Source: Bispira polyomma (Eukaryota). Taken from it: a stretch of 64,000 bases of DNA. The position numbers and the translations under genes were made by a program. Below are positions 1 through 64,000 of the stretch, piece by piece. How positions within the stretch are numbered: position 1 is the first letter of the stretch; each line of letters starts with the position of its first letter. The notes under the pieces were generated by a model, which worked only from the letters and a program-made list of their open reading frames with translations, made no database searches and was not told the DNA's origin. Location of the stretch: contig OZ287749.1 in the NCBI GenBank assembly GCA_965649765.1, positions 102,486,001-102,550,000 on the forward strand, written 5' to 3'.

Positions 1-346
1 ACACTCATACAGGTAGAAATACAGACAGCCACACACATACATGTAGGAATACACAGCCACACACATACAGGTAGGCATACAGACAGCCACACACATACAG
101 GTAGGCATACAGACAGCCACATATATAGAGGAAGGCATAGACAGTCACACATATACAGGTAGACATACAGACAGCCACACACATACATGTAGAAATGCAG
201 ACAACCACACTCATACAGGTAGAAATACAGACCGCCACACACATACATGTAGGAATACAGACAGCCACACACATACAGGTAGACAGACAGATAGCCACAC
301 ACATACAGGTAGGCATACAGACAGCCACACTCATACAGGTAGGCAT
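1..346. repeat. ~28-bp minisatellite (ACAGACAGCCACACACATACAGGTAGGC-like), truncated by the window start
   Basis: About 12 tandem degenerate copies are visible. The 128-aa ORF 5..391 is only a translation of the repeat. Confidence 0.9.
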
Positions 347-1351
347 GAAAATATTGTAGATGGAACCAGGGGTCCAAGGGATTGTCACCACACACCCACA
401 CCCCTTTTTAATTCAATTTTGGACCTACAGCAAACAACCAAATTTCAATATTTATGTTCACAATATATTCTGGGAGTGGACCCTGGATTTGTCTCTGCTC
501 AGACACACATGAAGATGCACACTTAGACACACAGACATACACCCACACAAATGCTACTCATACAATGAAAGATACACTTACCTGGATACACATAGTTACA
601 GTTACATGCTCACAAAGACAGACACTCAGAGACAGACAGACTGACATTCACCCAAATGTCACCAAGTTAACATCAAACAACAAAATTCCAAAATGGTTCC
701 AATGGGACGTCATTGTCACTATTCAGCATATTCAAATCTAAAAATGAATCAAATGAATGCCAAACTAAAAATGTCAAGTTCTAGCAGCATTTACCTTTAC
801 TCCCACACTTTTAGAGATTTGGTGGTTGTTTTCACCTCTTCACCAAGATACTTGTAACAAATGAAGCAGTTCCATCAACAACACTTGTTTATGTTTGGCT
901 CAGGCTTCCTTTTCTGGTCGGCTAGACCTATTGTTCTATTATTACTTCAGTCCTGTCTTCTCGCTGTCTCCCATTGCTTGGGCTGGCTCTATAATTCATG
1001 ACACCCCCGTCTACAGTCTATAATACCGATATCCCATTGTACTTGTCAAATCGAATAAGACGGAGCTAGATATGGGATGGGGGGGGGAGAGGGTGGTCTG
1101 GACGGTGGTTACCACAAGGAACGAGAACGAGACAAAGAAATCCGGAATGGGTTCACTGAATATCCATGATTCTCTTCTGTGGCTGCTGCACACACAATAC
1201 ACAATTGCTAAATGTTGTTTTACTTCAATGATGCCACAATCACTGACCAAATATCTGCCTCTGTGCCGCACATCCCAGTCAATATGCAAAAGAATAGTTC
1301 GACAGGGGAAAAGGTTCATGATCAGCGTTCCGTTGTAACCAGCATAAGGTG

Positions 1352-1611
1352 ATTTTTTTTTTTTTGAATTTGGATATTTAACGTCCACTCTAGTACCTCT
1401 TTAGGTTATATTGGGACGGGTAGTTGGAAACGCTGGAGGAAACACTGCATACAGTTGATCAAGGTTCTGCAGTGAAACCAGCGGCCCACAGTAAGGAACT
1501 ACCACCTTTCCCACATAGGCATCGACGGGATTCAAACTCACGCCACCCAGAGGTGAGAGAACAGTGATTGTGAAGCGCAATGCTTGCTAACCACTAGGCC
1601 ACCGCGACCCC
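1352..1611 (-). mobile_element. tRNA-derived SINE, family A (full length)
   Basis: Reverse complement of the element at 11144-11399 and 14098-14343, with A-box-like TGGCCTAGTGG, B-box-like GTTTGAATCC and an A-rich tail. Confidence 0.85.
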
Positions 1612-1696
1612 CTCGAAAGAGCTCTCTTAGAAGTTCCCAGGAGAGGTAAAATCGCCGAAATAGTGGGAGAAATCTCCCAGGGGTCTGGGAGGTGAC

Positions 1697-1790
1697 TGAA
1701 TTTGAATTTGGATATTTAACGTCCACTCTAGTACCTGTTTAGGTTATATAGGGACGGGTAGTTGGAAATGCTGGAGGAAACACTGCATAC
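1697..1790 (-). mobile_element. 5'-truncated SINE family A (3' ~95 bp)
   Basis: Near-identical to 1366-1453 (GAATTTGGATATTTAACGTCCACTCTAGTACC...CACTGCATAC). Confidence 0.8.
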
Positions 1791-2367
1791 TGCTGGATGG
1801 ATGTACTTGTTGAATTCAAGAATATAGTCAATTAGTCTTTTGCAATTTTGGAATAGGAAGATACTGTTTAAGGTATCAATGTGAATGCACCAATCAAATT
1901 CATGCTTAACCCCGTCAAATACCACATACATTAATTCACTATTTTTAATAGGCATGACATAGACGTGTCACCACTCATTGTAACACAGCTTTCTGTGAGC
2001 AAGTCAAACAGGCATTTTACATATGCTCCAAAATCTCAAATCGAATCAAATCTAACTTTTTTTAGCGCTTATCTCCATGCCAGCAGATTCTAAGGCGTAT
2101 GAGACAGGAAAAATCATTTCATAATTTTATATAGCCATTGGACGTACAGTGTTTATGAGCGAGGAGATGTTGTAAATGGTGAAAGACTTCAATGTGATCA
2201 GAATGAGGTGGTATTAATTCCAAATCTGCACAAGTAGTAATTTTACTTGGAAAAGGTATAATTAGTGCACTGGAATTATTACTATGTCTTCAAACTTGTA
2301 TATAGCCTACTTTAATAATATGTAATTTTTATGCTATGTAAGTTTCTATCAGGCGATGCCTAATATT

Positions 2368-2540
2368 GTTTTCATTCTGAAAAGGGCGCCTTCATCTTAG
2401 ACAAAATGTAAGGCGTTTATGGATTGGTTCAAAGCAATCCACCCGGCCACACTGAGGGGTGTCAGATTTATTTTGGTATCAGGTGCAGCCTGGGATCCGG
2501 GTATATAGTGGCCAAATCAACATCAGTGTATTTTTCATTG
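2368..2540 (+). repeat. Dispersed unclassified repeat (related copies at ~17615-17785, 28228-28268, ~44160-44300)
   Basis: The blocks TTCTGAAAAGGGCG..CATCTTAG and AAAGCAATCCACCCGGCCA.ACTGAGGGGTGTCAGATT recur at these positions. Confidence 0.65.
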
Positions 2541-3294
2541 GTCGAGATCAATAGAGTAGATCAGTACCATTAATTCGTGGTGAAGATTTCCTTTGATACA
2601 AAAATATATAGTCCCCTAGCTTTAGCTGCAGATTTAAACAACATAAAAAGCTATAATGGGCGATAAGACAAGAACCAGTGACGTACGCACCTGCTCAGTC
2701 CAGTCTGTTGCTAGGTTACGTCTTGGTATGTGGTGTTGTCCTAGGATCATCTTTTGTAACAAGGAGTGTAGCTTGCTATTGCTACCATCTGTCCATCCAT
2801 TATAAAAAAGAAAACAAAAATCAACTATAACAATCAACTATAAATTATCAGGCTACAATTATAAATTAGTTTATTTTATTTGTGTAGGAAAGTTTACGTG
2901 GGTTTGGGGGGTTTTTTTCACCCTAATTTTAGTGTTTCTCTTGTGATATGTTTTCTTTCGTATTTTTTATAAAAAGTAAATATAAAAAATTGTAAAATTT
3001 AACAAAGAGTGACATAATGTCACTTAAAGGAGTAGTGTGACTATTGTAACACTTTACTCTAGTCTTCTAACTTACTCATTATTCATACAATAAGGCAATG
3101 TGTGTGTGGGGGGGGGGGGGGGGGGGATCTGTTTCAAACAGTACAGTAGATCCAAGAAAGATAATCTACTGAGGGTAAAACTTTCAAATTCAATGCTAAA
3201 TTTAAAGGTGGTAATTCAGTAGCAGGGATAGAGATCAATTGCAATACTATCACCAGTAAAGAATTAATTTAAGTTTGTGTATTGTAATTTGTAT

Positions 3295-3450
3295 TTTTAA
3301 CAGACCTTATTGATGCGAGGCATCTTCTAAAGTGCAACAACAGAATCAATTAACCAATACAGAAGTCCAAAATATATAGCTGAGATTATGAGGAAGGATC
3401 TGGGGGTGTACAGGGAGGGAAACTAAGGGCAGGGGTGGGGGGCAGTTTGA
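3295..3450 (-). mobile_element. LINE (L2-like) 3' tail fragment; inverted copy at ~15070-15245
   Basis: CCTTATTGATG.GAGGCATCTTCTAAAGTGCAACAACAGAATCAA matches 15180-15235 (reverse complement) and 57818-57865, where it abuts an L2 ORF2 remnant. Confidence 0.55.
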
Positions 3451-3990
3451 AGAGATGGGTATTAAGTTTTCTCCTAAACCCAGAAAGTATTCCTACAAAC
3501 ACTTCCAAAACAAAAGCTTGAACACAAACTGTGTGTAGACGTTAATTGTTCTTATAACACTGACAAAAACCGCGTTTGATACATAATAAATTCAATGACA
3601 TGCAAAGACAAGATTTTAAGCGTTCCAGTTTCCGGCATGGGATAGCAAAAAAGCCTTTGAGCTACACTTTCATATACCCTACACACACTTATTTAATTAC
3701 TTTATTTATTTATTGCATTACAATCACTTGCATTATTACAATAGCAGTTAGCAAATCAACAAGAAGTATATATATATATATATATATACAGAAATACCCA
3801 GTCCTATATGGGTTTACAAGTCACTCTACATACAGGACTAATATAAGGCTAACAAGCATTACACACTGCATACGTTGAAAAGTTTTAATCAGAGGATAAA
3901 TTTTAGGTCTTTTGGCTAATGAGTTGTGGAACAGTGGAAATTAAATTACAATTGAATAGTTGAATATGTATTAACATTGTAACTTTAAAT

Positions 3991-4209
3991 TTGAATTTAG
4001 TTGGGTTATACTTTCAACAGTTTAGGTCATATCATGACAGCTAGATTTAACATTGGAAGAAACCAGTACTGAAGCCACTGTGTAAACCACCGACCTACAG
4101 CAAGTGACTTGACAAAAACTTTCCCATATGGAGAAATGAATGGGATTCGAACCCACATTGGTGGGAGATGCCAGTGATTGTGAAGTAGGGTACTAGGACA
4201 AGAACGGCC
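3991..4209 (-). mobile_element. tRNA-derived SINE, family B, with 20-bp TSD
   Basis: Flanked by TTAACATTG(T/A)AACTTTAAAT at 3971-3990 and 4210-4229. Reverse complement of the element at 11413-11646. B-box GGTTCGAATCC on -. Confidence 0.8.
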
Positions 4210-5822
4210 TTAACATTGAAACTTTAAATAACCAAAATGAGCATTAATGCCAGTGTACTTTAAGCATGCAAATTGATAAGTTATTGTTCATGTCCTATTA
4301 ATATAACTACTTAATCAAACATGTTCTTACTAAATTTACTCTCTTAAATGTGTTAATAAAGCATCTGTATACATACATATAAAAAAAATCAGTAATTATA
4401 ATTATCACTTAATTTAACTTACCTTGGGTTTCAATTTCATATCCTTGAGTCAAGGTCACATGCAGTAATAAGATGACCCCCACAGGCACACAGGTTACAT
4501 AGTAGGTCACGTGACCACTAAACCAGTACTGATCCTTGCTTGTAGTTTGAAAACAATGCTTCATTGTTGATTGTACACTAATTATATATCACATAAAACT
4601 ATATAATGCTTTATATATCAAAAAACAACCTATTCCCCTTATTTTCTTTTAAAATAATCTCTCAATTGTAATATAAAAGTTTATATTCCTGCTGTGTCAA
4701 TCAGTGGTCTAATATTAGTCAAACATCCACCTGTACATCAAGCAAAACAAAAGAATTGCTACTTTTGAATTTCACGTCTAGTTTGGTCACAGTCCCAAAT
4801 GGGTCTAACTCTTTTCATCAAGCTACTTCGTTATATATATATAATATCACCTCCAACTATAAAAATATATATCCGTATATATATTCATACCTCTCAGCGT
4901 ACACTCATAAGAATTGTCTGCCAACAAAATCTCAACGCCAAAAAAAAAAAAACATAAAGGCGTACACGATTGGCCAAGTTTCTTTTCTCCAAAACTGACC
5001 TTGTTAAACATAAATCCTTTGCCAGAAAAAAATAAAATCCCAACACTATAAACTCTGTGTGTGTGTAAGTTTTCACTCATACAAACATGTAATTTCTATT
5101 AATCTGCACGTGTGTGTGTTACTACTGTGTGTATAAACTTTAAAAGGGTTACATTTAGTAGTATGTGTGTGTCTGTGTATGCACATGGATTTCTGGTTTA
5201 GTTTAAATTATTTATCACAATAGGTTTTTAATAAACCCCCCCCCCCCCCCCCCCCCCAGTACGTCTTAAGAACAACAGAAAAATTTTTTGCAGTAATTTG
5301 ATTGGTTAGAGGGCATTTTACGTCTACGCGACTATATCCGCCCCCCCCCCCCTTCTTTCACCCCTCTCCCACAATGAACAAGACACTTTTATTGCAATAT
5401 CAACTGATCCACCTCTAAACTAGATTCTACTTCCATAAAATAATTCACTTAGGTTAAGATTGACCTCAACATTAAGTCAGAACTATATATGTCCGATATT
5501 GTTAAAACATCCTTAAGTTACAACTACATTTGTCCGGTTTTTTGTTTAAACATTCTTTAGTCAGAACTACATCTGTCTAATATTTCAAGTGTCTGAGACA
5601 TGATATGGCTTTGATTTAAAGCACTATTTTACACTCTACTTCCCAAATACTGTCAATCGGCAAACATCAACTGTCATTCCACACTCAGCTTGAGGGTCTG
5701 TCGCCTACTAATGAGCCGAGGACCCAATGACAGAACCGAACCCAGGTCCTATGAATTTCCAAGTGAGTGTTGTTACCCATTGAGACAAGATTTAAATTTC
5801 AAATTTTGAATACTCTGAGAGT

Positions 5823-6157
5823 TAAAGGTCTGACAGACCGCCGACTATACGACACGACACTACATAAAAATTGAAATAAGAAAACATATATTGATCATTC
5901 AGACTGATCTCAGCATGACAGTACACAACACTGCACGACACTTCAATTTTACTTGGAGAAATATCTAAAAAAAAAACGCTGTGTCGTTAGCTTGCCCTAT
6001 ATGTATATGTAGTAAAAGTATCGTGGGCGGGGATTGCATTCCCACTTTTATATGGATTATGTAGTGTGATGTCATGTTTGGCGTGTATATCACTGTCGTG
6101 CAGTACCGTGGCTTCCCATGTAGTGTCGTGTAGTCGGCGGTTTGTGAGGTTTTTTAA
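5823..6157. mobile_element. MITE with imperfect terminal inverted repeats
   Basis: ACAGACCGCCGACTATACGACAC (~5832) pairs with GTGTCGTGTAGTCGGCGGTTTGT (~6123-6145). Confidence 0.6.
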
Positions 6158-9100
6158 TTTAATTATTATGATGATTTTTATTATAGAACTAAAACAAGAC
6201 AAATGAAAACAAATAAAAATGGTGAACCCTTGCACTCAAACGTATTAATATTTTTTCTTTGTAAATGAACAAAGTTTTGTTATTATAGGTACTTGATAAT
6301 CATGTAGATAGATATGCCATAATTATCAGATAACTTTTTGTTAGATTGTTATACCTTATAATCTGCAATTAACGAGATTAAACTCGTGTAAAGTAGGTTG
6401 GATTAGATTCAATCATGTGTAAAAATATTATTAACATATATCGTGGGTTTGAAAATCTTATGAATCATTTTTAGTTCACGTTTTGAGGATTTTATGGAGC
6501 CCTGCAGGGGCCATAACTAATTCTTTTTTAGACTTCTATCTTGTTTTAACTCTCCGTCACAGTTAGCAACGTCACATTTTCTGTGACGACAATGTGATTA
6601 CTAGCCATGTTTAAGGCTAAAGTTTCACAGGAACCCTCGATTTACACGAATTTCTGTTAATGTAATGTGATGTAATGTCGGGTATAAATGGTGGGTATAA
6701 ATGGGTAGCTGGTCCCTAATGGGTGTTAAGCATTGTACCGTAAGTGGCAGGATGGCTATAGTTTATTCCCTTATTACAGAGCTGGGTGTTGACAATGCCA
6801 TAAAACCCAGGCTGGGGATGTAAATTGTAAAAGGGCATCTGAAAATGGCACCACCATCTTATTGTTATCGGGTGGGACCTGAGTATATATTGTTATCGAG
6901 TATATAGTGGCCATTACCAACGTTAGTGTATGTCACATTGTGTGCCTTTGTCTTTTTCAACAGACAATTCTTGTTCGACATAATTCTCCCCCCCAATATC
7001 AGAACTTTCTAACAAACATATACCCCTTAGACATGCTTATTACATTCGATTTTAACGACTCGTATGTTAAAAACTATGTGTACTCTGTGTACAAATTTCA
7101 ATTAATTAATTAATTTAAACCCTATGTTGTCAGGAAGCAGGCGACATCCCCAAAAAATGTTATTTTTCTTCAGTTGCTTGCAATCACATTTTCCTGTTTG
7201 AAATATTATACGTGAGGCTATTATTGAATGCCAGAAGTAGTCTGTGGTGTGTGTTTTAGTGACTCCAGCTGTCTGTAACCTATTACTGGGGAAAAAAATG
7301 TCATTCAGTCACCAGTGATAGTTTTCTCCCAGCCGCGAAAGTGGTGAATTAATTTTTGACAAACTTTACGCCTTAAAACAAGGCTATTATAGATACTAGC
7401 CATCCTTAAGCCTTTGTAATCCACTCTGTTACAGTTTTTAGATGAAGACAAGCACAAAATGTGACCCTAAATTGACAAGCATCTTAGAAGCTGTAAATAT
7501 ACATAAACTCCCACCCTCCCCATCCTTAAGTCTACACCACCCACTTCACTGGTGTAGTAACAGCTGGTAATTTTCTTATATGTAGGTGGAGGTTTAGCAT
7601 TCTCCTTTGGGACCCAGGCTATTTTTACCAACCTCCCCCCCAACACACACACATACACACCCCTGTCTCCCTTCCCCTCAAATTTGGTTTCTTGTGCACT
7701 GTTCACATAGCAGCGGTATGGTAGGTAGGCAAGTGTCTGGGTAAAGGCCCTGTTTACATATCGGCGGTATGGTGGTACCAGAAGATAGTGTAGTTAGGTC
7801 TTTTGCCAATTAAATCGGCTGTTCCATCTTGGCGAAGTATACCCCCCCTCCCCCCCCCCCCCCCCCACTCTGCCCTCCTGAAATCTGTCCACAAAAGTTT
7901 TACAAGTGGAAAAAGATGGGAACAGGCGATTTACTACCATGGAATGGTTACACCGAATATCCAGAAAAAGGATACTCTTAAACGGAAGGAAGACCTACAG
8001 TTGTGATATTAATAATACTCAACAGGGAGTGACCGAAGAGTTACAGTAGTGATATAGCAATACTCATAAACAGGCAGAAGGAGTTTTCCGGCTTTTCCAG
8101 CCTGAGGTAGAATTTTTTACCCTACTCAAAACTTTCGCCTATCACGGCTGACTGTTGAAGGTTCGGGAACGAGGCTGCGGAACTTAAGGAAGGTTATTGA
8201 TAGGGTTCCTAGCGCTGCAAGGCAATTTTGACAATGCCTATTACCGCCTCTCCATACCGTCACAGTGTGAATGCCACTTTAACTGGGTAATACTGTTCTA
8301 TAACTGTAACTTTAGATGAAACAAATTTCACTAGTTTACATTTATTTAAGAAACTTACTGGAAATAATTTTTACTGTTGCTCCATGTTTTTTTAGTTAAA
8401 ATATTAATACAAATTAAATTATCCAACCTCATTAACTAAAATAGGTAAATACAATTCCTGGAGAAAATTTTCCACTTGATACAGTAAATACCCCCGCCTC
8501 GAAAAGACACCCACCCACCAACTTTACTCCCCCCCCTCCCCCCCCCCCCACTAAAGTCCCCCCCCGCCTCAAATCCAGACACTCTGGGCCCTAATTCTAG
8601 TAGTTCAATAAACATTATCGACAAGGGATGTAATAAATACTTCTGCAATTTGCTGCCGGTAAATAACAGCTAGCAGTATTTACTGTAAAATTGGGAAAAT
8701 TCCTTCCAAAGAAATCAATGCTCACAATTTTATCTAATGAGTTGAAATAGTGAAATAAAAAATGATTACCCCCAGTAAAAACAAATTGATATTCTTTTAA
8801 TATATTTTAACTAAAAGATTAACTAATATAGTAAAATATTGTCAAAATTGGGGAACTTTGATTTCCAGCTAAATTTTTAACATATACAGTATATTTTCCT
8901 CAATCTATTATTTGTGACGTCATTAACAATCTATGAAGTTTATTATCTTGTAAATAGAATTTTATTAGGGACGTGACATTTAGAAAAAGGTGTGACTAAG
9001 TTATCACTTTTTTGTTTTGGGTGATTAAATATTGAAAAACTTTTTATTTGAGACAATTTGTCCCTTCAGATCTCTGAGGATCCTGTTAAAAGACATGATG

Positions 9101-9454
9101 TTTGTTAATGGGTCCGCCCTATATCCAGTTAACAACTAGAATTGATTAATGAAATTGTGTTGTTTGTGAGGGAAAAATCTAACTTCCCACTCCAACCATA
9201 AAACACAAGATGACTTTGCATCCCTTGTTCCAGGAAATCTATATATTGTGCAATGCAGTTCATGGTTTGATGATATACATATGTGTCGGTGTGTGTGGGG
9301 GGGAAGGGGAGTTGGGGGGGGGGCTGTTGAAACTTAATCACCTCACATATGACGTCATAACTGCACTGGTTTATTCATGGCTGGAGATTTGAAAAGAAAT
9401 ACATTTGTGAAATTTAATAGTTGGAATTAAAATTGCACCCATTAACAGTGTCTA

Positions 9455-10005
9455 AAGCCGGCGTCCCACATAGGTGACAAGAATGCACAGCAATGTTCAT
9501 GCTGATTATTTGTTTGTGATTCACTTTATTGTTTGTGTAGAAAAAAAAACAATAACAAAGAAGGCCTTTCAATGCCATGGTTGAGACAACAGGGCGACAC
9601 CCAGGTGACATAGATTTCACAGCCATGGGAACCACAGGAAAACAGCATTGAAAAAAAGGATAGGTCAACGGTATAACAACTGGCGACAGAAGTGTGATTT
9701 TTCGGTTGTCGTACGACAGTGATAAGACCACTTTGAGACACCAATGCAATTTTGTTGGACATTGTCACCGCGTTGGCTCTTTTATGTCTCTCGGTTATCA
9801 TTTACTTGTCGCCTACTTTTTTGGGTTTGGTGACGATAAAGAGATGGTTTCCACATTGTCACCTCGAAAGGTTGTGGTAGCTATTCGAGTGAAGGGTAAC
9901 ACCAAAAGGAATTGAGGAGACATCAAGGGGACAATGGGGAGAACAGTTTGCGATTTGAAAACATCTAATATCGCCTAGACAATTCGCCCATGTGGGATGG
10001 GGCTT
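9455..10005. mobile_element. PIF/Harbinger-like MITE
   Basis: AAGCCGGCGTCCCACATAGGTGA pairs with TCGCCCATGTGGGATGGGGCTT. Flanks are TAA/TTA-type. Confidence 0.55.
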
Positions 10006-10678
10006 TAAGAGTGGGTAACACACTTGCCTGGGAGTACAGAGGACCTGGGTCCTAGTCCAGCTTTATGACTCCCTAGACACACAAAGTGGCTCGGATGTCA
10101 CCACTTAATTGACTGTGGTGTCCTCTGTTGTATTGGGACTTATCCACCCAGTGTGGCAGACTAAAGAAAACATTCGGAGATGTTGAGATATATAGATTGT
10201 CTCATCACCAAGCCTCTGTCTTTAGTTAGGAAGGGAAGAATGGCAGGTACTGGTGCTGGTTGGTACCATACTAATGCAACTAAGAATAGCATTGGTCTTT
10301 CACAAATGTGGGTTTAAATCCGGTTTGTTCCTTAATGTGTGGAAAGGTTTGGCATGTACTTGCCATAGGCCGGTGGTTTACACGGTGGCTTCAGCACTGG
10401 GTTTTTTCAACACTAATGATGGCCGTAGCAAAAACAAACCAAATAATTTAAATTCAAATAAATTTAAATTCAACGATTGGATCTGGCCATCGTGATATAA
10501 CTTAAGCTGTAAGCTTCAGTTGAACTAAGCCCAACTAAATGCAACTAAGAAATGCGACTAAGAATAGCACTCAGTAGGACTCATGACGACATAGCACCAA
10601 AAAGTCAAAAAATTAAACCATGATTCACCAATTTGGAGTTATTTTACTATTTCCCGCTTCCTGGCTACAGATTATTAA

Positions 10679-11086
10679 AGGTAGAAACGAAAATAATGGC
10701 TAGGGTTGCAACTGAAATTCATAAAAGCAGTAAACAATTATAACTTTGATGAATATTCACGGATATTAAAGGGGAATGACTACTTAATAATTTCAAATGC
10801 ATTCCGAAAGCTAATTCACCAAGATAAATCTCTAGAAACTTTGTTTAAGGGCCTTTCTGTAATGTTCGGCCATCTTCGATTTAACAGGAAATCACCTAGT
10901 TTTATATTTTTCAAGATATCTCAAAATAACAATATTTCAGACCTGTTTTCATTTATACTAAAATATCAGGCTATGATTGATGTTTCATTTGATATATGAT
11001 TTGTAGGGCCAGCACTTCGCTGGACTTCAGTATAGCGCAAAAGGCTAAAAGTTGACATGTAACAAAATTAATAGTGGTCTCTACCT
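10679..11086. mobile_element. TTAA-flanked non-autonomous DNA transposon (Kolobok-like termini)
   Basis: TTAA|AGGTAGAAAC ... GTCTCTACCT|TTAA. AG...CT termini with TTAA on both sides. Confidence 0.65.
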
Positions 11087-11143
11087 TTAATGGAGCATTC
11101 TTTGGTTCGTGTGTCAATTCCATGTTAAGCTCCACCTAATTCC

Positions 11144-11399
11144 GGGGCTGCGGTGGCCTAGTGGTTAGCAAGCATTGCGCTTCACGATCACTGGTCTCTC
11201 ACCTCTGGGCGGCGTGAGTTCGAATCCTGTCGATGCCTATGTGGGAAAGGTGGTAGTTCCTTACTGTGGGCCGCTGGTTTCAGTGCAGAACCTTGATCAA
11301 CTGTATGCAGTATTTCCTCCAGCGTTTCCAACTACCCGTCCCAATATAACCTAAACAGGTACTAGAGTGGATGTTAAATATCCCAATTCAATTAAAAAA
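11144..11399 (+). mobile_element. tRNA-derived SINE family A, with 13-bp TSD
   Basis: GGGGCTGCGGTGGCCTAGTGGTTAG head, B-box GTTCGAATCC, and TSD TCCACC(T/A)AATTCC at 11131-11143 and 11400-11412. Confidence 0.9.
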
Positions 11400-11412
11400 T
11401 CCACCAAATTCC

Positions 11413-11646
11413 AGGGTCGCGGTGACTTAGTGGTGAGAAGAGTCTGCTTAACAAATCACTGGCCTCTCACCTCTGTGGGTTAGAATCTTGTTCATTCCTT
11501 CTTGTGGGGAACGTTTGATGGGTACTTGCTGCAGGTTGATGGTTTACACAGTGGCTTCAGCACTGGTTTCTTCCAACATTAAATCTGAATGTCGTGATAT
11601 GACATAAGCTGTGGAAAGCAACGTAAAACCCAACTAAATTTAAATT
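11413..11646 (+). mobile_element. tRNA-derived SINE family B (related to A); partial copies at ~10345-10540, 37930-38005, 43975-44085
   Basis: The head is similar to family A (GGGTCGCGGTGACTTAGTGG...ATCACTGGCCTCTCACC). The body GGTTTACACAGTGGCTTCAGCACTGGTTTC...GTGATATGAC..AAGCTG is shared with the listed copies. Confidence 0.8.
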
Positions 11647-12721
11647 AATGCTATAAGCACAGGGATACAGGCTTATGTGGAGGTTTTAAAAATGTAAAAA
11701 AAAAATCGTGGAATTATAAATGATATTGAAATTCGAGTACACAATTTTTCACCGTAATTAAAACTAAACTCACAACAAATTTGTGTACAAAAATTAATAA
11801 AAATAAACAGAAATTGTTTCATTCACTACAAATTCTACAACGCTAATCTATCATATTTTATTTTCAAGCAGCCATATCTTTAACAATATATTGTACACAA
11901 AATCTTAAGGATTTTTGGAACTTAAAAAAAAAAGATTTATATATTTATTTAAGAAAAATGTAAAGTAAAAAAACTCATGGAAAAGAAACGCATGATTTTT
12001 AGGGCGTTTTTGTTTGTTGTAAAACATACATATACATGTTTTCGTTCTTTTGAATTTTTATTAGATTTCCTTAATTCATGTGTGTGCTTATGAGTCCCAC
12101 CTTAAGTCAAACTTAAATTAAAAATGAACAATGTTTTCAAATAAACTTATTTGTAAGTAGTTTAAAAATTAAAAAGATTATGATTTTCAATGAAGGGGGT
12201 GAACCAATGAAGGGTACTATTGGCAACTGAATTAAGTGTGTATAATACATTTAAGAGAAAGAAATGAAAATATATTTTGTACCAAAGTTATTTAATATTT
12301 ATGCAGGATATCCTTTTACTATTATCATCCATATATACAACCACTCAATTAGCCATACACCTTGTTTGTAAAAAAAAAATACTTCAAAATATCAAAGTAC
12401 ACAGTTTCATGTGAAGTGTTTATTGACGTATTACTAATGTGTGAAATTGAACCAAAGGGTTTTCATATAAACAAAACAAACACTAGATATGTTTATGCAA
12501 GATTAAAAGTTTCGTAGATATATAATATGAGTTTAATACAAGTCCAGTTAACATGCAGTACTTCAATATTTTTTCATAATATTATATTAGGGAAAATATT
12601 ATTTTTTTTTAATTTTGTAATATGTAATCACTTAAATGCTTCACAGTTTTATCAAATAAGATTTCAAAAAAAAATTAATTTGAAAATGTAGCAGTACAAG
12701 TAGACCTTTTTCGTTATTATA

Positions 12722-12951
12722 TTATGCGCGGTTCACACTATGATGGTATTGAGAGGCAATAAGAGGCGTTCTGAAAATCGCCTCGTAGCACGGGCAACCT
12801 TATCTATAACCTCCCTTAACTTCAGCTTCCTTCCCGAATCTTCTACAGTTAGCCATGCGAGTAATCGTCTGTTTGTGTTTGTGAAACCTTATTCTCTGGA
12901 CAAGTTTAATTTCATATAACTTACCGTACCGTAAATGTGTGAACGGGGCAT
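12722..12951. mobile_element. Small Harbinger-like MITE
   Basis: TATGCGCGGTTCACAC pairs with GTGTGAACGGGGCATA. Confidence 0.4.
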
Positions 12952-13448
12952 AAGACATAAATCAACTCGAGCTAATTTACAATGAACATTGTCATTATAA
13001 TTCCTATTGAAAATTTTAAACTTATATTGAATTTTAAACATAAGTTTGGGAAAATAAGGTAAAAATAACATGGAGAAATATTGTTCTATCGATAACTACA
13101 AATTTAACTTCATATATACAATATTTTATTCAATTAGTCATGTATTTCTTCTTACAATATTTGTTTATTCAAATAATTCCCCCCCCCCCCCTCCCCAGCC
13201 AAAGTAATAAACATCTCCGCCTCTTAACACAGAACTTTGGCCCAGTTTTCATGTTGCCACCACTGTACAAGTTTTCATATTTTCATATTTTTTTTTTTAT
13301 TTACTAACAAAAACGCCCCAGGGTCACTACTTATAAAGTTTGTGGGACGAAAATTGACGTAAAAATATATACAGTTACACCCCAGGATAAATTCAACGGT
13401 AATTATACGGAATCTGTGGAGATGTCTAACAAGTTAATTAATAGCCTT

Positions 13449-13780
13449 TCAACAAGGCTCCAGTGTGTAATTAGAATGTACAATATTATTTTTGAAGCAT
13501 GTACACAATGCACCTACTGATATCTCATTCTCTAAGTACCTTGTTCTCTGAATCCGTTTACTGGTTCTGGTATCAGAGACTGAAATTCTGTTTCCCTTGG
13601 TAAGCTTTCTGAAAAAAATGATGAGGCAAGATATGGTGGCTGACAAAGGTTTGCAGCTTTGTATGTAGTAACATTGGTCTTGAAAATGATGCAGTACTGG
13701 ACAGGTAGCCAATGTAGCCTTTTGAGCAAAAGAGTCATACTGACCTGAGGTCCCACATGGCACACAACTCTGCATAAAGC
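13449..13780 (-). mobile_element. L2-clade LINE 3' ORF2 fragment
   Basis: The translation LLLKRLHWLPVQYCIIFK...PPYLAS matches the L2 C-terminal LHWLP motif and the larger copy at 21300-22400. Confidence 0.75.
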
Positions 13781-14097
13781 ACAACCACCTAGCACCAGAA
13801 ACTGTCACACCCCGTCCCACCCCTGACTGCACCCCAGCAACTATGGATATACCTGTGACTGGTCGCCCCATGGCTTGGAATAAACCCAGTGTGTTACACA
13901 CTGGGCCACAGTGACTGACATAATGTGACTCTTTTTAGGATTGTCTTGCTACATCTGTTTGAAGCAGCCCCAGTAGTAGATATATTTCTACTTCCGACAA
14001 GGGAAAATATTTTATGTTACTTAAATGAGTTCTTTGTAATATATATTTTAAATGTTTACATATTAGAATTTGTTCTAAATTAATTGAGACTATATGA

Positions 14098-14343
14098 GGG
14101 GCCGCGATGGCCTAGTGGTTAGCAAGCATTGCGCTTCACAATCACTGGTCTCTCACCTTTGGGCGGCGTGAGTTTGAATCCCGTCGATGCCTGTGTGGGA
14201 ATGGTGGTAGTTCCTTACTGTGGGCCGCTGGTTTCAGTGCAGAACCTTGATCAACTGTATGCAGTGTTTCCTCCAGCGTTTCCAACTTCCTGTCCCAATA
14301 TAACCTAAACAGGTACTAGAGTGGACGTTAAATATCCTAATTC
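14098..14343 (+). mobile_element. tRNA-derived SINE family A, with 16-bp TSD
   Basis: Perfect TSD AATTGAGACTATATGA at 14082-14097 and 14344-14359. Few differences from the copy at 11144. Confidence 0.92.
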
Positions 14344-15414
14344 AATTGAGACTATATGACAAAACTTGGGCCCTAGGTAAGGCTAGAGGCTTACACTCCC
14401 TCACATTGTGAAATTGGAAGCCACAACCCATACTTGCTGCACACAACGCGTGTTGTATTTAAGAGGTCAAAAACCCGATAAACAGTAATCTACGTATGTT
14501 TACATTAGGCTACTAAAACTGACTTCATATAGTGTGTATTAATTCTATTCAATCCTTGACATAAGATATATGTGTGGTTTTATACCACGCCCTATAAAAT
14601 AAATATGAAAGTGAGTAAACAAATTCAATAAACAAATAAATATTAGCTGGGAGAGACGTGTTGAGATAAGGTTTAATATCGAGCTGCGGTCTTGCTTTTG
14701 AAATGTCTGTAAATACCTGTGCATGTGTGTATATCTAGAATTCTATCATATTTACTCGTTAAAGTAATTCTAATCATTCATGTTGGCTTATGACATGTGT
14801 GCAAAATATACGTCAGGGTAGCCTTACAGGTTTAAGTTCGGGGTGATTTATTTTAAGTAATTAAGTAATGTTTGTGAGTTGGTGCTATCTTAACCCTTAT
14901 ATTCTCATTTTAGGTCAATTTATTTGTCAATATTGTGTCTTAATTTATGGTAACCTAATATTCATTGATTGAGAGTTTTGTCAATTCATGCCTGTATATG
15001 TTATGAAATAGTCTCCCATGTGAGATTACATCATGTGAAACACTTTCTGGGTTGAGGAGATAACTTAAAAACTTCAAACTCCCTCGCCCCTATTAGTTTC
15101 CCGCCCTGCAACCCCCCCACCCCCCCCCCTCCCATATGCTACCTGCCTTAAGATCTGGCTATTTTTTTGAACTTATTGATTTGTTGATTGATTCTGTTGT
15201 TGCACTTTAGAAGATGCCTCACATCAATAAGGCACGTTAAAATAAAAGGTAAATTCTTGTATATATTGTGACTTAATGTATGGTAAGCCTTACTATTTCT
15301 GTATTATAATTCTCTCTTTCTTACCTTAAGGTTAAGGTTATCCTACTTCTGTAAATGAAAGTTTGAGGTCACCTAATAGTTAATGCTGAAGCATAACTTT
15401 TGCATAACAAATGC

Positions 15415-15582
15415 ACTTTACCGCTGTAAAACGTTTGAATTTATACACCTGGGAAGAGAGGGACAGCTTTGTGTAAAACACCTTCGTTTGAGGGTACAAT
15501 CTCCAGGCCTGCAGCGAGGATAGAACCTGGTCTCTCAAGATTGCCGAGATCCAAAGTCTGACACTCTAACCACTAGGTTAAA
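15415..15582 (-). mobile_element. tRNA-derived SINE family C (CORE-like central block)
   Basis: Reverse complement of 33535-33680 (GGTTAGAGTGTCAGACTTTGGATCT...TTTACACAAAG...CCCAGGTGTAT). Confidence 0.65.
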
Positions 15583-15947
15583 GTTACCCCCGGTAACTTA
15601 AAATCGATTTTAAACTACTCCCAGGGGTAACTTAAACTTGATTTTTATTTACCCCCTCATTTTTAAATTACTCCCTTTTTTCTACTTAGTTATTTGGGGT
15701 TATATCTCTTGTACTATTATGCATATTTCTAATTATTTTAGCAACAAGCGTTACATCAACATTTATACTTATATATTAAGATACATTTTAGTTTGATAAC
15801 TTCTTGATAACTCTGACTATAATGAGAGTTACAATTTTACATGAATCTAAGAATGTTAGTGTAGAGTGTTTACTTAAAATCGATTTCTAGATTTTTAGAA
15901 AATGCTACGTCCGTACCAATTACGTTTGTTTATGTTTACGTTTATGT

Positions 15948-16260
15948 TTACAATCTATAGTTATATATCAATTGTTGCTCTGTAAGACTCTGGCCCGAGT
16001 AGGGTTTCATACACCATTTTATAAGTGCAAAGATGTCGTCTCCTGTGATAAAATATGGCATTGCCTGAACATCCTGGGGTATGGCCTTATCATCAGGAAA
16101 GTTTAAGCCCCATCTGCAATGGCTGGCACCAAGAGGCATACTGTTCTCAGGCGTCTTTTCAATCGGCCAAGGTCTGTAGGCAATTTTTCCAGAATTTTCA
16201 TGGTACTCTTCATATATAGCATTGCATACAATGTTGGAGATGGTATTTGATGCAACCCTT
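15948..16260 (-). mobile_element. PIF/Harbinger DDE transposase remnant
   Basis: PYFITGDDIFAL..WCMKPY....LTEQQLIYNYRL matches the Harbinger/HARBI1 motif (GD.AF.L...MKPY....L...Q..FNYRL). The upstream frame reads VASNTISNIVCNAIYEEY, as in the N-terminal region of these transposases. It is deleted and disrupted. Confidence 0.8.
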
Positions 16261-16272
16261 AATCAAACATGA

Positions 16273-16495
16273 TTCAATTTCCCAGTGGAAGAAAGTCTGT
16301 GATCTCTTAATCCTATGCTATAACTGATATACAAACTCGTGGAACATCGCCGTAATAGTCTTTAAAAGACAGGTTTTTGAGGGGTTCAATTTCCCAGCGG
16401 AAGAAAGTCTGTGATCTCTCAATCCTATGCTATAACTGATATACAAACTCGTGGAACATCGCCGTGATAGTCTTTAAAAGACAGGTTTTTTAGGT
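16273..16495. repeat. 112-bp tandem duplication (2 copies)
   Basis: TTCAATTTCCCAG...ACAGGTTTTT starts at 16273 and again at 16385, with few mismatches. Confidence 0.9.
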
Positions 16496-19400
16496 CCTTT
16501 TATGGTAACCAGTCCAGATATCTTAATATCCATAATTCCATCTGTGAGGTGTCAGGATCACCCTCAGTAAGTCTCAGTAACCACAATGAATGCAATAAGC
16601 GTACAAATAACTAAACCTATCGTAGAATAATCCCAATGAACACACGCTATCGTACTCCCCCTGTGCAAGATTTCCAACAATGGATCTCATAATTCGCACT
16701 TCGAAACTGTACAAACGTGTATGTTTGCAATAAAGGCGTCACAACGCACTGGGATTGTGTAGTAATTTCCTGTAAGTGAACAATGACCCTATTTGGGAGC
16801 GAGTTTGCGTCTGCCTACAGGGCATTATTAGCGATGAACATCGTATACAAACATGTAGGTATCGAGGTGGGTAAGCATAGACACTTGCATGGCAAAAGTG
16901 CGAGGCGCCCTTTAAAAAAGGACTAAGCGAGTTTTAAGAGTTAGGTTTTGTCCTAAACCCAGAAAGTGTTTCTAGTGACCTGAGCTCAACTGGGAGACTT
17001 CCATAAGATAGGGGACAGCGTTTGAAAAAGTTCTAGATAGAAAATGATAACTATAGAGGAATAACATCTGTAAAAAGTTCCCCAGGTTTTTCCACAAGGT
17101 GGGCCCGTGAAAGAAAATGATTATAAAATAATGATGCAGATTCTTCGATTGGACGGGAAATTGCCATTAGTGACGTCACATATCACCTCAAATGAACCAC
17201 ACTGACAGATTGATTGGATACCATGCTATTCCCTGAAGAAACTGATAGACACTGAGTAGGTAGTTAGTTTTTATTTACATATCTGTTTTGTTCTTCAGTC
17301 GTAGGTGGCAAATAAGGAAAATATCTATTTACAAAAAAAATTACTGGGGTTTCACAAAACATTTCTTTCTTTTCCAGAAAATATAATCGACATTATTTTC
17401 TAATTGAAGAAAGTAGGGAAAAAAAATTCAGTTGGATGGATAAGCAATTTGTCAGGTAGATTTTAAGATATGTCATTATTTTCATATATGTCAAATATAT
17501 GTAAATATTTAAAAGAATTTAAAACTGGTATATCTGTCACTATGGTCTGATAGGGGGTAATACACTTGCTTAAGAATACAGAGGACATGGGTTCAATCCC
17601 AGCCACTTATATTTTTTTATTCTGAAAAGGGCGTCGTCATCTTAGAAATAACATGGTAGGACTTCATGGATTGGTTGAAAGCAATCGACCCGTCCAAACT
17701 GGGTGGGGTCACATTGATATTTGTAGGGTAGTGCCAAGCAAACCTGAGTACATAGTGGCCTTATCAATGTTAGTGTATTTCAGACTGTGTGCCTATGTCT
17801 TGTTTAAAAAAGAACTCTTGTTTTTCAGTATAAATTCATGCAGAATAATCTTGGTTAGTAGTTTTCAAGTATAAAACCTAGATTCTCTGTGAGAATAAGC
17901 CTTCAGACAGAAGCTTGAGGATGACCATTTAACAAGGTTCTTTCAATTCAATAACAGAGGACAGCTATTTTAAACTGGTGGCCTGAACCAGTCGAAATCT
18001 GGATCTACCTGGTTGACCCTGGTTAGAAATCACAAACCCAGGTCCCCTGCATTCCTAAGTGAGTGTTTTACTTACCAGGCAACAAGTGTCAGATAGAATT
18101 TGTACCCTATTTCAATGGCTATATGAATCATCCCCTTCATATTTTTTGGCCAGATTTTTTCTTATCCATTATCCAGGAAGAAACATGCACTAGTGTGGCT
18201 GCCAATTTCCAACAAGACAAGTTTAAACCGGTAAATAGTAGTATAAGAAATCTTCTTATCCTTTCTTTAGTCAAAATGTCCTCATATCAGGCACACATCT
18301 ATTTATATCCCAAGATACTGTACACATGGAAATTTTAGCTTAAATAAAATTTCACCAACTTTGGCAACTTCCAACTTGCACGAATTTTGTTATTATTTAG
18401 CATTGTTTTACCTTATATCAGATTACATATGAACACAAATATTTACTAATATATCTTTCAGTATTAAAGGCCATTAGAGCCAAAATAGCTTAACTAGAAT
18501 TCCTTGGGGAAAAATTACCACTACATTACAGTATCTAAATATAACTGTTCCACTGATAATATTTACTCGACAGAATTAGATCTCTGAAAATAAAGGAAGG
18601 TGGAGTGTGTTTGGTAAAATGATAAGAAATCAATGACACTTATCTCTTAGTATAATCTTTACAGTGATGTAGGGGTTTGGTCACAAGTATTTCTCTGTTG
18701 CCCCCTTTTTAACTACTGCCAATACTGACAGTATACCCCTGCTTTCTGGGTTCCCCAAAAATCATGAATGGTCTAGTCTTGGCTACACAAGTACAGCCAA
18801 CCAGCAGGCCTTGTCCCACTTTTACAACCTTAGTAAGGGCGATCTAGGTGCTTTAAAGCTACCTACAAATTGCATGGGTTACCTATTGGTCGTACTTGAT
18901 TTAGGGGCAATTTTAGCGATCATCCCACATGTAAGTTGCATGTAGCCGAGTCGAGTACAGTGGAGGCATGATAGGAGTGGATGCCAAACAGTTGCCGGTT
19001 GAAGGTTTGCAATTCGAAATCACCAAACTTTGACCTAGGCCTAAAAACACCTTAGAGATAGTAACATAAATAGACATCCTCAAGCCCTTGTTTATAGTTA
19101 AGGAAGCGTGACAGTAAATCTGATATTAGAGACAGGACCTTATGACAGAGAATTTAACAATTTATAGTGGTCCATGGTGCCACTACCCATATGCCTCTAA
19201 CTGGGAATCCTAGATTGGAATACAAAACCATGTCCTTTGCATTTCTGGGCCAGCAATGTTTTAGCCTATTTTGCTTTTAGTGATCCCCTAACCTCATCAT
19301 AAGCTTTGACCCTACGTTAATTATAGTATTCACTGCTGGCATAATTTAAAACTGGGATAATACCCTTATATGTATACAAACAGGAAAGTTCCACTTAACT

Positions 19401-20789
19401 AATGGTTTAAATTCTAAAACTTTAGACATAAAATCTATATCCTATACTATGACTCTAGTGCAAGATAAAGTATGTGTATGACAGTGTTATGCCTAAAATA
19501 CACCACAAAAACAGAGGTTAAATAAAGTTTTTTTGTAAAAACCTTATTTTGGGAACATGATTTATGTAAAAAAAAATTCAGCTGATTTTAATAATTAAAA
19601 ATTATTGCTCAGTTTAATATTAATTGAAATATCACACAAAATAACTTTAATACATGATTTTAGAATTAACTTGTGGTATGACAAAAGTAGTTATCTCTTT
19701 ATTTAATGTGAATTGAAGTAAAAAAACTTATTGTGTAGTGTATTCCTTATGCATGTATTATGATTGACACTAACTGGAAAGATTATTTATATTAAGCACC
19801 ACTTGCGTGTATACAATTATTGTAGTGACATATAAACCCGCTTGGGCTAGGCAATTTGATATTTTTAAATGTTTGTTTTTATATGTCCAAAGGTATAAAT
19901 GAATAAACTAATGATCCTTGGTATGACCAAAAACATTAATTTGAAATAAATTACATAAATATGCCACGGTGGCCTAGTGGTAATACATTCGCTTAGGAAT
20001 GCAGATGACCTTGGTTTGATCCCAGCCGTTGGACTCCCAGGTGTAGGAACATATAAAGCAACTCGGATGACCACTAAAAAGGGCCATCCTCTATCATTGA
20101 GTCCAATCACCAGTGGCAGGATGGATAACCTTGTGGACATTGATAAATGGTCATCCCCAGTCTATGTCTTCAACCAATTATTATAACCTATTCATATCAT
20201 ATCGCATGGATACAAACATACAATAAAGTATTATAACATCCCAATACCCTGAAATTGTCTAAGCTGTAATAACAAGAAAAGTCTTGAAAACCAAACTTTC
20301 TGATAGATCTTCATCTAAAAAGGTACAATATTAAAAAGTTGGTCCATTAACATTTTTGATTCACAAAGTCACAGAAACCACCTCTTAATTTGTAATAGAA
20401 CAGAAAAATACATGTCTTTGAATATGTTCATTTGAAGTACAGACTGACAACCTATTGCCATATCTCAGAGTAGGGGTCTGCATGACAGAAGACAGATAAA
20501 GAACTTGATTCAAGTTAAATTTCCTTAAACACTAGAGGTTATACTTAGAAGTGTTTGCTGTTCTATGTGTAACTAATAAATCCTATTTAGTGTGGATGAC
20601 ATCTATTAGAGCATTTTGCACTGTTTGAAGCTCCACTAAATTATCTTTAATAACTCAATACAAAAATAAAGAATTTCACTAGTCCAATCAGCTTACTAAT
20701 GCATTTGCCACCAGGACAGCAATATCTAAATTCAAATTTTTACATATTCGGCATACAACTATTGTACGTGATAATAGCAATTAAGCACT

Positions 20790-21080
20790 GTACACCCTTA
20801 CGATATGTTTGTCGAAAGAATCTTCCAAGTTAAACACCTTCTATTTAGAACTTTGTTGGGTGAGAAAATAAAAGATAAAGACAAGAAATGAGATCTGATT
20901 TTAACAATTTTGTCAGAGAAAGATTTTACAAAAATGTTTGCTATATCTAGCAAGGTAGTACACTCAGGCAATGTAACTTCAATTATTTGAAAAATGTATT
21001 GACTGAGCATGCTTGCAGTTTTACATGGATATTTGAACAAGTAACTATCAACAATGTCGGCTCTAAATGCTGACAAATCA
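20790..21080 (-). mobile_element. Degraded LINE ORF2 fragment (pre-RT region)
   Basis: LP....LLDIANIFVKSFSDKIVKIR resembles the L2/CR1 motif LAN.F..FF.DKI..IR. Confidence 0.5.
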
Positions 21081-21295
21081 AATCTGTTTTATCTAACTTC
21101 AAAATTTAACTTCTTAAAACTTGAAAGGAACTTTAACAGGAAAATTAACATAAAAACTAATAAAATGGACACAAATACAATTGATAATTCTGGGATAACA
21201 GCATGAGAAAACAAATTTCTAACACACAGGACATGAAGAATAAGGCCATATATATATAAGTTTAATCAATGAGCTGCACATATTATAAACTTAAT

Positions 21296-22404
21296 GTTAA
21301 TGTGAATGTTTTTCACTTCTATAGTGCCACAATCGATGACCAGGCATCCTCTGTGGCTCATATCCTATTAGGTGTGCAAGAGCATAGTTCGGTACAACGA
21401 AAAAGGTTTGTGATCAGAGATTCAGTCGTGACTATCAGATGCATGCTAGGGTGGAAAAGCAAGCTGATACAGATGTGTTTTGAGCTTTTTCTGAAACCTG
21501 TGATGCTTGTCTCAGTCCAAAGACTAGTAGGGAGGCTATTCAACTCAGCAGGTGTTGCAAATAAGAATGATTTGGAACCAGCTTGATTTTTTGGTAGGAA
21601 ACCAGAGATGGAGAGACGAGTGCCTCTGGTGAGATTGCTGAGAGACAGCAGAGATGATAAGTAGGCAGGTTGATGTACATGGACTGTCTTAAAAATTAGG
21701 ACAATTACCTTAAATTTAATACAAAACTCAATAGGTAACCAATGTAATTGTTTCAGCAATGGAGTTGTGTGAGTGTGAGGGCCAGCATGGCTTACTATTC
21801 TGCACAGGTTATTTTGTATTTTCTGTAGTTTGTTTATTTGGCCATGTCCAATTCCATATAGTAGGGAGTTACAGTAATCTAGTCGACTTGATACCAGGGC
21901 AGTTACCACTGCAATGGCATTTTCTTGGGTTAAATGTTGTCAAATCCTGTGAAAGTCATTGATGTTGCTGTAGCAGGAACGACAGATATTCGAGACATGT
22001 TTTTTGAAAGAGAAGTGAGAGTCAAAAGCAACTCCTAGGTTCTTCACACTGTCAGCAGGAACAGTGCTATTACCATGGAGAGTAGTAGGGAAGAAGTCAA
22101 GAGCCTTTTCCCTCTAATATTTAGAGCCAATAAGTAGGAAATCTGTTTTGTCAGGGTTGACTTTAAATTTGGATTACTCATCCAAGATTCAGTCAAAGAC
22201 AGGCAGCTAGCGAGCTGTTCGAGGATATGAGAAAAATGTTTAGGAGTGCTGAAGCAATAGATCTGTGTGTCATCTGCATAAAAGTGATAGCTAATATTGT
22301 GGTGTTAGGATATTATACTTGCGAGGGGAGTAGTGTACAGTGAAAACAGAAGGAGCCCTAGGACAGAACCTTGAGGGACACCGAACCGGAGATCAAAGGG
22401 AGAT
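21296..22404 (-). mobile_element. 5'-truncated L2-clade LINE, reverse transcriptase to 3' end
   Basis: The minus strand reads GVPQGSVLG, YADDTQIY, LKVNPDKT, VKNLGVAFD, ALVSSRLDYCNSLL and LHWLP. It contains stops. Confidence 0.92.
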
Positions 22405-23573
22405 GTATATTTTAGTATTTTTATATGTACTATAATTAAAATATATTGTAGACTAAGGCAGATTATAATGCTGACCTTAAACTGAGCTGTGTTACATTTT
22501 GCAATATTATTATAACTTTGTCCTCACTTGGCAGCCAAGATCAATACTGATTTCCTGTTCACGTAAATTAGCATGGGAGAATACTAATATTTTTTCCCAA
22601 AGGATGGATCCAAATAATGCTGTTATTGGCACTTTTTCATAATTGTCACAAATACAGACGTGAATTTCGACAGTATAGTCCAAATCGTCTACAAATGGCA
22701 TTGAAAACTTTAAGGAGCAGTAATTAAGTTTTACTAAGGCCCCTAGAATATATAATATCTCAGTAGATATCAGTAATAGTAATTAATACCATCTCCTTAT
22801 TGTGTACCATGTTACTGTTACTGTTAGCTTTTTAACCTTTCTTTTTTGTGGGAAACATATCAGGAAGCTTTTTAACTTTTCTTTTTAATGGAAAACATAT
22901 AAGGAATTACTTCACATGCTTTGATTTTTCTTTGTATTTCATACACTTTAAATTACTCTTATTAAAGTTATTGTGTTTGACCCGAAAATCTTTTCTATAA
23001 AAGTTAACAGGCATTTTTCGTGTTATTAGTGGGCTCTCTCTTCTTAAAAACAATCAAAACAGCAATATTATGAAAACAGGTGCCGGCTATTTTGTGAAGA
23101 AATATAAGTTACTTCAGATAAATGATGTTCATTTTGTTATGGTTTATTGTTATTTTGAAGTATTTTATTGAAATACATATTTGGAAAACAAAGAATATTT
23201 TGGTAATGGTAAAATAATGGATTACTCGAGTTTTTCGGTTTTTCCCCTAATATTGTGAAAACTGGTTCCATTAGGACACTATACTGTTATTTTGTTGCAT
23301 ATATATTACCAATAGCCAGAGTTATGTGAATTTTACAATGTTACCTGTACTTATGCAAAAAAATTACGCTGAAATATATAGTTTGTGTCCTACCCCAGAT
23401 TTTTGTACCTATTTCGTTACTTATTTTGTGTATTTCAATGTAACTGTAAATTGGTAAAGATAGTAATAAACTGATTTATTTATTGGAACAGGTTAACGTT
23501 TATGATGTGGCATGTGAGTCATTTTGATGTTTATATTCGATCATCTCCGTTGCCACAACTTATATATAGTTAA

Positions 23574-23609
23574 TGCGCATGCGCTCATTTATCTAATGGT
23601 GACTTCCTG
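23574..23609 (+). promoter_or_regulatory. Putative housekeeping promoter motifs of alpha-SNAP (NRF1-type and ETS-type)
   Basis: TGCGCATGCGC at 23574-23584 and GACTTCCTG at 23601-23609, about 75-110 bp upstream of the ATG. Confidence 0.5.
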
Positions 23610-23684
23610 ATATTTAGATTAAAATCTGTAATCGATGTTTGTCAAATTACCTTAACATAAAAAACTAAACAACAATATTTTAGA

Positions 23685-23773
23685 ATGTCTTCACCGGAAC
23701 AGAAAGCCATAGAACTTATGGCCCAAGCTGACAAGAAAGCAAAGTCGGGTGGAGGCTTGTTTTCATTCTTCAG
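23685..23773 (+). CDS. NAPA: alpha-SNAP exon 1 (MSSPEQKAIELMAQADKKAKSGGGLFSFF; phase 2)
   Basis: Matches the alpha-SNAP N-terminus with its hydrophobic FSFF loop. Donor AG|GTTCGT. Confidence 0.92.
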
Positions 23774-23824
23774 GTTCGTACACTCGGTATTTCGTACACT
23801 GGTTGTCCGTCGTTCCCTTACTCA

Positions 23825-25764
23825 TAGATCAGACCGAAAAATCTGTCCCTATTTAGCGAGTTTACTTTCTAACATTTTGACGACGGACTCACGGAAAGGG
23901 ACAGAACGGCTTCCAAAATCAAAACGTTGTAAATAAAATTCGGCATATATATATACACTGTAGAGATAGAATCTAGCAAAAATAAAGCATTTTAAAAATA
24001 AATCGCACTGTCTTCAGAACCGCCATTAGCAGTTTGCAAACTCGAGGGATTTAGAAATGTCTCTGACGGGAATTACATGCAGGTCACCGACAAATTAACT
24101 CGCCGACAAAACTCGCTGACATATTTAATAATATATAACTATAATAAGAACAATAGACCGCATTAACTATTCTATAAATTAATATTTAAATAAATGTCAT
24201 TACACTTTAATGAATATTCATCAATTTATAGATATATTAACTGGTGTATCTGTGAACCTTGTTTTTTTTATTAAGTCTGTGGCTGATGTACACCTCGGAA
24301 GTAAAGCATGTGTACTAGTGATAATTGAAAAATTTTATGCAAATTAGGATGTGTCATTAACTTTGGCCCTTGACTCGGCAAGAACCGCCAACATATATTA
24401 CCTTACATCTGGGCCACCTATTAATATATTTAAATGAGCAGTTCACGAAAATGCCAAATATCTACACTATATGTACCCTATTCAATCTTAAATATTTTAG
24501 CCATTTCTCAACAGATTTTGGTGCAACAACAAGCACAATAATGGCACTAAAACAGGCTTTCTATATAACTTAAACAATTTCAACACCTTTTTTGTAATAT
24601 TTTGCAATTTTTGATTGCATTTGAGGTAATATATTTGCAAAAACGTAACTAATAATATCCCTATTATTCTAACAATATATCAAAAGTGTTTTGTCGGCGA
24701 GTTGCTGTCTGTAAGTAGTTGTGTCGGTGAAGTGCTCGTATACCTATGACGGTAATTATGACTGTTGTCTTTAGAACTGTCACCCCCATAATTATATTAA
24801 ATATAACGCATAAATATAATATTTTAATAATTTTCATCACTCTTAAATATAGTTTAATCAAATAATAGATTAATATTAACTGTAACATCTGCAGAGCTTG
24901 TTTTTTATTAAGTCCATGACTAATGTATACCTCGGAAGTAAAGCAAGTGCATGAGCTATAATGAAAGAATTTTATGCCAACTAGGCTCCTTTGATAACCG
25001 TCAATATATATTACCTTATATCCACCCCATATCAATATATTTAAATAAGCAGTTTACGGAAAATGCCGAAGATGTCTTTCATATTATTAGCTTTTTGTAC
25101 TGGCAGCAACTGGCCCGTCATTGCTCCGTTTTATTTGTTAGGTTTTTTTTTTTACTGGAACTTGTGCCCCTATCCAAACTTAAATATTTTAAATAGTGTA
25201 ATATATTTTATGATAAAATAATTGTTGTGGAAAGAGATTTGATTCTCTAATTACGACGTTATGAACAAAGGCAATTATCTCGAGTTACGACGTTGTAACT
25301 CAAGCCACAGCATATTAAAAAAGCATTATACAGATATAGGAGGTGTATAGACTTAAAACTTAAACAGGAAAAAAAGAAGTTTATTGCTTCATTCATGCTG
25401 TATTAGGTAAAATTTGCAATAACGGTTCAGAAGGCAAAGTGATTTAGAACCGTTAGCGTGTGACGGTACGAAATCACATTGTTTTCCGAACCCCCTATGA
25501 CTGTTCTGAAGCCTCAATACATACCCTCAATCCTTATATATGATATAGTAGCTGATTTTGTCTTATTTCATGCCGACAAGGTAGAGATCAATTAATATAA
25601 CATAAAAACTAAACCACAAACATTGAAACAACTCTGTTGGCCATGCTACGTCAGGCTAAATTTACAACATTTTGCTTATGAAAGTCGTTCTGTCGCTTTT
25701 CTTGAGTCCGTCGTTAACAGCAAGGAATCTGGCTAAATAGGGACAGATTGTTTGGTCTACCCTA
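23825..25764. mobile_element. Non-autonomous DNA transposon with ~110-bp imperfect TIRs and TAG...CTA ends (Academ-like), in NAPA intron 1
   Basis: TAGATCAGACCGAAAAATCTGTCCCTATTTAGC...GACGACGGACTCA..AAAG.GACAGAACG pairs with CGTTCTGTCGCTTTTCTTGAGTCCGTCGT...GCTAAATAGGGACAGATTGTTTGGTCTACCCTA. No clear TSD. Confidence 0.65.
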
Positions 25765-26197
25765 GATTGAAAATTAAACTTTCAATAGAATCACATAATT
25801 CAACATAAGAAAGATTTGTGCCCACTAATTTTCAGCAATTTTGGTTTTAATGAGAAGTTTAAGTCCAATTAGTTATGGAGGGGCCACCACTCAACAGTGA
25901 TTTCGCCAACCAAACCGATTATATCCAGTTTAGTAAATGCGTGGAAGACTGCTGAAGATTTATGGCGAGGTTGTATGCATGGATAAATTTCCCGGCATCG
26001 AACGTAAATGCTGTATGTTGGAAAATGGTTAATTTCGGGAAGCACATACTGGGAAACACCCAATTAATAAAACTTAGTTTCGGGAAGTAATTTTTAGTTA
26101 AATTTGTCCCGAGAATATATTTTTTTAAAAAACAGAAAATCAACATATATAAATTTCAAATTTGAATTTTTAGTAACTCCTCATATTGTCTATTTGT

Positions 26198-28098
26198 TAA
26201 TTAAGCGTCCCTTGAAAAGGGCGCTTATTTGGTTTCACCCCTGGTTTCCTCGCCGCCGCCGCATGGTCTTCCTTGAATATCTCCTTCAATATTATCTGCA
26301 TCAAAATTATTTTTGGCAGTTCTCTTAACCGGGAGTGGGAAATTTTTTTTATATTCTTGGCTTTGAACTTTGGCCTACTTAAATGTCAGGTGACCCTGGG
26401 GGTGTAAAAGTGCTTGTCACTAGGTTTTCTCAAAACGTATTCATCATAGCTTAATGAAATTTGGTATGTACCTTGGTAAGGCAATTTTCAGGACGGGAGA
26501 CGCTGATGAGATTAATCGGATGATAATTGACCGATTGCCAACCGATTGATTTTTATTGAAATGCGAAAAATCGGTACTTTTTTGCTATCTCGGAAACTAT
26601 TGGGATTTCGGCTTTTTCTTGGTATAAGTTATTCATCTACTTTTGGATTTTATGTATGATGTAAAAATTTCACAGTTCTAAGTCCAGTACTCAATGAGTA
26701 CTGAGTACTTCAAATGAGTATTTTGCTCTATCTTACACTTTTATCAACTTTTCTTTTAAAGTACTTGTCATAGTTCAATGAAATTTCGCATGCACATTGC
26801 AAATACCAAAGCATAGATGTCCGTAAATTTTTAGATCAATCTGCTGATAATTGACTGATTGACAGGGTCGATCAATCATACAAAATGGGGGAAAAAATGT
26901 ATTGATGGGTGCTTTTTTGAGCGTGAGGATTTTTTTATTTTTAATTTTAGACCAGTACATGCAGCGCGTAACTTTAAAAGAATAGCCTGAATTTTTATTT
27001 ATTTTTTACCCCATCCAAAAATATGCGATCGTTACTGATATAAAACGATTTTAATTTCAAAAATTGTAAAAATTAAGGTTTTCTTTTAAATGTCCATTAT
27101 CTCTGAAACGGTGCTAGATAGAGCGATTTCGAGCTCATTTTCAACTCACAGGGTTGATTTTGCTTATATGTAACTTTTAAAAAATTTTCAATTTTGGCGG
27201 CCATCTTGAATTTCTGCGTCTTTTTCGAAAACGTCCGTTATCTCGGAAACGGTGCTAGATAGAGCAATTTCGAGCTTATTTTCGACCCACAGGGTTGATT
27301 TTGCTTATACGTAAACTTTAAAAAAAATTTCAATTTTGGCGGCCATCTTTAATTTCTGCGTCTTTTTCGAAAACGTCCGTTATCTTGGAAACGGTGCTAG
27401 ATAGAGCGATTTCGAGCTAATTTTTGACCCACAGGGTTGATTTTGCTTATATCTAAACTTTCAAAAAAATTTAAATTTTGGTGGCCATCTTTAATTTCTG
27501 CGTCTTTTTTGAAAATGTCAGTTATCTCGGAAACAGTGCTAGATAGAGTGATTTTGAGCTCATTTTCGATCCACAGGGTTGATTTTACTTATATGTAAAC
27601 TTTTTTAAAAATTTTAATTTTGTCGGCCATCTTTAATTTCTGCGTCTTTTTCGAAAATGTCATTTGTCTTGGAAACGGTGCTAGATAGACCGATTTCGAG
27701 CTCATTTTCAATCCACAGGGTTGATTTTGCTTATATTTAAACTTTTAAAAAAAGGTTACATTTTGGCGGCCATCTTGAATTTCTGTGTCTTTTTTGAAAA
27801 TGCCCTTTATCTCAGAAACGGTGCTAGATAGAGCGATTTCAAGCTCCTTTTCGACTCATAGGGCTGATTTTTCTTTTATGTAAATTTTTGTAGTAATTTT
27901 TGATTTGGGCAACTATCTTCAATTTCTGCGTCTTTTTAGAAAACGTCTGTTATCTCGGAAATGGTGATCCTTTTCGAGCTTACATTGATCCAAAAGTGCT
28001 GATTCTGCTTAAATGTCAACTTTTAAACAATATCAAACCTTCTACACTAAAGAATTTCATTATTATTTCAACTTTAGGGACGCTTCGTTTTTGTTATC
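26198..28098 (+). mobile_element. Helentron-associated (HINE/DINE-type) non-autonomous element with an internal tandem array
   Basis: 5' subterminal repeat and hairpin AAGCGTCCCTTGAAAAGGGCGCTT, a short (CGC)n run, an internal ~141-bp array, and 3' inverted subterminal repeat AGGGACGCTT at 28076-28085. Confidence 0.7.
27094..27990. repeat. ~141-bp tandem array (~6 copies)
   Basis: TTATCTCGGAAACGGTGCTAGATAGAGCGATTTCGAGC...CACAGGGTTGATTTTGCTTATA...TTTTGGCGGCCATCTT recurs at ~141-bp spacing. Confidence 0.92.
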
Positions 28099-28138
28099 AA
28101 AAACCATTTTCTAGTTATTTGTTGATTATGTTTTACAG

Positions 28139-28218
28139 TAGTTCATCCAAGCAAGAAGATGCCGTGGAGTTGTACGTCAGAGCAGCAAACTCTTTTAAAA
28201 TGGCAAAACAGTGGGCAA
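28139..28218 (+). CDS. NAPA: alpha-SNAP exon 2 (SSSKQEDAVELYVRAANSFKMAKQWA)
   Basis: TTTTACAG acceptor and GTAAGT donor. Phases 2 and 1 fit the neighbours. Conserved RAAN.FKMAK.W. Confidence 0.95.
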
Positions 28219-28647
28219 GTAAGTCTTTGAAAGCAATCCACCCGGCCAAACTGAGGGGTGTCAGATTAATATTAGTAAGGGTGTGAAATGTGCCTGAGTG
28301 TATGTGCTAGCATTCCAGTGTATGTGCTAGCATTCCGGTGTATGTGCCAGCATTCCGGTGTATGTGCCAAAATAAGGTCATTGTAATAATATACATCAGT
28401 ATATAAATAAACATATTTTCTTGTGGTTCTAAGTCATTTTATGTAATTTTATTGCTAACCAAGCAATTTTGTTACACTTTATCAATTTGGTTTTGTTTTT
28501 ACCACCATCGGTACATACTAAATGTCGAACATAAAAAAATCAGAATTAGTGAAATTTTCTGGCAAGCTAAAATTTGCAGTTGTACAGAATGTCATTACAG
28601 CTTTACTGTGTTAAATGTTTACATTGTACATGTCTCTACCTTTTCAG

Positions 28648-28764
28648 ACGCAGGTACAGCCTTCACTCAGGCTGCTAAACTAAACCTCCAGCTGGGGAGC
28701 AAACACGAAGCAGCCACTCATTTTGTGGATGCAGGGAATTGTTATAGAAAGGGAGACCCTGGTG
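28648..28764 (+). CDS. NAPA: alpha-SNAP exon 3 ([39 protein letters not shown])
   Basis: Canonical AG/GT sites. Conserved SKH.AAT.FVDAGN. Confidence 0.95.
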
Positions 28765-28938
28765 GTAAGAGTATGGCTTTTTTGTAAAAATATGATTCCA
28801 TGGATGGCGGATAACATAGATCTTTAAAGCAGTAATCACATGAAGCAGGACACAATATAGAATTGGAGTTCACCTCCCGATGGAGTAAGCACAGTATACC
28901 TATGGGATGTGTACAGATTTTAGTGGTGTTACCAGTAA

Positions 28939-30415
28939 AGCCCATTGCTAACCAAAGCCGGCGCTACGCGACACAACGCGACAAAAATATAGAAACCCAA
29001 TCAAATAACCTGCCATTGCTAACTAAAGCCGGTGTGACACGGCCAGACGCGACGCGACATGACACATTTTTTTGAAATAGAGATTTCTCTATATTTTGGT
29101 GGTGTCGCGCCTGAGTCGTTCACGGAAATGCTGAAGAAATCATCTAATAATAGGTTTTTATGCTGGCTATACAATTGCTAATGTGTGATTTCTAGAGGGT
29201 GGGTTTGAATTTTAAATTGATTAAACTGATATAAGGAATTTCAATTAGTGACAATTGCTTTACCTACCCAACTTTCAACTTACAGTCCTCAATTGTTAAT
29301 TGCAATATCTAGAGGGAGGGTTTGAATATTTCAATTGTTAATTACATTACTTACCTAATCTTAAACATGCACTTAACAGGAAAGGATAAGTAATAATTGT
29401 CTAGCTTCTTATGTATGTTGGTTAAAACTTAAACATAAAAGGGTAATCAAATCTTAGAAGAGGTATAACCTGAGTTAGCACTTGTAATTCACAAAACAAA
29501 TGAGATGCAAGTGAAATCAAATACCTTAATTCCATATGACAACACTTGTGTTGATAATCCCTTGACACCTTGAAAGAAATAATTATCTCCTGCAATACAC
29601 TCTAGTTTATACATGCTATACAATGCAACTTATGACACTGTATGAATATGAGAGTCTTTTACAGGCAAATTAATAGTCAATTCCAATGTGAAAAGTTCAG
29701 CAGGGATGAAAATGTTGACGCAGGCCCATATAAAAAAAACATAACTTTCTTAGTCTAGTGCAATCGATTGGAATTTATAATGACATCTCTGCTAACTCTG
29801 GAAATCACCACAATACCATTTAAAATATAAATTGTTATGTAAGGATGTAGCAATACTTGTCACAACAATATTCAAACTTGATTGGAATTTTAAAAAGTTG
29901 CAAAGTAAATGGGGCTACCCTAATGATTAACGTTTATACTAATAATACAATTAGTACAGATTGATGTGCAGATTGACAACATGTGCTCCTTTTAAATAAA
30001 CTATTAGTCTCTTCAATCATACTGATTCTTAAGTGTGTGAGATTCATTTTCAAACATATTTTACAAAATAGTTGTTAATATTTTCATTTAACACCCATTG
30101 ACTGCACTGTGCATTATACCCCAAGACTTAAAATTTTTTCTAACTTTATATCAGCTGTTGTAAATATTTATCCTCACACAAAAATCAGCAGGCTTTAACA
30201 CTATATAGACCTAAAACTAGACAATAATAGCAGCAAAAACGTAAAAATATGAACAAATATTGATAGTTTGGTATGTGTGTGTGAGTATTTCAATACTTGT
30301 TTTCAGATTACTGCTGGGTATTGTCGCTTCTGGTGTGAAAGCAAGGTATATTTGCTGCAGTGTCGCATTGGCAAGAGTTGCATCGCGCCGCGCCGGCTTT
30401 GGTTAGCAATGGGCT
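28939..30415. mobile_element. PIF/Harbinger-type non-autonomous element (~1.48 kb)
   Basis: TIR AGCCCATTGCTAACCAAAGCCGGCGC pairs with GCGCCGGCTTTGGTTAGCAATGGGCT. TAA TSD at 28936-28938 and 30416-30418. Confidence 0.9.
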
Positions 30416-30572
30416 TAAGGCTGCGACGATTAGCGCTAGCATCAATGCGTTAATCGAGTGAGGCAAGAGAAACGATACATCGAGCCGGGATTTGTAACTC
30501 AATCATGTATATAGTACTCCCTATTGGCCGGATTTTAGTATGCACCCAAAAGCACACTGTTGCTTAGGACAC

Positions 30573-30574
<2 letters not shown>

Positions 30575-30609
<35 letters not shown>

Positions 30610-31132
30610 CACTACACTACACTACACTACACTACACTACTCACACTACACTACTCACACTACACTACTCACACTACACTAGTCACACTACACTAGTCAC
30701 ACTACACTACTCACACTACACTACTCACACTACACTACTCACACTTCACTACTCACACTTCACTACTCACACTTCACTACTCACACTTCACTACTCACAC
30801 TTCACTACTCACACTTCACTACTCACACTTCACTACTCACACTACACTACTCACACTACACTACTCACACTACACTACTCACACTACACTACTCACACTA
30901 CACTACTCACACTACACTACTCACACTTCACTACTCACACTACACACACACACTTCACTACTCACACTACACACACACACTTCACTACTCACACTACACA
31001 CACACACTTCACTACTCACACTACACACACACACTTCACTACTCACACTACACACACACACTTCACTACTCACACTACACACACACACTTCATAACTCTC
31101 ACTACACACACTTCACACACTTCACTACTCAC
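30575..31132. repeat. Compound (CA)n / CACTACACTACTCA micro- and minisatellite running into an assembly gap
   Basis: Seen directly. The 255-aa Thr/His-rich ORF is a translation artefact. Confidence 0.95.
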
Positions 31133-31301
31133 NNNNNNNNNNNNNNNNNNNNNNNNNNNNNNNNNNNNNNNNNNNNNNNNNNNNNNNNNNNNNNNNNNNN
31201 NNNNNNNNNNNNNNNNNNNNNNNNNNNNNNNNNNNNNNNNNNNNNNNNNNNNNNNNNNNNNNNNNNNNNNNNNNNNNNNNNNNNNNNNNNNNNNNNNNNN
31301 N
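31133..31301. other. Assembly gap (N run)
   Basis: 169 consecutive N. Confidence 1.
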
Positions 31302-32063
31302 AGTTAACAATATACCGGTATGCTGCATTTCGTTACATTCTGGACAAATAAGGCGATCATCACTATAAAGGGTTTAGAACCGGTTGGCGAAAACATTTGT
31401 ATTTTACCCTTTAAATGAGTGTCATAATCCTTCACAACTTTGAAATATGTATAATTTTGTATTTGAATATATCAAACAAAATAGCACTATTATGCACATA
31501 TTTTGTGTGTATGACTTTTAAAAGTTTTTCGAGGTGATATATATATAATGTTGAAATTTATAGCTCATGTACACCTGTTATACACTTCATCAGAAGACCG
31601 GGATATAAAACAAAAGATGCCAGTTTTAGTTCAGTTGTTACTAAGGCTGCGACGATTAATTGTTTAGTTGATGCATTAATCGACTGTGGCAAATATAGAG
31701 ATGCATCTGGTCCGGACTTTGCAACTCGATCATATATATTTTACTGCCTATTGGCCGAATTTTACTGTGCACCCAGAAGCACATTGTCGCCTAAGAAAAG
31801 GTATAAATAATAGATATATGAAAATTTAACTTCATTTAACATTCATTTTACGCCTAAATTTGTAGTTCTATTGTGGGAAAACCTAAAATGTAGTAGAGTT
31901 TAGGTATGTATCAGCACTTTGTTGGGTCAGAATGGCTTTTTCGATGCATGGAGTTATGCAATTACTCATTACTAATAGATTTAAAACTAAACTAAGATAT
32001 AAAACTAAACTAAGCACGCTCTACCGCGTTGTATACTGTGTTCTACTTATTTCCTGTTTTCAG

Positions 32064-32110
32064 AGGCTGTGAGCAGTCTACACAAAGCTATAGAGATCTA
32101 CACAGACATG
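32064..32110 (+). CDS. NAPA: alpha-SNAP exon 4 (EAVSSLHKAIEIYTDM)
   Basis: TTTCAG acceptor and GTGAGT donor. Conserved AIEIYTDM. Confidence 0.95.
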
Positions 32111-33098
32111 GTGAGTTCTTCTCTTACTGTAATCCTTCGGCAGTATTCTCCCCTAAGTCCCAAGCTCGAATTCAAGCTCTCAACTCGAGCGTCTCTTATA
32201 TCTGGAAGAAACCTAAAATTTGACTGCACATTTGAATTCAGTGCTGAAAAATTAACGTTTAAATGAATGATCACAAGTATATGTTAATTCGTGATTTTAT
32301 AAAGGTATTTTGCATAACCTGCACTAAACTGGAGTCTTAGGCTTCAGTTGGGTTTCAGGTGGAGTTTCTTTGGAGAATACAAACCTTGATTTACCAATTC
32401 CGTTATTATGTTTTGTCCACTGTTTGAGGATTGTATAATCCATCATATGACCATCATATAACGTCAAGTCAATATGCTTATGTAGACGGATAAAAAATAA
32501 CAATTAAAATTTTAATATCTTCTTCTGTTAAATATTTTTTTTCGTAAAATCCCCTTGTAAATTGTGTGTGCCAGCAGGTTCTCGCAAGCAAAAGTACACA
32601 AAAACCTCCTATATATCTCATTAAAATAAAAATATTCACGATGGGCATTAACTGGTTATGCAAAATATTGCCATTTGTCGTTTATCCTGTGCAGTTTTTA
32701 CCAGCCAATAGTTGACTTTAGAGTATTATTTCTTATATTTTCATTGCCGTTACACATTTACAATGGTTTTGCTATATTAAACAACTTGAACTAACTCGGT
32801 CTAGTCTACTTTCAACTTTTGCACATACATGCCAGGGCCGGGAATCAAGGCACAACGGCAGAGGTCCACCTGGGATCGGCTGGCGCAGAACCTTGATGAA
32901 CTGTATCCAGTGTTTCCTCCAGCGTTTCCAACTACCCATCCAAATATAACCTAAACAGGTACCAGAGTGGCAAAAAAAAAAAAATCCATGTATTACCACT
33001 ACACTACTGACGTGCCCCCCTCCCCCCCCCCCCCCCTTCTCTCACTGGTGTTGAAGTAGCTGTAATGTTAGTTAATTTCTGGTTTGTTTTTTCAACAG

Positions 33099-33176
33099 GG
33101 GAAGTTCACAATAGCAGCCAAACATCACATTACCATTGCAGAAATCTACGAGACAGAAATGGTGGACATCGACAAA
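33099..33176 (+). CDS. NAPA: alpha-SNAP exon 5 ([26 protein letters not shown])
   Basis: Canonical splice sites. Conserved [14 protein letters not shown]. Missed by the ORF track. Confidence 0.95.
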
Positions 33177-33534
33177 GTGAGTGGCACAGAGATTATTACA
33201 TTATAGAAAATACAGATTCCTTAAAAAATTAATGCATACTGGCCAATTACAGTGATATAGCTTAGAGATAACATAGATGATAAGTAAGCTGGCTGTTGCA
33301 CATGGACTGTCTTAAAAATAAGGACATTTACAATACTTTGAATTTAATACAGAATTTAATCAGTAGCCAGTGTGGCTTTTGAAGCAAAGCAGTTCTATGT
33401 GGACCTGCTTCATATCTAATTTAATATTTATAATGATTAGTACTGATTACTGATGAGTTCTTGATTGCATCCATGGCAAATTCTGTCCAAATTTGCGAAT
33501 ATAGTCGATTGGTATCACATATAATAGCGACCTT

Positions 33535-33815
33535 GTCTCTATAGCTAGCGGTTAGAGTGTCAGACTTTGGATCTGGGGTCCAGGTTCGATCCTCGCTACT
33601 GGCCTTAAGATATTTACCCTTAGACAAGATACTTTACACAAAGTTCTTCCTCTCTACCCAGGTGTATCAATGGGTACGTGACCGCTAATAGTGTTAGTTT
33701 CTTTGTTTTATGTGTGGCAGCATGGCTAGTATGCTCCCTAAGGGAGCTGAGAGTGAACAATTGACAACTGTAAGAACCTGGGCCGGGGTAGATAACTGAT
33801 GTTCATAGCTGTGCT
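33535..33815 (+). mobile_element. tRNA-derived SINE family C (CORE-like)
   Basis: A-box-like TAGCTAGCGG and B-box GGTTCGATCC, then CCTTAGACAAGATACTTTACAC...CCCAGGTGTATCAATGGGTAC. Confidence 0.65.
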
Positions 33816-33867
33816 ATATCAAGTGATAATTTTTATAATACATAAGTATTTCTTGTTTTATTTTCAG

Positions 33868-34008
33868 GCAATGAAGAATTATGAGCAGGCTGGAGATTAT
33901 TACAAAGGGGAAGAGTCTAACAGCTCAGCCAACAAGTGTATGTTAAAGGTGGCCCAGTATGCTAGTCAGCAGGAACAGTATGATAAGGCGATAGAGATCT
34001 ATGAACAG
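33868..34008 (+). CDS. NAPA: alpha-SNAP exon 6 ([47 protein letters not shown])
   Basis: Conserved [15 protein letters not shown]. Acceptor TTTCAG, donor GTGAGT. Confidence 0.96.
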
Positions 34009-34450
34009 GTGAGTGTAAACAGTTACCATAGAGATCTATGAACAGGTGAGTGTGTGTTAAAAGAGACCCAGTATACAGGTCAACAGGAACTGTAGGATAA
34101 AGCGATGGAGATCTATGAACAGGTGAGTGTGTGTTGAAAGTGACCCAGGATACAGGTCAATAGGAAATGTAGGATAAGGCGATAGAGATTTATGAACAGG
34201 TGAGTGTGTGTTAAAGGTGAGCCAGGATACAGGTCAACAGGAAATGTAGGATAAGGCGATAGAGATCTATGAACAGGTGGGTGTGTGTTAAAGGTGGCCC
34301 AGTATGCTGGTCAACAGGAACAGTATGATAAGGCGATAGAGATCTATGAACAGGTGGGTGTGTGTTAAAGGTGGCCTAGAATACAAGTCAAGAGGTACTG
34401 TATGATAAGGCAATAGAGATTTATCAACAGTATACAAGTCAACAGGAACA
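33941..34450 (+). repeat. 77-bp tandem repeat made from the 3' end of exon 6 plus its 5' splice site
   Basis: GAGAT(C/T)TATGAACAG|GTG(A/G)GTGT recurs with GT at 34009, 34046, 34123, 34200, 34277 and 34354. Confidence 0.92.
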
Positions 34451-35535
34451 CTATGATATATGTATCTGTCCCAACTCAATTCCTCAAAATTTAATTACAT
34501 TATCGCTCACATAATGTTTAGTCTACATAAATTACCTTTTACTGGATATAACTTTAGATTAGGTGTGAATATAAAAATGTATATCTGTCCATTGATATCA
34601 AACAACTTTTGAGTTTTCTGTAATAATTGTTGTCAATTTATATGTTTTACGATGTTGCATACAGTGTTTGGTGTTTTCTTTCTCAAAACTTTTGTTTTGT
34701 CAGGAAGCCGCCATATGGTATACCACAATGCTTCTCAGTGGCATGTACTAAACTGTCCAATGTGCACAATGCTGACATGGTTTAAGGGGATTTTGTTCAT
34801 ACTTTTGACTCATTAACTAGGAAATCCAATACAGTTTTGTTCTTTAGTCTAAAATTCCTATTTTCACAAAACTCAACATATTATAAGATCTGTACATTTG
34901 TATTCAACATTCGTCTGAGGTTTTAAAAAAATGTTTGGTGTTTAGAAACCCAACAACTAGTTAAGCAAAATTTAAACCCAACTGTAGTCATAAAACCCAG
35001 CATCTCTGAGGTCTTGATTTGTTTCTATATATCTGATTAATTAAATATACTGGTGAATTGTTGGCTTTTAGAATCTCACTGCTAAGAAGATATAAGCAAC
35101 TGAACATTTTTGACAGCAGATTAGAATGGACAAATAATTTATTTATTTAAGAAATATTACTCATGTTTGAGACCTCATTGTGATAAAATAATTGCCGTAG
35201 CAAAAACTTTGATACGGCATATGCGGTAGATGCATAAGCCAACTTGGCGCAAATTTATAATTTCCTATAATTGTCAAAAGCTTCTAGGTGATACATTTTT
35301 TTCAAGTTCTCTGGCTAGCTTTTAACAGTTTTATTTTTAAATTTGTAAACAGTGAAGCTGTGATTGTTTTGCTGTGTGTTTCTTTTGGATGTCATCAACA
35401 CAAGCTGTGACTGTGATTTTGTGTCTGTAATCTGTGACACCACAGCTGTATCACTGTCTGTATTAACACACAAAGTAGGACTCACCCGGAAAGTAGAGCA
35501 GATTCCTGTGTTGTTGTAAGGATGACCTCGATTAA

Positions 35536-36466
35536 GGGCTTAGTAACGTAAACACAAAAACACGCCGGCGATATGCTACTTTATGAATGTTCATTTCTAC
35601 TCTGTATGATGACTTATATAGTATACTTTAGTAAGGTTTTTAGGTATGTCTCTTAGTGAGTGGAATTGCTCTGTATTTTGCAAGTCGATTAATTGCTTAA
35701 TTGTCCGACCGATGATCGACCTGCAATCGATTATTCCCATAAGGATATATTTTTTTATAGTTAAGTTACCTATCATGCCATCCCGGGTCAAAAATATTGT
35801 GGTCCGGTAAGAATTTGGTTAAATTCAAACGTTCGACATTTAGTATCAACCGCTAACCTATATGACTTCCGGTAAACAATGGCGGTAAACGAAAACAAAT
35901 ATAAAAGTGACAAAAATTGCTTTATTTGACTTAAAAATGATCTTAAATCACATGAAAACATCAAAAAATCTATTACTTGAAGTTCAGAACTTTGCTGTGT
36001 TTTGGGTTTGTAATAATCGATTTTCTGATGATCTTTACCGATCGACGTCTTTTGGCTAATAGACCGACGAATGCTTAGACGTTCGGCGAATTATCCACTC
36101 ACTAATGTCTCTATGCCTAGACAATTTAAAACTTTAATACTTAGCTATAAACACTATAAAAACACCAATGCAACAATTTTGTATTGTGACGTCATAAAAT
36201 TTGAAATCTATGGTGGAACGTCCTATTTGTAAACAAACCTTAGCAGGCTTTCTGTTGGGACATATTATGTGTATAGATCCAGCATATATCAATACATTGT
36301 CAATTGTGTTACGTTTATGAAGCATATCCTTTGAAAAATATTAAACCTTTTTTGCTACAATTTTAAGCATTGTTACGTTTATGTTATGTCATATAAGATT
36401 AAGATTCCATGTATTACTCACCACACAACGATTTGTTTATGACTATGTGTTTACGTTACTAACCCC
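35536..36466. mobile_element. TTAA-flanked non-autonomous DNA transposon (Kolobok-like)
   Basis: TTAA|GGGCTTAGTAACGTAAACACA ... TGTGTTTACGTTACTAACCCC|TTAA. The TIR matches 20 of 21 bases. Confidence 0.85.
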
Positions 36467-37459
36467 TTAACCCTTTTGTAGGCTTTTGGCCCGTATCACG
36501 TAGTGGTTAAGGAGTTGGTCTAATGATCAGAAAGTCTCGGGTTTCTACTTCCGGTAACGGACACTAGTGTCATAGAGCAAGATGTGTACACGTGTTTGCC
36601 CAGTTGCTTCGATGACCATTTAAAATGGCGGTCCTCTGTCACTGGGTCTTATCTCCAGTGGCAAGAAAAAGATCATTGGGGACGTTGATAAATGGTCGTT
36701 CTCAACCCTTTCCCATTGCCGGGAACTGGAAAATAAAATATTACAAGGTAATAGGTTTCAGATAGCTCTAGTCACTAGAGCATTCAATAACCACCTTACG
36801 TATAATGTTTTATACAGGGAAGTCTGCAGTACACACAATTTCCTATTGCCATGAACTGAAGAAAAATGTAATAATATTTTTGGGGTGTTTACTGCTAGCT
36901 GGCAACATATTCGTATTCATGTTTATACTCCGCAAATACAAATGTATATCTACCTTCATCTGGTATTCAGAGCGCTAATTAACCCTTTTCTGACTGTAAC
37001 AATCCACTGCCTCAGTTACTGTCATTCCCCTAACTGGAGTTTGCTCTTGGGGTCGAAGGGTTAGGGCTGTCAATTTGAGTGACAAGAATTTCAGATATCT
37101 ACAACATTCGATTCATCACAGTCTAGTCCTTGTAGTGTTGATAAACTGTCCCAAAGTAGAGTTAGTAATCATAATCTTGTCCCATCCTTTCCGACCCAAA
37201 CGAATGGGTGTGTGTTTTGGAAACGTCACCTTTGTTTGAAAAAAACAGGCGCTGTGTAGGATCAATGATTGTACTCCTTATTTTCCATCTTACTTTCCAA
37301 GACTGAGGGTTTCAACCAGGAACACTAAGACAAGTGGGAGAGGGTGTGGGAGGTTTTGTAACCCACATGAAAAGGGGGGTCAGAATGGTTCCAATTAGTG
37401 TCTTATCAAGAACCTAACAAAATCTATACAGGAAATATATCAATAAATGTGTGCTTCGG

Positions 37460-37905
37460 TGCCTGTATCTGTATGTGTGTGGTTGTCTGTGTGTCTATGT
37501 GTGTGTTAGGCTGTCTATGTGTGTGTTAGCCTGTATGTGTATCTGTATGTGTGTGGTTGTCTGTGTGTCTATGTGTATGTGTTAGGATGTCTGTATGTGT
37601 GTGTTAGCCTGTATGTGTATCTGTTTGTGTTAGGCTGTCTCTGTCTATCTAGGCATTAGGCTGTCTGTGGGTCTATGTGTGTGTGTTAGGATGTCTGTAT
37701 GTGTGTGTTAGCCTGTATGTGTATCTGTATGTGTTAGGCTGTCTCTGTCTATCTAGGCATTAGGCTGTCTATGTGTGTGTGTTAGGCTGTCTGTGTGTCT
37801 ATGTGTATGTGTTAGGATGTCTGTGTGTCTATGTGTATGTGTTAGGATGTCTGTATGTGTGTGTTTGTTAGGCTGTCTGTATCTGTATATGTTAGGCTGT
37901 ATATT
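37460..37905. repeat. Degenerate TG-rich minisatellite (TGTGTTAGGCTGTCTGTATG-like)
   Basis: Seen directly. Confidence 0.85.
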
Positions 37906-38290
37906 TTTCTATTTGTGTATTTGTCTATTTTTCTACCACCATTAAATCTGGCTATCGTGATATGACCTAAGCTGTTGAAAGCGACAAAAAAACCCAAATA
38001 AATTTAGACACAGTTCTGTCCATTGATCTCTAGTCAGGCTGTCAGCTGACACACTAACCCTTTCAAGTGTGTGTAGAGTGAGAGAGCTAGTTTATAGGCT
38101 CACCAAACACAAAGTGATTTATTTATATTGATTGACCATCACATTTAATGGTAAATCTCTGTATAACAGCCATGCTATATACACATTTTGTACTGTGATA
38201 TGATGATTATATCTGTATTCATGACTACGTTACAACCCCCATTAGCACCTTTGCTTACACTATGTATTTTACGAGCAGTTAAGTCAAATA

Positions 38291-38497
38291 GAGTAGAACT
38301 TCTATTATCTGAACTTGTAATTTTTACCCAAACATTAAAGTTTATGAACACATTGTCAGTTCTACCAAATTTACATTTTCCTATTGTTTGAATTTGTTTC
38401 TATACTGAAATACCTCTTCTGTTTTATAATAGACCTTCTAATATCCAAACCCAATCTTTTTCTCTCCCAACATGTTCAGATAATAGAGGTTCTACTG
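38291..38497. mobile_element. Tc1/mariner (pogo-like) MITE; related copies near 42201-42352, 42808-42935, 43423-43610, 59283-59430
   Basis: (C)AGTAGAAC(C/T)TCTATTATC...GATAATAGAGGTTCTACTG|TA inverted ends. Confidence 0.7.
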
Positions 38498-39057
38498 TAT
38501 ATTTTGAGGCATAAGTATTGTCTCTAAATTAGGTGTAAAAGGGATTAAAAAACCTATCAAATCTAATGTATTACTGGAGCATGGAGATGATGTTCGCACT
38601 TTTATCACCACTCTGAAAATTAGGCAATGCGGACAAATATGGACACAACAATTAATACGTAATTTATGTACAAAGAACCTGTTAATCATTGTTTAAAAGA
38701 AAACAAATATCTTTGTAGCCATATTAGTGTAATTGTAAATGTACACTAAATTTAAAAATTGTTTCACCAAATTTTTTACAATTCTGTATCAACAATAAAA
38801 CCACATCACCAAAATGATATAGTGCCCATGTTATATCACATAAGGTCTCGTTGTCTTTTAAGGTAGATAATAAATTTTAATATCAATTGATCCGACTACT
38901 AAAAACTATAGCGATATTGATACAAAAAACACCATTTGATACCACAGCTACTAGTATTGTCTGCAAGAGGAGGGGAGGGGGGGGGTAGAATCATTACACT
39001 CGTTGATTTGTCTTGTTTCTGTACATCTTCCTATGTTTTACCTTGTGTGTACACTAG

Positions 39058-39231
39058 GTAGGGACGAGTGCTATGGAGAACAAGCTCCTGCATTACTCAG
39101 CCAAGGACCACTTTTTCCGTGCTGCTATCTGTAGGATGTGTCTAGAAGTGCAGGACGCGGCCACAAACGTGCAGAAGTACGAGCAGATGTACCCAGCATT
39201 CTCAGACTCCAGGGAGTGCAAGCTGCTCAAG
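39058..39231 (+). CDS. NAPA: alpha-SNAP exon 7 ([25 protein letters not shown]...[14 protein letters not shown])
   Basis: Conserved LL.YSAKD.FF and [10 protein letters not shown]. Acceptor CTAG, donor GTCAGA. Confidence 0.95.
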
Positions 39232-52370: not shown

Positions 52371-53655
52371 CTAAATATTGTAACAGAAACCAAAAAGAAA
52401 TCACAGTTCACTGACAAATTATAGAAATAATTAAAAACTACATGAGTGGCTTATATGATTAAATTATTTAACAAAAAAAGCGAAAGCATTACAAAATGAG
52501 CCCATAAGGGGAGTTATATAATTTAGTTAACATCCTACAAGTGCCATTGTATATTTATTATAATACACTTATACGACTGACGGTGTATGTTAAAGGGTTC
52601 AGAAGAGCCTAATGAAAGGCTAATAGGTAACCAGAATGTTTAAGTTAAGCTGACAACACCTTGGAAGATTAACAGATAATAATATGTGCATGGGTCAAAG
52701 GGTCCTGAGACCTAGTTACAAAATATGTAGGGAAAGCTCTAAAGAAGAGTCATTGTGAACAGTACTACAATATATAATTGAAGTTGAAATAAAATAATAA
52801 AAACCCCAGTGTTATATTAAATAATTCAAAACTACAAACAGTGTATAATCTTATTTTTATTTATTTAGAAATTTTGACAAAATACAAAAGACACTATTTA
52901 ATACACAAAATATACCATACAGTACACAAACATTACACAATTAAACAAAGGAACAAAAACAATGAACAGCATAAATTAAACACTATAGTTATGCCTTTGT
53001 TATGGGGTATAGTTATGCCTTTAAACCCACTAACCGCTAGATTCATACAAAGTTAAATGTAAACACAGACTTCTGATTTCCTACCTCTGGGAGACTTAAC
53101 TCTGAACTAAAGTTAGAATACCCTAACATTGATATCGTGTAAGGCTTATATTTTATAAATTTCATAAATTTAGTGACACTTCAGGAACAAATGGTTTACT
53201 ACAACAATGAGAAAGGCATCAAACAAATGAATGTTTTCAAATAAGCCGCATTATATGTCACAGCCATAGTGCAAACAAAGGAATCCATACACCAATGTAG
53301 TAGAGTGGGATCTGTAGCTTTGTGTAAAATGAATACTGAAAAAACATAGAGAACAACCTGAAATATCCATCGCAGGCTTACAGTGGATGAAAGGTCCTCG
53401 TCCATTTCTATTCTTAGCAGCCACTCGAAATTCAAAAGCATGGCCTAAAATTACATAATATTAAGAATACATTGCTTGACGTTTACAGCGGGGATAATGA
53501 TTTTTTAACATTTTTTAACTAAAATAATTTCATTGTTGTTGATACATTAATTTTCTATTGTTATTTAGATGAAGTAATATAGATTTTTATAATCCAATAT
53601 TTTTACCGATTTTTTGCACTGCATAGTAAATGGAGAACCAGTTTTACATTGTTAC

Positions 53656-53853
53656 CTTTGTATTTAAATGATGTCCCAGTTATTTGGTCCTGAACCTGCT
53701 TCCACTCATCGGCCTCAACTCTATACTCAACCACAAAGTTGGTGATGGTGTCTCCACCACTATCTACTTGCGGCCTTCCCCAGATTAAGCTATAAATGTC
53801 TGGTAGCTGCAGGTCACAGTCCAAGTAGAGAAGGGGTCCTGGTGGGTTCTTTG
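53656..53853 (-). pseudogene. Fibronectin type III exon (N-terminal two thirds)
   Basis: KNPPGPL....SLIWGRPQVDSGGDTITNFVVEYR....EWKQV fits the FN3 motif PG.P...W..P.DGG..IT.Y.VEY....W. Acceptor TTGCAG, donor GTAAC. Confidence 0.8.
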
Positions 53854-54099
53854 CTGCAATATTGTCATGTTAAATTTAGTGTACTGCATCATAGAACTTG
53901 TGCAACGGATACATGTAGATATATATAAATCCTATCAAAAGTGCAAGAATGAGTGTCATTGATTGTTTACAATTTTTCATCAGTATTTCATCGAAGATTT
54001 TTTTCTTGGATATTCGGTATGTAACTCACAATACATTGCAGATGGCATGATTTAAACAAGGACTAGTTATTACCTATACTATAAACATCAATACTGAAC

Positions 54100-55769
54100 C
54101 TTCAATGAAAACTAACAATATAAAAGCTTGATCAGATGGCCAGTGTTGGGGAGGCAAGATTCCCTCAATTACACAATGGCCACAGATGAAATGTATGCTT
54201 TTGATGATGCCGTGCCACTGGCTCAGGACAGATTATAAATCTTCCAAAAGGGTATCAATGGTTTTCCAAATCTGAGGAATGTCATCCAGGCTTCCACGTA
54301 CACAAATGTTAATGATCGAATCCTTTTCCACAGACCTTGTCACAATACATTCAACAGAACCAAAATACACTACCAGGCCATCCTTCCATGCCTGTCTGTC
54401 TCCCATGTAATGGCTTTCCTTTGTGGCCTTCCTCTGTAGACAAACACAAACCATCTCAAACACGTTCAAGGGAATTCTGTTGAAAAATTGACACTGCATC
54501 TGGACTGAGGCATGACCTTGATTAAATACCATCAGGCATTCTTTCCTCAGATTATCAGGGCATTTTTGATATTTTACAAACCAGGGAAAGTACAACAGGT
54601 GGTAATCTATGGATATGTTGTAGCACAAATTGAATGCTCTCATCAGCTCAATGAGGGTATCCTTGTCCTCAGCGCTAAGCCCATGCTCTTCCCACAAACA
54701 TGACAGTAACTTTTCCCCAAGAAGACCTTCATTCTGGTATTGTTTTACTGCTGTATTACATTCCAGCTTCTTGAACTTTGCCTGAAGTTTTTCATCTTCC
54801 TCATAGTTGATGACATCAGAAATCCTGTGGTGGAACACAGCTTTCAAAACCGCTATGATGAATTCTAAATCATGAAAGACATAGTGCCTTAATAGAGGGT
54901 TCTGGTCATAGTGCAAAACAAGGTTGGTATCCCTAAAATAGTTCAAAGCTACTAGGGCACGTGCTTTCAGTGTTTCAAAGGCAGCTTCACTGACTGACTC
55001 ATCAGAATCGCTCTCAGTTTCAGTGACTGATTCATCAGAATCGCTCTCAGCTTCATTGGACAACTGGGCAACATAGAAATCAATTGTTTCATCTAAAGAA
55101 AGAAACTTTTGGTTGGACTCTGTGATTCTTCTGTAGAATTTGACCCAGCTCTCAGGAACAGGATCTCGCTTTTTCTTGACAACTTCTTTTAAAAAATCTT
55201 TTACCTCCTCCATCCCTGCATAAGTTAAACTCAAAACCATGAAGTACAACATGCTGGAATTTTTGTGTTGAAACATTTCCACAAGCTGGGAAGTTGAAAT
55301 ACTCAGTCCTTTATTCTTCTGGTCGTCCTTCAATTTACTATAGCTGTTAATTTCACCATCAAGGAACTGGTGTATAGCTGTCTGAATGACAATAGCATTT
55401 CTGGTCATCTGGTTACTGCTAAGGAGGTCTGTGTGGGTCAACAGAACATGCAAGTCGTTGTCCGGGTATTGATGCAGAGCATGCCTCATGATTTCTATTG
55501 CTTCCTCGATCTCTTGTTGGTGTACTTTGGTTATGTCATGGAGAAGAAACACTGTACTCTCTTTGGAGATGAACATGGGACTGGTAATACTGTAAATGCT
55601 GTGACCTCCTTGATCGTAAATGTGGATGATGTCCTCCTTAGTGATGTCCCAGTGCTTGCTATCAATCACTTGTGTTCTATCCCTGATGTTCACCAACACT
55701 CCTTTCCCTTCTTTGAGACTTTCAACAGCACTGGTTTTTCCTGCTTCAGTGAGGCCGAGAAGAACAAGC
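54100..55769 (-). pseudogene. ROC GTPase plus COR exon (TAA at 54233-54235; the frame continues SVLSQWHGIIKSIHFICGHC)
   Basis: P-loop RLVLLGLTEAGKTS lies upstream of the listed ORF start. G2 RTQVID, G3 IYDQGGH, G4 LLTHTD. The COR-like C-terminal W.GI......C..C motif lies beyond the stop. Confidence 0.88.
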
Positions 55770-56709
55770 CTTTAAAACAAAGAAAACTGTGATTTTAGGA
55801 TTTGAGCAAATTGTTTGACATATGCCCTTTATCTAGTTTATGTAAATACATAGGTAAATGTATTATTGCTCTGATGATCACATGATTTATGATCTTACCG
55901 ATTACTTAATAATTAATAAGCAAATCAGAATGTAGCAGCCTACAGGCCACATCTTTAGCTGACAGGTGAAGACACAGAACAAAGGTAGTGTCTAGGATCT
56001 TCTATTTTCGCTCACACCAATGCTATAAAATCTTACCTTTGAAAACTCCATTTTCTTATAATCCTTCTTATAATGAATTAAGTTTGTCCTGATGTGTTTT
56101 ACTCCATTATTTGTGCTAATAACTGAGAAATACCAAATTTTATAAAAATTCTAGAATTCCCCTACCTTGCCACCATTTTAAAAAGTAGTACCAAATAAAG
56201 TAGATCCGTGAAATATTTATGTATAATATATACCAATAGAAAGGTTGACAGGTCGAAGAGTTGACAGGTCAATAACATTTTTTAAAGATTTTTTTTTTTT
56301 TGTGTGTTTTAAATTTTTAACAAACAAAAACATTGAAAAACAAAATTCTATGAACTATATTTTATCAAAATCTATACATTTATAGGTCATTAATTTTTTT
56401 ACATGACAACTTATATATAAAGATATTATATAGAGTATATTTTATCAAATATCTATGAATTTATAGGTCATTAAGTTTTTTGGGGGTTTTTTACATGTCA
56501 ACCCGTCGGACTGTCAACCTGACAACCTACATATACACTATATATTTTATAACATCTCAACCTGTTGACCTATATATGAAGATATATAGAGGAACTATAT
56601 TTTGGCAAATATGTATACTACATGAATTCCTACATGGAAGTATATATATTCAGACACAGGTAGGGGAATAACAGAATTATTCCTATTTTCGTAGCTCACA
56701 CAAGTTTAC

Positions 56710-57790
56710 CTACAACTAGACCTAGCGCATCAGAGAACCGATGCATATTTGTATCCACCAGAAAGACAAAGCACCCTCGGTATCAAGCCTCTTAGCTAGC
56801 ACCCAAGCTAGAAGCCTATGATTTCCTATAGGGCATTTATGCTAAAGCCTTAAATGGTACAAGTGGGTTTCACATTGCAAACCTGTGGGACCAATAATAA
56901 GTGTGAGATAGGCACTTTAAAGTTAGGCCTATCCGTTTGACCTTGCACAAGAGGTCCAAGGTCAAATCTGACCACAGCAAAGATTACTAGCCCATCATTT
57001 ATTACGGGATGCTTTCACATCCAAAACATCTATGACCAATCATAAGCGAGATATAAACACTTTTAAGTTTGACCAACTTTAAGTTTGACTGACCTTGAAC
57101 AAGGGGGCCCAAGGTCAAATCGGACCACATCAAAAGATTCCCAGTTCTTGATTTCCTACAGGTTGGTTTCATATTCTAAACCTCTTGGACCAATAATAAG
57201 CAAGATATAAGCATTTTTAAGTTTGGCTATCCGCATTTGACCTTGAACGAGGAGCCCAAGGTCAAATCTGAGCACATCAAAATATTCCCAGCCCATGATT
57301 TTCACAAGCACTTTTAAGTTTAGCCATCCCTGTTTGACCTTGAAGGAGAGGCCCAAGGTAAAACATTTTCCTGCTCATAATTTCCTATAAGTTGGTTTGA
57401 GATCCAAACCTCTAGGACCAATATTAAGCGAGATATAGGGACTTTTAAGTTTGGCACTCTGTCGATGACCTTGAATGAGGAGATTCAAGGTCCGTTAAAC
57501 ATATCACCCGTTCAGATATTCAACCTTCTACAGCTGAGAAACAGACACAGTCAAAAGCCTGATTATTTTCAAAGAAACACCCATGGCGGCCATCTTGTTT
57601 TCAAAATGAGGCCAAAATTACTCACAGGCAAGGTGTAATGAAGAACATTTCCTGTAAATTTCAGGAGCCTAAGTGTAAAAGTTTTCCCAGGAGAGTGGTA
57701 AAATCTCTACAAACACTGACGTGGCTGCGGAGTTTTCCGGTGGGTACAACTATTCATCGTGGCTGACATAAACGACCTTCACCCTTATAT
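56710..57790 (-). mobile_element. HINE/DINE-like element with degenerate internal TGACCTTG...CAAGGTCAAA repeats, in the Roco intron
   Basis: AACTAGAC end, hairpin GCATC...GATGC, 4-5 degenerate internal units, and a GGCGGCCATCTT motif like the 27-kb array. Confidence 0.55.
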
Positions 57791-57814
57791 TATTTTAGAT
57801 TATATGTATTTTTG

Positions 57815-58265
57815 ATGCGCTTTATTGATCTTAGGCATCTTTTGAAGCGCAACAACAGAAATAGTGAGATAAATGTGTGGTCATGAACACAGCAGGGTCG
57901 TAAGGAAAAATCTGGGGGTGTACATGAGGGAACTGAGGTGGGTAAGCAAGGTGAATGGGAAGCCAGTGTAGTTTTTGAGGTATAGAGATACATTGGTGCG
58001 AGTGCCCAGGCAAAAAAATGACCCTGCATAGATAGTTTTTTAATGTCATGAATATGGTAATAGTAGGAGCAACAGGTGTTGCCAAAAAGATCCAGTGTCA
58101 AACAAGATGGCGGAGTCAAAAGCGACACCAAGGTTTTGGGATTTTTTGGAAGGTATTATATGTTTACCCAGATAGAAGATGGGGAATAATGATTTTAAGA
58201 GCTCACTGTGTTTCCTATTTCCAATAAGAATGAATTAAGTTTTGTCAGGATTTAGTTTAAATTTG
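57815..58265 (-). mobile_element. L2 LINE 3' fragment
   Basis: Minus-strand motifs KLNPDKT, KTLVSLLTP (a degenerate KNLGV..D) and KLHWLP, followed by the shared L2 tail. Confidence 0.65.
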
Positions 58266-59897
58266 GAGTAGTTATATAGCGGAACATGTTAAAATGTGGA
58301 TATCTCTCAGTGAATATAATATCTAAGTCAATATCAAATACATTTTAATTATGTTAAAAGCACTAGAAAGTGTATTTATTGCCATATAAATCTTAAAATT
58401 GTAGCTTCAGTAACCACAGACATATCAGAATTTACTCAATGCACATTTATCCCCAAACTTTAATAAATGTTCGACATTTTCTTTAAATATCTCAACTAAT
58501 ATTCATTTGAGTTGGAACAGTCAGAAAGCACAAAATAATAGCTTTCTTGTGATACCAAAACATAAATTTTAGCGTAAATATTAATGAAGATATATTTAAT
58601 GCAGTAAAATATTAAGAAACTACCACTATAGTTTAAAGGATATTTTCGAGACACCAATTCATTGATTTTTCATTATGGAGTAAAACAAAGTAAACATTCT
58701 TACAAAAAAAACTAATATTTTTGCAGCTTTTGTCAAAATTTGAGGCCATTATTTGGAGTAATAAGTTTAGAAAAAACAAGATTGTGACAAGAGGGGGAAT
58801 CCAATAATAATGTAACCTGCTTGGCAAAGAAAAGGGATTCCCCAAAACTATCAATCAAATCTGACAATCCCAAGAACTGAAAGTGGCTGTTACTCAATTA
58901 TTTGTACCTGTATTAACACCAAATTATCAATGAATCGTCACTGAAACAGACCCAATATGTATGCCAAATATTGATGCACAGATTCTTGTATGTTCTGACC
59001 TTAGGTTATCCACAGCTGATTGCTGTGGACTTGAAAAAAACTATGATTAGCAATCATTAGTCGACCTTGAAAGGTAAGCTAATGCAAAAAAAAATAGAAG
59101 GCAAAGTATCAACTGATAACAAATATTTTCACAGGTGTAACATCAAAAACCATTGTTTGAAATCGATGAACTACATTGGAATACTTTAATCCTTTCACGT
59201 CTAAGGGAAGCGTTTTCTGATAAAGTACATAAATGGCCATATTTGCCATTTTTGTACACAATCATGAGATTTAATCAATATACAGTAGAACTTCTATTAT
59301 GCAAACATGTTGGGAAGCATGATTTTGTTCGGATATATATAGAAAGACATTTCTGTGTAAAACAATAGGAAAACAGTAATATGGAAGAGTCAGATCCTAA
59401 ATCAAATATTTGATAATAAACGTTTTACTGTATTGCAAGTAGTTTTTTTACTGTAGTGTTCTAGATGCACTCCTAAATACAGTGGTCACCTTATAATTCA
59501 CAGAAACTATATAGAGCATTCTGGCATAAGCCTGGGGATATGAAAACTATAACATAGTGGTGTCGGTATGCATCGACAGACATATCATGGTCATTGTAGG
59601 GTTATTAGTTCACCATTATTTCCATAAACTTTACTATGTACACCAGTTATTAAAGATGCACAATTTGACCTTGTAAATACAAAAAGGTGATAACATTAAA
59701 ATAGTTTTATTTTTACTGCTTTAATATATTTTCAGTTTTACGGAACACAGTCATAACAGAGAAATATCAAGCAGCACTGTAAAGAATTTAAATGTAGCTG
59801 TTTTTAATACTGTATTTACTAGAATATAGGTTGAAATTGATATGCAGATAAAAAAAATTAAATATGCTGCTAATTTAGCGTGTGTGACATGTCATAC

Positions 59898-60217
59898 CTT
59901 TTTCTGGAATTTTGTACCATTTTTGACAGGCATACATCTGTGTAGTAACTATTGATTGCGTCATATCCTTTCCTATATATCTCTCTAGGGGGTTGACTGA
60001 GTGAATTAAAATCTCCTTTTGTGCAAGTACAAAAATGTTGGGTTTCAAACAACTTTTTCCCAAACATGGTAATGAGATTGTCATCCATGTGAAGTGTTTC
60101 CAAATTATAGGGGAAAATATAGTTAGGTGGATCAATGACTCTAATTTGATTGTATGACAGATATAGTTTTCTCAGGTGTTGGTGCTGGCTGAAGTCGCAC
60201 ACTTCACTGATTACATT
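59898..60217 (-). pseudogene. Remainder of the LRR exon after the premature TAA: last LRRs plus the PP.EI...G...I..Y pre-ROC motif
   Basis: Same frame as the 962-aa ORF: NVISEVCDFSQHQHLRKLYLSYNQI...NSLSQPPREIYRKGYDAINSYY...RKR. Donor AG|GTATGA is phase 2 and matches the ROC exon. Confidence 0.88.
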
Positions 60218-63106
60218 TTATGACATCTCTAATTTTTGTATATTACATGGCAAATTTGCTGGATCAATGCTGGTGATATGATTGTCTGACAGATCTAGTT
60301 CACCAAGGTGTCGGTGCTGACTAAAGTCGCACACTTGACTGATTTTATTGTGTGACATATTTACCACTTGTACATTAAAGGGTAGATTCTCTGGATCAAT
60401 GCTGGTGATTTGATTGTCTGACAGATCTAGTTCCCTCAGGTGTTGATGCTGACTAAAGTCGCACACTTGACCGATTTCATTGAGTAGCATCTTTACCACT
60501 TGTACATTAAATGGTAGATTCTCTGGATCAATCCTGATGATTTGATTGTGTGACAGATCCAGTTCCCTCATGTGTTGGTGCTGACTAAAGTCGCACACTT
60601 GACTGATTTTATTGTTTGATATATCTACCACTTGTACATTAAAGGGTAGATTTTCGGGATCAATACCAGTGATTTGATTGTCTGACAGATTTAGTTCTCT
60701 CAAGTGTTGGTGCTGACTAAAGTCGCACACTTGACTGATTTCATTTCCTGACATCTTTACCACTTGTACATTAAAGGGTAGATTTTCTGGATCAATGCTG
60801 GTGATTTGATTGTCTGACAGATCTAGTTCCCTCAGGTGTTGATGCTGACTAAAGTCGCACACTTGACTGATTTCATTTCCTGACATCTCTACCACTTGTA
60901 TATTACATGGTAGATTCTCTGGATCAATCCTGGCGATATCATTGTGTGACAGATCCAGTTCCCTTAGGTGTCGGTGCTGACTGAAGTCGCACACTTGACT
61001 GATGCTATTCCATGACATCTCCAATTTTTGTATATTACATGGTAAATTTTCTGGATCAATGCTTGTGTTTCGATTGTATGACAGATGTAGTTCCCTCAGG
61101 TGTTGGTGCTGACTAAAGTTGCACACTTGACTGATTACATTTCCTGACATCTCTACTTTTTGTATATTATATGGTAGATTTTCTGGATCAATGCTAGTGA
61201 TATGATTGTATGACAGATGTAGTTCCCTCAGGTGTTGGTGCTGACTAAAGTCGCACACTTGACTGATTTTATTTCCTGACATCTCTACTTTTTGTATATT
61301 ATATGGTAGATTTTCTGGATCAATGCTGGTGATTTGATTGTGTGACAGATCTAGTTCCCTCAGGTGTTGATGCTGACTAAAGTCGCACACTTGACTAATT
61401 TCATTCAGTAGCATCTTTACCACTTGTACATTAAAAGGTAGATTCTCTGGATCAATCCTGGTGATATGATTGTGTGACAGATCTAGTTCCCTCAGGTGTT
61501 GATGCTGACTAAAGTCGCACACTTGACTGATTTCATTGAGTAGCATCTTTACCACTTGTACATTAAAGGGTAGATTCTCTGGATCAATCCTGGTGATATG
61601 ATTGTATGACAGATGTAGTTCCCTCAGGTGTTGGTGCTGACTAAAGTCGCACACTTGACTGATTTTATTTCCTGACATCTCTACTTTTTGTATATTATAT
61701 GGTAGATTTTCTGGATCAATCCTGGTGATTTGATTGTGTGACAGATCCAGTTCCCTCAGGTATTGGTGCTGACTAAAGTCGCACACTTGACTGATTATAT
61801 TTCCTGACATCTCTACTTTTTGTATATTATATGGTAGATTTTCTGGATCAATGCTAGTGATATGATTGTATGACAGATCTAGTTCCCTCAGGTGTTGATG
61901 CTGACTAAAGTCGCACACTTGACTGATTTCATTGAGTAGCATCTTTACCACTTGTACATTAAAGGGTAGATTCTCTGGATCAATCCTGGTGATTTGATTG
62001 TGTGACAGATCTAGTTCCCTCAGGTGTTGGTGCTGACTAAAGTCGCACACTTGACTGATTTTATTTCCTGACATCTCTACTTTTTGTATATTATATGGTA
62101 GATTTTCTGGATCAATGCTAGTGATATGATTGTATGACAGATCTAGTTCCCTCAGGTGTTGATGCTGACTAAAGTCGCACACTTGACTGATTTCATTGAG
62201 TAGCATCTTTACCACTTGTACATTAAAGGGTAGATTCTCTGGATCAATCCTGGTGATATGATTGTATGACAGATGTAGTTCCCTCAGGTGTTGGTGCTGA
62301 CTAAAGTCGCACACTTGACTGATTTTATTTCCTGACATCTCTACTTTTTGTATATTATATGGTAGATTTTCTGGATCAATCCTGGTGATTTGATTGTGTG
62401 ACAGATCCAGTTCCCTCAGGTATTGGTGCTGACTAAAGTCGCACACTTGACTGATTATATTTCCTGACATCTCTACTTTTTGTATATTATATGGTAGATT
62501 TTCTGGATCAATGCTAGTGATATGATTGTATGACAGATCTAGTTCCCTCAGGTGTTGATGCTGACTAAAGTCGCACACTTGACTAATTTCATTGAGTAGC
62601 ATCTTTACCACTTGTACATTAAAAGGTAGATTCTCTGGATCAATCCTGGTGATTTGATTGTGTGACAGATCTAGTTCCCTCAGGTGTTGGTGCTGACTAA
62701 AGTCGCACACTTGACTGATTATATTTTCCGACATCTTTACCACTTGTATATTACATGGCAGATTCTCTGGGTTAATGCTTGTGATTTGATTGTGTGACAG
62801 ATTCAGTTCTCTCAGTGGTTCATGCTGGCTAAAATTACAAACCTGACTGAGTTTATTATTTAACAAATCTAAGACTTCCATAGTGCGAGGGATGTTTTCA
62901 GGATTTATCTCCATTATTCTATTATCTTTCAGTTTGAGATATTTTAAGTCTTGAAATGCTGGTTCTTTCCCCAGGTTTGGAACACATTGTAGTACATTTC
63001 CTGATAAATCCACCTCTGTATAGCACACATCTCCACTTAGACTATTAAGTCTTTGCTCCAACTCATTGTCATTAAGGCCCTTCTTGCTCCAATTCATTGT
63101 CTCCAT
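60218..63106 (-). CDS. 962-aa intracellular LRR-only ORF: N-cap plus 20 tandem 44-aa double-LRR units (the last cut by TAA)
   Basis: Uninterrupted ORF with 132-bp periodicity over 60170-62809 and the LxxLxLxxNxI consensus. No signal peptide. Acceptor TTTCAG 10 nt before the ATG. Confidence 0.8.
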   Translation of the reverse strand: METMNWSKKGLNDNELEQRLNSLSGDVCYTEVDLSGNVLQCVPNLGKEPAFQDLKYLKLKDNRIMEINPENIPRTMEVLDLLNNKLSQVCNFSQHEPLRELNLSHNQITSINPENLPCNIQVVKMSENIISQVCDFSQHQHLRELDLSHNQITRIDPENLPFNVQVVKMLLNEISQVCDFSQHQHLRELDLSYNHITSIDPENLPYNIQKVEMSGNIISQVCDFSQHQYLRELDLSHNQITRIDPENLPYNIQKVEMSGNKISQVCDFSQHQHLRELHLSYNHITRIDPENLPFNVQVVKMLLNEISQVCDFSQHQHLRELDLSYNHITSIDPENLPYNIQKVEMSGNKISQVCDFSQHQHLRELDLSHNQITRIDPENLPFNVQVVKMLLNEISQVCDFSQHQHLRELDLSYNHITSIDPENLPYNIQKVEMSGNIISQVCDFSQHQYLRELDLSHNQITRIDPENLPYNIQKVEMSGNKISQVCDFSQHQHLRELHLSYNHITRIDPENLPFNVQVVKMLLNEISQVCDFSQHQHLRELDLSHNHITRIDPENLPFNVQVVKMLLNEISQVCDFSQHQHLRELDLSHNQITSIDPENLPYNIQKVEMSGNKISQVCDFSQHQHLRELHLSYNHITSIDPENLPYNIQKVEMSGNVISQVCNFSQHQHLRELHLSYNRNTSIDPENLPCNIQKLEMSWNSISQVCDFSQHRHLRELDLSHNDIARIDPENLPCNIQVVEMSGNEISQVCDFSQHQHLRELDLSDNQITSIDPENLPFNVQVVKMSGNEISQVCDFSQHQHLRELNLSDNQITGIDPENLPFNVQVVDISNNKISQVCDFSQHQHMRELDLSHNQIIRIDPENLPFNVQVVKMLLNEIGQVCDFSQHQHLRELDLSDNQITSIDPENLPFNVQVVNMSHNKISQVCDFSQHRHLGELDLSDNHITSIDPANLPCNIQKLEMS

Positions 63107-63214
63107 TTTGATTGTTCTGAAATTTTAACAGAAAAAATTGTTTCAAAATTTTTTGTCTAAATTCTAAACCTTACCTTTACCTTTGATTACCTTTGATATG
63201 TAAATTCTTAGTAT

Positions 63215-63626
63215 TGTCCTATGTCCTTATATGAAGTAATCAATACTTGAGCCTTACTCATCTCTAATTATAGACATGACTCTTTGCTGCCTCTCCCTCA
63301 TTGCATAGGCAGACTCCCATTGGCTGGAGAGCAGTCACTAAGCTTCCTGAATTATAATAATTGGAACTACCTCTATATAAACCCATCCAGAGAGGAGTGC
63401 GGTCTCTTCTCTCCTCTTCTCTCTCTCTCTCTGGTCTCTCTCCTAGCCCTCCTGGGCTAGGATCTTCCAAAGGCAAAGAAGACTATGTACATATGTGTTG
63501 TGTATGTTGGATGTTGTTAGTAGAATAAAAGAAATAGAGATGCAAATACAGTGTTTCCATTCAAGACTCTCACGAGCCTGAACTTACACCTATGCTCTAC
63601 GCTACCCCCCAGTTCAGGTTACGACA
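63215..63626 (+). mobile_element. Solo LTR (412 bp)
   Basis: GTAT|TGTC ... GACA|GTAT gives TG...CA ends, a short terminal inverted repeat and a 4-bp TSD. TATATAAA at ~63374 and AATAAA at ~63524 on +. Confidence 0.85.
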
Positions 63627-64000
63627 GTATACAGACAGAACATTCCCAGGTCAAAATGGGGCGGGGGTGCGGTAATATTGGGGGCAGGGTTGTTTAAATG
63701 GTTAAATATGGTTAATTGTAAATGTACTAAATCATGCATGAATAACTATATATAAACAATGTGAAAATTGCCCAAACTAAAACCTCTCAATAGAACCAAG
63801 TTTTGTCGTCAAATTGTTGGCACACTGTAAAAGTGGATTTCCTCTTACTGTGTGTAAACCTTGTTTTTAAGGAAGGTACAGTGGATATTCGTTGGGTTGT
63901 TTCTATACACGTGTAAAAGCCATCCATACAAACGTCATGCACATAGTCACATAAATATCTTCACCTATTCTTGAAAGAGTTTTTATACAGTGTTTGTAAC

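What the first reader, a model, noticed from the sequence alone, without database searches (positions are those of the whole stretch)
60170..62809. Combinatorially shuffled LRR cassette array in a Roco-type receptor: candidate recombination-driven diversity generator
Seen: one exon carries 20 tandem 132-bp units, each with two 22-aa LRRs. Near-invariant DNA blocks (coding SQVCDFSQH and IDPENLP) separate short variable patches. The variable residues sit mostly at non-consensus x positions of LxxLxLxxNxIxx: EL[D/H/N]LS[H/Y/D]N[Q/H/R/D]IT[R/S/G] and [F/Y/C]N[V/I]Q[V/K]V[K/E/D/N]M[SG/LL/SW/SH/SE]N[E/I/K/V/S]. Variants reassort. For example, SHNQITR is joined to FNVQVVKMLLNE in some units and to YNIQKVEMSGNK in others, and SYNHIT occurs with both D and H and with both R and S. 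Known: these x positions form the concave ligand-binding face of LRR solenoids, and LRR module shuffling underlies agnathan VLRs and has been described for brown-algal ROCO genes. Inference: this is an intracellular pattern-recognition receptor whose binding surface is rewritten by unequal crossover or gene conversion anchored on the invariant blocks, here within one exon and not by exon shuffling.
Basis: partly seen in the sequence, partly recalled or inferred. Interest (0 to 1): 0.82.

Follow-up and report, generated by a model that had tools for sequence, protein, structure and literature searches.

The report
Expanded LRR array in broken ROCO gene
The 20-unit leucine-rich-repeat array is real and is a patchwork made by unequal crossover, with most variation on the predicted binding face, but it shows no special diversity machinery and this gene copy carries two premature stop codons.

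Summary
On the minus strand, a single 3.2-kb first coding exon (63106-59897) carries 20 in-register 132-bp units.

The gene belongs to an invertebrate family with the layout LRR, Roc-COR, then a Death domain. At least 10 paralogues in this genome share the exon layout and hold about 2 to 57 units.

Three results support ordinary germline unequal crossover or gene conversion:
- Units cluster by array, while the first units cluster across paralogues.
- Multi-unit duplications are common. In this array, units 2-6.4 match units 7-11.4 (about 585 bp, 2 synonymous differences).
- Site-compatibility tests show mosaicism.

Variation concentrates at LRR positions 5, 7, 8 and 10. The N/S ratio there is about 1-1.5, against 0.18 on the scaffold. 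That fits relaxed or mildly diversifying selection; it is not clearly above 1.

The "invariant blocks" still carry synonymous variation, so they are protein-level scaffold, not DNA recombination signals.

This copy has two in-frame TAA stops, one in unit 20 and one in the COR region. It is probably a recent pseudogene or null allele. Short-read contigs from two samples confirm the first stop.

Somatic or between-individual variation could not be tested. Other first readers of this scan noted the same gene.

The parts
59897..63106 (-). First coding exon, holding the whole LRR domain. The ATG is at 63106-63104. The splice donor AG|GTATGA follows 59897.
   Evidence: ORF and translation. Ten paralogues show the same exon layout, ending ...SKMVQNSRKR|gt.
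62852..63106 (-). N-terminal cap of 85 aa (METMNWSKKGLND...) with degenerate LRRs. It looks hydrophilic, with no obvious signal peptide by eye.
   Evidence: The cap is conserved in the paralogues and in a related species.
60212..62851 (-). Twenty tandem 132-bp units. Each encodes two 22-residue LRRs of the internalin / SDS22 / CtRoco type.
62135..62719 (-). First copy of the recent higher-order duplication (unit 2.0 to unit 6.43).
   Evidence: Self-comparison at a shift of 660 bp gives 2 mismatches in about 585 bp, and a longest identical run of 450 bp.
61475..62059 (-). Second copy of the higher-order duplication (unit 7.0 to unit 11.43).
   Evidence: units 4 and 9 are identical, units 5 and 10 are identical, and units 2/7 and 3/8 differ by 1 nt each.
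60218..60220 (-). In-frame TAA stop in unit 20, codon 42 (LRR position 8 of the second repeat).
   Evidence: Contigs from runs X1 and X2 (sample S1) and X3 (sample S2) span it with 0 differences.
59897..60211 (-). Degenerate 21st unit plus the C-terminal cap (IDPPNYIFPYNLETL...KLFETQHFCTCTKG...SKMVQNSRKR). It is in frame with the array but lies downstream of the TAA.
54122..55769 (-). Roc-COR exon (approximate ends). The P-loop GLTEAGKT and the DQGG motif are intact. A second in-frame TAA sits at 54235-54233, where the paralogues aligned have Q.
49115..49504 (-). C-terminal Death-domain ORF of the same gene.
   Evidence: Pfam Death scores 33.7 bits against a cut-off of 22.6. The segment is collinear with the paralogues.

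Best explanation
The array is the ligand-binding LRR solenoid of one member of a lineage-specific family of kinase-less ROCO proteins in an invertebrate genome. The family layout is N-cap, n x (2 LRR), C-cap, Roc-COR, linker, Death. The ancestral domain had about 3-4 divergent 44-residue double-LRR units. In this genome's subfamily, the 132-bp unit has been amplified independently in each paralogue by ordinary germline unequal crossover or gene conversion between misaligned units, often in blocks of 5-24 units. Crossover junctions inside units produce the chimeric 'reassorted' units. Purifying selection keeps the LRR scaffold (L, N, I, the loop IDPENLP, and SQVCDFSQH). The solvent-exposed concave positions 5, 7, 8 and 10 evolve at a near-neutral or mildly diversifying rate. 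The window's copy has since acquired two nonsense mutations and is most likely a young pseudogene or null allele. Shown here: the array, the mosaicism, the higher-order duplication, concerted evolution, the site-class contrast, and both stops. Inferred: the crossover mechanism, an immune or cell-death sensing role, and the recency of inactivation.
For: Array and register. Higher-order duplication: 585 bp with 2 synonymous differences. Similar multi-unit identical runs of 409-518 bp occur in paralogues at shifts of 9, 17 and 24 units. Mosaicism: 52 of 136-153 informative site pairs fail the four-gamete test, PHI-like permutation p=0.008-0.022. A and B patches are statistically unlinked. Family: at least 10 paralogous exons have the same caps and 2 to about 57 units, including a 2646-aa open exon. 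Concerted evolution: the nearest neighbour lies in the same array for 117 of 124 units in the four expanded arrays, and first units mostly cluster across paralogues (5 of the 9 arrays checked have another array's first unit as nearest neighbour; W, L013 and L017 do not). A related species (Roc-COR 51% identical) has the same exon layout with only about 3-4 divergent double units and no DNA tandem repeat. Selection contrast: in W, N/S is 0.18 on non-concave codons and 1.08 on the 12 a priori concave codons (Fisher p=2e-6). The direction is the same in 5 of 6 arrays. Entropy is enriched at concave positions. Predicted strands cover LRR positions 3-7. ROCO identity. Stops. The first stop is confirmed in contigs of two samples. 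For 5 of 6 repeat words, k-mer depth matches the assembled copy number: 4.1x and 4.2x for a 4-copy word, 2.8x for a 3-copy word, and 1.2-1.9x for single-copy words.
Against: No reads span the whole array, so unit order and number rest on the assembly plus k-mer depth. One 4-copy word shows only about 1.8x depth in sample S2. The N/S counts come from a crude minimum-spanning-tree tally that ignores recombination and transition bias. The 7-site 'hypervariable' class was chosen after seeing the data. No RNA data were found, so expression and the pseudogene status are inferred from sequence alone. The stops could be segregating null alleles in a polymorphic species. It is not known whether samples S1 and S2 are different individuals.
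Confidence: 0.75

Rival explanations
1. The array belongs to a germline-hypermutable sensor family, the animal counterpart of the fungal NLRs whose repeats have high internal conservation. Selection maintains near-identical repeats because frequent unequal crossover and inter-array conversion keep producing new binding surfaces, giving large allelic diversity in the population. The window's copy is then a recently lost member or a donor of units.
For: The arrays show high internal conservation (87-90% nt) in four paralogues with 20-57 units. Hypervariable sites fall on the concave face, and N/S there is about 1-2 in W, L014 and L019. Multi-unit duplications with identical runs of 400-500 bp imply very recent events. 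The ROCO family is heavily expanded in this genome, with 116 Roc-COR matches. A Death domain is the output. The parallels are described in PMC4986451, PMC12222747 and PMC13449251.
Against: No population data are available. N/S is not clearly above 1, and it is 0.5-0.6 in the L013 and C2b arrays. Units cluster by array, so inter-array exchange is at most rare. Nothing distinguishes this reading from the passive instability of any tandem coding repeat. This copy is broken.
Confidence: 0.17
2. The locus makes a truncated LRR-only protein of 962 aa, ending at the TAA in unit 20, which acts as a decoy or regulator independently of the Roc-COR-Death tail.
For: The frame is open from the conserved ATG through 20 units. 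Scaffold codons show strong purifying selection across the array's history (N/S 0.18).
Against: The product would lack the conserved C-terminal cap found in every paralogue. A second independent stop in the COR exon suggests decay of the whole gene rather than selected truncation. The purifying signal dates from before the stops. No RNA evidence was found.
Confidence: 0.05
3. Somatic diversification as in agnathan VLRs, or as hypothesised for brown-algal ROCOs: the array is rearranged in immune cells of each individual.
For: Only the analogy supports this: LRR cassettes, concave-face variation and a mosaic structure.
Against: The germline array is complete and in frame rather than an incomplete gene flanked by donor cassettes. 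The own-genome DNA search found no other match inside the window, and the nearest lies about 0.48 Mb away. Contigs from two samples show no alternative letters or indels in the array. The gene copy is broken.
Confidence: 0.02
4. The mosaic, or the 5-unit duplication, is an assembly artefact.
For: Tandem arrays with blocks about 99.7% identical are error-prone (PMC12222747 shows this for short-read assemblies). One 4-copy word has only about 1.8x depth in sample S2.
Against: Five of six testable words have k-mer depth that matches the assembled copy number in independent short-read data. The assembly is chromosome-scale (75 contigs). Paralogues show the same kind of structure.
Confidence: 0.04

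Closest known systems
Fungal NLR sensor domains with high internal conservation (HIC WD40/ANK/TPR repeats, e.g. Podospora het-d, het-e and the nwd family)
   Same: Both have in-exon tandem repeats that stay nearly identical through concerted evolution. Both have a few hypervariable positions on the binding face. Both gain, lose and shuffle repeats, with unequal crossover as the proposed mechanism, and both are linked to a cell-death output domain (PMC4986451, PMC12222747, PMC13449251).
   Different: The repeats here are LRRs, which were not found in fungal NLRs. The switch module is Roc-COR, not NACHT or NB-ARC. The host is an animal. Mean amino-acid identity between units is 81%, under the 85% HIC threshold. 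Allelic polymorphism and positive selection are not demonstrated here.
Brown-algal LRR-ROCO genes (Ectocarpus, kelps)
   Same: Both are ROCO GTPases with an N-terminal LRR domain whose modules are shuffled and vary in number among fast-evolving paralogues, with diversifying signals at LRR sites. Both are proposed immune receptors (PMC3341825, PMC11378527).
   Different: In the algae each LRR is its own exon, and variation arises by exon shuffling and alternative splicing. Here the whole array lies in one exon and the repeating unit is a pair of LRRs (132 bp). The C-terminal output here is a Death domain.
Agnathan variable lymphocyte receptors
   Same: Both have LRR cassettes with variation on the concave surface and a mosaic composition.
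   Different: VLR genes are incomplete in the germline and are assembled somatically from flanking cassettes. Here the germline array is complete, no flanking cassettes were found, and there is no sign of somatic change. The VLR description rests on established knowledge, not on a test here.
ROCO family proteins: Chlorobium tepidum Roco, MFHAS1/MASL1, LRRK1/2, DAPK1
   Same: The order LRR, Roc, COR matches CtRoco, MFHAS1 and LRRK. The best solved-structure match of the LRRs is CtRoco (6hlu, E=6e-45). A C-terminal Death domain after Roc-COR matches DAPK1.
   Different: Pfam found no kinase or ankyrin domain in the ORFs scanned; the other conserved tail segments were not scanned. The Death domain is combined with LRRs. 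The LRR number is greatly expanded and variable. This copy carries two stops.
Plant NLR and receptor-like-protein LRR domains (xxLxLxx hypervariable positions, unequal crossover within LRR regions)
   Same: Variation concentrates on solvent-exposed beta-strand positions, and repeat number changes by intragenic unequal crossover (established knowledge; reviewed in PMC3782705).
   Different: Plant LRRs are not kept near-identical within a gene, and the switch domain differs.

Membership tests
ROCO (Roc-COR) GTPase family | Roc GTPase domain with a P-loop | tested here: met
   After splicing at 59897/55769 the P-loop reads LVFLGLTEAGKTS and the DQGG (DxxG) motif is present. Pfam Roc scores 25.4 bits, just under the cut-off of 27. 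The 51%-identical homologue P0001 scores 34.1 bits, above the cut-off.
ROCO (Roc-COR) GTPase family | COR domain directly C-terminal to Roc | tested here: met
   Pfam COR-A scores 36.9 bits against a cut-off of 35.3, in the same exon as Roc.
ROCO (Roc-COR) GTPase family | N-terminal LRR domain of the Roco type | tested here: met
   The best PDB sequence matches are the CtRoco entries 6hlu, 8r4b and 5il7, with E from 6e-45 to 3e-29.
ROCO (Roc-COR) GTPase family | Uninterrupted reading frame (a working member) | tested here: not met
   There are in-frame TAA stops at 60220-60218 and 54235-54233. The six paralogues compared are open at the second site (Q shown for the two printed), and the ten paralogue LRR exons are open.
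Death-domain signalling proteins | Death domain | tested here: met
   Pfam Death scores 33.7 bits against a cut-off of 22.6 on ORF 49504-49115.
HIC-repeat immune sensors (fungal NLR type) | Repeats at least 85% identical over at least 100 aa (criterion of PMC4986451) | tested here: inconclusive
   Across the 20 units, mean identity is 80.6% at the amino-acid level and 87.4% at the nucleotide level. Sub-blocks are 97-100% identical.
HIC-repeat immune sensors (fungal NLR type) | Hypervariable sites on the ligand-binding face | tested here: met
   Entropy is 0.99 at concave positions against 0.27 elsewhere (p=0.003). The same positions vary in the paralogues. Predicted strands lie at LRR positions 3-7.
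HIC-repeat immune sensors (fungal NLR type) | Positive (diversifying) selection at those sites | tested here: inconclusive
   N/S is 1.08 on the 12 a priori sites and 1.49 on the 7 post hoc sites in W, and ranges from 0.5 to 2.0 in other arrays. The count is crude and does not account for recombination.
HIC-repeat immune sensors (fungal NLR type) | Repeat-number or repeat-order polymorphism among individuals | not testable with these tools
   Only short-read contigs from one study were available, and none spans the array. Paralogues differ from 2 to about 57 units.
HIC-repeat immune sensors (fungal NLR type) | NACHT or NB-ARC nucleotide-binding domain | tested here: not met
   Pfam finds Roc and COR-A only.
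VLR-type somatic LRR assembly | Incomplete germline gene flanked by donor LRR cassettes | tested here: not met
   The germline exon is complete from N-cap to C-cap. The only own-genome DNA matches inside the window are the array itself, and the nearest other match is about 0.48 Mb away.
Brown-algal ROCO exon shuffling | One LRR per exon, shuffled as exons | tested here: not met
   All 40 or more LRRs lie in one 3.2-kb exon with one continuous frame, broken only by the TAA.

The most novel reading that the evidence does not exclude
This gene family would be an animal, LRR-based counterpart of the fungal HIC-repeat NLRs. Near-identical double-LRR units in a ROCO-Death cell-death sensor would be kept recombination-prone, so that germline unequal crossover, and possibly ectopic conversion from dead copies such as this one, continually creates new concave binding surfaces. 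That would give extreme allelic diversity in unit number and order between individuals.
Probability: 0.25. Interest if true: 0.75.

Novelty: new variant of a known kind. Interest (0 to 1): 0.45.

Why it matters
Rapidly diversifying repeat sensors are documented in plants (NLR LRRs), fungi (HIC WD40/ANK/TPR NLRs), brown algae (exon-shuffled LRR-ROCOs) and jawless fish (VLRs). My literature searches found no report of an animal ROCO-Death family whose LRR solenoid is amplified in-exon to 20-57 near-identical double units with variable concave positions. If the intact paralogues prove polymorphic between individuals, the family would be a tractable example of convergent receptor-diversification logic in invertebrate innate immunity. 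It would also give a candidate function to kinase-less ROCO proteins. For this locus itself the result is more sobering. The copy is broken, and its mosaic needs nothing beyond ordinary tandem-repeat dynamics.

Tried and rejected
- **DNA-level conservation of the 'invariant blocks' as recombination anchors: rejected.** Synonymous heterozygosity is 0.126 inside the blocks against 0.055 outside, a non-significant difference.
- **Preferential shuffling across one block rather than the other: no signal.** The A and B patches are unlinked both within units and across unit boundaries.
- **RNA evidence: none.** The run search listed no RNA run.
- **Verifying array order from reads: not possible.** Only Logan short contigs were available and none spans the array. 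I used k-mer depth against assembled word copy number instead.
- **Expanded arrays in other species: none found.** The word search with the 962-aa LRR piece returned only generic LRR proteins at 30% identity or less. Three loci of a related species have short, divergent LRR exons. The search is limited by query length and word sharing, so absence is weak evidence.
- **Naming the organism: not possible.** Ids are coded. I describe it only as an invertebrate genome of 1.04 Gb.
- **Pfam FN3 call on ORF 53824-53603: no hit**.
- **One Pfam call failed** on wrong frame coordinates and was re-sent without those pieces.
- I did not read proteins through the stops.
Full report
**1. What is in the sequence**

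Tandem Repeats Finder reports one array at 60128-62857 with period 132, 20.7 copies, 87% matches and no indels. The coding strand is minus. An ORF runs from the ATG at 63106 to a TAA at 60220-60218 (962 aa).

The same frame continues after the stop through a degenerate 21st unit and a C-terminal cap. It ends at a splice donor AG|GTATGA after 59897. The LRR domain is therefore one 3,210-bp exon.

In register, the 20 units run from 62851-62720 (unit 1) to 60343-60212 (unit 20). Anchor spacing is exactly 44 residues throughout. Each unit is two 22-residue LRRs:
- LRR-A: L-R-E-L-x-L-S-x-N-x-I-T-x-I-D-P-E-N-L-P-x-N
- LRR-B: [VI]-Q-x-V-x-M-x-x-N-x-I-S-Q-V-C-D-F-S-Q-H-Q-H

The region contains no N.

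**2. The gene and its state**

Downstream on the same strand lie three further parts:
- a Roc-COR exon, with Pfam COR-A at 36.9 bits (above cut-off) and Roc at 25.4 bits (just below cut-off);
- several conserved segments;
- a C-terminal Death-domain ORF at 49504-49115 (33.7 bits).

Splicing 59897 to about 55769 restores ...SRKR-LVFLGLTEAGKTS..., so the P-loop is intact and matches the paralogues' RLVLLGLTEAGKSS. The LRRs match the Chlorobium tepidum Roco LRR best among solved structures (6hlu, E=6e-45). This is a kinase-less ROCO gene with a Death output.

The copy carries two in-frame TAA codons:
- The first is in unit 20 (MS*NV).
- The second is at 54235-54233 in the COR region. The window reads LLEDL*SVLSQW, where the aligned paralogues shown read LLEELQS[VI]LSQW; all six compared have open frames there. 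Conservation continues after the stop.

Contigs from runs X1 and X2 (sample S1) and X3 (sample S2) cover 60028-60342 or 60028-60321 with zero differences. The first stop is therefore not an assembly error. The second stop was not covered by the one read-laying run allowed. I did not examine the remaining tail exons for further lesions.

Each exon was searched by reference.

**3. A gene family with the same exon**

A DNA search of the window's own genome (1.04 Gb, 75 contigs; the window is C2:102,486,001-102,550,000) found arrays about 80% identical on C1, C2 (four more sites), C4, C5, C7, C8 and C9.

After fetching them, ten paralogous exons show the same layout: the N-cap (METLNWSxKGLND...), the same 44-residue unit, and the same C-cap and donor. 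Unit counts are about 2, 2, 4, 7, 13, 15, 24, 27 and 57. The largest is a 2,646-aa open exon at C2:104.915-104.923 Mb. All these frames are open.

The Roc-COR exon gave 116 matches in this genome, so the ROCO family is strongly expanded.

In another species' assembly (ENA ERZ22147071), the Roc-COR exon is 44-51% identical. The three loci inspected there have Roc-COR exons 46-51% identical; two of them show the same N-cap, C-cap and ...HSRKR exon end. They have only about 3-4 divergent double units and no DNA-level tandem repeat; the third (L040) was not translated and has no large LRR ORF upstream. The 44-residue double LRR is therefore ancestral, and the large near-identical arrays are derived in the window's lineage.

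A word search with the 962-aa LRR piece found only generic LRR proteins at 30% identity or less.

**4. How the array evolved**

- **Recent multi-unit duplication.** At a shift of 660 bp (5 units), units 2.0-6.43 equal units 7.0-11.43 over about 585 bp. There are two differences, both synonymous, and the longest identical run is 450 bp. One unequal crossover or conversion event explains why units 7-10 repeat units 2-5. Part of the "reassortment" is therefore counted twice.
- **The remaining 74 bp differ.** The rest of the 660-bp period differs at 17 sites. A single clean crossover would give 660 identical bases, so at least one further event occurred. This is inference.
- **The paralogues show the same pattern.** They have identical runs of 409-518 bp at shifts of 9, 17 and 24 units.
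- **Genuine mosaicism remains.** With units 7-10 removed, 52 of 136 informative site pairs fail the four-gamete test. Incompatibility also rises with distance (PHI-like permutation p=0.008; p=0.022 with all units).
- **The patches are unlinked.** There are 12 A-patches, 11 B-patches and 15 combinations. A and B are statistically unlinked both within units and across unit boundaries.
- **Concerted evolution.** In the four expanded arrays, 117 of 124 units have their nearest neighbour in the same array. First units mostly find their nearest neighbours among the first units of other paralogues (5 of the 9 arrays checked; not W, L013 or L017). This is the classical signature of unequal crossover in tandem arrays, where edge units escape homogenisation.

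**5. Where the variation sits, and selection**

I defined the concave class a priori as LRR positions 2, 3, 5, 7, 8 and 10 of both repeats, which is 12 of 44 codons.

| Measure | Concave class | Other codons | Test |
|---|---|---|---|
| Amino-acid entropy, W | 0.99 | 0.27 | Mann-Whitney p=0.003 |
| Amino-acid entropy, all 167 units | 1.51 | 0.72 | p=0.007 |

The hot positions are unit codons 17, 20 and 22 (LRR-A positions 5, 8, 10) and 39, 41, 42 and 44 (LRR-B positions 5, 7, 8, 10). This holds in every expanded array.

A single-sequence AlphaFold model of the N-cap plus five units (mean pLDDT 66.8) places strands on LRR positions 3-7 of each repeat. That is the standard concave sheet.

Counting changes along minimum spanning trees of unique units gives these normalised N/S ratios in W:
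- 0.37 overall;
- 0.18 on non-concave codons;
- 1.08 on the 12 concave codons (Fisher p=2e-6 for the contrast);
- 1.49 on the seven hottest codons, a class chosen after seeing the data.

Other arrays give 0.52-1.97 for the concave class and 0.31-0.68 for the rest, and the contrast is significant in 5 of 6 arrays. The scaffold is clearly under purifying selection. The concave positions evolve at about the neutral rate or slightly faster. This crude count, which ignores recombination, cannot show omega above 1.

**6. The "invariant blocks"**

Within SQVCDFSQH and IDPENLP, synonymous variants segregate among units at intermediate frequency:
- codon 10: CAT 8, CAC 12;
- codon 29: GAG 9, GAA 10;
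- codon 32: CCA 12, CCC 6, CCT 2.

Mean synonymous heterozygosity is 0.126 in the blocks against 0.055 outside, a non-significant difference. The blocks are conserved as protein: loop and convex-side scaffold. They are not conserved as DNA. Breakpoints necessarily map to intervals without informative sites, so "anchored on the invariant blocks" is not a testable signal here.

**7. Is the array an assembly artefact?**

No record spans the array. However, the k-mer depths of repeat words fit their copy number in the assembly:
- A 4-copy word has 4.1x the single-copy depth in X1 and 4.2x in X3.
- A 3-copy word has 2.8x.
- Single-copy words have 1.2-1.9x.
- One 4-copy word (61163-61218) has only about 1.8x in X3. 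This is unexplained.

No alternative letters or indels were reported inside the array in either sample. Contigs drop rare variants, and it is not known whether S1 and S2 are different animals.

**8. Interpretation**

The best-supported reading (about 0.75) is as follows. This is a lineage-specific, recently amplified LRR solenoid in a ROCO-Death gene family. It was shaped by ordinary germline unequal crossover or gene conversion plus point mutation. The scaffold is constrained and the concave face is free to vary. The copy is now inactivated by two nonsense mutations.

An immune or cell-death sensing role is inferred from three things: the domain logic (variable LRR sensor, GTPase switch, Death adaptor), the family expansion, and published views of LRR-AP-GTPase-COR architectures and ROCO expansions (PMC8195603, PMC3341825, PMC9334734). 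Nothing tested here supports it directly.

The stronger reading is that the family is kept recombination-prone to generate receptor diversity, like fungal HIC NLR repeats (PMC4986451, PMC12222747, PMC13449251). It is compatible with the data but needs population long reads. Somatic diversification has no support.

**9. Relation to earlier notes of this scan**

Other first readers noted the same gene as "intact LRR sensor over a dead signalling tail" and as an unusual Roc-COR-FN3-Death architecture. A paralogue elsewhere was noted as LRR-Roc-COR-FN3-Death.

My checks agree that the tail carries a stop, but they add two points: the LRR exon itself is interrupted, and the Roc P-loop is intact. 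Pfam did not recognise an FN3 domain in ORF 53824-53603.

Noticed in passing
window 54233-54235 (minus strand): A second in-frame TAA lies in the COR region of the same gene, at a codon where the aligned paralogues shown have Q. Conservation continues downstream of it.
   Followed up: partly
G000:C2:104914813-104922750 (L015+L016, minus strand): A paralogous LRR exon has an uninterrupted 2,646-aa frame holding about 57 double-LRR units. It contains multi-unit duplications at shifts of 9, 17 and 24 units. The nearest Roc-COR exon match lies about 37 kb downstream, so it is not certain that the two belong to one gene.
   Followed up: partly
window 61163-61218: This word occurs 4 times in the assembled array but has only about 1.8x single-copy depth in run X3 (sample S2). 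Other repeat words fit their copy number. It could be a copy-number or sequence difference between samples, or noise in contig depth.
   Followed up: no
window 59773-59893: Contigs of all three runs show a joint that skips 119 bases just downstream of the exon-1 donor, inside the intron. It could be an indel allele or a contig from a paralogue.
   Followed up: no
window 50369-51031 (minus strand): A serine/proline/threonine-rich ORF lies between the COR region and the Death domain. It has an internal repeat of roughly 35 residues (EHTTHPPVTS.RSSEPQPVP...). Pfam finds nothing, but the paralogues conserve it.
   Followed up: no
window 56850-57500 (minus strand, intron 1): Several short ORFs repeat a motif FDLGPLVQGQ / LTLGPLVQGQ. 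This is probably a decayed interspersed repeat inside the intron.
   Followed up: no
window 39919-40322: Overlapping minus-strand ORFs are made of a short repeated motif (GCTGHMV..SWLGDVQVT). This looks like a minisatellite rather than a gene.
   Followed up: no
G000 genome-wide: The Roc-COR exon gave 116 matches on 14 contigs. Several form local clusters (for example C10:10.13-10.29 Mb and C14:17.90-18.07 Mb) and several carry stops. This points to a large birth-and-death ROCO family.
   Followed up: no
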